A stretch of 64,000 nt of DNA from Diplonema japonicum (GCA_964019335.1 OZ025661.1:496001-560000), one strand, 5' to 3'; counted from the stretch's first letter, positions 1 to 64,000 are shown. Notes: generated by a model from the sequence alone, not told the origin. Translations and numbers: made by a program.

Positions 1-49
1 AAAAAAAAAAAAGAAGCAGTTTCAGTTCCAGTAAAAAATTGTCCTACAC

Positions 50-124
50 CTATTCCTTGGCCCCTCGGCCACCAGCCTTCATAACTTCATCGATGAGGAG
101 AAGCTGAGTCGCAATCACGGCACT

Positions 125-165
<41 letters not shown>

Positions 166-1807
166 CCATCATACGTAGCTTCCAGCTGCTGTCTCTTCAC
201 CCTGAAGTTGTCAACAACACCAGCGGCAACAGGGTCAGTCACGCAACCCGACTCCAGGTCCAGGCCAAAGCGGCTCTCGGTACCATAGCCCTCCCTCTGG
301 TTCCTGAGGAGAGTGTGCCTAAGAGCGGGGGCAGCACCGCCCTCAGCTGCGCTCTCCGCCAGCACCTTGGGCACACCCATGAGGGCGTCACCGAAGGCCT
401 TCACACAGGGGGTGAGCTCGTTCTTCACCTCCTCCTTGTCAGCGAAGTGGTCCAGGTGCACCTTGCACGCCGACTCGAAGTCCCCAGCACCCGCCACCAC
501 ACACCCGTCCTCGATCGCGTTCCTCACTGCCCTCAGCCCATCCCTCACAGCTTCCTTGATCTGAGCGATGGTGTGGTCGTTGGGTCCTGTGCAGTGTCAC
601 CCCATGCCCATGCCCTTTCATACCCTTCAGCAGGATGGTCCCCGAAAGGGGAGTCTTCGGCTTCTCGATGAACGTGTACTTCTCGTCACCTGTTGTTCTG
701 TACTGTTAACAAGTAAAGCATACCCAGCACGTGTTCGTGCACCAACTCGGCCCACCCCAAGTGCGACTCGTTCAGATCGTCGAAGTGGTTGACGGCCTCC
801 CCACCGCAGCACAGGGCGATCCTCTCCATGTTCCTCCTCTTGGCCCTGCGGAGCCCCAGAATGCCGTTCCTCGCCAGGATGTCCAGGGACATGGGGTCAA
901 TTCCCTTCTGGTTGATCACGACAAGATTTTTGCCGGAGCCCTCAGGGCACAGCTTGTTCTTCAGCTCGACGATGGCGTGGCAGCGGGAGTCGACGGTCTT
1001 GCGCTCGGCGTTGGCCATGGCCTCCTTCTGGTCCGCTGTTTTGTAGTAGAATCCGGAGTTGAGTTCAGACTTCTCGTACTCGAGGGACACGTTGCAGGTG
1101 AGGATGTAGCAGTTCTCGACGTACCTGGGCATCTCGGGGTGCCTGCCACCGTGGTCGAGCACGAGGCCGGGGATGAACTTGGTCTCGGAACCGAGCTTGT
1201 GCTTCATGTGCATGATCTCGACCATGTGGAGGTCGATCTGCTCCTCGGGCCTGCGGATGGTGAGCACGGCATCAACGATGTTGACTGCGAGCTTCTCGAC
1301 GAGCTCCGGCTGGATCTTGGTGGAGAGGGACGACCTGGCGATGGTGTCAAGCATCTCCCTCTCGTTCTCGGGGGTGATGGGGATCTTTCTGGATTCGAGG
1401 AACTTGATGGCCTCGTTGGCGGCAAGGTCGAACCCCTCAGCAATGGTACGGGGGTGGATGCCCTCGGCGACAAGTTCATCCGCATGCGTCAGCGCCTCGC
1501 CGATCATGATCACGGTGCTGGTGGTGCCGTCGCCTGTCTCGTCGTCCATGGCCGTGGACGCCCTTGCAATGAGAGCGGCTGTCGGGTGCTGTATCTGCAT
1601 CTCACCAAGCAGCACGCTTCCGTCCTTCGTCATCTTGATCTGCCCCGCACCCCCCACCAACATCTTCATGGTGCCCATCGGGCCCAGGTTCGTCCTCAAA
1701 ACATTCATCAGACCTTTCGCCCCGCTGATGCTGAAGTGCATGGCGGCCCTGCCCTGGACGGAGGCCCCGTTCGGGTTTAAATATTGCATTGCTGTTGTTG
1801 ATGCCAT
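50..1807 (-). CDS. CCT6: Chaperonin CCT/TCP-1 subunit zeta (4 exons)
   Basis: Motifs RTNLGPMGTMKML, TKDG, GDGTTS, LVLDHGGRHP, LRRAKRRNMER. Removing GT-AG introns 690..723, 587..623 and 123..174 gives a continuous frame (VLG|DEKYTFIE, LLKG|PNDHT, EAT|AVIATQLLLIDEVMKAG...TAG at 50). Confidence 0.95.
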
Positions 1808-2751
1808 TTTTTTTCTTTTTTTTCTTTTCCCTCTTAAATTCCTCGATTTTCTGGGGGGAGGGGGGCGGTTAAGAAAGAAAAATTCAGAATGATAGGAAAG
1901 GGAGCAAACGATTTTCAAAATAAAAAAGATAAAGAAAGACTAACAAGGCCTCGTGCTGCACACGTACATTACAATGAAAGGGATGGAATAAAAAAGAGGG
2001 AGGGGGAGGGAGATACATATGGAGAACAGAAAGGTCCCCCCCCCCCCCCCATCTCATATCTCCACACTTCTTCGCACACCTAAAGAAGAAGAAAAATAAA
2101 AAAGGGGGAGGGAAGATCAGGGTGTTGTGCGGTTTCGGAAAACAAGCAATCAAGATAAGAATATTTACCCCCTCCTCCTTCTTTTCTCTCCCAGAAAAGA
2201 TAGAAGCAGATGGCTTCTTCACACCCTCCTTAAGAAGGAAAAAAAAAAAAAAAAGAGAGAAGGGAACTGTCAACCACGTAGATTGGCACGGTGCTCAAGA
2301 GTTAGGTGCGAGGAACTCCTTTTTTTTCACACAATAAAAAGAAGAAAAAAAGAAAAGGATGGCAGAAAAGGATAGAAAGACTTTAAAGTGAGAGTAACGT
2401 GAAACATACAGCAGGTCACGGGTGTTATTATAATACATATTATTTTTCCCCCCCCCTTCTCTTTCTATTGTCTATCCTCTTTTCAAAGCTAACGAGAAAA
2501 GAACGATTTTACTCCCTCACCCTCTCCCTCTCTTTTCAATTCTAATAACAATAACGAGGACGCAGTGTCCATACGTCGCTCCCCTCAAGGGGATAGGAAA
2601 GTACAAAAACAAAAATTAAATTCAAAGAAAAAAAAAAAAGAGCTGTACACACGAGAGGGATATTTTATTTTATTTATTATTTTTTTTTGTTTTTTCCCCT
2701 GCGACGTCTCCACTACTTTCTATTTAACTACACGGGCCGAGGCTCCTGTGC

Positions 2752-5700
2752 TTACATTGAGGAGGCGAAGGAGCGGTGGGTGCTTGGAGAGGGTGAGGGC
2801 ACATGGGATGATTTGTAAGGAGAAGGAGAACGAGTTGGAGAGGCTGAGAAAGACGATGTCTGCACTGGACGGCCATAGGACACCCTGCCTGCAGCGTGGA
2901 TTGCGCGCCTCACGGGAGCTTTAACTACACCTGTCTCTGCAGGAGAGGCAGCGAATTTCCTTGGTACAGGGGACCTTGCACCTCCTGGTGATGGCGACCT
3001 TGAAGGAGACCGCATGGACGCCCTGCTTGTCGACAGTGACAAACGAGAAGCTCCCAAGAAGCTGTTCCCAGGGCTCGTGCTGAACCTCTGTCCAATGCCC
3101 AACCCTATTCCTTTCTTCGCAAGTTCCCCGCTTTCCTTCTGGTCTAGGATGTGCTTCAGCAGGTATGCCTCCTTCTCTGTCTCGCGCACCCTGTCGCTCA
3201 TTTCTTTCACCGTCCCTGTCTTCTTCTCCAAGTCTCTTTTGTAACTATTCAGCTTCTCCTCCAATAATGTCGCCCTTGCCTCTGCCCTTTCCTTCTCGCT
3301 TTTTTTCTTCGCCAGGTCCTTCCTGTACTTCGCCTCTGCTGAACGGATCTCTTTGTTCTTCTTGGCCAGCTCCATGTTCAGCTTCCTGTTTGCCGCCACC
3401 TCCATCTTCTGCCCTTCAATAAGCCTCTGCTGCTTGCCTTCAAGACCCTTGGCCTTCCTCTCCATGTTCGATGCCCTGTTCTTGAAAGTGCTCAGCATTT
3501 TCAGCTCTTTCTCCTTCCCTTGAACGTCTTTGCTGCGCGACTTCAACCCCTCGTAGTTCTTCGTCAGCCTGTTCTTCTCGATAAGTATTTTTCTCTGCGC
3601 GGCACGGAGATCGCTGACACGTTTGGTGTTTTCCTCCAACTCGGTACGTGCCTGCTGCAGGTCGTGGACGCTTGTCTTGCATTCAGTTGACAGCTGTCCG
3701 CACTTCTTGGTCTGAGCCTCTGACAGCATCACAGCAGTCTCGTGTCTGTCAGCGAGGATCTGCAGCTCTCGTTCCATCTGTTGTGTGTTGTGTTGTTGTT
3801 GTGTGCAGTACCTCAGCTATCGTGTCGATTGAGTTCTGCAGCTGCTCCTTCGTCAGCTCCACCTCGTTCTGTGCAGTGTCGTGCCATGTGTCGCGGTGCA
3901 TACCTCCAGATGCTCCTTCATATCCAATGAGACTGCTACTTCCAGCTCGTCTTGCAGTTTTTGCAGCTCATCTTTCAAGTTGCAAGCCAGTTCTTTCTCC
4001 GCGGCCATCTCACCTTCTGCTTCTTCGAGGCGTCTCAAGAGTTTCTCCTGTTCGGCTTTTGCTGCTGCGGTTTCCTGAACTTGCTGCAGGTAGGCAGCCT
4101 GTAACTCTTCAAGCTGCTTGCGCAGTTCAATGACTTCGCTCCGCGAGCCACGCAGGGAGTCCCTCTCACACAGTGCTTCCGAGAGTGTTTCTTCCATTTG
4201 CCGCTGCACCCTCTTGTGCTCTTCTTCCTCTTCATGCCGTTTCGCAGATGTCGCTTTGAGCTTCACTTGTAGCTTTTCGTTTTGTTCCTCGACCTGCTGC
4301 CGGGTCTCGCCTTCGCTGGCGAGCTTTGCCAGCTGTACTTCCATGTCCATCGAGTGCTCTTCGATCTTGAAGGCCTTCTTTTTGATTTCTTGCAAGCTGC
4401 ACTCTTTCTCCTTCATATCGTACTGCAAGTTCTCGAAGGCCATCTGAGTGTCATCCTTCTCTACTGCGCTGATCTCAGCCTCCTGCTTCCAGTTAGCAGC
4501 GGAGGCAGTCACCTGCGCCAGCTTCGCCTTCAGCAGCTCGTTCTTCTGCTGCAGCTCTGAACGCTTCTTCGACTCTGCAGCCTGCCTGTCACGTACCTCT
4601 TCGATCTCGCGGTGCAGCTGTGTGTTCTCTTCCTTGCGCATCTTCTTCTCCTTCTGCAGCACTTTCTCTAATTCAAGTATCTTAGCATTCTTTCCATTCA
4701 CGGCAGACTCTGCGCTTGTTGCCCGCTCCTCTGCTTGCCTTAAACCTTCTTCGAGATAAATGATCTCGGAGTGCGCTGTCTCCTTCACTTCCTCTGCTGA
4801 CTGCAGCTTGCGCTTCAGTTGCCTCACGTGCTGTGCCTCTTCATCTGCCTTCCTTTCGATCAGTTCTGCCTCTCTCTGTAGCTCCTTCGCTTGCGTCTCT
4901 CGTTCTTGGGCCAGTTTTTGGTATTTGTCTGCCACCTTTTTGGCCTCGTCACGATCGTAGCGCATTGCCTCTTTCTCCGATTTCAGTGCGTGCGTCGCTA
5001 CCAACACACGCTCTAGGTCTGCATCCTTCTCGGCCAGCTCCTTCTCAACAACTCGCAGATTCGCCACCAGCTGCTTCTTCACGAGGTCGGTTTCTTTTAG
5101 CTCTGTAGCCATGTCTTCGACTTGTTCTGCCAAGGTGCCGATCTCGTGTGTGAGGGTCTCTTCTTTTTGTCTCAGTTCGTCCCTGCCTTGAATCGCTGTC
5201 TCCAGCTCGTTCTTGATGTCTCGCAGCTCAGCACGCCTCTCGGCCAAGTCGTTCTCTGCCACGCGTGACTTTTGCGTTGTACGCTGCAGGGCTTCCGTGT
5301 TGTCAGTCAACTGCTGCTCCAGCCTACGGGACTGCTCCGTGGCCTTCTTGATATCGGCCTGCAACGTCTTCTCCAAGAGTTCCTTCTCGTGTTGCGCCTT
5401 CATCATATCAGCTTGAAGCTGCCTCCCCATAGAGTCCTTGTCATCTTGCACTTTTCTAATAGCATCTTCCAGCTGTTCCCTCTCCTCGGTGGCGCGCATG
5501 GTTTCGGTGTGAAGGGTTCTCTCCAATTGGCTTTTGTCTTCTTGTGTCCTTCTGATATCCTCTTCAAGACGTGTCCGCTCTTCCCTGGCCCGTTCAGCAT
5601 CGGCTTGGAGTGTTGTTTCTAAGTAAGCCTTATCTTCCTTCACTCTATGGATGCTCTCCTCCAAAAACGCCCGTTCTTCCTGTGCTTGTCTTGCCTCGGC

Positions 5701-7593
5701 GTGGAGTTTCTTCTCCATAAGAATCTTTTCGTCTTGCGTTTGTCTGATGCTCTCTTCGAGGAGTTCTCTGTCGTGCTGTGCTCTCGTCTTGTCTTCCTCA
5801 AGGGCCTTCTCCATGCGAGCCTTGTCGTTCTGCAACCGCAGGATCTCTCGCTCAAGCGTTTCCTTCTCCTGTTTAGCTCTCTTCACGTCTGTCTGCAGCT
5901 CGTGCTCCAACTTCTCCCTGTCCTCCTGTGCCGCTCTGATGTTTGCCTCAAGTTGCGCGCGTTCTTTTTTTGCCTTCCTGGAATCTTCCTCAAGTGCCTG
6001 TTCCAAAGACTCCTTTTCCTCCTGCACACCTCGTATGTCTGTCTCGAGGCGTATCCTTTCTCGTTCTACTCTCTCAATGTCTCCTTGCAAGGTCGCTTCC
6101 AATCTCTCCTTGTCCTCTTGCGCTTTTCTAATGTCTTCCTGAAGAGATCTTTCCAGCCTGATTCGCTCGTTTTCTGTTGCTTCACGTAGTTGGTGCTCCC
6201 TCTTGATCTCCTCCTGCAGCACGTCGTACTGCCCGCGGACCTCGTTCAGGTTAGCCATCGACATCATCGCCTCGTCCTCCTTCTGCTTCAGTTCCTTCGC
6301 CAGCGACGACAGGTCGTCTTCCACGGCCTTTAGATTGGACTTTTCGTTTTCCAGCTGGCTCTTGATGGTCTGCGCCTCTTTCTTCCATTGCCGCTCCTTA
6401 TTTCTGTTCTCGCTGATCTGCTTCTCCAAAGAGGTAATCTCAGTCTGATGTGTCTCGTTCAGATTGGCGATCGTCTGCTCGAAGACGATTTTCTTCTCCT
6501 TTGCCACAGCACGCTGTTTCATGAGCTCGTTCGCCTGCCTCGTGATCTGCACGTTCTTAGCAACGGAACCGAACTTCAACGTGCACCGCGTCTCGTCTTC
6601 GTCGCTGCGGTCAGAGGAACAGCAGCAGATGAGCGCGAAGAAGGAGTTGGTGAGGGTCTCCTTCAAGTACATGGTGAGGATGTTCTCTCGGAAGGGGATC
6701 ACTTTGTCGTTCTTTGAAAGACCTTCCATTACCCTGCCCAGAGTGGTGAGCGCCATGTTGATGGCCTTACCTTCTTCGAACACGGAACCCGAAGCTTTGG
6801 TTCTGTGTGCACGCTCGCTTCCAGCGAGATCCACTATGAGCAGCGTGGATTGGATGTCCGCACCGTCGCCGCCTCGCTTCGTGATGGTGAGGAAGTACAT
6901 TGTGTGGGAACGCGAGGAACGGTCGTTGAGCGCGTGTGCGTTGGTGGCACGCCACCTGTTGCCTTTCTTCACCAGCTGTACAGCCTCCGCTGCCGTTTTG
7001 ATGGTGATGTACTTCTTCGGAAGGGAGTCCATCCCCTTGTTCTTCACGTTGAGCGCATCGCCGTGTTTGGAGTCCTTCCCACCGCCTAGCAGGTCGTACA
7101 CAGAGTCAAGGTAAATCTGCAGGTACGAAATTTCGATTTTGAGGGAGGCACCTGGTTGTTTTTCAAGTTCCTCTGCCCAGTCGAAGCATGCTTGCGTGGC
7201 GCGTGGCAGCATGTTGGACACAGTGTGTGTCTTCCCCGACCCTGTCTGCCCGTAGCATAGGATGGTGGCGTTGTACCCCTCTCGGAGCTTGGGCGACGCC
7301 TCGTTCCACAAGGATTTGAAGAGCTCGTCCTCTTTCGTTTGCATGCCGAAGACGTTGGCGTACTTGTACTTCCGCTCTTCCTGGTCTGCTCTGCCGTCGT
7401 GGGTTTCCGTCCTGGTGTGCAGGGTGAGCTCTCCCTTGTCCCCGATATCTAGCATCAAGGCCTCTCCGTTTGTTCGCTGCGGTGCGAACCTCGGGCAGAC
7501 AAACACCGCATCTTGCTTCTCTTCCTTCAGAGAAGACAGGTCCACCGTCCTTGGCGGCACAGCACCCCCGTTACGCGGCCTTCTCTGGAACAT
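2752..7593 (-). CDS. N-terminal kinesin motor protein with a very long coiled-coil stalk (3 exons)
   Basis: P-loop YGQTGSGKT, switch I NDRSSRSH, switch II DLAGSE. Introns 3869..3903 and 3778..3811 join ORF 3853..7593 to ORF 2752..3777 in frame. Confidence 0.93.
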
Positions 7594-8581
7594 GGCCTCC
7601 TGTGTGACAGTGTCATTTCAAAGGGAATAAAAAGGAGTAAAAAAAAAAAAAAGAAAGACATAAACATCAGAAGGGAAGATGTGCGGGAGGGGTGGAGGGG
7701 CATGGCAATCAGTCTGGGGGCGCACGCAAACAGGGGGTGCGGGTCGTACTATGTGTTTCATGTTCTCTTCTCATCAAGTCCCCCCCCCCCCCCCCATGCG
7801 GTGTGTTCTCTTTCCTTTGCTCTCCCTTGGTGATCTCTTATCTTGCAAGGTTTCCGGAAGGGAAAAGAGGGAGGGGGGGGGGGGGGGGGGGAGCGGTAGC
7901 TGAAGGAATAAAAAGAGAAGAAAAAAAGAGGGGGGGGGACAAAAAGAACACACACGCACTCCCTCCTTCCCAAAGAAAAAAGTTTTATTTTTTTTTTCTC
8001 TTTTATCCTCACCTTCAGGGAAAGTTTGTTGGGTAGAAAGTGGGTGGGGGGGGGGGGGGGGGGGTATCTCAATAAGTTCTTTTTTTAATAATTCTGTATT
8101 AAATTTCTGTTTTTTTTCCCTTCCGTTCAAAAAAAATCTCTTTGACTATTGCCGTTTTTTTTTTTACCCTCTCATTTTTTTTACACCTCCTTTTTTTGTT
8201 GTGTTATTGGGGGAAAACAAAGTGGAAAAAGAAGAAAAAAGGGGGGTGGAAAAGTTCACCGTGGGTAGGGGTGGACAAGGGTGAGTGAACAAAAAAAAGA
8301 GAAAAAAAGGGGGGGGGGTGGAAAAGTTTTGACAAATACAGCACTAAGAAGAGAGAATAGGAAAAATAAAACAAGGGGGCAATCTTTTTGAATTTTTCTT
8401 ATTGCCCCACTCCACTGGAGATCCACAAGCCCTGCGCACAGGGGTGGGGTGGGAAGGATGTAAAAAAAAAGAAAAAACGGGGAAAAGAAAACAGTATTTA
8501 ATAAAAAAAAATTGAAAGAGGGGACAAAAAGAGTTCGTTTGTATGTATTCGCCATTGAGCAGACCTTTACAGGTAAAAGGC

Positions 8582-9020
8582 TTACAGCTCATCCAAGAAG
8601 TTCTGAGGGTTTTTTTTTTGTCTCCTTATTATTAGCACCTTCCCCATACCTTAATCTTTCCCCCCATCGCCTCAGACTTTACACCAAACCAGTCTTTTGC
8701 TTTCGAAAACTTTTTTTTTTTTTTTTCCAATTTTGTAAAACGAAAAAAAGAATCCCTCAATACCTTCTCCCCTGCTGTGTACAACGCGTCCGAGACATCA
8801 ACCCCACCACCCCCTGAGGGGTCCTTTGCGGGAGCTGACCCAAAGCCACTGTAGTCAGGACCACCGCCAACCTTAGCAGGCATGGGCTGTATTTTTTTTT
8901 TTAAAAACTTTTTTTTCTTTATTCAATAGATACCACGTGGGAAGCAGTGGAAGGGGCTGTGGGCTCTTCGCCGGCAGAGCCGCCACCCCCAGATCCGATG
9001 CCGTAGAATCTGATTTACGT

Positions 9021-9052
<32 letters not shown>

Positions 9053-9963
9053 TTTTTTTTTCCCCTCTCATTTCCCGCTACATACCGCCCCTTGTTGGCG
9101 GGTGCTTCATAGGTAGCAGCGTAGTCGGTGGTCGTCGCCTCGTACGACTTGCCGCCGGAAGTCTTTTCGCTAGGCGAGTTCTGTGGTGGATTTCTTCTTC
9201 TTCTTTTTTTTTTTTTAAACCACACCATGTTTGCATAGGGGTCAGATGACGCAGACAGGGCGGCTTCCCTCTCCTTCGCCTGCTGTGTCAGATCGATGGG
9301 CTCGTCCTTGACAATCTCCTTCTTGGGCTCCGGGAGGAAACCTTCCGGGACAGCGGTGTCTTTGGTAGCAAGTTTTACGGTCCCTGCATCGACCTTCTTG
9401 GCACCACCGATACCGGACTTCTTCTTCTTTGATGCGAGGTTGGGGCGGCGGGGCTGGGAAGGTGAGGAGGACTGGAGCATCACAGGTGACGCACAGGTAG
9501 GTGATTCCACAACAGGTGTCGTTGATGTGGGTGATGCTGATTCCGAGTTCCCCGGGCTCTCAGGCCGGATGGACTCCCAAGTCGATCCCTTCCCTTTGCA
9601 TAAGTTGTCAAGCTGCTTTTTGTACTGTGCCGCTGCGAGGGATGTGTACTTGTTTTTTACATCGCAGATGCCGTGTGCTCTGAAGTATTTTCTCGCAGGT
9701 CCGTTGCCCCCGAGCTTCATCCTCTGTGCCTGGTCAGGTTCTATCCCATCCAGAACCGCACTCCTCACAAATGAAATATGCACACCCATACCCCTGTGGG
9801 TCCCACTGCAGTCCTGACAAATGAAGATCCCGTAAGTCAGACTCAGCCATGTGGGGTTCTTCGCAGGACAGTCAAAACACATTTTGTTCTCGGGTATCGA
9901 CCGCAGCTCCGCCACGTCCTCCTTCGCCTTTTTCCTTGCCGCCTCTTCAGGTGATTCGGTCAT
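8582..9963 (-). CDS. ADP-ribosylation factor GTPase-activating protein (ArfGAP), ~6 exons
   Basis: Zn finger CFDC-x16-CQDC followed by [13 protein letters not shown] and GGN. Downstream exons reconstructed through short A-rich GT-AG introns, ending KIK|NFLDEL-stop at 8582. Confidence 0.88.
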
Positions 9964-10527
9964 TGTATTTTTTTTTTTTCTTTCTTCTTTGGTTCGCTTC
10001 CCTCCTTTTTTTTTTGTGTTGAGGTTTAGTTTCCCGGTTGGGGGGGGGGGGGGGGGGTAAGAAACAAAAAAATATACAATGCTGCACATCAGGTGGCAAA
10101 AGATCCCTTTTTTTTTTTAAATTTAGGAAGTCTAAAAAATAAGAGCCGGACGCGAAAGGGTGACATGGATTATAAAACGGATTTAGAAGAAAAAAAAATC
10201 GAGAGGCAGTGATTGGGTATTACAAACTACCAAATTTTCAACTAATAATCTTTGGCCCTCCAATGTCGGGCCATGATGTAAAGGGGGAAAGACAAAAAAA
10301 AATGAAATCCTTTCTCAAACTGCAACACCCCTTTTTCTCTCTTTTTTTTTTTAAAAAAAAAGAATGAACAAAAATTCCCATGCATTTCACTCCCTTCCCT
10401 CACGTTTTTTTGGAACAAAAAAAAAAACTGAACAAAAATTGCGATCTACACGGCCTGCAGCAGGCATCTATTCTCGATCTGGTGAAGAAAGAGGGGGGGG
10501 GGGGGGGGGGGGTCTAAATACACGCAA

Positions 10528-13500
10528 CTATGTGTGTTGCTCTGCTATGAGGTCCGAGATGCAGCGGTCCTTCTCTTCGAGCTGTTGGCCCATTGCACGC
10601 AGTTGCTCATTTGCCTTTTTCTGGACTGCTTTGAGCTTTTCAAGCATTTCTTTGAGGCGTTGCTTGTCATCCTCAAGAAGGGTCACACGCTCCTTTAGCG
10701 CTGGGTCTTCTTCAATGTTTCCATTTGCAGACGATGCGCTCTCCAGCTCCAAACACCGCAGCTCTAGTTCCCGTAATCTCCCTTCGCTTCTCTCTTTCCC
10801 TTCTTTCCACTCTCGTATCTCATCTTCCATCACATTCCCCCTTACCTCCATGCCACCTATTTTCGTTTTCAAATTTGCAATTTCGCCCAGTAGCTCTTCC
10901 TCGCCTTTTGCCTTCGCAGCTTCAAGCTCTGCATATTTTTCCTCGTATCTGTTGTGAAAAAAAAAAAAAAAAAAAATGGCGATTGCCTCCTCGTTTGTGT
11001 CAACACATACATAGCACCCTTTTTTCCCTTCTCTATCTCTTCTGTTAAACTGTTTACTTTCTCATTTAACGTTGTTATCTGTTTGTGGTTTTCTTATGTG
11101 TAAAAAAAAAAGGGGGGTCATTACCTCTGCGGCTGCAGCCTCCTTGTCGCGTACCAGTCTCGCCTCCACTTCCCGTCGTTCTTGTTGCACGGTTTCCATC
11201 TCCTCGTTCACCTTTTGATCCCTTTCCAGTTCTATGATTTTTTGTTTTTCCAGTGCGTCCTGTTTTATGTGGTTAATTGATGATAAACTTGTATTATTTG
11301 TGCTACCAAAACGACAGGAGTTACCATTGTATTTTTTTTCTTACCCCCCCCATTGCAACACACCCCAGCTTCTTTCACGAACGTGTTCAGCCTCTCCATC
11401 TCCGCTGCATACTGTTCGTTCTCCTCCCTCAGCGACGCCACAGCAGCCTCGGCGTGCAGATTGCTGTTTGACAACAGCTGCTCCTTTTCCTCTTCCAGCG
11501 TTTGATTTTTCTCTCGTTCCTGTTGTTATCTCAATTGTTACCCCCCCACCTGTTGTACCTGAAAGAGCTCACTCTTCTGCCTCTCAAGCTCAGTCATCAT
11601 CACAGCCACGTCTGTCCGCAGCTCCTCGACCTCTTCGTGTTCTTGTATCTGCTGCATTAGAGCTGCGACCTGCTCCTTGAGGCTTGCATTCTCGTTCCTA
11701 AGGTCCTCGAGTACTGTGTTCGCGCTGTTGAGCGACGTCAGCGCACGTGACTCCGTGCTCCTGAGGTCCATCTCTTTCTCGTTGATGTCCAGCTCCCGCA
11801 CGTAGATGTCGCGCTCACGGTTTTCGATGTCGCGCAGGGAAGTGTTCAACTCGTTCTCACGCGCACGCAACGCACGGTCCTTGTCGTTCATGGCGCGGTC
11901 CTTGTCGTTTATAGCAGCGTAGCGTGCCTCAACCTCAGCTGCCTTCTCTTGCTGTTGCAGCTGCCTATTTATCGCGTTCCTGAGCTGCTCTTCGAGCTCA
12001 TGGTACTCCTCGTCGGTGTGCTCTGCCCGCTTGTGCTGTGCGTCTGTCAGCCTTGCCGATAGTTCGGCATTCGACGCCATCAACGCAGTCACCTCAGCTG
12101 CCGTGTTGCTCAGCTCCTGCTCTGCCTCTGTTGCCCTGCTGGCGGTGGCCATCATTGTGGCAAGCATGTTTCTAATATCAGCTAGCCCGTAATGCGGCTG
12201 GTGCGTGTGCTCCGGGTGCAGTTGCTTGTACACCTGCACCATCATTGCGCGGATGTCGCCCAGCTCCGTCTCTGCGCGCTTTCTCCTGTCGCTCTCAACT
12301 TCAGTTGCCTTCCCCCGTTCCAGCCTCAGTGATGTGAGCTCCCCTTTCAGTTGCTCTTCAGAGGCTTCCAGCATACATATTCTGTCGTCCCTTGCCTGAA
12401 ATTCAGCATCTTTGCCCTGTGCCTCGTACCGCACTACCTCCAACTCCGCCTTCGAGTCGCTTGTTATGTCGCGTGCCTCGTCTATCGCCTCGACGCACCA
12501 GATGGGGACCACGTAGTCGTGGTCACGCCACGTGCTGATGGCACCTTCTTGTTTGTTGGAGGTCCAGATCTCGATGTCTTCCGGCACCGACACCACGCGC
12601 AACATCGCGCCCACGCCACCCGGCGCCCCGTAATTAAAGGCACGCATGAGTTCCAAGGTCTGCTGGTTCCAAACAGTTACTCTGCCAGATTCCTGGAAAG
12701 CGTAAAGAGAATTCGAGCATGTTACTATCCTTATTGGCCCCCTGCCGCCTGTCTCGAGCACGGCACTGCACGTCAACGTGAGGGCATCCACCACGTGCAA
12801 CCCACCCATCTCAGTACTAACCCACAGGTACCTCCCGCTCAGCACAAGGTCGATAACAGCAGACCCAAGCGGCAGGTTCCCTACTGTTTTTGTGAAGGAT
12901 GTGTCCCACACGTGGATGGTGCCACCGCTCCCTCCCACAAACACCTTTCGCCCCCCGCATGTTATGGCCGTAACGGACCCCAGTGCCGACCCGAGAGTTC
13001 CATATTGCTCCATCGTGATGGGGTCGAGTAAGTGCAGAGACGAATCCTCACCGCCAGTCACGATGCCGCCTGCGTTCCCTAGCATGCTCATCACCGTCAC
13101 GGCCCCGTCGTGAAGTTTCACATCGCCACTCTGCCTCTCGCCCTTGGCAGCGTCCACAGCCATTATCGTTCCGTTGGCCTGGCCAAGTAGCACCTTAGCA
13201 CTGCCGTAACTACCAGGTACAAACAACATGCACATGATCTTAGGAGAGCCTGAGCCGCGCTGCGTCATCCCGAACACCGTGCCGTCCTTCTCCCGTATGC
13301 TCACGTTGCCGTTCTCCTCAGCACACCACACAGTGGTGTCGGCACATATCATGCAGCGCACGTTGCCAGGGATCTTAGAGGAAGCCCCAGACGTCATTTG
13401 GCGGCCGATGGTGGCGCGGGGTATCCGAGGGGTACGCTTCTTGACTGCCACGGGGATCATCGTAGGTTGGTGGCGTTTTGCAGAAGGGGATGGCGACGCT

Positions 13501-13796
13501 GTTCTTCCAGCAGAGGTGTGGCCAGTGTGCGAAGGTGTCGAAGACGTACTTCTGCCAAAACTGTTGACAGGTGTCCTCGACCTGGCTGTGTTGATGGAAG
13601 GGCTCCCGCTCCTCATTGACCTGGGTGTAGGTGTTGCCCGTGGGGTGGTTGACCGCGTGCCTGTTGTCGATATCGTCGTTGTGGTTGGTATCCTAGCCCC
13701 GTTCCGGTTCGCACGTGCTGCTGTCCTGCTGCCGCCATCCCTCTGCCACACTGCTACCTTCTTAGCTCTTGGTGTCTTCTCATCATCCCCAGGCAT
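10528..13796 (-). CDS. WD40-like beta-propeller plus coiled-coil protein with basic S/T/P-rich N-terminus (4 exons)
   Basis: WD-like repeats (HDGAVTVM, VTGGEDSSL, GGSGGTIHVWD), heptad-rich C-terminus. Three GT-AG introns link ORFs 11538..13796, 11265..11474 and 10528..10872 in frame. Confidence 0.75.
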
Positions 13797-13882
13797 CCCC
13801 CTCCCTCTGTGATTTCCTCATAAATGACTATATGAGGCAAGAATAAATAAAAACAGTAGTGATTAGCCCACCCATCAGCATG

Positions 13883-13973
13883 TGATCAGTTAGGTACAGC
13901 GGCCTCATCCGCTGCGTGGGGCGCACACTACACTGTCAGAACAGTGTTCGGTTGTTGAAGTCTCATCATATCA
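13883..13973 (-). ncRNA. Candidate box C/D snoRNA
   Basis: Intergenic. Minus strand has ATGATGA (C, 13963..13969), CTGA (D'), GGATGA (C'-like) and CTGA (D, 13886..13889) over 84 nt, with a short TGA/TCA terminal stem. No rRNA target identified. Confidence 0.4.
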
Positions 13974-13995
13974 TCATTCCCTTTTTCCTATGCGA

Positions 13996-16750
13996 CTACT
14001 CCCCTAGTTTAACCCTTTTTGCGAGCTGCGGTTTTAATTTAGTTAGTGTGTTTCATTCTTCTTTGCACACCTGGCTGTCCTGCGGTGCCCCTCTCTTTCT
14101 CACATCGCCGAATACTGCATCAGGTACTGCACGCTCTTCCAGTTCGATCTGTGGTGTAAATAAAGTTTAGTGAAGTAGAAGTATACCTCCTCTGCTTCCG
14201 CAGCGTCTGCGTCCTCAGAGGGCCCTGCAGGAGCCGTGCTTTGTGCCACGAAGGTGATTTTGTCAGTGTCGGGGTTGGCGCTGTACTTACCCTCACGTGG
14301 TGCTTGCTTGATGCCTGCCGCTTCTTCCTGCTCTTCTTTCCGCTTCTTGCGCTCTTCCCTTGCAGTTTCTGCAGCAGCAGCAAGGTCGATGGACGCACTG
14401 AAGGTCGACTGTACTGACCGCCTGACCCTAAGCATGTCCTTGAAGGTCTCTTCGTTACCGTGGTTGATTTCGAACGCATGCCACGATTGCCAGAAAGTGT
14501 TCTCCTTCCTGGGATCTACGTACTGTGCTCCGTGCATGTACAGCCCCCTGGCTCTTTCGATCTCTCCCAAGCCCCGCTCGGTCTCTGCGTACTCGACACA
14601 GAAGTCAGGGATGTGCTTGTCCTTCAGCGTCTTTATCGCCTTTTCGTACACGTCACGCGTTTTGATGGCACCGAAAAACTTCTTCGTTGCCTTCAGGTAC
14701 CTCCTGTACATCCCCAACACCTCATCTTCTGGTACCTTGTCACACGCTCGGTCGTATACCGACAAGCATTGCCTTGCCAGCCCCCACCTCTCTTCGTACC
14801 TCGCGTACATCAGGTAAAACTGCGTCCGTTTACTGTAATGTGTGTTTTCGTGTCATGCGCATACTCTTTCGGGCACTCCTTGACGCACTGTTCGAAGAGG
14901 TCACGGGTTCTCTCTACTTTCTTCCCTTTGAACCTGGTCACAAAGCAGCTGATATAAGCCAGCCAAATGTCGTTGACGAGAGGCCACTGGAAGAGCGAGA
15001 CGCCCTGCTGGTAGACTTTAAAGGCTTCCTCCCAGAAGCCGTTCCCTTTCATCAAGTTTGCAAAGTTGATAACGATCTGCGGCGTGGCAACCTTGAGGTA
15101 CATGGCACGGTCGTACACATTCTTTGTCGACTGTTGTCATTGTTGTTGTTGTTGCTGTCTCCCTTGCATACCCTGATTGTGCATATCGACTCGTTCACGT
15201 CTGCGTACAGCGACCACAGCTTCACGCTCCTCCACAGCCTGTCCTGCACAGCCTGCCCGGGTACCTTCTTCCATGATCCTGGCCCTGTGAAGTTCGTAGC
15301 AGTTGCCCGTCTCAGGACATCGAGTGCTCTTCTGTACTTCTTGTTGCGCAGCTCCATCTCCGCGAACTCGCACCACACAGACGCCAGGTCATCCACAGAC
15401 TTGAAGGGTGCCTCAACTGCTTTGTTCAAGATGCTTCTTGCGGACTTAAGATCACCCCTGTCCTCGTACCACTTTGCGAAACCCGTCCACAATGTGTGCG
15501 GCTTCCCAATGGCCTTCGCGATATTCACGGTCATGACAGCCGCTGTGTATGTTTTCACAACCTTTTCCGCATCATCCGCGAAGATTGTAGTCCGCTTCTT
15601 CCATTCGTGTACGTTGTGCGGGTTCTGCCTCAGCAACACAGAATTAAGCAGCTCTTCTCTTCTTTGCATTAGGTGCTCTAGTCTCTCGAGTCTGAAGTCC
15701 ACCTCCTCGGCAAGGTCAAAGTCAGTGTGGGTCACCTTCAACATGGCACGCGTGTAGGCATCTGTGGTGTCTTCCTCCTCGCCTTCTTCCAGCTGCTTCA
15801 TTTTTACCGACAAGAGAGCCTCTTCGAAATGAGAGTACGAATCGAAGATCTGGCTGAAATCCTTTACAGTCGAGACGGTGGTGATGCCCTCCTCATAGAT
15901 GCTGCGTGCCTTGTCGAAATGCCCACATCTTGTGTTGTAGTCTGCAAGGGCGCACCACAGCTGCCCCACTTCGTTGGGGAACTTCTTGATACCTGTCCGT
16001 ATAATCTTCTCCACCGTCAGGTTCGTGTCGTCAAGCTTCAAGGCGTCCCCTTGGGTGCTGAGCAACTTGCACAGCTCGACCCACAGCTCGTGTCGCGTCT
16101 TCCCCTTCACACTGACGAACTTCGTGTCGTTGAGGGAGGCGATCATGGTGTTGATGATGTCGTTCCATTTCTTGTGCTTCCTCAAGAAGATCACGTAGTC
16201 CTCCATCAAGTAGGGCTCCAGTTGCAGGTACCTCTTCCACAGCCTGCATGCTGTGTCTACAGGTACATAGTCCTGCTTTACAAATTCTAAGGCAGATCTC
16301 CAGATGCTCTGGTGTTGAGTGATGGGAAGGGATTGCAGCGCTCTGTCGATAGCGTGTCTCGTAGAGGTGATCTTGTACTGCTTCATCAGGAAGCGGATGT
16401 ACTCCTGCCATATCCTGGGCATCTTCGACATAAAAATCAAGGCACGCTCGAATGTGCTGTTCACGGCTTCCCAAGCTGCGTTGTCAAGCGGCCTGTCCTT
16501 CACCTGGTGAACCCGCTCCTGCAGGTACGCGAACCATATTTTGTAGGATGCAGGGATATACTGCAAGGCTCTCTCGAACAGCTGGTTGCGAACCTTTGCT
16601 TCGGCGTTGTGCTTGAAAAGCAAATACCGCCACCAGTACCTGGGGTGTTGTGTCATTTGCTTTTATTGCATACTTCAGTGCATAAGGGTCTCTCTTTATA
16701 TCCTTCTCAAACTCGATTTCCGTCAGCAACAGCGTGTCTTGGGCATCCAT
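13996..16750 (-). CDS. SYF1: Pre-mRNA splicing factor SYF1/XAB2 (HAT repeats), multi-exon
   Basis: ERALIFMSKMPRIW, RALQSLPITQH, LLRQNPHNVHEW, ATPQIVINFA, HGNEETFKDMLRVRRSVQ. Short introns (GTATG-, GTATA- and GTGTG-type donors, CAG acceptors) join four ORF-track pieces; the final exon is tentative. Confidence 0.93.
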
Positions 16751-16868
16751 GTTGCTCCCCTGTCCTGTGGGTGGTGCATGTTATGCAGTTTGAAAATAAA
16801 TAACGCGAAGCGCTATGATACATGCCCTTGAAAGGGAAGATGTTAAGCTTACGATTTACGTGCTGTTC

Positions 16869-19251
<2,383 letters not shown>

Positions 19252-19324
19252 TTTGGGTGCCCATCACCGTCTGTGTGTGGTTGATGTTGAAGGCAATACA
19301 ACAATAACTACAAGACAGGCTAGT

Positions 19325-21466
19325 CTAGAATATCCTGTTATTGGAAAAACGCTGCCCGCATGAATTGCACAACACACGCCACCCGTTCGGGCCCCTGCGT
19401 AGTTTGGGTGTCAGTCGCAGGTCGTCACCGCAGAGGGGACATGTCTTCTTATTGGCCCTGTACATCCTAAGGACGTTTGGCTTCACCTTCCTACCGCTCG
19501 ACGTGACACGGCCCATTTTCTGGTTGGTGAGAGCATCCGGACGCAGCGAGTCAATGGGGAACCACAGTCTTTTTATCTTAGGTCGGGACCTGGTCCCTGT
19601 GCAGCGTTGCTTCCGTTGCATCGACAGGGTGGCCCTGTCTAGCTTCGTGGCATGCGCAGAGGTCACGCGCCAAGGGTTTGCATCAGAGCGCATGACCTTT
19701 TGAACTGTTTCCGAGCCTGCCACTGGCAGGTAGTCAGAACTGAAGCCGTTCAAGGACGTCATGATGGCCGAACATAGAGTGTCGTAGAAGGCACGGGACT
19801 GAGCAACATCCAACTTGCACGAGGTCACCATAGAGCGGCAGATGGTGTCAATTTTGTCGAAAGGCTTGGCGCTGCCGCCAATTTCAATGACGAAGGAGTT
19901 GGTGAGGAGGTCGGGACCTTGCAAGGATTGGATGTGAAAAGTACGCTCAACTGGCCTGAGAATGACACGCTCCCACATTGTGGTGGATTTGCTAAAAGCT
20001 TTGAACGCGTACGTCTTGAGGAACGGGACGAACGTGTCACCCGGAAGGGACAGGTCATTGACAATCTGCTTGATTAAAGGTTCTTCAAACTCCCTCACAG
20101 TGAAAGTATCTACCACGCCATCGCCTAGGTTGACGGTCCCTGTGAGCAGGTTACCTTCTTGAGAGCTACTTTTTTTCTCCGTCGCCGCCCTCCATTCTCG
20201 CATTGCTTCTGCATGTTCAACACAGGCTTTTTCGTACCGCACCTCATAGGCTCTCTTGTCCATCAGCAGCATCCCTTCCCACGTCCATTCACTACCACCA
20301 GCCTCATTCATATACATGTCCATCGGTGAAATCGGCGCTAGCGGCGGCTCCTTCCTTACGGGCTTAGGTGAACTTTGCTTTTTCACCCACGGTTTGCGCA
20401 CAACATTGCCGATAGGCATTTGTGAGCTCGGCACGCCTTCCCTGGTCATGCTCCGCAGAGGGGTGATGAAGGACGCACGAGGGGCCGTGTTGATGAGAGC
20501 TGGCAGTTTCCTCCTCTTTAAATCAGGTATGATGGGTATCGAGGATTCCCGGTAACTATGATTAGACGGCAAACTAACTAAGCGCTGCGATGGCCTGCTA
20601 GGGTCAGTACACGAAAGTGTGGGGTGTGAAAAGTCAGAGAGGGAAAGGTCGTCTTGTGTGCGCAGCTCAGAGACACTGCACTCAGAGATCTCGTCATGGG
20701 CACGCTTGAGAGGCGGGGATAGCGAAATTGCAGGTGATGGCATGACAGGAAGTGAGGATGGGATAGCTGAAGTGGATTGGAACAGGGCTGGGGATGGCAA
20801 AGCGCTGATTGCTGGGGATGGCAAGGCGCCGATAATGCCAGGCGTGCCCTCCCTGATAGCTAGTTGAACTTGGGGGCTTGGGAGCACCACTTGAGAAACC
20901 AAACCCGTACTGAAATCAATTTTTGGTGAGGGCAGCACAGATGGTAGTTTTGGCTTTTCGCTTTTTTGCGTAGCTACTGAACTGGACAGGTCAACCTGTG
21001 GTGATGGAAGCACTCCTGTTGCCCCTAGTGTTGATGGCGTCGGCAATGCAGTCCCGAAAACCTGCGGCGATGGGTAAACGGCTGTCTTTTCATAGTTCGG
21101 CGAGGGGCTGGGAAGTATGGTAGACACCTCTGCACCAAGTACCGCTGTTGTTCCAACCTGTGTCGGCGGTAATGCTGTCGGTTCAACTTGCAGCACGTCA
21201 CTGTTCTGCGGGATTGGGCTAGGCAGCACGGCCGGTACGGAATCGAGTACTGACGGGCTGGGCAGAACAGACGGTCCTGTACTGGTAACTTGCACCCTGC
21301 TTGAAGCACTGTCATTGAAATCTCGGGGAGGGTTAGGGTTGGAGGACACTTTTGACGATCCATTCGAATCACTGAGAACAGGTGTGGTGCATAGGGTTTC
21401 TGGTTGGCTGTCAGCACTGAGCTTTTCCGAGTCCCCCGGCAAGGACGGGCTAGGCAAGACGCTCAT
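19325..21466 (-). CDS. Protein with LPSP-repeat N-terminus, possible HMG-box-like segment and C-terminal GATA-type zinc finger
   Basis: C-terminal CPLCG...TPKLRRGPNGWRVLCNSCG matches the GATA finger pattern; ~11 (V/A/I)(L/Y/M)PSP motifs in the N-terminal third. Start taken at MSVLPSP. Confidence 0.75.
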   Translation of the reverse strand: MSVLPSPSLPGDSEKLSADSQPETLCTTPVLSDSNGSSKVSSNPNPPRDFNDSASSRVQVTSTGPSVLPSPSVLDSVPAVLPSPIPQNSDVLQVEPTALPPTQVGTTAVLGAEVSTILPSPSPNYEKTAVYPSPQVFGTALPTPSTLGATGVLPSPQVDLSSSVATQKSEKPKLPSVLPSPKIDFSTGLVSQVVLPSPQVQLAIREGTPGIIGALPSPAISALPSPALFQSTSAIPSSLPVMPSPAISLSPPLKRAHDEISECSVSELRTQDDLSLSDFSHPTLSCTDPSRPSQRLVSLPSNHSYRESSIPIIPDLKRRKLPALINTAPRASFITPLRSMTREGVPSSQMPIGNVVRKPWVKKQSSPKPVRKEPPLAPISPMDMYMNEAGGSEWTWEGMLLMDKRAYEVRYEKACVEHAEAMREWRAATEKKSSSQEGNLLTGTVNLGDGVVDTFTVREFEEPLIKQIVNDLSLPGDTFVPFLKTYAFKAFSKSTTMWERVILRPVERTFHIQSLQGPDLLTNSFVIEIGGSAKPFDKIDTICRSMVTSCKLDVAQSRAFYDTLCSAIMTSLNGFSSDYLPVAGSETVQKVMRSDANPWRVTSAHATKLDRATLSMQRKQRCTGTRSRPKIKRLWFPIDSLRPDALTNQKMGRVTSSGRKVKPNVLRMYRANKKTCPLCGDDLRLTPKLRRGPNGWRVLCNSCGQRFSNNRIF

Positions 21467-21547
21467 CCCTCGACTGTAATGTGGTGGTGTTGTGAAACAA
21501 AACAAGCAGTAAAGAATTAAAAACAGTAAACTGTGTAAATCAGTTGT

Positions 21548-22741
21548 TTAGTCAGGCCTTTGAGACAGGCTCATAACACACGTGCGCTTAAAAGCGGCGT
21601 TTGACTTCAAGCTCGGGTTGTTCCCCACGAAGGTCCTGATGACACGCGGTGGTGGGGATGTAGCTGGTGGTTCCATAATCAAAGGGGTCTTCAGCGAAGG
21701 GGTCTTCTTCTTATTGGCCAACGCCACCGTCACATCGTAGCCTCCTTGAACCCTTGTCTTGTTCCTTTCCAATGTCCTAGTGACAGCCCTCATGAGCAGG
21801 GACGTGATGGACCTGCAGTGACAGAGGGAGAGAAAGGTGAGGCTGCGGTTTTGCTTCAGTGACTCGCACAAGGAAATACCACCCGTGAGGGAAATGAAGT
21901 TCCCTTCGAGGTATAAAGTGGTGAGACACTTGATGTAGGGCAGCTTTTTTGCGAAGGCAACGATGCCTTCGTCCACAAGACCCATGAAAGACAGATCTAA
22001 GTGGTGGATGTTGCAGAGAGGCATGAGGCAGACGTCCGCGACAGCAGTGCACAATGCTACGCCGTCTGCTGGGTCAGCAGTCTCAGAGTTCCCATGCAAG
22101 GACAGCATTGTCAGAGAGAGGCCGAGGGATGTGTAGTTCGTAAATATGCTCGTTGCACCCTTCAGCGTAATCTTGTTGTGATTGAGATCCAGCTTCTTCA
22201 GAGAGGGGGGGATGGCATGGAGGATGACCCGTAACTGATGGTCTGTGATCCTGCATCGCGAGAAGGATAAGTGAACCAATGTGCAAACACGGAGTGCATC
22301 CATAAAGAGCTTTAGTGGATCAGAGGTGAATGTCACGCCTCGGAGACGTAAGTGAGTCACATGACTGTTTTGCTTCACGTCATTCACCAGTGACCATACA
22401 AAAGAGGTTGCACAAGCACCCTGTGGTGGCTCTACCACCCAGAGTCTGCTGTTCTTTTCGAACATATTACCCCAGCTCCCCACAGGTTTCTCGCTGGTCT
22501 CTCGTTCTCTCTTCGCTTGTTGTTGCATGCTCGTAGTTTTCCTTATAATCGCCTTCGCCGCCTCATCCCATCCGCGCACCGCATATGTGTTGCACTTCCG
22601 TAAACCTCCTCCCTCATTCCCACCGGAAAACTCGACTTTCTTCTTCTTCAACTTATCCCAACATACCAAGCCCGCTTTCTTGTACCGCTTCTTTTTTGTC
22701 TCCCCTCTTAAAACCACGGGATGCAATCCCCACGCATCCAT
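21548..22741 (-). CDS. Leucine-rich repeat protein (RNase-inhibitor-like LRRs)
   Basis: LKKLDLNHNKI, LTMLSLHGN, LTTLYLEGNFI, NRSLTFLSL repeats; start uncertain. Confidence 0.8.
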   Translation of the reverse strand: MDAWGLHPVVLRGETKKKRYKKAGLVCWDKLKKKKVEFSGGNEGGGLRKCNTYAVRGWDEAAKAIIRKTTSMQQQAKRERETSEKPVGSWGNMFEKNSRLWVVEPPQGACATSFVWSLVNDVKQNSHVTHLRLRGVTFTSDPLKLFMDALRVCTLVHLSFSRCRITDHQLRVILHAIPPSLKKLDLNHNKITLKGATSIFTNYTSLGLSLTMLSLHGNSETADPADGVALCTAVADVCLMPLCNIHHLDLSFMGLVDEGIVAFAKKLPYIKCLTTLYLEGNFISLTGGISLCESLKQNRSLTFLSLCHCRSITSLLMRAVTRTLERNKTRVQGGYDVTVALANKKKTPSLKTPLIMEPPATSPPPRVIRTFVGNNPSLKSNAAFKRTCVMSLSQRPD

Positions 22742-22832
22742 CCGACGCGCCCTTAAAACAGTGTAACATTGTCATATGGCAGAAGTAACTAAAGAAATCA
22801 GCAACGCACTGTAAAGAGCGCTTCTGTATAAC

Positions 22833-25800
22833 CTAGTCTCTAGATGCTTGGATCAAACCTAAAAGGCTGTGAAGCTGTGGTGTTTGTTTTCTTCCCTCCC
22901 CACTTTTTTTTTCTTTTTTTTCTTTTCTTTTTTTTTTTTGAGCCACACCTCTTGCTCGAAGCACTTGATCTTAACGTCCATTAGGTCGATCTCGCAGATG
23001 GCGCCCAGACGGCTCCCTTCGGAGCCCACCAGCGAGTCAAGGACGGCATGTTCCACGATCTTTTCCTGTAGTGTGGTTGCTGTGGTGTGCTTATGGCATT
23101 CATACGGATCCCTCCGTCTGCGTGTTATCCATGGACTCCACAATCGCTCCCCACTTCCATAGCGCCTCTTGCCACAAGTCATCCACGTACCCCCTCCCTA
23201 GGAGGTCGTAGGTTTTCGCACCAAAACACGTCCGCAGCTCTGCTCGGTAGATGTACTTGGACTCAGGTAGTGTTGTATATGTTGAATGGTTCCCGCCTCC
23301 GAACGAGCAAATTGCAGTAGCTCCACACCTTCTGCACGTCCCTTTGTCTGACGTGTAGCTGCACACACACGAAACCAGCATTCCGCAATCAGAACACGTC
23401 TTCAGCAGTGTCCAGTACCTTTCTGTGCTTGTCTCCGCTGCTTGTAGCAAGTCGGCTTTTGTTTCGCCCGACAACACTAACCCCGTGTCATGCTGTATGC
23501 GTGCGGGGTGGCAAGCACGCTTGAAGGTGTACCACATTCTCTGCAGCTGTTCGTCAAAAGGGATTTCGGTGGAAACTGTGTTCAATGATGCAAAGTTGTT
23601 CGTCAAGATGGCAACCAGGAAGTTCAGCATCAGAAACAGCCCCAACACCACGTACATCCAGAAGAACAAGCCTGTGATGTACATGTTCTCCCTCTTTAGA
23701 GCGTCGTAGTCGTAGTCACCAAGCAGCATCCTTGACAGCGTCGAAACTGTGATGCCAATGTGTCTGAAGTCGTACAGGTTCGTCCCGTAGATGGAGTGCC
23801 CCGTCAGAGCGAAGGCGAAGACAATGTAAGCGAAGATAAACAGGCAGCCGAGGAGTTCTTCCTTGCTCTTGGAGATGGTGCGTGTTAACAAGTTCAACCT
23901 GTTGTTCAAACGGATGAACTTCAAGAACTTCAGGAAGGTGATGATTGTGTTTACGGCATTAGCATACGTCTGTGCCGCGTACAGGTTACTGATCTTTTCC
24001 ATCACGCCGGGATAGACGTCTGGGTACAACAGCCGCACGGAGGCCTGTGTCGAATACACGGCCCACGCGATCCGCAGCCAGAAGACAACAACAAACGTCA
24101 CCAGATTGCCAAGCTCAAGGATATTCCAAACTTGAAAAATGTAAACGTACCACGGTTGTGTGCGCAACGAACGCCGCCAGTCACTGAAAAAACGTGCCCC
24201 GAAATATATGACAAAAGCACCAAAGAAGGAATCGAAGACAGTCTGATCGAGGTGCCCCTTCGACCACAGGGAGAACACCTTCACAGACCATTTGTTGATC
24301 CAACTCCCGCACGAGCCCTCCTCGCTGTAGAACTTGGCGGACACGAAGTTGTCATACTGCGGGTTGTACAAGAAGAACTCGATAGACACCATTCTTGTTG
24401 CGTAGTTGTCCACGAAGGGGTAGTTGTCTGATGCCAGGGCACGCATAACGTTCATCGCCGAGTTGCATGAAACGTTGAAAGGAATTTCAATAGTGTACCC
24501 ACCGCAGTGGTAGGTACTGATATCCCCAAATGTGTATCCACTCAGTGCGTCAGATGTCAGCCCCAAGCACGGTTGGTATTGATAAAGCAAGTTGTCAAGC
24601 GGCACGCCACCCCGCACTTTATGGGGTGTGAACTTGTAATCGGAGAAGACCCTGACAAACTTCTCGTTTAGAGGAAACCAAGGAAGCTGGTGGTTCCGTC
24701 TCAACGGTGTGCTGTAGTCCACGAAGCTCGCGTCCATCATGGTCCAGGGATCTGTGGGCTTGTTTCGTCCTTCAAGAGTCCACCTCACAGGGTCGCGCCA
24801 TGGGCGGTCGTTGGCTGTAACGAAGGTAAATGCCGAAAGACGCGTCATTTGCTTCAGACGCACAATAAGGCTTGACCCTACAGTATCCACCCACTTCGTT
24901 TCCAAGAGACCGTCAATGGCCAGGTTGGGGTTTGTCGAGTTCGTTGTGTTCCCCGACCCGTCAGTGTCGGCCGCTGCCCCGGCACCGCCCAAGCCTCCAT
25001 TCGTCATCCCCAAGTCTACTACGTCCGCCACTTGGCCCCTGAACCGTATCTCGGCTATCTGCACCGCGTCGCTGGCGCCCTCTGTCATCCCTCGTTCCAC
25101 GTCACTGAGCCCGATCACTGAAGCGTCGAAAGGACTGGGTTCCCAGTTCACGTGGTACCCCGAGGCACCCTCATGCCCCCTGATGTCCAAGGGTGTGAAC
25201 TTGTAACGAGTAAAGTGGGCCGTGCTGTTCCCGTCCCTGATGGGGAACCACGGAAGCCTCACACGCCTGCCTGTTGGCGTGGGATACCGCCATGTCTGCT
25301 CACCTAGATTCTTCCACGTCTTCCCGTCGCTGCTGCCATGGATGACCCACGAGACAGGATCGTGCTCATAGGTGCCAGATGCTGTAGTGAAGCTGAAGGC
25401 AGTCGCCGATACGCTGTAAGGGAAGACAATAGTGAGAGAGCCTTTCTCGTAGTCGCGCCAGTCAGTATAAATGTTGGTGTCGATACCAAACATTGGGCCT
25501 GTGTCCCCCGTCCGCTGCACACCGTAGTCGTTGGTGGCTGTGGCACTGAACTTGCTGAGGTTCAGTGAGGCGATGTCCTTGCCAGCGCCACCACCAAGAT
25601 GCAGCTCTGCAAGTTGCACAGCAGCAGGCAGGGGTGCTGTGCGGGTAACTAAGTCGGACCATGCTGTGTACTTCGAGGGGTCTGGGAATCCGAATCGCTG
25701 CTCTGTCTCCTCATTACTAGACGACCAGGGGCCATAGCAGGGGTTCTCCGTATAGAATTCATCGGGATTTTCGAAAAGATAAGTGTTAACAGGGCAGGTG

Positions 25801-26291
25801 TCCTGCCGCACTCTGAGGGAACGTATCTTAAGAGCGCCCAGCAGATAGTTCTGCCCTTGGGCTACAAGCTGCTTGAACGATGTGTCGGGGTTGTTGCATT
25901 CCCATAGGTTGGGTACCAGGACTGCTTCCGTCCAGTGCGTCCAGTCCTCCGCCTTCGTCCCATCTACATGCAACTTGTCAACCTCCAGCTCTGGGGGGTT
26001 GTTCCCCATGATCCTGTCCTTCACCACCCTCACGATGTAGTACTGCTGCGTAATGTTCCTCTCACTAATTGTCCCTGGCAACCCCAGGAAAAAGAACACA
26101 AACATCACCAGAAACGGTACATATTTCATAAAATCCGAGAACAGCTGACTTGCCTGCGCTTTATTACTCAGGTGATCCAGGACCAGTTCTATGGGGACTC
26201 CTGTGCAGGCATGTGTGGCCAAAGTATCGGTGGTTTCTGTGTCACTACCATTGTCATCCGCGACCTGCTTGTCCTTTCCATCTGCTGCCAT
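22833..26291 (-). CDS. Polycystin-2 (TRPP/PKD2)-like cation channel with inserted tandem discoidin-like domains
   Basis: TOP-domain motifs NYLLGALKIRSLRVRQDTC, CYGPWS, YHCGGY, TRMVSIEFFLYNP; channel motifs LKFLKFIRLN, RMLLGDYDY, MLNFLVAIL. Two 3' introns extend the frame to TAG at 22833. Confidence 0.88.
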
Positions 26292-26368
26292 GTCATCTGC
26301 CTCCTGTGCGTGCGATGTAAAAAGAAAAAAAGAAAAATAGTTTTAATAGCCAATAAAACATTTCCGCT

Positions 26369-27334
26369 TTATCGTTTCCTTTTAACTAAAGCTAATGCGG
26401 ATCCCCTCTGATAGGGGAATACCTTCTCCTTTGTCTCTGTGCCGCCCTCATTCACAGGGCCTTCCAAGTTCCACTTGGCGCATTGCTGGGGCGAGCATTC
26501 GAAGCTAAATATTTTGCAAGGGCCGTACCAAAGTGTTTCCTCCTCAGTAGACTCGATCTTGTTCGGCCACTTGACACATGGGTTAGTGTGGATGATGCGT
26601 TGGCCGCACGTGGGGCACCCTATGTACCCGGTCCCCTGCTGCATTGCTTGTATGTCCTTCAGATAATCCCAGATTCTGATGAAGTTTTCGGAGGGTAATT
26701 TCCTCACGCTGGCAAGGGCTTCTGGTGTCATCCGCCCTGTGCTGAGGAGTGGCGCGGGCTGGACCGCAATCCTTCTTCTCTTTGCCGGCTGGTCTTCCCC
26801 GATGATGACAACTGCATCAGACGAAGCGTCAGACTCGTCAGACGTCTTCTTGGTTTCCTGTGATGGCTGCTGTGCAGGGCCTGAAGGGGTGCTCCTGAGG
26901 TCGACAATAGTTCGCCTGACTCTAGAGTGCTTTGCAGAAGGCTTGGGAACGAGAGGTGTGAGAGCAGGCTGAGAGTAGTTCTCTTCTTCAGCTTCAATTG
27001 TTTGTTTTGTAGCCGATGCTTGTTCTGGGAACAGGTAGCTTGCCCTATCGCTGATGAGATAGTTGATGAGGGTCTCCTGACTCCTGATCACTGACGTGTA
27101 GAAGACCTTGTCCCCCTCCCCGTGCAGTTTCGCATTCTGAGAAATTTTTACGTTGTTGTTCCCCTGGGCCGCTGCCCAGTAGTGGGGTGACTTGCCTACC
27201 CGTAGTGTCTTCCCTGACACTAGCACTCTTCCTTGTGTCCCGCACGCAGCACACCATACCACGCCTCTGTCTTCCCTCCGCTGAGCGATATTCTTCCTGC
27301 ACCGCTCACAATATGACTCATGGCGAAGGGCCAT
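26369..27334 (-). CDS. Hypothetical protein with Cys-rich (CxxC) motifs at both ends
   Basis: ATG follows an ACAG|G acceptor; CERC...CAAC and CPTC...H..C motifs; 3' end may be spliced. Confidence 0.6.
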   Translation of the reverse strand: MALRHESYCERCRKNIAQRREDRGVVWCAACGTQGRVLVSGKTLRVGKSPHYWAAAQGNNNVKISQNAKLHGEGDKVFYTSVIRSQETLINYLISDRASYLFPEQASATKQTIEAEEENYSQPALTPLVPKPSAKHSRVRRTIVDLRSTPSGPAQQPSQETKKTSDESDASSDAVVIIGEDQPAKRRRIAVQPAPLLSTGRMTPEALASVRKLPSENFIRIWDYLKDIQAMQQGTGYIGCPTCGQRIIHTNPCVKWPNKIESTEEETLWYGPCKIFSFECSPQQCAKWNLEGPVNEGGTETKEKVFPYQRGSALALVKRKR

Positions 27335-27751
27335 GCCTGTGCGGTATGCATGTGAAGGAACAACAAAGAACGTGGGGTGAGAGAAAAAAAAGAGTTTTTT
27401 TTTTTTTTTTTTTTCATTTAAAAAGAAAATTAGATGCGGGAGGGGGAGGGGGGAGGTTGAGAGGAAGGCAAATAGCAAAAAAAAGGGGGGGAGACGTTCA
27501 AGAGAGAAAAATAAAAAGAGTTATTCCTTACCAACAATTGACGGTTTATTTAACTCACGTTTCTGATTTTTTTTCTCGTTTTTTTTTTTTTTTTTTTTTT
27601 TTTTGCAAGTTTTTATGCAAAGAAAAAGAGAGAAAAAAAGCGGGTAAGAACTGAGAAAACAACAGAACAGGCAACTTATTAGTTTTTGGTGGCAGGTTTT
27701 AAAACAAAAATTAAGTTAAATGGTAGGAAACTCAAGTCTGAAAAATAATTC

Positions 27752-28691
27752 TTTATGACTATATGTCTTTGTTGTTCGCACGAGCAAAGAAGGTTTTTTG
27801 CTCGGCACAAGTTGCATATAGTTATAAAATCATTTTTTTGAAAGATAAATAGTTGTAACAAAAAAGAATTCTGTTGTTGTTTTCTCAAGCAAGGAGAAAA
27901 AAAAATGGGGGGGGGGAAGTTTGCACTCAGGTCCAGCGAGCAGAGAAAATACGGGAGAAAAGAAAGAAGAGAACAGAACAAAGGAAAAAAAAAAAAGAAA
28001 AAAACAAGTGTAAAAGGGGGAGTTAAAAGGTTAGTGCAAAATCAAAAAGAAAAAGATCCCAACTATACAGGACTTCTTTCAGTATGCTGAAGAAGGCCCA
28101 CAAAACCGGGTTTTATTTGATATGCTTGAAAAAATCAAATAGTGTACAGGGCTCTTTCCTCAGACCTACAAACATTTCTGTTCTCGCGCAACAGGGGACG
28201 CCTTGCAGCCGCAACCCCGTTGCACAGAAGCCTTATACGCTGGAGAACCGATAGAAACATGATTTTTTGTTCTTTTTATTTTATTCCTTCAACAGCGCAC
28301 TTGTACCAGCAACACAGCCCTGATGCCAGTCTTTATGCTACAAAAAAAAAGTGGGGAGGAGTCGAGGGAAAATCATCGTGGGGGGGGGCAAAAGTGTAAA
28401 CTTCGCACCTTTCCGTTAATTATCCAGTGTTAAAAAATTGGGGGGGGGGGGAAATAAAACAGAGAAAAAAAAAAAAAAAAAAAACTGTAAAGTGAAATGT
28501 CAGGCTGACAAGTGTCCGGACGAACATCACACGGGCCTGACGCCCAAAAAGCTCCTCCAGTACATTTGTCAGCACTACATTTTTTTTCTTCTTTTCTTTT
28601 TTTTCTTCCGTTCTACAGTAGCCAAACCGCAAGTAAGGCTGTTGGGGCATACGCCATGTGCATATACCCAACAGGTTACTGGCGGGTAGCT
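27752..28691 (-). ncRNA. Cluster of 5-6 unrelated long RNA hairpins (candidate structured ncRNA cluster)
   Basis: Hand-folded stem-loops at 27752..27828, 28058..28110, 28181..28229, 28293..28340, 28495..28582 and 28620..28691, mostly separated by homopolymer-rich spacers; most non-canonical pairs are G-U on the minus strand. Confidence 0.45.
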
Positions 28692-29109
28692 GTGTTCTAG
28701 TGTTGAGTAAATTCGGTCCTTTTTTTTTTCTCCCTTTCGAACACTGTTTGCATCACCTTAGGACATTGGGGGAGAGACATTGCAAAAGAAGACAAGAAGA
28801 ATTAAAACTACCTGAACTGATAGCCAGAAAAGAAAAAGAGACGGAGGGTAGGAGGGCAGATCCTCCCAAAGGATCATGCTTTTTTTTTTTTTTTGTAAAG
28901 TTACATGAGGAAATTCCTAAAGAGCCATAAAAATCAGAAATCACTTTACCGTTCACGAGTAAAAATAAAGTGAAGAATAAAAATCAGGTAATAGGCCGAA
29001 TTTGGCTTAAAAAAGTGCTGCAAAAATCAGGTAAAATCTGATTTTTACTCTGAGCAATTTTCGGGCTTTTTCGGTATTCGTCTTCATTTTTTGCATCTGG
29101 TGGCCGCTG

Positions 29110-29190
29110 ACACCACCATAGGTCAGTGGTCAGGACCCTCGGCCAGGGCTTCAGGGGTCGAGGGTTTAAACCCCGAGGGACCGTTTTTTT
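29110..29190 (+). pseudogene. tRNA-like (SINE-head-like) Pol III unit
   Basis: A-box-like TAGGTCAGTGG, D-stem GGTC/GACC, B-box-like GGTTTAAACC within a GGG/CCC T-stem, T7 terminator at 29184..29190; acceptor stem does not pair. Confidence 0.5.
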
Positions 29191-29206
29191 GACCCCGATT
29201 TTATCG

Positions 29207-29290
29207 AAAAAGTTCGGGGTCCAGAATTTGATCTCGTCTCCAGGAGACGAGTGCGACGACATAACCACTGAGCTACCACTGAGCTACGGC
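29207..29290 (-). pseudogene. Second tRNA-like Pol III unit, facing the first
   Basis: Tandemly duplicated perfect A-box TAGCTCAGTGG, degenerate B-box GATCAAATTC, T5 on the minus strand at 29207..29211. Confidence 0.4.
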
Positions 29291-29792
29291 ATGTTGCGCT
29301 TTTACAAACGTCGCTTGACACATTAATCGCCTCGCAAAATATGAGACGTAACCCAACCAACCCAAACCAGAGTCAGGTATCTGAGGCAAAAAACAGTCAA
29401 GCATCCGAGGCAAAAGAGGCATAAACACACTTTACCACGTTTCCGGGCCACCAAGCATCACACCTGAGGCTGGCAAATGCCGAAAATTACACTGGCCATG
29501 CATACAGGCGTTCTTTTGCACAATACCTTGTTGATGAAGGAACCTGCTGTTTTGGCTGGAAGTCAGACCTGATCAAGCCCCCGCACAAAACCAGCAGTTT
29601 CTGAAGAGCGATGATCAAGTGCCGACACAAATTACACAAAACCTACAGAATTCTGTCAATTTGACATCGCCTTCTCAGGCAGTCAGGCTTAGTTTTGACA
29701 TCAGTGTGAACATTTCGCAGAAGTGAACATAAAGGGTTCACAGTGTCCGAAATTTCCTCATTTAACTTTACAAAAAATTAAATAAAATATCA

Positions 29793-29831
29793 TATTAAAT
29801 AAAAATCAGGTAATCTGATTTTTATTTAATA
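29793..29831. repeat. Perfect 17-bp-arm palindrome/hairpin
   Basis: TATTAAATAAAAATCAG-GTAAT-CTGATTTTTATTTAATA; the same core occurs at ~29022..29046. Confidence 0.8.
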
Positions 29832-30257
29832 AATAGTTATTTTTTTGTATGTTGTTATTTTTTTTTTTCCCCGTGCCGTTTCCACCTTTCAAGATCTCGG
29901 AGTGTGCCAGTGAGAGGCTACGGTGTGCTGCAGCGCAGCATGAATTAAAGATGGAGGAGGAACATACGAAAAAATCTTTTGTTTCTTTTTTTTTTTTTTT
30001 TTTTTTTTTCCCTGGTTTTATTTATTTTACTTCATTCATTTCTTTGTTCCTTAAAAAACCCGGGGTCGCCTGCTGCCCTTTTTTTCCCCTTGGAGGGGGG
30101 AAAAAAAAACGAGAAAAATAGACGGGGTTATCTGTTTTTGTAAGATTCAAACCACCATCAACGGAAACCTCACTAAAGTTGGCAGACAAACTGAAAAAAA
30201 AAAAAAAAAAAAAGAAAAACGGTTTCTTTATTTTTTTATTTATTTTTTTTTTTTTTA

Positions 30258-30707
30258 TTATTTTATAGCAGTGAGGGAGGGACAGGGACGCAGAGTTTTA
30301 GCATTTGCTATCGACTGGCAGCAAATGGGACAGGAACGAGATCGTCGCAGCCAGTCATCGATGCAAGAGGAGTGGAAGTAGTGCGAGCAGTTTATGGTGC
30401 GGATCTCATCACCCGCTTGGTAGTTTTCCAAGCACATTGAACACTCGTCTAGCTCTGCGAGCCGCTTGTCCTCTTTGGCCAGTATCCGGATCGCTGTATA
30501 CTCTTCGAGGTCCTTTGCTGGTAACCCTTTCCCTGCTTTGCTCTTCGTCGCCCAGCCAGGCTCGAATGCCGTCCTTGCCTCATTGACAATGTCCTCCACA
30601 GACAGGTTGCGTCTTGACCTGCTCGTGCATGTTTGCGACTCCTGCCTTGGGCGGTGTGCTTCCTCGATAGGCTGCACACACGTAGTGGTACTACCCCCGC
30701 ACCCCAT
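30258..30707 (-). CDS. RING-H2 E3 ubiquitin ligase with N-terminal MGC acylation motif
   Basis: CSMCLENY...CSHYFHSSCIDDWL...CPIC; N-terminus MGCGGS. Confidence 0.9.
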   Translation of the reverse strand: MGCGGSTTTCVQPIEEAHRPRQESQTCTSRSRRNLSVEDIVNEARTAFEPGWATKSKAGKGLPAKDLEEYTAIRILAKEDKRLAELDECSMCLENYQAGDEIRTINCSHYFHSSCIDDWLRRSRSCPICCQSIANAKTLRPCPSLTAIK

Positions 30708-30786
30708 TCCTGTCTGCCGTGGTAGTCAGAAGAGTTGTACAAATTATAAATAAAGAAAATGAAGGGGGAAAAAAAAAAAGAAACTA

Positions 30787-31228
30787 CTAGCGTGCTGTGC
30801 TTCCCTGCCGCTCCTCATGGTCGCTCAGCGCGTCATTCAGTTTGACAGAAAATGAATGCACCGTGAAGAGCATCTCTCTCAGCCCTTGGCTCACCGCTGC
30901 TGCAGGGGTTGTCTCCTGTCTGGTCTGGACTTTTAAAAAGAACTGGTGCACTGTCGGGTGGTCGGGTTTGTACCCACAGAAGCTGACGTCCTTGTTAGTG
31001 TGCAGCTGGGTGCGCACCATATTCCCCAATGTGTGGTCTTCTTTTATAAATGTAAAAATTGACGCGTTAGGCATTTTCTCATCCTTCACCTCACTCACTT
31101 TGTAGTCCTGTTTATTTGTAGTTCCCACCCTCCCGCCCTATCCATACAAAGTCATGCGTCCCATCCTCTCTTTGAACATCGATCAGCGACTCGATGGGCA
31201 CCTGGTTGATCCTACTACTAGGCGGCAT
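30787..31228 (-). CDS. RPB11: RNA polymerase II subunit RPB11 (2 exons)
   Basis: FTFIKEDHTLGNMVR, FCGYKPDHP; exon 1 MPPSSRINQV...THDF joined by a GTATGG...AAACAG intron. Confidence 0.88.
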
Positions 31229-31425
31229 TGTGTCCTGTAAGGCATAGCTATACGTAAATGAGAAAGGAGGGGAAGATGAAAGAAGGATGAAAAAAGAACT
31301 AACTGAACTCTTTCTGTCTAGCAAAGAGGGGGAGGAGAAGAATAATAACAGAAGGGGGGGGGGGGGGGGGGGGTGATAACCAGGTTCTAATGTTGTACAG
31401 TGGGCTGCCGATTTAGTGGTATGCG

Positions 31426-33891
31426 CTATTTGCTTATACTGCCCGCTCTCCTGTCGTAGTCTTTTTTTTCAGATTCGTAGAACTTGAGGATGTTCTCTGA
31501 TATAGCTCTGCCTTCTTTGAAGTCCATCTCGACGCGTTCGGCCAGCTCGCGGATGTCGAAGTCTGTCATAATGATGGCACGCTGGAACTGTTCTTCTTGT
31601 TTGACGAGCAGGCGCACGAACGACTCGAACATCGTGGAGCTGCCTAGCTTCGCGTCGAAGTGTTGGCTTGTGATGGCGTCTCGCCACGCGTCCCATAGTC
31701 CATCGCCTTCCTGTCGCTCCTTGTCAGACTCCTGCAGCACGGCAACCTCGTCTTGCAGGGTTTGGAGCTTCTTCCTCTCCACAACCACAGCAGACGTGAT
31801 GTCCTTCAGTGCAGTGTCCGCCATCTCTTTATCTTCGTTCAGCTTCTCGTTCACGTCCAGCACTTTCGCTGCCAATATCTCGATCTCCGCCTTGTGCACT
31901 CCTCTCTCTATTTCGCTCGCCTCAAGTTGTTCCCTCATTGCATCCACCTCCTTGTTTGCAGCATTGCTCATCTGCATTGCCCGTGTCTTCTCAATGGTCT
32001 CCTTTACGGCATCTTCCGCCTTCTCTAGCCTCGTTCCCAGTTCCAACACTTCTTTCTCGTGCTGCTCTTGCAAACTAAGTACCTCCACGTGAAGTGCTTC
32101 AACGTCGGCCTCTGCAGTGCTCTGAAACACTTTGCTGTTGAGACCCACCACCGCGTGGTCCACCTTCTCGATCTTCGTGGTGAGGACTTCTAATTCCGAA
32201 CGGAATGCTTTCTTCTCGTTCGCGTCTGCATGGCTACTACACAGGGTCTCTAGGGATGATATTTGGCTCCGTGCTTCTTGCACTGAGAGTGCCAGCTCTC
32301 GCATTTCCTCACAGGCCTGCTCTGTTTTCTCTGCCTGCGCACGTGATAGCTCGTCTGTCTTCTGTATCAGAACCGTCACCTTTGCTAGGCTTTTGTCCCA
32401 TTCACTGCTTGACATCGCGGAGGACTCTTGCACCACCTGCTTCAGCTCTTGATACTTACTATCGTTCGTCTTCTTCTGCGCTGCTATTGCCTCGGTAACG
32501 TGCCGCAGATCTGTTGTAAACTGTTCCTTGAAGTACCCTTCCCTTTGCACGGCCTCTTTCACTGCGCTTTGCTGCTGTGTGGAAACGTGTCCCCTTACCT
32601 CATCAAGACCTTTACTTAAGTCTTCATCCCATTTATTTTCCACCTTGCTCAACATGTTCTTCACTTCTTTCCCTTCGCGCTGTTGTGCTTCTCTCAACTC
32701 TTGAATGCTCTGCGTGTAATCCACGGCCAGCAGGGATATCTCCTGGGTCTTGCTGCCCAGTTCCGTGGTTGCCGCTTCAAGCTTTTCTATTTTTTTGACG
32801 AGTGTGCCGCGTGTGTCACTAAGATCGGCTGTTATCAGTTCGCAACGGCTGGTGATGAGCTGCTTGCTACTGTCTTTTACCATGTTGATGGACTCCTTGT
32901 GCATATGAGAGTGTTGTGCAAGGGCTGCCCCTAAATCATTTGTCTTATCCGTGACAAGGGTCTCTAGGTACGTGGTGGTGTTGATGGCTGTGCGCTCTGC
33001 TTTGTGCACGTCTTCCACCAGCTTGTCATACTTCGCCGACAGTTCCATCCTGTTCCTTATCTCCACCTTTAGAAGCCGCTCGATTGCCTGCATCCTCTCT
33101 AGCGAAGTCTCCGCGAATTCAGAGTTTTTTTTCACAGCTGCAGACAGCTCTCTCTCTATGGTGCCTGAGTACGATGCAGCAAGCTGTTTGATCGCCGACT
33201 CGGTGTCTAGGAAGTCCCTCTCACGTGCAGCCTTCTCCCGAGACATAGCTGTTTCGAGAGTCTCGGAGCAGTGCGCACCGAGACCTTCTACTTTCTTGAA
33301 GAGGTCTTGCGCGGTGTTCTCCAGTCCTGTGATCCTTGATGTGATCTTGTCGAAGCGGTCGCTCGTTTGATGTTTGAGGGCGTCTGCCTGGAGCTTGAGC
33401 TTCGTGTCCACCATGGACTGGGTGGTGCTGCTGCCCTCAAGCTGCATCGTGAAATACTGTTTGATGGCCTGTATTTCTGTGTTGATCATGTTCTTGATGC
33501 TGTTTGTTTCATGCGATATCTGGTGGCCGATGTAGTTCGCGGCCCAGTCCCTGGTCAGTTCGATCTCGCGTCTCGCCTCTGCCGACGACCGTAGTGACCG
33601 CTCCATGCCTGTCGTCAGGTCGGAGATGGACTTCTGTGCATCTGCTTCGATTTCGAGCATCTTTGTTTTCAACCTGTCGCCTTCGATAAGCACGCGCCGT
33701 GACGTCGTGTCCATGACTACCGCTTTGTCTTCAACTTGTTGCATCCTTTTTTTCAGCTCGTTCGTGTACTGTCCCCCCGACCTGCTGACATCATCTGTGT
33801 ACTGAGGGCTCACTGTGTTCACTTCGGACCCCTCCTCAGGGCTCCCTTCGTACAGCCGTCTCAGCCGCATCCTCCTCCCAAACTGCGCCAT
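31426..33891 (-). CDS. Long coiled-coil protein of unknown function
   Basis: 821-aa E/K/L/A-rich uninterrupted ORF; ATG directly after CACAG|GA. Confidence 0.8.
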   Translation of the reverse strand: MAQFGRRMRLRRLYEGSPEEGSEVNTVSPQYTDDVSRSGGQYTNELKKRMQQVEDKAVVMDTTSRRVLIEGDRLKTKMLEIEADAQKSISDLTTGMERSLRSSAEARREIELTRDWAANYIGHQISHETNSIKNMINTEIQAIKQYFTMQLEGSSTTQSMVDTKLKLQADALKHQTSDRFDKITSRITGLENTAQDLFKKVEGLGAHCSETLETAMSREKAARERDFLDTESAIKQLAASYSGTIERELSAAVKKNSEFAETSLERMQAIERLLKVEIRNRMELSAKYDKLVEDVHKAERTAINTTTYLETLVTDKTNDLGAALAQHSHMHKESINMVKDSSKQLITSRCELITADLSDTRGTLVKKIEKLEAATTELGSKTQEISLLAVDYTQSIQELREAQQREGKEVKNMLSKVENKWDEDLSKGLDEVRGHVSTQQQSAVKEAVQREGYFKEQFTTDLRHVTEAIAAQKKTNDSKYQELKQVVQESSAMSSSEWDKSLAKVTVLIQKTDELSRAQAEKTEQACEEMRELALSVQEARSQISSLETLCSSHADANEKKAFRSELEVLTTKIEKVDHAVVGLNSKVFQSTAEADVEALHVEVLSLQEQHEKEVLELGTRLEKAEDAVKETIEKTRAMQMSNAANKEVDAMREQLEASEIERGVHKAEIEILAAKVLDVNEKLNEDKEMADTALKDITSAVVVERKKLQTLQDEVAVLQESDKERQEGDGLWDAWRDAITSQHFDAKLGSSTMFESFVRLLVKQEEQFQRAIIMTDFDIRELAERVEMDFKEGRAISENILKFYESEKKDYDRRAGSISK

Positions 33892-34868
33892 TCCTGTGGA
33901 GGCTAGAAGAACAAAGAAGGGGGGGGGGGGATACAATAAAAAATCGAATCACTTCAAAGCAAGGAAGGCAAAGAGAAGGGGGTCATCGTATGCTCTTCTC
34001 CTTTTTTCTTCCCTTGTTTTCTTTTTTCTTCTTCTTCTTTTTTCTTAGAAATTATTTTCTTCTCACAGAATTGGTCTCTTTTTTTTTCTTCCCCTTAAAA
34101 GGGCGTAAAAAGGAATGCTTACTGAGTACCGTATGCTGCAGTGAAGTCCTGCGCAACCAATGTGCTATACAGTTGGGGTGGGGGGTCTCATTTCGTGCTA
34201 AGGAGGTGATGGGGATGATAACACGCCACTGCAGCCACAGGGCATAGGACGCTTGACGTTGGGTATTAACATGTTAGACACAGGGGGGAGGGGGGTATTA
34301 GAAAGACACGAGGGGGGGGTATTAGAGAAATACTAGTTTGGCGCTTTATTTGTTTGTGAGCACAAGCGCTGGAGGGAAAAAAAACCTTTTCTTTGCCGCA
34401 GAAAACAGAACAAAGTGTCGGAAATATTCCTTTTGAACGAAGGAGGGATTAAAGACTATATGAATTTTATAATTCCCTGTACTCAACCGTAGCAGGAGTT
34501 CAAGGGGGGGGGAGGGAGGGGGTGGCGACAGTGTCATCTTTATGATAATTGGTAAATCACGCTATCAAGACATCGACGAGACGAAGGCTTACATATCTAG
34601 GGAACGAAAGACAAAGCAATAATCTACTGTACGTGAGTTATGCTCTGCGCGCTGTGTAAGCTGCACGGCCTCCTTCACGACAGCCATCTTCGAGGTGCAG
34701 GAGGCTTTTTGTTTTCTTTTTTTCTTCATTTATTCTTTCTTTTTCTTGATAAAAGGAGACAAGGAAGGATGTAACACAACAGGTAAAAAAGGAAGGGGAA
34801 ACTTAAAAGGGGGTTCTAAAAAAAAAGAATAATAAAAAACACGCACAAGCGCACGCCACTCGCAAACA

Positions 34869-36559
34869 CTAGTGGGGGGCAACGAACTCCTCGTCAGTGA
34901 TTTCAGTGATGATGCAGTCACTGAGCTCAGCAAGCTGTGTGGTGTATTTGTTGTATGCAATATGTAGCATACCAAATCGGAAATCTGAATGTAAGTATCT
35001 TTGAGCTCTGCATTGTTGTCAGAGATGAGCTTCAGCTCGGCGGTGGACTCGTCCTCATTCCTCTTGGCGCACTTGACGCTCAGCAAATCGAAGTCGCACG
35101 GAGAGTCAACACAGATGTCCATAGTCTTGTTCAAGGCCTCCTTGTCGAACAGGTGCCCACTGAGACGGATCATCATGAAAGGCCTGCTGTCCGTTGCCAC
35201 AGGGATCTGCTGGATTGCCGACTTGGCAAGCGCTTCCTGGTACTGCTTTACGGCGTTTGCTGCCATCTGAGCCGCTTCCTTTAGTGCAGGTGTTGCGCTC
35301 TCGTCATCGACCTTCCACTGAATGAAGTCCGTCGTGCTTACACGGGGGCCTGCAGCAAGGCTGATCAACACCTGGTCCACCTGGTCGTTGCTAATTTGCT
35401 GTGTGTCCGCAAGGTTCTTGATCATGGTGGTGGCGATCTGGATCTGTTCGTCAGGGATGTCCAGGTGCAGTGCCGTGCTCCTCGCCTTGATGGCGTTCCA
35501 GCCAGTGATCCTGTTCGTGATGTTCACACGCCTCTCAACCCCGAAGTCTTCTGGGCAGATGACCTCGTAGGCACCCGGGTTGTTCATCACTGCTTTGGTG
35601 TGTACACCCGCTTTGTGTGTGAAGGCACCGGAGCCCGTCACGATGTTGTTGAATGGGATGGAGACCTGCGAGGCTGCGGACACGTACTTGTCAAGGGAAT
35701 TAATTAGCTTGAGGTTGTACTTCTTGGACACCTCGGCTTTGTTCAATGTGTACAGACGTGCAAGAAGCCCACCCAGAGGCGTGATGCCATTTCGCTCTCC
35801 GATTCCGAGCACAGTGGTGTCGATGTGGGTTACACCTGCCTCGATGGCCATCAAGGAGTTCGCAAGACAGCAGCCCGTGTCGTCATGTGCGTGGAACTCG
35901 ATGCCGACGCTGTCTGGGATGGCCTCCCTCACGGTGCGCACGATCCTGTACGCATCGAGGGGGGTGGCAATGCCCACTGTGTCTGCGATGCCCACCCTGT
36001 CCACGCCCATCTCGGCCACGCCTTTGTACACGCGCAACACATCGTCCATCTTAGAACGGAAGGTGTCCTCGCAACTGAAGCGCACCTCCAGGCCGTGGCT
36101 CTTGACGAAACTGATTGCCTCCTCGGCAAGGCGCAGCACCTCGTCGATGCCCTTCTTGTGGGAGTGCTTAACTAAGATGTCGGAGGTGGCCATGTACATG
36201 TTGACACCGTGCACACCACTCTCGACTGCTGCAGTGACATCCCTCATGTCGCATCTCACGTGCGTCAAGATCTTAGCGTTCTTCATGTTGAGCTCTGCCA
36301 GCGCTTTGCAGTCGCTGAAGGCCTGCGCACTTGCGATGGGGTTCAGCATCTCGATGTAGTCGACACCCAGCCTGTCAAGCATCTTCGCAATGAAGACCCT
36401 GTCCTGCGTGCTGAAATTGCATGTGTCAAACTGCTCGCCTTCCCTCAGTGTGCTGTCAATGATTTTAAACTCGCAGTTCTTCAGCCTGTCCCCGAAGTCA
36501 GCAGGCGGTGTGAACCTCCTTACCTGCCGGGCCCTCTGACCTACTACTCGAAGCATCAT
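34869..36559 (-). CDS. LYS20: Homocitrate synthase (probably mitochondrial) with C-terminal LKR/SDH-linker-like domain (2 exons)
   Basis: IIDSTLREGEQF, ILTHVRC, VRFSCED, IEFHAHDDTGC, LGIGERNGITPLGGL, AFTHKAGVH, RITGWNAIKAR; Arg-rich presequence; intron 34935..34972. Confidence 0.92.
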
Positions 36560-36865
36560 GTGTGGTGCGATGCTGATGTGTTGTGCGAAAAGTATAGAGA
36601 GCAATGAAAAACAAATAGATCTGAGGGGGGGAAGACGAACACAAAATATAAAGGGGAAGGGGAGGATGAAGGCACCAGCGGGAGAAAAAAGGGACAGAAG
36701 TGGGCGGAAAAAAAAGGGGGGGGGGGTTTCCTTTGTCCCGGGAAGAAAGAAAATACACTATATTTACGCCGCCCTAATAATTTTACACTTTCAGAATGAA
36801 AAACAAAACAAAAACAGAAAAAAAAAACCGATGGTGCCACGTGGTTGTAAAGGTTGATGGGATCT

Positions 36866-37996
36866 CTAACTACGCTTAGGAGGGCCCTTGAAGTCGTCCT
36901 TGGCACGTGCTTCGGTGGACGTGGCAGGCACGTTGTTGACGTTCCTCTCGTTGGTGGCAGAGCCCCTGAAGCCCTGGCTGGCGTTTTCGTCCATAGTTTT
37001 GTACCTCGTTTCGTAGCCGAAGATGTCGCCGCCTGCCTTGTTGACTGGGGAGAACTTGGGATCGTCGAAAGCAGAGACAGCCTCACGCGATCTCCTCGTG
37101 ATATCCGCCTGCTGCTTGCGGTAATGCCACCAGATGGCCTGCCCCCTCTTGGGTGCGTAGTCACCATGCTCCAACTGCATGTTGTTGTATGCGTCACCAT
37201 TCTTGCAGAAAGGCTGGTTGGGGTGATCCCCACCTTCCGTTTCTTTATTCATCTGAAATTGCTGCATGCCGTCTGGGTACAGTCCCTCCACCTCCAGCTT
37301 CCCTACAACACCACCCTTAGGGTCGAACTCATCCACATCGTACACATTTCTGCCTCCCAAGTTAATCATGTGGGTGTCGTACTTGGGGTTCTTTCCGTAG
37401 GTGTTTCTGACTTTCTTAAAGTTAGGATCCCAGGGGTTCGTGAACTCTGCGCCACCGCTTGCCCCGTCACCTATTTGGGGGAACCTGAAGGTGTCCGCCT
37501 CGTTTTGTTTGAACGGCTGCTTGTACGCGTTGTCGTTGTAGTCACGCCACGCAGGCCCCAGCTCCTTGTGAAGCGCCTCCATCTGTGGTGGGGAACGCCC
37601 GCAAGCGTGCTTCGCCCAACCAGTCCATTGTTGGGGGACCTTCCCCCAGTCGGCGTACTGGAAGTGGTGGGGGTAGTCGATCCACCTGTGGCAGCCACTG
37701 TATCTCCTTGACAGCTCGTCGGTTTCCCAGTACCTGTGGCCCATTGCGTCCATACCAACAAGCCTCTTCTCACCTGACTCCCACCACGCTTCTCTCATGC
37801 GGCACATGTTTGCAAGGTTTGCAAGGAAACCATATTTTTTGAAACCGTACCAGAACCACTCCAGCTTTTGCGTGCAGTTCTGCCACCCGCCCTTGTACGA
37901 CACCTCCAGACGGTACTCGGGGGTGTTCCTGAATTCGGAGCTGAGCTCTCTTGCCACCCTGCGCGCCGTCCCCGGCGCAACGTGCTTCGTTGCCAT
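36866..37996 (-). CDS. NDUFA12: NADH:ubiquinone oxidoreductase subunit NDUFA12-family protein with long C-terminal extension
   Basis: RLVGMDAMGHRYWE...HRWIDY...VPQQWTGWAKH matches the NDUFA12 pattern. Confidence 0.75.
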   Translation of the reverse strand: MATKHVAPGTARRVARELSSEFRNTPEYRLEVSYKGGWQNCTQKLEWFWYGFKKYGFLANLANMCRMREAWWESGEKRLVGMDAMGHRYWETDELSRRYSGCHRWIDYPHHFQYADWGKVPQQWTGWAKHACGRSPPQMEALHKELGPAWRDYNDNAYKQPFKQNEADTFRFPQIGDGASGGAEFTNPWDPNFKKVRNTYGKNPKYDTHMINLGGRNVYDVDEFDPKGGVVGKLEVEGLYPDGMQQFQMNKETEGGDHPNQPFCKNGDAYNNMQLEHGDYAPKRGQAIWWHYRKQQADITRRSREAVSAFDDPKFSPVNKAGGDIFGYETRYKTMDENASQGFRGSATNERNVNNVPATSTEARAKDDFKGPPKRS

Positions 37997-38447
37997 GTCG
38001 ACTCTTACCCCTAGATGAATGGATGGAATATGTGCAAAGAGATAACTAATAGCCAGAGGACACCGAATGTGATGCAGCATGACCGGTGGACAACTCATGT
38101 TGGCTTCAACAGCTAAAAACAGTGCTCACAGTTAAAGACATATGGTAGGTAATAGAGCCAGAAACCAAATTAAAACACTCTCAAAGAAAAAGAAAAAGAA
38201 AAAAAAAAGAAGAAGAAGAAAAGAGATTTATTTAAAAAAAATTAAATTAGAATGAGAAAATGAACAAAAATCCTCCTTGACGGACGCCCAGCCTACAAGC
38301 TTCGGGTAGTTTTCATTTATTTATTTATTTTTTTTTTTTTTATAAAGGGTAGTGCGGCTTTAAGACTTGATTTTTCTTTTTCCCATCTTTTATCTGCCCA
38401 CGCAACAGGTTCCTTGCTATAGATCCTTCGTGGTAGAGGTGTCCACA

Positions 38448-39748
38448 TCACTCCTCTTTCTTCGGGTCTTTGGCGGTGTAGGTAAAGGGTGCCACCAAGG
38501 CAGCACACAAAGGCGCCATGGCCATTGCAGTGTATGCGTAGTCGAGGTCCTCGGGTTGTGCGTCAAAGAGGTAACTGGTAGTGGTGGTAGTGGTGTTTAA
38601 AGCCATTCATACCCTGCGACAAGAGGGGCGACCGCCCGTGCCAGTGCGGTGGTCGACGACAGCGACCCAAGCATCGATCCCTTGGTGCGTTAAATATGAT
38701 GAGTTCAGCATACCTGCAACTTCTTGCTTGTAGACAACGAGGTGATGGTCTGGTACGCCAGCTCCGACAGCCCGTATCCAAAGCCGAGAAGGAACAATGG
38801 AATGAAGATAGTCCATGTCGCGTACATCCACCTGTGCAGTGCGAGGGACGAGAACATCATGATATTCCCTGCGAAAGCGGCCTTGGTGAGGAACTGCGGC
38901 GCGTTCTTCACACGTGCACGTGCCTTCCACATGGCCAGGATCAGAGCAAGCGACAACCACGCAAATGCCCACCCAACATGCTTCCTCTGGTAACCCAGCC
39001 TTTCGCCTGCCCAGATGCCGAACGTTGTGTTCCACCCCATAAAGGCAAATGTCCCGGCGAACTGTGATGCCAACACGAGCAACATAGAGGGCTTTGTGAT
39101 GGTCGCAACGTAGCCACCCCAGCTAACGCCACTCCCATCTACTGCTTCTTTCTCCTTGAGTCCAAGACTTTCCTCGAGTTTCACGTAAGCATACACAAAA
39201 TTCAAGGCCGTGAGAACTGTCGTAAAATAGGCAGCAAGAGGCAAGCCGCCAAAGGCGCCGATAATGGCACCTGTCGCAGGACCAACCATGAAACCCAGAC
39301 CGATAAAGGCACCCATGTGCCCTAGGTAGCGGGACCTGTCCTCTGGGGCAGTCCTGTCAGCAATGTACGCCTGGCAGACACTTGTCTCGCTGAAGAAACC
39401 TGCGAGGGCACGTGTCTGGATAAGCCCCTGAAGTGTGGTCGCCGCCGCTGTCATGTAAAGTGTGATGCTGGACATCAAAAGAGAGATCAAGATGATGGGT
39501 CTTCTGCCAAGTGTGTCGCTAAGCCTGCCCAAGATGAAGCTCCCGACGATGCTAGCGGCGGAGTAAGCTGTGAACACCATTCCTACGTTGTAGCCATCGG
39601 CACCCAGCTCTCCTTTTGCATGGGTCTGCAGTAGCGGGAGGACTATCCCACTGGCGAGGAAGTCAAGGAACACCGTGAGATAGATCACCTTCACCTTCGG
39701 GTCTTCCTGCTTCTCCTCGTCCTTCTTGCTGTCTTGAGCGTCGACCAT
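38448..39748 (-). CDS. MFS transporter, DHA1/TetA-like (3 exons)
   Basis: Motif A GRLSDTLGRRP, QAYIAD, GFMVGPATG; two short introns give the final TM segments and TGA at 38448. Confidence 0.9.
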
Positions 39749-39828
39749 TTTGGTATTTATTGTCCCTATTGTGGCATTGCTTGTGGTTTAGTGCAGGAAT
39801 AAAAGTGATCATTGATACTGCGGGGGTG

Positions 39829-40344
39829 TCAGTCAAATCGAGCGTGAACTCTTTTCTTGACCTTCCCTGTGTTCAGCGGCTTCTTTTTCTTGAGTGTAGG
39901 CCTCGCCACCTTTACCGTTGATGCGGGGCGTTTGGGTGGTTCTTGGGGCTCCTCAGGGTACATCTCTTCCTCTTGCGTCACAACAAGCCCCTCTGTTGGT
40001 GAGGGCTCGGGCTCAGCCTCAGCCTCAGGTTCGGGCTCAGGTTCATGGAACCGCACAGGCGGTTCTCGGGCTGGCGCAGTCGTTCCGTACAGCAATGGCT
40101 CTAGTCCTTTAAAGTAATGTTCATACTTCGGCTCCGCTGGAATGATAAAAAAATTTGTCCGTACAACAGGATCACTCACTCTGTTGCTCGTGTCCTCCTC
40201 CTCAGCACCCCACCTATATGTGTCAAACCTTGATTCTCGTTGTATTTGTTTCTTTTGCACAAACGAACCGGAAATCGTCCTCTTCTTTTGTAACTGTTTA
40301 TTCGACTTGTGCCTCTGCTGTGTATTCTTCCATCGTGACGACAT
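39829..40344 (-). CDS. Hypothetical protein (basic ends, EP-rich middle)
   Basis: ORF starting MSSRWK directly after a CAACAG|G acceptor-like site. Confidence 0.55.
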   Translation of the reverse strand: MSSRWKNTQQRHKSNKQLQKKRTISGSFVQKKQIQRESRFDTYRWGAEEEDTSNRVSDPVVRTNFFIIPAEPKYEHYFKGLEPLLYGTTAPAREPPVRFHEPEPEPEAEAEPEPSPTEGLVVTQEEEMYPEEPQEPPKRPASTVKVARPTLKKKKPLNTGKVKKRVHARFD

Positions 40345-40514
40345 GTTGCCTGTTGATACATGTGGAATGGTGGCAGATATAGGAGGAGAGAATAGGGTTA
40401 GTCTACTCGTAAGTGGGCTAATAAAGAGTGCTTGTATATAACAGTTGGCATGGCGTGTAAAGCATGCCTTGCAACGATGCAAACGAAGGCAAGAATATCC
40501 CTCTGGTACCAGTG

Positions 40515-40931
40515 CTAGATGATGGTCCACCCGTCGTCGTCTGTGCGACTGCAGTCACCCTTCTCGCTGTACTGCTCGTGCGACACAACTGATGGTTCAG
40601 ATGTAGCAGCATCTGTATCTGTGTCAGAGGCATCCTCTGCCCTTCCAACCCGCCTCCACGTAGAGCCTTGCAAGAAGATAGGTGAAAATGTCCACAAGAG
40701 CTCATCTCCGCTACGCCTTTCAAGCCTCGAATTGCAACTCAAGTAGAGATAGTTGTCCCAAACACGGACGGACAGTGATATGCTTCCGCCGTCGCTGGGC
40801 AGGCATTCAACATCCTTGTTCTTCACGATCCAGCGTGCGCCACTGTCGTCGGTCCACTCACCTTGCACCATCTTTACAAGCAGATTCGCATCTCTCCCCA
40901 CAAGCTCCTCCTTCAGTTCCCCCGAGCTCAT
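40515..40931 (-). CDS. Hypothetical protein
   Basis: ORF MSSGELKEEL... preceded by a pyrimidine tract and CACAG; globular-looking W-rich core. Confidence 0.55.
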   Translation of the reverse strand: MSSGELKEELVGRDANLLVKMVQGEWTDDSGARWIVKNKDVECLPSDGGSISLSVRVWDNYLYLSCNSRLERRSGDELLWTFSPIFLQGSTWRRVGRAEDASDTDTDAATSEPSVVSHEQYSEKGDCSRTDDDGWTII

Positions 40932-41215
40932 TGCTGTGCTTGTATTAGCAAAGGAAAGCCAAGGGGGGAAAATAAAAGGAAAACATGAAATCAGAAAGAG
41001 TTCATTGTTCAAGAAAAGGAAGAAAGGATAAGACAGTACAAGAAAGAGGCGGGAAGGAAAAATAAGAAGAGTGATGCCACAAAGCACTACCGGGCGGCAG
41101 AGCGGTGGTGGTTGTGGCAGAGGGGAGGAGCACACCTTAATGGTGCACTTTAACAAGAACGAAAGCTAGAGTGGTGGTGCATAATGTACGAAGGGAGTGC
41201 CTTGTCGCACCTGTG

Positions 41216-41680
41216 TCAGACTGCACTGCTGCACGCCTTGATCCACAGTGCGAAGCACGTCCCGAACTGCGCGATAAAGAAAAAGCTACGGACGAAGGAC
41301 AGTGTGCCTTTAGCAACTGAAAGATACGTAATGTTATATCCCAATCTGCACAAAAGCACCAGAACGCAACACACATTGAAGAACTTCGGGTCGATCCTGA
41401 ACACGAAGCTCACCAGCACAGCTGATGTAAACACAATAAAGTTCTCCCACCCGTTCTGGTGGGCACCTGTCGCCCTGCGTACGAAGGCGGCATCCGCGCT
41501 CTGGGTGTCCTCTGCAGCCTCTCCCCACTTCTTTCTCGGTTCTGCAATGACATCGGTCAAGCCTTGGGAAGGCACCACCTTGTGTGCTCTGGCCATGTGA
41601 GGCATCATCACCAAGAACCAGTAGATAGGCATGGACACGGAGGCCATGATGTATGAATTGTCGAAGTCACACGAAGGCAT
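41216..41680 (-). CDS. MAPEG-family membrane protein
   Basis: RATGAHQNGWENF, RLGYNITYL, VRS motifs with hydrophobic helices. Confidence 0.8.
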   Translation of the reverse strand: MPSCDFDNSYIMASVSMPIYWFLVMMPHMARAHKVVPSQGLTDVIAEPRKKWGEAAEDTQSADAAFVRRATGAHQNGWENFIVFTSAVLVSFVFRIDPKFFNVCCVLVLLCRLGYNITYLSVAKGTLSFVRSFFFIAQFGTCFALWIKACSSAV

Positions 41681-41877
41681 TTTTTTTTTTTTTTTAATTA
41701 ATCTGGTATGGGTCGAGGCAAGGGTAGAATAATATTCTATTTAAATAAGAAAAGGAGTGTCCACACTACTGGCACTATTCATTGCGCTTGTCTGCTTTTT
41801 GCAAACTAACAAATAAAGGGTAAGGTATGCTCTAAAATGTGTGGGAGACATCAAGATAAGTTACAATGCACGGCAGC

Positions 41878-43365
41878 TTACTTGAATGCCTTTTTTTTGC
41901 TTTTTGCTGAAGCTGCAGTGGACGACGACGAGTATGACGACGGCAGCGAACTGATGTGCATGCTACTCCTGCTGCTCCTTGTGTTTTGTGTGCTTGTGTC
42001 TGTGTGAATAGATTTTTTTAGCGGCTTCTCGCGAGCCTCTTCCTGCTCCTGATGTGTCCTGTAATTGGATAGCATAGATCGTAGGTGTCGGTGTGCATTT
42101 GCCATGCCGTCCCCTCCTTCTTCACCCCCTTCCGGCATCTCTTCCATGCTCATGTACAGCGGGCCTGTTTCACTCCAGTCGCTACTCGCCATAATCGACA
42201 CCAGTGTCATCATTTCATATTTCATGTCCTCTTCCGAGGAAGGGCCTGTGCCAGCAGTGTACTTTTCCAGGGGTTCAATATCAGTGACGTAGTGAGATTC
42301 GTCTAGGAAGGGGTGCTGCAGCATTTCTGTGCATGAAGGACGGTTGTCTGACAACGGCGAAAAGCAGAGCTGGATGAATTCTTTCCCCTCCTTCGACAAA
42401 TGTGCGGGCACTCTAGGATGATGCCCTTCCTTCCCGTTCCCTATTCCGATGTGGAAGATCAGAGCCACGTTCCCAACGGCACTTTGTGCCTCCCACGGCG
42501 GGAGGTTCGTGGCCAACTCTACGATTGTAGCGCCAATGCTCCACACGTCGCTACCTTTGGACACCTTTCCCGTCACCGCATCAGGTGACATGTACTGAGG
42601 AGTCCCTGCCATGTGTTGCGTGGTTGCGGACTTCTCTTGTATTATTTTGCAGCACCCGAAGTCCGTCACTTTGCAATTCCCATGAGTGTCCACAAGAATA
42701 TTATGTGGCTTAATATCTCTGTGCAAGATACCTAAGGAGTGCAAGTACTGTATCCCTTGGACCGTTTGCCTGGTGAATTTCCTGATTGCCGTTTCGTACA
42801 TCCGCATCCCAGCGAGCTTCAACATACTGTAGAGGGACCCACCAGGCACGAATTCTAAGTAAAGCGATGCCACAGATCGTGTAGTGGTGGCATAACCCTT
42901 CAGTTTCACAATATTCGGATGGTCCAGCTTCTGGAGCATCCTCAGCTCATTGTCAAACGTGGTCAAAGCCCCGACAGCACATCCAACTTGAATGTCCTTG
43001 ACAGCAACCTGCTCCCCTGTAATATTGTTGATACCTAAGTACACGGTACCAAACCCGCCTCTACCAATCACCCTTCGCTTCACGATCTGCTTGGGGTTGA
43101 ATCCCTTCCAGTTCAAGAAGGGTGTCTTTCCCAGCTTGTCTTGTAACATCCTTCGAGTATTCGCACCTCTCATAACTTTTTGAATCTTAACAGCAGCTTC
43201 TTCCCTGTTGCCATGGGGTGGTGCGCTCACAGCCTTCCTCACCTTCCTCCTTACGCCCTTGTGCTCTTCATTCCTGTGTACGCTATCAGGCACCACCTTC
43301 ACGCTGTTCCTTGGTGAACCAGATTTTGACCCGGAAGACGCTTCTTTCTTTTTAGCGAACACCAT
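41878..43365 (-). CDS. Ser/Thr protein kinase, STE11/MAPKKK-like, with IQ motif
   Basis: IQ motif AAVKIQKVMRGANTRR; GRGGFG, VAVK, LEFVPGGSL, HRDIKPHN, DFG, GTPQYMSPD, SDVWSIG. Confidence 0.92.
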   Translation of the reverse strand: MVFAKKKEASSGSKSGSPRNSVKVVPDSVHRNEEHKGVRRKVRKAVSAPPHGNREEAAVKIQKVMRGANTRRMLQDKLGKTPFLNWKGFNPKQIVKRRVIGRGGFGTVYLGINNITGEQVAVKDIQVGCAVGALTTFDNELRMLQKLDHPNIVKLKGYATTTRSVASLYLEFVPGGSLYSMLKLAGMRMYETAIRKFTRQTVQGIQYLHSLGILHRDIKPHNILVDTHGNCKVTDFGCCKIIQEKSATTQHMAGTPQYMSPDAVTGKVSKGSDVWSIGATIVELATNLPPWEAQSAVGNVALIFHIGIGNGKEGHHPRVPAHLSKEGKEFIQLCFSPLSDNRPSCTEMLQHPFLDESHYVTDIEPLEKYTAGTGPSSEEDMKYEMMTLVSIMASSDWSETGPLYMSMEEMPEGGEEGGDGMANAHRHLRSMLSNYRTHQEQEEAREKPLKKSIHTDTSTQNTRSSRSSMHISSLPSSYSSSSTAASAKSKKKAFK

Positions 43366-43415
43366 GTCTACCTATGTGTGTGGTGAGATAACACAGCAAA
43401 GAAGTAACGAAGTAA

Positions 43416-43973
43416 CTAGTGCACGAAGCTACATCTACTTTTCAATTCTAACGCCTCTGCAAGCCCCTGTTCTTCTTTTTGTAAAGAGTAAATAGCTTTT
43501 CGAAGGCGTTTCTGTTCTGCCTGCGAGTCCTCACGAAGCTCGTCGTACTTGCTACGCAGCTCTTCCAATTCAGCACTGAGAACATGTACCTCTCGCACGA
43601 GGGCCGCCTTGTTGGCGGAGGGTGAGGGGGCTTGGACGGGGGATTGGCTAGAAAAGATCCCAGATATCTTAGCCATTTTCAACAACTTCTCTTCCAGAAT
43701 ATGTTTCTCTCTGGCAGTTGTTTTGAGCTTTTTTTCGGAGTGCCTTAACTCGGACGCTAGTTTCTTGTTCTTCGTCTGCTCTTCTCCCAAGGAACTCTGC
43801 AGTTCCGTCACAAGCTGCTGCAGCTTCTTCATCGATTTCATCTGGTACTGCTTGTACCTGTTTGCCTCCTCGACATTCCTGAATGGTACGTCCATGCACA
43901 CCAATGCCGTGTTCACAGCATTAGTCACTGGTGATAGAGCTCTCTCGTACACAGGCTTCCTCACTGCGGGCAT
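43416..43973 (-). CDS. Small coiled-coil protein
   Basis: 185-aa heptad-rich ORF with a TACAG|G acceptor-like site upstream. Confidence 0.65.
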   Translation of the reverse strand: MPAVRKPVYERALSPVTNAVNTALVCMDVPFRNVEEANRYKQYQMKSMKKLQQLVTELQSSLGEEQTKNKKLASELRHSEKKLKTTAREKHILEEKLLKMAKISGIFSSQSPVQAPSPSANKAALVREVHVLSAELEELRSKYDELREDSQAEQKRLRKAIYSLQKEEQGLAEALELKSRCSFVH

Positions 43974-44143
43974 GTGCTCTATCCTGTACCTTAAGTTGAA
44001 AAAAGGGCAGGCATTGATGTAAAAATTATAAGAAGCACAGGCGGGCGGGGTCTATTGCTATGCAACACTTGGTCAACACGCAATGCCCTCGCATGGCCGC
44101 CATCACACACTTATTAACTACTGTCGAACAACACGCAGCAAGT

Positions 44144-45244
44144 TTAGTGTTCCAAAAGGATTTTCAGAGTCCTTCGGAGAGGTTCAGCAGCGCCCCACAG
44201 AAGCTGATCACCGACTGAGAAAGCGGCGAGGTACTCACCTCCTTGTTTCATTTTGTGGATCCTCCCCACATGGATCCTGAGGCTCCCTGAGATAGCAGCA
44301 GGGGTGAGGTCAGCAAGGGTTGCTTCCTTAGTGTTGGGGATGACAGACACCCACTCGTTGTGGGTAGCAAGTTTAAATTCAATCTCTGAGATTGGTACAT
44401 CTTTCTTCAGTTTGATCATGAACGCTTGAGAATGGCACCTCAGCACACCAACACGAACACATAAGCCGTCCACGATCACTTTGTTCTCTTCTGTAAGACC
44501 CAGAATTTTGTTAGTCTCAACATCGCCTTTCCATTCTTCACGGGTCTGGCCAGCTTCGACGCCCTTATCGATCCATGGCAGCAGGGACCCTGCCAGAGGG
44601 TGGCCCCATGCAGCCGTGGTAAGCGGTGTCTCCCTCACACCTTCTTCTACTTCAACAGCAGTGGAGGTATCCATCGTGTCCTTCACGGTATCATGCAGCT
44701 CCCCCATTTGTGTAACAAGCTCCTTCATGTGTCCCTGACCAGACCCGGAGGCCGCTTGGTAGGACATAGATGTCATCCATTCTACAAGGCCCGCTTTGAA
44801 GAGTCCTCCAAGTGCCATGAGCATCAAAGACACGGTACAGTTCCCTCCAGCGAAGGTCTTGGTGCCGTTCTTGATAGCGTTGATCATCACGTCTCTGTTC
44901 ACGGGGTCCAAGCAGATCACAGTGTCACTGTCCATGCGCTTCGTGGAGGCGGCATCTATCCAATAACCGTCCCATACGGCACGCAGGTTGGGCAAGATTT
45001 CCTTCGTATAGTCGCCGCCTTGACAGCTGATGATAACATCACATTGCTTAAGGTCATCCACATCCTTTGCATTCCCCAGCACTGCGTCGCTCTCACCACT
45101 GCATTTTGGAGCCTTGCCTCCAGCGTTAGAAGTGCTGTAAAACCGTGTCTTCACAAACTTGAAGTCGCCCTCCTCCTCCATCCTGCCCATGAGCACGCTG
45201 CCCACCATGCCCCTCCACCCAATTATTCCTAGAGTCTTTGGCAT
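44144..45244 (-). CDS. asd: Aspartate-semialdehyde dehydrogenase, proteobacterial (E. coli-like) type
   Basis: GWRGMVGSVLM, YWIDAAS, GGNCTVSLMLM, YQAASG, VDGLCVR, RCHSQ, GDQLLWGAAEPLRR; intronless. Confidence 0.95.
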   Translation of the reverse strand: MPKTLGIIGWRGMVGSVLMGRMEEEGDFKFVKTRFYSTSNAGGKAPKCSGESDAVLGNAKDVDDLKQCDVIISCQGGDYTKEILPNLRAVWDGYWIDAASTKRMDSDTVICLDPVNRDVMINAIKNGTKTFAGGNCTVSLMLMALGGLFKAGLVEWMTSMSYQAASGSGQGHMKELVTQMGELHDTVKDTMDTSTAVEVEEGVRETPLTTAAWGHPLAGSLLPWIDKGVEAGQTREEWKGDVETNKILGLTEENKVIVDGLCVRVGVLRCHSQAFMIKLKKDVPISEIEFKLATHNEWVSVIPNTKEATLADLTPAAISGSLRIHVGRIHKMKQGGEYLAAFSVGDQLLWGAAEPLRRTLKILLEH

Positions 45245-45500
45245 GTTGCTTCCTGTGTGGTAAGATTGGATGTTACTACTATTGATCATTCTCCAGAAAT
45301 TAGAGGACTAACAGCAGTTGTGCTGAGGCACAGGTGTTAATGAAATTTAAATAAATAAAAGAGATTGACACTAAGACACTGCCTGCCTGTATATGATAGC
45401 CAGCCCTTCCTCACCTGAGAGAATTCCAGTCATGTGTTGCACATAGATTTAGAACACTTTGCATCTCTACACTTGCCTGTACTTTTTAAACACTGCCAGT

Positions 45501-46112
45501 TTACTCGAACCTCTTCATGCGTGCCTGCTTGATGGCCTCTTCCTGTTTGAAATGTGTTTAGACAATCAACTGCCATCTGCATACCTCGGGACTGAGCGCT
45601 GCTGCCTTCGGGGTGTCGTTTTTCTTAGTGTCGCTCTTCTTGGTGTTGTTGTTCTTTCCGCCTTTGCCTTTTCCTTTTCCGCCCTTACCACCTTTTCCGC
45701 TCTGGCGCGCTTTTTTTGTAGCAGGTGCTACGTCCTCTTCCTCAGCACCAAAGCGGTCCATCCTCCTCTTTCTCGCCTTCTCCTCCTCAGTCCCGAACCT
45801 TTCCACTCTTTCGGCCCTCCTTTGCTTCTCCTGTTCCTTCTCAAGCACCTTTGCTGCGTCATCTTCCTTTTTCTTGGCCTCCTTTGCTGCAGCAGCCTCG
45901 GCACTAGCTGTCGCCTGCTCTGCAATAACGACTTCCGCTTCGCTCACCAAGTTCAGGAGTCCAGCCATCGTCTTCAAAACAGGAGCTTCAGCGGCGGGCT
46001 CGTTGGTGTCCTCTGTAACTCCGGCGGCCTCAGCAACCTCCTCGGCAACTTCTTCGGTGCTTTCCACAACAGGAACCTCCTCGGTCTCGACGGGCTTTTT
46101 TTCCTCTTCCAT
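45501..46112 (-). CDS. Tho1/SARNP/MOS11 C-terminal-like protein (RxxRFG motifs), 2 exons
   Basis: RVERFG, RMDRFG and, after a GTATG..CAG intron, RMKRFE-stop. Confidence 0.6.
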
Positions 46113-46141
46113 TTTTTTTAGGGTTTTAAGACTACATGTTG

Positions 46142-49100
46142 TTATGGGTTAGTACAGAAATAAATAAAATACGGCTTAGGAGTGTAGCTAGCGCTCCCAT
46201 CTAGGAAGGCTAGTGTGCTCTTGTTGACTAACGTAGCCTTCGGCGGGTGGGACTGGTGTTGGGGTTTGATTGTTGAGATGCTCTGCAAGAAGCCGTGAAT
46301 GAGGGGAAACGGCAAACGACTGTTGTCGTCAAGCAAGACAAACTGCTCTGCACGCCCTTCATAGACGAAGCGGCCGGACTGGCCTGAGATGTAGAAGTAG
46401 AAACTTTCGATCTTACCTCGTTTAGCTAGAATCAAGAAAAGCTCAAAGACCCTCTCCACGACATTAAGGGATGAGGGAACGCCGCCTGCACCGAGCCACA
46501 GTGGAAAGCCTTTAAACTCTGGTACTTCTTTTGACTGCAACACCAAAAGGACTTTTTTACCTGTGCTCCTCACGAATGATATCATCAAATCATAAAGATG
46601 GTCATGCTGCAAGGTCTTCCTGCAGATGACGCCCTGCACCTCTTCTTCCCACAAATCGTTGCCTTGGGTGCTGAGGTGGGACTGGATCCGCGAGCTCATG
46701 GTGTCGATTTTTTCCACGAACTCACTGAAGCAGTTCCTCAGAGCAGTGTGAGGAACGCATCCGACATTGACAATGATGTGAAGCAGCAAGAAACCGCCCT
46801 GGCTATTGAGGCCTACCCCGCAGCCGGGAAGTCCTATGTGCTGCTCTTTAAGGATAAAAGAGTACAATTTGAGCTTTTGCTTAGCATCGACAGGGATGAG
46901 GTTCCATATTGGGACGTAGACGTATAGCATGTCGACTTCTTCTTCGTACGTGAGCGTGATGCATAGCTGCCTCACCTGAAGGTGGTAGTTCCTCCCACCA
47001 TCGTAGAAGATGGGTTTCTCGATCAACTTTTGTCGCTGTAACTCCTGCTGCAACGCATCAATCATCTTTTTTAACTTTAGTTTGTTCCCTCTAACCTCGG
47101 CTAAAAGCGTTGCGGCTGGTGCTTCGGAACATATTGGGGGCAGCTGGTCACGCGGCTTGTCGCTTAGGAGGGCATCTACATGTGTTTGATAACCTTCCAA
47201 ACATGTGCCCATTGACGCTATCACCTCACAAAGCGCAGTGCTCCTCGACAGTTCCAACGATATGGACAGGTGCATCGCTAGCTGGTTGGACCATGTAAGA
47301 GTCACAGTGCCACCGCACACCTGCCTACCAAGATGGTTCCCTTCCATTACACACTCGTAAAGGGCGATTTGTTTTCCAGGAGGGAGCGTGTGCATTTGCA
47401 GGTTGGGAAGAATAAGAGACATGACATGCAGCTCCTCCTTGATCAGTGTGACCTGATAAGTTCTTCCGTTCACTCTTACTTCACACGATCTGTTCAGCAA
47501 CTTCGGCGAAGGTGCATCATTCGCCTTGCTAAGCTCATGCAGTAAGTCCATCGCACGCGACTTGTAGAAGATCTGCTTTCTGCGCGTGTAGTCGGTTCCT
47601 ACCTTTGCAAGCATCTCGTTGGTTTCGAACACTTCGTCCACTTGAGGGCTGAAGACTGTCTTTGTCTCACACCTGTAAGGACAAACAAATACGGAGTCAT
47701 AAGCAGGGCCCTGCTTGCGCTGCTGAGCCCCGAGCATTCGTGACACACAAAACAGGCAGAACAGATGACCACATGCAAGCCTTGAAGGCAGTAACAATGT
47801 GTTCGTACATATCGTGCACTTGTAGCAGTCGGGGACTTCTATTGACATGCGGTCTTTATGTGGAAACTCTTCCGTCAGAAGCTTAAACATCACATCATCT
47901 TCATTGTGTTGTGCGCAGTCAGCAGGACGCATTTTGCCATCGCCTTCGATATTTCCACAGATTTTAACGCGCATGACTCCGTGGTCCCCAGAGGCACGCA
48001 GTTCCGTGTGTTCTTTACTTTCCCCTATGTCAGCAGGTGTCTCCCATGGGAAAGGCTTACCGCCAATAGACAAAAGGTCTCTCACCAGATTGACGTCTCC
48101 TAAGTTCACAGCTGTGTGAATGGCAGCATCGGTGTCATGGTTTTGGACATTGAGATGGCACCCCATTGCCATCAAGAGTCGCATGCATTGTCGCCTCTTG
48201 TTACTCACAGCCAACATTAAAGGAGTGTTCCCACTTGGATCCTTGATGTTTATCATGTACTTGTTGCTGATGACTGTCAAGACCCTTCTCGGCATGATTG
48301 TACATGGTTTCAGTGATGTAGGATAGTGAAAAGTGCTAAGGTGGTGCATGACTGGGACCATGGTCTCTGCATTGCTTGCATGGGGAGACAGATACTCGGA
48401 GTACTTCAGGCACTCCGTACAAGATGAACTGTATTACGTAAGTGGATAGTAAAACATATACCTTGACTTCATCCAGGTCTGGACAACACCAAGTTCACAG
48501 GGATTCCACGTGTCAAGGTGTTGAGGGATACAATCAGGGTCAGCTCTGGGTCAGTGAAATTAATGGTTAATCATACCCTATGAGCATCTTTACGATGCCC
48601 AACTCGGAGGGGTCGGAAAACTGGGAATAGTGAGAGATGGATTCGAGGGCATCATCCTGAGAACCGGCAAGGACGCATGCCTGCGAGATGGGGTGCAGCA
48701 TGGTGGAAGGGTGCGCAAGACGTGCACCATGCTTCAAGAGCTTTTTAACAATCTGAGCATGATTTTTATGACAGGCAAAGTACAGCGGCGTGTATCCGTT
48801 CACCTCATGAACATCAATCAGTACGTTGTTCTCAAGGAGCACGGTCACAACATCTACGTGACCGTTCCACACACTCAAGTGAAGCGCCGTCCGTTGCTTC
48901 AAGTCAGGGAGATCCAAAACTTCCTTCACCAAGCACTTCGGGTGTTTGGTAATAGTGAGCCTTGAAAGAAGGTTTTCACTCTCTTGTCTTCGCTTTAAAG
49001 TTCGGCCAAGCCAGTTTAGGTATTTCTTCGTGCTGTCAGCACCTTCGTAAGCAAGAATCTTAACCTCTTCAGCATTCAAGGTGTCTCCCTTCCACAAGTT

Positions 49101-49373
49101 CTCCGGCTGCATGTTCTTCAAAAGTGCAATAGCATCACGAAGACCGTTATGATGGTTGTAGACAGCAAGGCTGTGGATGATATTCTGCAGGTTTTTCGAG
49201 TGCGTCACTTGAGGATTATGAAGGACAAGGAAACTCAGCAAAACACCGTAGCCCTCTTTGTGTAGCGTCTGTATTCCAATAATTGAGTTTAGGGGTGTGC
49301 ATACCTTTAAGATTTTTGTTATGTCCCACCCGGACCGTATCTTACAGTGGAGGTTTGCATATTGGGGTTCCAT
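46142..49373 (-). CDS. Ankyrin-repeat + RING-HC + two CesT-like domains protein (3 exons, ~1050 aa)
   Basis: Introns 48546..48576 and 48429..48461 join ORFs 48567..49373 and 46142..48361 in frame (KMLIG|ADPD...). ANK motifs RTALHLS, YTPLYFA, NTPLMLA; RING CTIC..CGHLFCLFC..CPYRC; two CesT-like repeats. Confidence 0.8.
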
Positions 49374-49466
49374 GATGACCCCTGCTGTAAGTATGGATAG
49401 GGTTAGTGGTCGGATTAAAAAGAAGAAGAAAAAGATACGAGAACTGAAAAAAGGGAAGTTTTGAGA

Positions 49467-50018
49467 TCAAAGGGCAAGAAGCAAATGATTGTGAACAGTA
49501 CCGACAACATTACTGGGCGGGCATGTGGCGGTCCGAGTGGTTAAGTCGATCAGAATAGGGGCAAGGAGCCGAGGTGGGTGGCTGAGAACATGTGTGGTGT
49601 GATAAGCGGCCGCACAATAAGAATGAGCAAGAGCGAGGGCAGGGGGTGGTAGAGAAGGAGGGATGAATGACTCGATGCACTCAGTGCGAATATTCCACTG
49701 CAAATACTGAAGAATAATTTCCTGTGCAGCAAATAGATCTTGCCAATCATCATCGTCGTCATCATCATTCAATAAACTAGGCAACAGGGACGCTGCTCCA
49801 CTTACCTTACACACAAGTAACACAATACCCTCCTCCAAACGGTGCACGCCTTCCAGTACTTTCAACCCTGCTTCCTTTACAAGCAATACAATATTGAAAC
49901 TACACCTTCCTCTTACTACAGCAGGGAGTTCAGACTCCTCACAGATCTCTTCAGCCCGTGCCAGGATGCCACTCACTGACCATGCTACTTTCCGTCGCTT
50001 CGGGCGGCTCGCATCCAT
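49467..50018 (-). CDS. Divergent cyclin-fold-like protein
   Basis: LLVCK...DLFAAQEIILQYLQWNI and HPPRLLA resemble the cyclin box and C-terminal cyclin repeat. Confidence 0.5.
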   Translation of the reverse strand: MDASRPKRRKVAWSVSGILARAEEICEESELPAVVRGRCSFNIVLLVKEAGLKVLEGVHRLEEGIVLLVCKVSGAASLLPSLLNDDDDDDDWQDLFAAQEIILQYLQWNIRTECIESFIPPSLPPPALALAHSYCAAAYHTTHVLSHPPRLLAPILIDLTTRTATCPPSNVVGTVHNHLLLAL

Positions 50019-50109
50019 TGCTAGTTCGGAGCTTGTGGAAGAAATAGTAACATGAAATAAGAAGTTACTGAAGAGATACAGAAAAGACTTTAACATCGGC
50101 TGCCCCCCC

Positions 50110-50240
50110 CAGGGCTAGGCCGGCAAGAAACGGGAAAACATTTCCGTTTCCGTTTCCTTATCTGTTTCCTTATTTTTCAGATGACTTAAGGAACGGCCCC
50201 AAAGTAAGGAAACGTTTCCGTTTCCGTTTCCTTATTTTCG
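50110..50240. mobile_element. Isolated hAT-like transposon end
   Basis: CAGGGCTAGG followed by clustered AAACGG/CCGTTT subterminal repeats, as in Ac/Ds-type ends; no convincing partner end found. Confidence 0.4.
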
Positions 50241-51052
50241 AAAGAAAGCTTGGAAGCTTCGACATCATTCTCATTAAGCTTCCCTGCCGCTTCCTTATGC
50301 TTCGTGCATCAGCTTTTCTGCTTGCCTGACCCGAAGTGGTTGGTTACCTTGCTTATAAACTACCTAAGATCCATTGTATTAGATACACTGTTTGTCATTG
50401 GCGCGATAAGGGTCAGGAAAAAATAAGCTTTCAGGGGGAAGAAAAAACTAAAGAAGGGCACCTTCTTTCGTTCGCTTTTTTGTTTCTCTTCCTTTTTTTT
50501 TTTTTTTAACGACGTGCATTAAGACTGTGAAGTCCCCAGTAAAACTTAATTCCCGGTCCCCTCCCCCTTTTTTTGCGAAAGAAATTTAAAAAAAAAAAAA
50601 AAGCGCAAAAAAATGAACACCTCATATCTCTAAATCCCGTTTTAGCACTCCTTGTGCTCGGAGGAAACAAAAATTTGCTATCTTTTTAAACAAAGGCTAC
50701 AATGGCCTCGTTTCGCGACTCTCTTCAATGATTGACACTGCTCGGTCTGTTCTTGAAAGGAGAGTCCTCTCCCGAGAATTGCACCTAACGGGTTTTCAAG
50801 GTAAAAGTGCTACCATAGAAATCCCAAAAAACACTCCGGGTACCTTGCCACGAGTGCCAAGGCGACCACAATTTTCCCCGAAAATCTCTAACAGTGCTAG
50901 AATTCTGGAGAAAGATTTTCCCAAAATTCCTCAGGCCACTTTAGAGCAAGTCCAGGATTGACTAGAAGGGTTTTAGAGATGCGGGGCGTAAATAAATCGA
51001 ATCAGCAGTATTTTTCTTTTCATTTCTCTTACATTTCTATTCATTTCTTCCT

Positions 51053-53704
51053 CTACATGCAAACTGCATAGCAGTTGGTCTCCGCCGCTTGAGGGATGGG
51101 GCAGAGGAATGGATTCTGAGACAGGTCACAGTTTGGGTAAGTGTTGTAAGGTGTGTGCAAGGGAAGCGAAGTCAGCTTGTTTTTGTTGACGTTCAAGACC
51201 GAAAGGTTGCGGAGAGAGGAGAAGTCGGGAATGGAAGAAAAACTGTTCTCACTGAGCCACAGGTATCTCAGCCCCTTCAGCCCGTCCAAGCTAGGGACTG
51301 CTCCGGAGATGGCGTTGTGACTGAGTTGGATCTGCTGCAGCGAGCCAACTCCGGCCAGACTGTCTGGGAATGTCCCGGAGATACTATTCTCGCTTAGCCT
51401 CAACACCTCCAGCCTTGTTAGGCCGCCGAGGGCGTCGGGCAGTGTACCAAGAAGGTTATTATTTGAAAGGTCAAGGCCAATAATGTGTCCATTCGCATCG
51501 CAGGTCACCCCTGCCCACGGGTCTTGGTAAGGCGACGGCGACCCAACAGGTGCAGGCGCCCCACAGGGCTGGTACTCAAGCCCGCTCAGCCAGTTGTCAG
51601 AAGCCACCCAGTTCGGTCCGCCTGTTGATTGATACAGAACCTCAAGAATTTCATGTTGTCCAGGAGGGAGTGGTGTCGGGGGTGGCAATGGTGGTGCCGT
51701 TGGAGACGGGGGAAAGGCACCACCACACTGAACAGGGACTGGATTCACAACGGGGTATTGTGATGTGTAGTGGCCAAAAAGGTTCAAGGGGTTGACCGAG
51801 GAATCAACTGCCACACCCCAGGAAGTCGACGCCAGGGATGGGATGCTATTAGCCCACCACCCGAAGGGGATCCAGGATCTTGTGTTCGCGTACAGCAGCG
51901 AAGGGTGGTCTGCAAAGGTATTCTGCGTGGGTGTTGATGTGAGGAGCTCTCTTTCTATTGAGGAGCGCATGAAGTCAGCATCTGCGATGATCTTCTGCAC
52001 TGTGTTCTCGTCATACCCCGACTCGTTCGCGATGACTCTCGCCAGGTTCACTGCCCCCAGTGTCCATTCTGCGGAGAACACCTCTTCGATCAAGGCTTTT
52101 GTGGCGTTCACATATCCTGCTGCCTGCTTGTTCGTGTTGATTTGGTTAGAGAATCCTTTTGCAACATTCACCGCTGGCTCGTTTCCTTGTCTCAGAAACA
52201 CGATGTATGCGACAGACCCTCCCAAGGGTGCGGCCGTGACGTTCAAGATCACAATGTACTCCATCGACTCACCTGAGATGTACGCCACCTTGTCCAGGAA
52301 GTCTTTCTTATTGAAGTCTTCTACAGGAGTTGTCACGTAGACGCCCACTGTAGGCGATGCTTCCACAGATGAGTTGGCGATGTACTTCGGTGTTGTGATT
52401 GTTGTGTATCCCACGCCTTTAGCAGACCCGTTTGCTTGCAATCCATACCCTGAAAGGTTCTTCAGCGTTTCCCAGAGGTTCTTGGTGGTGTTTGGACCGA
52501 GGTGTGCATCGATCTTTCTCGGCCCCAATGTGGTGGCGACCCATGTTTGGCAGTCGACAGCGAAGTCAGGAGAGTTTGCCTGACCCCATGACCAGACACC
52601 GGTTGTTTTGTTGTGTGTGCCTCCTTGTCTGAAGAAGACCCCGTTCCATGCAGAGAGGAGGAAACTTTCCAGGCCGGAAATCATGTCCTCTACCTCGCAG
52701 CGGAGCTCGTTGTATTTTGGTTTGTATGCAAGAACGTGCCGCAGTGCCATCAGTCCTGCGTGGAGGCTTGCTTGATTTTCGACAGAGACAGTTGCCCCCG
52801 CGTCTGGATTGGGTGAACCTGCATAGTAGAATACATTATTCGGTGCATAGTAGACGGCGCCGTGACCAGGTTTGGTCACGTCAGTGATTGGAACTTTCAA
52901 AGATCTGAAGGCGGGGACTGCATTGATAGCCAGCTGGAACTCGGGGGCGTCTTCTGGGATCTGTGAAATACTTCCATTCAAACGTCTTACAGCCGTGTTT
53001 AGAGGGCCCAATACCAAGGCCCATGCATTCTCTCCAAGAATCGGTTTGTAGTCATTCCACGTCCAGAGGTGCTTTAAGTCAGGGCAACGTGCATCCACCG
53101 TACCTTGAACCGCCCAGAAGTCTGCGACAAGACGAAACAGCAATGCATTTTGTTTTGAAAGACTTTCCATCTCATCCCCATAACAGATGCCACATGCCCC
53201 GTTCTGTGTTGGGTCCACACATGCTCCTGTAGAAAGGTCACCTTTGCACGGTGCATGGCCCTTGATATCTCCCAGCTGTGCTGTGCGTGCTTCCAACAAA
53301 ATGTTCCGATAATATGCTTCAGTGTTGTCGAAATTCCCTAAGATCCCACTTGCTATACCCCATACTGACCCATCATATATGTCCAAACCGAGAGATGAAA
53401 TCAGCTGTTCTGTCTGAAATGTGTATGCATTCATAGCTGTTGCATTGACAAGCCCTCCTGGTGCAGTGGAGCTGCCTTTGCACAAGTATATATAGGTCCC
53501 TTCTGTAAATTGTTTCAGTTTTAGAACATCTGGTACGTTGTTGAAATAGTCACGTGGCCAAGGCATGTATGACAGTGGCATCTTCGATCCACTTGCCACA
53601 TTGTTCTGGAGAAACCCTTGGAACCTTACCGGATCTGGGACGTCTAAGTTGCTGAACTTTGGAACTACACCCACAGCATACAGTGTTAGTACAATGGTTA
53701 ACAT
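51053..53704 (-). CDS. Secreted protein: large uncharacterised domain + Pro linker + plant-type LRR domain
   Basis: Hydrophobic N-terminus MLTIVLTLYAVG; LRR cap LYQSTGGPNW...WAGVTCD and LxLSxNxLxGxLP repeats; intronless. Confidence 0.85.
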   Translation of the reverse strand: MLTIVLTLYAVGVVPKFSNLDVPDPVRFQGFLQNNVASGSKMPLSYMPWPRDYFNNVPDVLKLKQFTEGTYIYLCKGSSTAPGGLVNATAMNAYTFQTEQLISSLGLDIYDGSVWGIASGILGNFDNTEAYYRNILLEARTAQLGDIKGHAPCKGDLSTGACVDPTQNGACGICYGDEMESLSKQNALLFRLVADFWAVQGTVDARCPDLKHLWTWNDYKPILGENAWALVLGPLNTAVRRLNGSISQIPEDAPEFQLAINAVPAFRSLKVPITDVTKPGHGAVYYAPNNVFYYAGSPNPDAGATVSVENQASLHAGLMALRHVLAYKPKYNELRCEVEDMISGLESFLLSAWNGVFFRQGGTHNKTTGVWSWGQANSPDFAVDCQTWVATTLGPRKIDAHLGPNTTKNLWETLKNLSGYGLQANGSAKGVGYTTITTPKYIANSSVEASPTVGVYVTTPVEDFNKKDFLDKVAYISGESMEYIVILNVTAAPLGGSVAYIVFLRQGNEPAVNVAKGFSNQINTNKQAAGYVNATKALIEEVFSAEWTLGAVNLARVIANESGYDENTVQKIIADADFMRSSIERELLTSTPTQNTFADHPSLLYANTRSWIPFGWWANSIPSLASTSWGVAVDSSVNPLNLFGHYTSQYPVVNPVPVQCGGAFPPSPTAPPLPPPTPLPPGQHEILEVLYQSTGGPNWVASDNWLSGLEYQPCGAPAPVGSPSPYQDPWAGVTCDANGHIIGLDLSNNNLLGTLPDALGGLTRLEVLRLSENSISGTFPDSLAGVGSLQQIQLSHNAISGAVPSLDGLKGLRYLWLSENSFSSIPDFSSLRNLSVLNVNKNKLTSLPLHTPYNTYPNCDLSQNPFLCPIPQAAETNCYAVCM

Positions 53705-53851
53705 TTTCGTGTTTCTCTCCCTCTTCCCTTTGTTGTGCTGTAGCATACATTACAAGGGGATTAAGAAGGAGAAGAAGAAATACATTCCTCAATTTATAAA
53801 AGTTGGGAGAATGCTTGAATGGCCAAGAACCCTAGCCAAACAAAGAAGAAT

Positions 53852-54110
53852 CAGTGTTAGGTAATTCCCTTAAGGGAATTTGAGGGAATCTAGGAACAGG
53901 GAAGGGAACAATTCCTAAGGGGATGAGGAACAAGAGGGAAGGGAACAAGGGGGAAAAGAACAGAGGAAATTTAAAAAAAAAAGGGAACAAAGGTAGGGGC
54001 AGTGTTGGGTTGTTCCCTCAAGCAGTGTTGGGTATGACCCCTCCCCTCCCTTGGCTGAAAAATGGGACAAGAGGGGAATGGGTCAAGAGGGGACAACCAG
54101 AAAAAAATTT
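53852..54110. mobile_element. Cluster of hAT-like ends with GGGAA-type subterminal repeats
   Basis: CAGTGTTAGG at 53852, CAGTGTTGGG at 54000 and 54023; repeated GGGAA/GGAAC motifs. Confidence 0.4.
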
Positions 54111-54425
54111 TTTTCTGGGGTCACATGGCACTCAGGCACCCTCAAAATGGACTTTTTTTTTATTTTTTTCATAGTGTCCAGGGTTAACCAATCACCTTTG
54201 GGTTTTGAAACCCAACCCAAGCAATTTTCGATTTTCGATCACAGTAATGATTGGTTTTTTTCTAATTTTGGATTGGTTTGATTGATCCAAAACACATATT
54301 TCTGGCAAAAAATACCAAGACCATGCTCAATTTTTTTTTTTTTTTTTTTTCAAAAACCCTATTTTGACAATCTAAGCCCATTCCAGCCATTAAAACCCAA
54401 AATAGAGCCTTATTTAAGGCCTTAA

Positions 54426-55420
54426 CCATCTATCAATGAGCGTCTATATATAGATGATTTGAAAAAAATCTTTTACACAAAGGGCTTTCAATGCAATACA
54501 GCCTGGCCCTTTCTTGCCAGTGGGGTCCTGTGTGGAAAATATGAAAAATATAAACTAAATGCTGCCCTAACTTAACAAGAAAATGAAAAAATAAAAAAAA
54601 AAACGCCAACCCAAATTTACCCTTAAAAATCACTTCAAAAAAAGGCACCCAGAAAGAGGCTGGAAGAGGACGTTATGAGTGATGGCAGCACTGATGGCTC
54701 ATCCCTATTATGCAATTTTGATACAAACAGTGATTCTGACACAAATTCGACCGATTCCAAGTCACAGCAGGGTGATTGGATGGCAAAGCTGGAGCAGTTA
54801 GGCATCCAGTTTCATGAAGATCGGAATCCTTGTGGACCCTGTTTTGACATCAAAGGCTCAATGCCATACCATATTCTCCCAAATGCTCATCCCAAACTTT
54901 ATTCAGGTCATAACTTTGAACAATGTGGCAAATGCGGCTAAAAAAGGTGTCTCCCTGGATCTTGATGCTGCTTCTCTGCATACCTTCCTAGTGTCCTTTT
55001 GTCAATGGACTTGGATATCAAGCCAGATTATTCTGATTACTGGTGCACTGGCTCCACGTTTCTCAACTACACCCCTGGGTATGCCACCATCATGTCAAGA
55101 GACTGCTTTTTGACTATTCTGGGAAATCTGTGTTTCCACAGCAAACAAACAAGCATGGTGACTTCTACCTATTGCAAAGGCCTCCCAGAGATCATGGATG
55201 CCCCAAAGAAGCAAGGCCACAAGCCCAAGGATGCACATCCCATGGGGACACAGTTCCACCAGCACACAAGCATCCTTTGCACCACAATGACATCAAGCCT
55301 GTGTGCTTTCTATCGACATTGGATGTCCAGTGAAGTCAAATTTGACCATCTGCCAAAAGAGAATGAAAGCTGGAAAGGACATCTTGTTCCCCACCAAGTG
55401 CATATTTACAACAATGGGTG
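54426..55420 (+). mobile_element. Decayed piggyBac-like element (transposase pseudogene)
   Basis: TTAA at 54422 then CC...; frameshifted peptides LLSMDLDIKPDYSDYW..TPGYATIMSRDCFLTILGNLCF, CKGLPE and NDIKPVCFLST match piggyBac transposase motifs. Confidence 0.65.
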
Positions 55421-55589
55421 AGGTCAACAGTGAACAACACATCTGATGTACTTCTTATATTTCCATATTTCTGTAATCCCCACCACCAAATAACATGAAA
55501 GAGGTAAAGGAGACCAGTGACAGGGGGTTTATCTCAATTCTCACACTATTTCCTTTCTTTTTGTTCTCTGTTCCGTTTTTTTTCTTTTT

Positions 55590-56300
55590 TTTTTTCTTTA
55601 CTATTCTATTTACTTCTACTGCTGGTCCTGTGCGATCATCTCTTCAATTGAACTGAAGAGGTCTGTGGTCTGCTGTGGTTTTTCAAGGAGTGCCTCTGCA
55701 AGGCCTTTGGCTCCCAGTTCTGCCCTCCCTGCTGCAGTACCCTTGCAGCTCATCACCAGGTGGTTCAGGGTGCAGCACTTCGTGCCACACAGCTGACATG
55801 GCTTTTGCTTTGGACCCTCACAGTAGTCCTTCAGCAGCAGGTGGTGTCCTGTCTTCAGTCAATTGATGCAGACTTTGGCTTTCCTGCCCAAGCTGTTTGT
55901 CTTTGGGGGTTCCTTGCCCTTTGTCAGCTTCTGGTAGGCTGTCTGCTTGTCCAGCTCTGCATCAATCCTGCACATTTCTGGAGCTTGTTTTTCACTGCTC
56001 CAAGGCTCGCTGGCTGCCTCTGTTGTTCCTTCACACCCATCACCAATTACTGTTTCCACTTGCCACCAGCCATGTTGTCTGCAAACAGTGATGTAATCAG
56101 TCCAGTGTCTGGGAACCCACAAAATCTTTTTTTTTTTTTTTTTTTATTTCCCCTCCCCACAACATACTTCTTCATAGGTGAGTCAGTCCCTTGGGCGAAC
56201 TTTGAGTGTTTCAAGATTTTCTTGAAGAACACTCTTACTATTTCATCATACTGCTAATACTGTTGCCCACCTGAGGAGCTGAAACTTTGAAGCTCCCTGA
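55590..56300 (-). mobile_element. Decayed non-LTR retrotransposon (LINE) fragment
   Basis: Minus strand: SLFADNMA (YADD-like), IN*LKTGHH..CQLCG..TLNHLVMSC (LINE C-terminal CCHC knuckle), stop and A-rich tail. Confidence 0.65.
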
Positions 56301-56549
56301 ATCTAAATATTTCACAACACACCATGTGTTGTGGTCGAAAATTCTCCAGACCCTCAGCCCTGACAGAATTTATGCAATAAACACAAATACAAATGCTGCA
56401 CATACTTGAAGCACTCCTCTCTGCAAGGTTACCTACCGAAGGTGAACAAAAGACTCACACCCACAAGTAAGTGGAAGCTTAGGCATGTGGAACCCTTCTG
56501 TGAGTTGGGGTTTGTGTCAGGGCTTGGGTTTGATAAAACTAAGTTTGAG

Positions 56550-57617
56550 CAGTGTTGGTCAGTCCCATCCCGTCCCCTAAAACAGAATACAGGCCTGGAT
56601 GGGACTCACAGGACTCCACAGGACGGGACTCGATGGGACTCACAGGACTCTCCCCAACACTGTCATTATTTTTGATAGTTTTGCAATTTTTTTTGGAAAA
56701 AAAAAAATGGGGAAAAAAAAAAGAGAAAAAAATCCTTGATTTTCTTTTTGACATACATGATGTGTTTACCTTTTTTTTTTTTTTCCTTCTTTTTTTCTTG
56801 TCTTCTCACATTTTATCACACACCTAAGCCAAGCTGTTGTTTCTACTTTCCACATCAAATGTTGTATTTGGATGTAATAGAAAAGGGGGGAAATAATAAA
56901 TAATATGTACAAGAGGAGGGTATGTTTATACAACCTGTGTAAACAGATCGGTTCCTTGCTTTCAGCACCATGCCCCTAATGTGCAATGTACAGCTCAACC
57001 CCTGCATTGCACTGCCTGTTTGTTGCACATATTTTCATGTTATCCCCCCCCCACCTGAAAATAATAGAAAGGAGATAAATATATGAGTTAAAGGAGGCTG
57101 GTGTTGGCAGCACCCTGCACAAGAACTGTCTACTTGATTACAGGGGGTGCACCACAGCTGAGTTGTAGCTTCTTCTGCATTCTGTGTCATTTCCTTAATT
57201 ACCATGGCCAGGATGTAGCTTCTTCTGCATTCCACATCATGCCCTTAATCACTGCAGCCAGGTTGTAACTTCTTGCATTCCATGTCATTTCCTTAACCAC
57301 CACAGCCAGGTTGTAGCTTCTTCTGTGTTCTGCATTGTGTCCTTAATCACCGTGGCCGAGTTGTAGCTTTTTGTGTTCCGTGTCATTTCCTTAATCACGA
57401 TGGCTGGATGGCTGGGTTGTAGCTTCTTCTGCGTTCTGTGTTGTGTCCTTAATGTGTGTGGTGTTCAGCTCAACCCCAGCCAGGGCGCCCCAGGTAACTA
57501 AGATTCTGTGCTTGTGTGGTTTGCTCAGTGATGACAGATGAGGAGGTCAACAGTGAACACATCTGATGTTTTTCTTATATTTTCATGTTATCCCCACCAC
57601 CTGAAAAAGAAGATAAA

Positions 57618-57648
<31 letters not shown>

Positions 57649-58274
57649 CCTTTTGTATATTGTGCACCAAGAGGTGCATTGTGACACCTGCTTTTCCCTG
57701 TGCAACATAGTGGTACATGTTATAAAACACGTGCTGTGTTGTGCACCCTGTGTTGCATACATCATGTGTGTCGAAAATTTGCGGTGTTGGGGTGGTTTGT
57801 GGGCCAGACCCCTCAGACCACCAGTCTGGCCAGCACTGCCCATCCCTTTTTTTTACTTTTTTTTTTTTTTTTTTTTCTTTTTTTGCTTTGTACTTTTCTT
57901 GCAAAGGCCTCTTTTTAATATTTTTTTCAAAGCAGGTCTCCAAACCCCCTGACATTTTTTTTAATTTTTTTTTTTTTTTTTTTTACATAGTCACAACAAG
58001 GTAGTATGAGCCTTGCCTCACATCCCACCCAAACCTAGGACCTCTTTTTTTGAACCTTTGAAACCAAAAGTGCCAAAAAAATGCAAGCCCCAGCCTAAAT
58101 TTGGGCCTTTGTGACACAAAAAACACAAAGAAATTTTTTGGTCCCAAGAGTCCCCTGAGTCCCCTCCAGACCCCTGAGTCCCCTGAGTCCCCTCCAGACC
58201 CCTGAAAATTTCAGGGGACTCCTGTCCTGTCCCTTGGAGTCCCCTGAGTCCCTCAAGGGTCTGGACCAACACTG
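56550..58274. mobile_element. Non-autonomous hAT-like element with target-site duplication
   Basis: TIRs CAGTGTTGGTC(C)AG / CTGGACCAACACTG; inverted GGGACTC subterminal arrays; flanking direct repeat GTTTGAG (56543..56549 and 58275..58281). Confidence 0.75.
57162..57453. repeat. Degenerate ~50-bp tandem repeat, 6 units
   Basis: Unit TTGTAGCTTCTTCTGCRTTCYRTGTCATTTCCTTAATCAC...GCCAGG; variants are largely CG/TG/CA. Confidence 0.85.
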
Positions 58275-59274
58275 GTTTGAGGGGACCAAGCTGAATGTGG
58301 CAGAGAAGGTCTTTGCTGCTTGTCAGGCGGGAAAAGAGGAGATTTTACACAGAACATGGAACCTTGACATGGAGGGTGTTCCTAAGCAAGAGTATAATGA
58401 TACGAAGAAGACGGTTAACGCTTGTTTCGACCAGATCCAAAGCACCATGAGGAAGGATGCAGAAGAACAATTTGAGGCTGACAAACAACCCGTGGCTGAC
58501 AAACCAGAGAAGAGACAGCTCGATTTTTTGGCAGGCAAGCTACTGACGTTGTGTGGGTTTAAAACTGATGGGTTCAAACTGTCCAACATAAAGATTAATT
58601 TTGAGATTGGTGGAACAGCAATCAACTCAAAGGCTGATGCCTATGTGGCGAGGCGCAGTGGTGCACACTTGGATCAGGTAGTATTGGTCTGGTTGGACAG
58701 GTAGTTGACTGATTCACAAGTTGGAGCTCAACTGTTGCAAGACTCCACTGCGCAGATCATCGGGGATATGCTTTCGGTACAGGCACAACAACCCACACAG
58801 ACATGAACCCTGTGAGGTGTACACTGTCCGCCTCATCGACGACATGGTGACCTTCTTCAAGATGGACATGAGCACAGAGCAGATCAAGGCTGTGTTCAAG
58901 GATGGTGTCATCCCAGACCCGAGGCTGCAAGTATGTTCAATGGGTTATGGGTGAGTAATAAGCACAGGTTGGGTTTACTCCAATGCATGCCCTTGATGCT
59001 GGTGATGAGTATGGGGTGAGCTTGCTTCATCCAAACAACAGACTTTGGTTTGTTAAGATGATGGCATGCATCCGTGCAAAGATCCTGGAGTGCAAGGCAG
59101 AACCTTCTGTTCCTTTTACCTCGTTGAAGAGTGGGAAGGTTGCAGACCCTGTTAAGTTATAGTGAATTAGTTTGTATGTACAGGTCAGCAGGGTGTGAAT
59201 AGCCTCAAGTGGCTTAAAACAGTCAAAATACCCCATCGCTAAAAAATATTTTGAAGTATACTATACTATAAATA

Positions 59275-60089
59275 CTGTAAAACAAAAATCACCGGGAGAC
59301 AAAATGTCCGGAAGAAAAAATGTCCGGAAGATAAAATGTCCGGAAGCTCTGGCGGTCCGGATATTTTTTCTTCCGGACATTTTTTTCCTGGGACCCCCCT
59401 TTTTTTTAAAAGGGCTGGACCCGAAAACAGATGAAACTAGTGTCTCAAACGAAAATCAGAGAATTGAATTACGGACTTGCTGGAGTTAAATCTCACTGGG
59501 CCACCCAGGAAACGCTTCGGCTCTGGGTAAAAGATTTGTTTCTCCCCTTTGCTACAACCTCATCGAGTCATCGGGCTGAGCACCCACCGAGCCCATCCTA
59601 CTCATCATTGATGACTACAATGTCCACACTACGCAGGCTTTTGTGAACTTGTTTTCAGAAACAAACGTTCACTTAGCGTTTGTCCCCCCAGACATGCTGC
59701 CCTTTCCTCGCCCCCTTTTTTAGTTCTATTGTCGAGAAAAGTACTCTCCAACCTGCTGGGACGCAGCCATTGAAGGGTGCCTCTCACCTGAAGATATTCC
59801 CACTTGCAATATCATTTCAGTCACCTGAAGAGGTCAGCACCTGGAGGGGTCGCGAGATATGTCCTTCCCCTTTTTAGAGCATGCAGCTTTCGTCTGTTAA
59901 TTTGAATTTTATTTTTGCCATTCTTAAGACTCTTGCAACAGAAATATAAGTTTTCCAGACAGAGGGGGCAGTGTGTAGGGCAGGCTAGGTACCCCCTTAG
60001 AAGTGCCCAAAAGAATGTCCGGAAGATAAAATCACCGGATGTTTCGGCGGTCCGGATATTTTATCTTCCGGTGGATTTTTGTTTTACAG
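59275..60089 (+). mobile_element. Internally deleted pogo/Tigger-like (Tc1/mariner superfamily) element
   Basis: TA target duplication; ~40-bp TIRs CTGTAAAACAAAAATC...; internal DDE_1-like remnant SHWATQETL..PILLIIDDYNVH..LAFVPP; TCCGGA subterminal repeats. Confidence 0.75.
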
Positions 60090-60168
60090 TATTTGTTTTT
60101 TTTTTTATTTGTTATTTATTATTTTTTCCTCCTTCAGCATGCACACAGGGTCCGGCTGTTGGAGGGTA

Positions 60169-63100
60169 ATGTTGCAAGATGTTCAGCAGCCGGACGACTC
60201 GGCCATTGACACAGGGGACACAGCATTCATGATTCTGGCAACAACGTTTGTGTTCATCCAGACACCAGCAATGGGGATCGCACAGGCAGGGTTGCTACGC
60301 AAGAAGAACGTGCTATCGATGATCACTCAGACGATGGTAGGGGTTAGCTGTGGCTCGTTATTATATGCCTTGGTAGGCTTCAGCATGCTATGGGGCGAGA
60401 GTATACACGGGCTCATTGGACGCCCCACACACTACCCTATGCTGTTCAACGTGAGCCTGACGAAGCCCTTTCCCTACGGGAATGCTACCAGCATCCCTGC
60501 CATGACGTGGTGTGCCTTCCAAATGATGTTTGCACTCATGACCCCTGTCATCGTCACTGGTGCCTGGGCAGAGAAGTTCTCCCTTATCGGCTTCATAACC
60601 TTCGTCATTGTGTGGCCACTTCTTGTTTACTACCCGCTGGCACACTGGTTGTGGCACCCGGATGGCTGGATGATGAAGTTAGGTGTACAAGACTTTGCGG
60701 GAGGGATGGTAATCCACGTTTCTGCAGGTGTGAGCGGACTTGTGGTCTCAGGGATGTTGAGGCAGCGTCGGTACATGGAAACTTCCTCGAAAGAGCAGCA
60801 CAACCTGCCCCTCTTCGCAACAGGCAGCTTCTTCATCTGGGCAGGTTGGTACTTCTTCAACGGAGGATCCGCTGCTGCTGCAGGACTCCAGGCGGCGACA
60901 GCGATGATGAACACACACCTCGCAGCTTGCGCAGGGTCCTTCGTATGGATGATTCTCTCCTACTGGGAAAACAAGAAGTTTGCTTTAGGGTATTTTGTAA
61001 ACGGCGCTCTGTCCGGCTTGGGTGGGATCACGGCAGCATCAGGCTACACGACACCGCAGGGCGCGATGTGCATCGGGGCGTGCGCTTCATACGGGGCATA
61101 CCTCTCGATGGGGTGGGTGCAGAAGAGCAAGACCTTCGATGATGTGTTAGACTGCTTTGCCTTGCAAGGCGCTCCGGGGATGGTAGGATCAACACTGCTC
61201 GGTGTGTTCGGCTGCTCCACAGTTGCAGGTAAGGACGGACTCGTGTACGGTGGGGACGGCACCCTTCTAGGACTTCAGTTAATGGCGGTGGCAGTGACAA
61301 CGTGCTATGCAGCAGTGTGGACATATATACTAATCTTTGCCATGCAGTACTTTTTAAAAGAGAAGATAGAAGTAAGCGACGTGGATGACGCAGTGGGGTT
61401 GGACTTGTGCCAGATAGGAGAGACAGGCTACGACGGGTCGCTCTTCGATGAACAAGACAAGATGCTGCTTGCTGACAAGCTGTGCGAGGCAATCGAGAAG
61501 GGGGACTTCAAGACCTTCATGTGGTTGAAGGAGACCATCTACGACACAATGCCCGATATCTCGATGGGGCAGCGCAACAGAGCAGGCCGCAACGCATTCC
61601 ATGTCATCGCAAGCTGCCACGCAGGGCTCTTCTGGACTGAGGACGACGCCCTGCATGGGCAGCTGCTGGCACAGTTCAATACTTTCGATGTGAAGAGCGA
61701 AGCGTGTGCCAAGTGGCTTGCAGAAAACAGCGAGGCTGCCAAGGTGGTGCTTGTCCTGCTCGACTACAAGCTGTGCATCAACACAGCCGACAACTTCAAG
61801 AGGACACCTCTGCAGTACACCATGGATGTACAGCAGAACAACTCGTGGCAGGAGGCAAAGCGTTCGAGAAGAGCACACGAGCACGAACTTGCAGCATTCG
61901 CCTCGTTCTTGCGGTTCAAAGGCGCACTTACAAATCCGGATGCAGCCATCTCTGCACTTAACACCGCAGCTTTACATGATGACCTTGACAGGCTCAAGGT
62001 GCTGCTGCAGTGGCCTGGTGTCGTTGACCTCGTTGACTACGATTCACGGTCGGCGCTGCACGTTGCGTGCGAGGAATGGATCGACTGCTTGAAGACCGGG
62101 GCAGTGTCCCAATCGAAGAAGTGCACTGTACAGTTTCTCTTATTTAAAAAGGCGCACAGAGAACAGGTTGACAGATGGGGACTCCTCCCGAGGGAGATGG
62201 TAGAGCAACGCATTTCAGAACTAAAATCAGAGATCACGGACTTGGAGGTATCTGGCGATGATGCCCGTGCTAAGCTGTCGGAGGTGGAGTCGCTGGAGGA
62301 GTTGCAACTGATGCTTGCAACCGATTCCGCGGAGTTGGACAGCCCAGAGTTTTACATGCAGTCAAGTAGAAAGGAGTGCCCCCACTGCCGACAGTCTGTG
62401 GACCGTAGAATAAGTGGTCAAGTAACCGTGACAGACCTAGGCGATGATGAAGGCATCAACAGCGAAGTAGCACCAATCCTACGCGATGAGCACGTGCTTG
62501 CCGTCCAACTGCCGAAGTCCGTCTGCGACCAGGCCCTGAGTTATGCGTCGAGCAGCATGGGGCTCAAGCCTTTGATGCGTTTAGGTCTGAGCACCTACCA
62601 GTATGCGACAATCAAGGACGACAGTGGGTTCACGCTCCTCCATGTCGCCTGCCTGCATGGCCGCCTTGACATCGTCACATGGCTCGTAGGAAGCGGTGGG
62701 GTGAACCTACAGGCTACAGGCTTGTTGGCAACCACTGACAACTATGGGCACTCCCCTCTGTTCACAGCCATCACCGCTTGCCATCTGCAAGACACCATCG
62801 CTAGGGTCCTCAGGCAGGCTTATCGTGAGTCCCACAATGACGAAGACTGGCCTGCTGATCCCAACCTGGGGTTTTTGTTGTGCTCAGCAGCGAAGGAGAA
62901 TGACAAGCCGTTCCTAAACGCCTTGAGGGTATCAGGGTGCATGCTACACGATGCAGACTACGATGGGAGGACAGCACTGCACCTTGCTGTGTGCGAGCAG
63001 CACGTGGACCTTGTCGACTGGCTGATTGCAAACGACACGAAACACATGCAGCTGTTGGCGCGCGACAGGCGTGGGAACACACCAATCGATGACGCGCTAA

Positions 63101-63510
63101 TCATGAAAAAGTACTTCATGCGGAAGGTGAGGAACAGGGAGGTGCACACGAAGGAGGATGGCAAGAAAGCACGTGTCATCTACAGCAGGCTGCGTGCGGC
63201 CTGCCTGATGGTTCCATCGGCGGGCCCGAAGCGCTTGGTGGGGTTCGACACCGTGATCACGGCCTGTGACGACGCTGCGTCGCTGAAGGAGCGCTTTGAG
63301 GACCACCCATACCGAGGGCAGCATGCTGCCATCCCTAGCACTGTGGGGTCCTTCTGTGGCAACCAAGACCAAAACCTGCTGCAGCTCACCACCGATGAGC
63401 TCGAGACGTTAGTGCAGAGCTTAGTCCGCGCAGAGCTGCGGAAGTACGGCAAAAGCGGGGGTCTAGCTTCGGGAAGGAGCACACCAGCAACAGTATGCAT
63501 GTCGGAGTGA
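60169..63510 (+). CDS. Ammonium transporter (Amt/Mep family) fused to ankyrin repeats
   Basis: FQMMFA, HWLW, DFAGGMVIH, GWYFFNGGS, GLD...GETGY; C-terminal ANK motifs DYDSRSALH, GFTLLHVAC, DYDGRTALHLA, DRRGNTP; single 1113-aa frame; ATG after a CACAG|G acceptor. Confidence 0.92.
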   Translation: MLQDVQQPDDSAIDTGDTAFMILATTFVFIQTPAMGIAQAGLLRKKNVLSMITQTMVGVSCGSLLYALVGFSMLWGESIHGLIGRPTHYPMLFNVSLTKPFPYGNATSIPAMTWCAFQMMFALMTPVIVTGAWAEKFSLIGFITFVIVWPLLVYYPLAHWLWHPDGWMMKLGVQDFAGGMVIHVSAGVSGLVVSGMLRQRRYMETSSKEQHNLPLFATGSFFIWAGWYFFNGGSAAAAGLQAATAMMNTHLAACAGSFVWMILSYWENKKFALGYFVNGALSGLGGITAASGYTTPQGAMCIGACASYGAYLSMGWVQKSKTFDDVLDCFALQGAPGMVGSTLLGVFGCSTVAGKDGLVYGGDGTLLGLQLMAVAVTTCYAAVWTYILIFAMQYFLKEKIEVSDVDDAVGLDLCQIGETGYDGSLFDEQDKMLLADKLCEAIEKGDFKTFMWLKETIYDTMPDISMGQRNRAGRNAFHVIASCHAGLFWTEDDALHGQLLAQFNTFDVKSEACAKWLAENSEAAKVVLVLLDYKLCINTADNFKRTPLQYTMDVQQNNSWQEAKRSRRAHEHELAAFASFLRFKGALTNPDAAISALNTAALHDDLDRLKVLLQWPGVVDLVDYDSRSALHVACEEWIDCLKTGAVSQSKKCTVQFLLFKKAHREQVDRWGLLPREMVEQRISELKSEITDLEVSGDDARAKLSEVESLEELQLMLATDSAELDSPEFYMQSSRKECPHCRQSVDRRISGQVTVTDLGDDEGINSEVAPILRDEHVLAVQLPKSVCDQALSYASSSMGLKPLMRLGLSTYQYATIKDDSGFTLLHVACLHGRLDIVTWLVGSGGVNLQATGLLATTDNYGHSPLFTAITACHLQDTIARVLRQAYRESHNDEDWPADPNLGFLLCSAAKENDKPFLNALRVSGCMLHDADYDGRTALHLAVCEQHVDLVDWLIANDTKHMQLLARDRRGNTPIDDALIMKKYFMRKVRNREVHTKEDGKKARVIYSRLRAACLMVPSAGPKRLVGFDTVITACDDAASLKERFEDHPYRGQHAAIPSTVGSFCGNQDQNLLQLTTDELETLVQSLVRAELRKYGKSGGLASGRSTPATVCMSE

Positions 63511-64000
63511 CGAAGGGCGGCAAGTAAAGCTGTTTCTTTACATAAAAAATATTATTTTCATCTGTTCTTTTCTTTCCTCTGATTCCTTTCTTCGTTGCTT
63601 TTCTTTTCTTTTTTTGTTCCCATCCGTTTTCATTGGATGCCAGGGTGCTGTCGATGTGCTCCCCTTCCCTCCCGCCCGCTCCTGCTTGGCGTGCTGGGAT
63701 GCTTGAGTTGCTTCTCGAAACAAAACGTCCAACCCAAACGGCCTTTTCCAGGCCAGGCCCTCCACCGTGCGTGCTTGTGGTGTATTGTGATTCTTCCGTA
63801 TCCCTCTCTTCTGGTGCTTCCGAAACGCGCATGGCAGAAACATGTAACCTTAGCCCCCCCCCCCCCCCCCCCCCCCTCCCCCCCCCTCTTTTTTTATATA
63901 GAACAACATCTTTCACTTGCCGACACGACGCTGGCAGGCGATGAAGAGGCAGCACGTGAAAGTAATTTCCTTTACGAGACGTGGGTGTTGCCCAAGGACA

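Follow-up and report, generated by a model that had tools for sequence, protein, structure and literature searches.

A predicted ankyrin-RING ubiquitin ligase with a tandem pair of class I chaperone-fold repeats in Diplonema japonicum

What would a chaperone fold of bacterial type III secretion do inside a eukaryotic ubiquitin ligase, and whose proteins would it hold there? This question is raised by a gene of Diplonema japonicum, located on the minus strand at positions 46142..49373 of the stretch of DNA analyzed here (the window; 64,000 nucleotides, GCA_964019335.1 OZ025661.1:496001-560000). The initial annotation described the product as an ankyrin-RING E3 ligase with two tandem CesT-like domains and proposed it as a decoy for bacterial effectors. 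The analysis points to a real, conserved, and ancient ligase architecture, which has apparently not been described previously; it was absent from the literature searched, a search with most subscription papers outside its scope. Regarding localization data, CesT terms had no occurrence in the four supplementary files of PMC12697944 or in the 12 files searched among the 15 of PMC9981465.

Transcript and domain organization

The reading frame runs from the ATG at 49373 to the stop codon at 46144-46142. Four coding exons (49305..49373, 48577..49268, 48462..48545 with 84 nt, and 46142..48428) are separated by three GT..AG introns, namely an in-frame intron of 36 nt (49269..49304), one of 31 nt that takes out the stop codon of the first open reading frame (48546..48576), and one of 33 nt (48429..48461). 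Among the four runs compared, all three introns are absent from a single X8 contig of 3122 nt that spans approximately 49385 to 46187, including the ankyrins, the RING, and both repeats; X8 was taken as RNA because it is spliced, with no run being recorded as RNA. The X2 contig also lacks the 36-nt intron, and X3 represents the unspliced form. The two introns proposed initially are therefore real and the RING and CesT parts lie on one transcript as claimed, but the 36-nt intron had been missed. The predicted single spliced protein of about 1050 aa holds, with its size being 1043 aa by the three-intron model (1055 aa by the two-intron model). As a single frame free of stop codons (48433..46142) encodes the RING as well as both repeats, their linkage is independent of splicing.

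At the 3′ side, the contigs end at 46187 (X8), 46174 (X1), and 46178 (X2), leaving the final 10-14 codons and the stop codon uncovered. At the 5′ side, the X8 alignment starts at approximately 49385 and is preceded by 23 unaligned letters, equal in length to the leader joined to the next gene at 46132; from this we infer a trans-spliced leader at the 5′ end of the ligase transcript. The leader at 46132, presumably the euglenozoan spliced leader, has 23 nt in X8 and X1 and 20 nt in X2. Together with the short cis-introns and Flectonema as the nearest named relative, it is indicative of a diplonemid. Fusion of the ligase to the downstream open reading frame via an intron-like segment (46172-46132) was considered and rejected, since no such joint occurred in the four runs and the leader was found at 46132 in three of them. 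The ligase stop codon is located just 10 nt before this leader acceptor, and the final ligase codons coincide in part with the pyrimidine tract of this acceptor as well as with a branch-like TACTAAC motif (46132-46187).

The ligase gene has one copy within the window, amid ordinary genes. The downstream trans-spliced gene (45500-46132, minus strand) has a 42-nt intron and a charged, Tho1/SARNP-like C-terminus without a Pfam match. Upstream lie a separate trans-spliced gene (49438-50021, minus strand) encoding 183 aa without a Pfam match, a multi-copy repeat element on which many diverged contigs are stacked (50110-50260), and a gene for a protein of about 890 aa that is probably secreted and combines an unannotated domain at the N-terminus with leucine-rich repeats at the C-terminus (51053-53749, minus strand). 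Elsewhere, the window encodes an ammonium transporter of 1123 aa with fused C-terminal ankyrin repeats (60139-63510, plus strand), a lysine-pathway fusion of homocitrate synthase followed by an LOR/SDH-type domain (34730-36559, minus strand), and a polycystin-type channel with F5/8-like inserts in an extracellular loop (23100-26291, minus strand).

The ankyrins, the C3HC4 RING, and the two related repeats of the initial annotation are all present. The first ankyrin cluster is encoded by exon 2 (best Ank_2 match at approximately 48929-48717), and the second lies in exon 4 (48068..48265; Ank_2 E 2.6e-8), followed by the RING (aa 486-535; 47669..47818), which scores above the cut-off of Pfam zf-C3HC4 and matches RING1B and RNF168 with Z 9.2. 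In the XB3/XBAT31 ankyrin-RING E3 ligases, ankyrins likewise form the N-terminal part and precede a C3HC4 RING; in contrast to these, the D. japonicum protein has a RING with variant spacing, to which the chaperone pair and the caspase-like domain are added, and its score with the RING_XB3-XBAT31 profile is below threshold (18 bits vs a cut-off of 50). The RING is predicted to be a ubiquitin ligase. Its fold has eight zinc ligands, the last pair of which shows the non-canonical spacing CPxRC (CxxxC); this spacing recurs in 9 of 10 further proteins for which a RING motif is shown, isoform P0024 aside. Such a shared deviation would fit a RING that is a structural or dimerizing zinc finger in an adaptor protein, the ligase activity of the long relatives being supplied by a U-box, which is clear in P0006 and P0009 and weak in P0004. 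This explanation is improbable, however, as no other region is as conserved as the RING (35%), its structure superposes on those of active RING E3s, and the short diplonemid forms keep it without any U-box.

An alpha/beta domain that had escaped the initial annotation follows repeat 2 across the family. In the long relative P0009, the corresponding residues (700-930) gave Peptidase_C14 clusters in 28 of 30 Atlas matches (best 0.94). With a caspase-family profile built from 7 of 13 extracted stretches, P0009 gave E 3e-5, and the window copy gave E 0.61, which is no match on its own; the profile-profile score was 31.4 vs 13.9 or less in 30 shuffles, at a probability of just 18%. The resemblance of P0009 to metacaspases and caspase-like proteases (PF00656) appears to cover the first half of their fold. 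Unlike in these enzymes, the catalytic His at the SGHG position is missing in all 10 rows having the domain, and the window copy is truncated. Through alignment to P0009, the C-terminal region (approximately aa 890-1001; 46271..46606) is read as a degenerate caspase-like half-domain, a truncated pseudo-caspase that is likely inactive. Among 151 Chlamydiota genomes searched, 27 contain caspase-family genes.

Predicted fold of the tandem repeats

Repeat 1 (approximately aa 573-703; 47165..47557) and repeat 2 (approximately aa 728-868; 46670..47092) are connected by a conserved linker of about 24 aa (47093..47164), and the motifs quoted for each of them in the initial annotation are present. They share 20% identity over 128 aa (E 3e-4). 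The Pfam profile for CesT (PF05932) detects repeat 1 with 26.3 bits, above the gathering score of 22, and the pair together with 37.8 bits, but repeat 2 on its own stays under the cut-off with 16.2 bits (E 0.012). The window's repeats gave no match in NCBIfam, and searching the sequences of solved structures with the repeats, or with a profile of them, produced no meaningful match. The structural evidence comes from an AlphaFold2 model that starts at the RING and comprises 573 residues, for which a 17-row alignment was used as input (mean pLDDT 81.6, pTM 0.72); single-sequence prediction reached a pLDDT of 38.6 only. Model residues 71-390 show pLDDT values above 87 in each 10-residue block, with the sole exception of residues 341-350 at 81. 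The top 10 Foldseek matches to this model were without exception type III secretion chaperones. In comparison with 48,161 chains, repeat 1 was closest to YscB (Z 12.6, rmsd 2.7, 124 aligned; SicP, Z 11.0), and repeat 2 to VecA (Z 12.3, rmsd 2.2, 129 aligned; ExsC, Z 10.7). Each repeat is thus predicted to adopt the class I chaperone fold with three helices and five strands, consistent with the original assignment of both to the CesT family. Members of the fold from outside secretion (PA14_16140, T110839, DR_1245, and AmyR) also gave Z values of 7.7-10.4, and a common fold does not demonstrate a function.

Outside type III secretion, the fold is used by the TY-chaperone superfamily (YbjN, TY-Chap1-3), in which the two-copy member TY-Chap2 provides a tandem precedent, according to the available sections of PMC9503650; these proteins are prokaryotic and have no ubiquitin ligase, in contrast to the protein described here. 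Bacterial clusters of 285-296 aa may be further two-copy forms, with scores below 0.9 that make them a lead only. In the D. japonicum model, a predicted helix (residues 77-114 in model numbering, by DSSP) continues from the RING into repeat 1, and the linker between the repeats is modeled with high confidence and contains an invariant or near-invariant Pro. A tandem pair mounted on a rigid RING helix is, as modeled, the layout of a substrate receptor.

The repeats share the predicted fold, the Pfam match, and Slc1-like motifs with the class I type III secretion chaperones (CesT; YscB, VecA, SicP, SycH, ExsC, and Slc1/CT043), from which they differ in being tandem, non-acidic, and fused to a RING without a secretion system. 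Class I chaperones are small stand-alone proteins (15-20 kDa) in the accessible text of PMC3576375, whereas the repeats are embedded in a eukaryotic protein of 1043 aa. Their pI values of 6.6 and 8.7 also depart from the acidic trait of class I (pI below 6), and in the relatives the pI exceeds 6 in all 10 slices of repeat 1 and in 8 of 10 slices of repeat 2; the single euglenozoan CesT domains and the Slc1-like protein are acidic (pI 4.9-5.4). Judging from these neutral-to-basic sequences, client binding may have been changed or lost. Loss would leave the repeats as a scaffold that keeps the fold without free clients, in which the linker may fill the groove in cis, the pair positions the RING and the pseudo-caspase, and the ankyrins select the substrate as in XB3-type ligases. 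The lost acidity, the long diverging branches of the repeats, and the linker, which is as conserved as the repeats (27% vs 27% and 26%) and confidently modeled, are in line with this possibility, and ankyrin-RING ligases in general work without an extra receptor. Nevertheless, both repeats, including the conserved helix-2 and glycine-loop motifs, are kept in 10 of 10 full-length relatives, and a mere scaffold is considered unlikely.

Distribution and bacterial relatives

A family scan of 1.84 billion representatives yielded 23 matches, of which 10 contain ankyrins, the RING, and the repeat pair; another member is truncated at the N-terminus, and two further matches are fragments. Members were found in Flectonema neradi, the nearest named relative, and in Namystynia karyoxenos, Euglena gracilis, and Entosiphon sulcatum; therefore, on comparison of these sequences, the layout predates the diplonemid-euglenid split. 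The E. gracilis member (795 aa) stops before the caspase-like part. Five long forms (P0004, P0005, P0006, P0009, and P0013; 1678-2057 aa) carry further shared domains beyond it, and the Entosiphon member has an insert with a weak jacalin match; a DUF4384-like tail suspected in the long relatives had no Pfam match. P0009 is apparently AT-rich, and P0011 seems atypical. Word-seeded homolog searches, a weak method, found nothing or P0011 alone. A viral origin of such relatives gained no support, as loci for P0009, P0011, P0013, or P0004 were absent from the viral contigs searched and no viral fold match was convincing; metagenome scans for P0009 and P0014 gave no match, and P0017 had no plasmid match.

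The other 10 matches comprise four ubiquitin-like-CesT proteins (including those of Diplonema papillatum, Papus, and Leishmania), a CesT-PDZ protein of Artemidia, two TPR proteins, and three stand-alone chaperones. The TPR proteins (P0014 and P0020) contain two Slc1-like/CesT domains each, one together with NB-ARC and the other with OTU. Of the single-CesT euglenozoan proteins (P0016, P0018, P0019, P0022, and P0023), four are fusions with the ubiquitin-like domain at the N-terminus, and one is the fusion in which CesT precedes PDZ. The Leishmania matches agree with the earlier statement that CesT-annotated proteins exist in kinetoplastids; such "Tir chaperone (CesT) family" proteins of kinetoplastids and diplonemids have been annotated and mentioned in PMC7105377, and one is listed in a table within the available part of PMC6247020. 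They have the same domain, grouping with repeat 1, but as a single acidic domain without a RING. The ubiquitin-like-CesT layout resembles that of a proteasome shuttle and, together with the RING protein, may represent a CesT-based degradation toolkit.

Among bacteria, the stand-alone relative P0017 had 431 matching stretches in genomes, and the 80 kept are mostly titled chlamydiae, the others being labeled Verrucomicrobia or carrying other bin labels. The family profile matched an Slc1-like chaperone in 297 of 300 scored Chlamydiota genomes, with all of the 150 matches listed being stand-alone frames of 162-221 codons, as compared with one of 201 genomes of a control phylum, that one being the seed bin. 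The Slc1-like protein shares sequence motifs with the repeats (E 1e-8). In one genome (G009), the match is flanked by an isoamylase-type gene on one side and on the other by ssb and then a leucyl aminopeptidase gene, which we take to be the gene order of CT042-CT045; the name Slc1/CT043 rests on this assumption. The resemblance to Slc1 suggested initially is thus well founded, and by sequence it is the Slc1-like chaperone of chlamydiae that stands closest among bacterial proteins.

This kinship gives some room to a chlamydial effector chaperone turned on its owners. A single-chain Slc1 mimic joined to a RING and a pseudo-caspase might act as a broad sensor of the chaperone-binding signal of type III secretion that destroys injected effectors or triggers defense, an idea that is plausible yet less likely than not. 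In such a decoy role, type III effectors injected into the host cytosol would be captured by the pair at their unfolded N-termini, and the RING would mark them for destruction or signal via the pseudo-caspase; this, too, is possible but rather unlikely. It is favored by the near-universal occurrence of the chaperone in Chlamydiota and by the gene order agreeing with that assumed for Slc1. As far as the available portions of PMC3930595 and PMC3576375 go, Slc1 binds several early effectors, and a single conserved receptor could recognize many effectors by their common beta-motif. A chlamydial symbiont lives in Rhynchopus euleeides, according to the accessible part of PMC12171722. In contrast, the available text of PMC11909080 credits the Holosporacean symbionts, which are frequent in diplonemids, with type VI and not type III secretion, and that of bioRxiv 10.64898/2026.01.29.702485 reports that genes recently acquired from chlamydial symbionts were not found in Rhynchopus.

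The phylogeny also bears on this point. In a tree of 60 rows (excluding isoforms P0008 and P0024 and fragments P0010 and P0012), repeat 1 forms one starred group (100/99) and repeat 2 another (97/93), indicating that the duplication is older than the diplonemid-euglenid split. Repeat 1 and the five single euglenozoan CesT domains come together (87/99), and a separate group comprises the 19 Slc1-like rows (88/91). Since the euglenozoan domains do not nest among these rows, a chlamydial donor is not demonstrated. Both this position and the clustering of repeat 1 with host CesT domains retained in Leishmania speak against a decoy. Support at the root is low (70/45), and the tree has several long branches; in clade tests, neither a single clade of all euglenozoan-type domains (p 0.374) nor repeat 1 with repeat 2 (p 0.456) was rejected, which is no proof of either grouping. 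The sequences suggest that the CesT domain entered Euglenozoa once and early, was domesticated, and was then duplicated inside the ligase.

Candidate clients of the ligase

Our preferred explanation, with a probability of roughly 45%, is that the repeat pair serves as a peptide-capturing substrate receptor for the RING, with mainly host clients that become ubiquitinated. Host clients are preferred in view of the early domestication of the domain and of its link, even in Leishmania, to ubiquitin-like domains. Class I chaperones form acidic dimers and recognize the N-termini of effectors via a common beta-motif, as described in the available sections of PMC3930595 and PMC3576375. By analogy, the two repeats would pack as a single-chain chaperone dimer and bind extended peptide segments of clients through the beta-motif. 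The captured client, most likely the host's own, would be held beside the RING, which is predicted to recruit the E2, for ubiquitination; in the model, a rigid helix joins the RING to repeat 1, and the caspase-like domain would be a scaffold with no protease role. The non-canonical RING ligand pair, the loss of acidity, and the weak tree root count against this explanation. The company of a pseudo-caspase, a U-box, and a weak jacalin match also counts against host clients, since it looks more like immune or death signaling than routine quality control.

The same pseudo-caspase and U-box company, as well as the related domains in the NB-ARC/TPR proteins P0014 and P0020, fit the capture of bacterial effectors. 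In the integrated-decoy immune receptors of plants (NLR-IDs), a bait domain is fused to a response module; in contrast to these, the ligase has no NB-ARC, and its bait would mimic a bacterial chaperone instead of a host target. The repeats show no sign of rapid change, as 12 of 14 coding differences between strains in the repeat pair are silent (18 of 26 in X1 and X2 overall, after seven non-coding or other-gene rows were dropped, with many calls from low-depth contigs). This, the loss of acidic character, and the lack of local expansion in the window argue against a decoy. As strains with chlamydial symbionts are in culture, the idea of effectors as clients is testable. If the clients are injected effectors, the ligase would show how marine protists that are abundant keep chlamydial symbionts in check, and in this part of the eukaryotic tree a decoy that mimics the pathogen would be among the first molecular innate-immune receptors.

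Whatever the clients of the substrate receptor preferred here, a bacterial secretion-chaperone fold occupies the substrate-receptor position in a predicted ligase. The finding also offers a handle on the CesT-annotated proteins of kinetoplastids, which would belong to one domesticated family that is repeatedly tied to ubiquitin-system domains.
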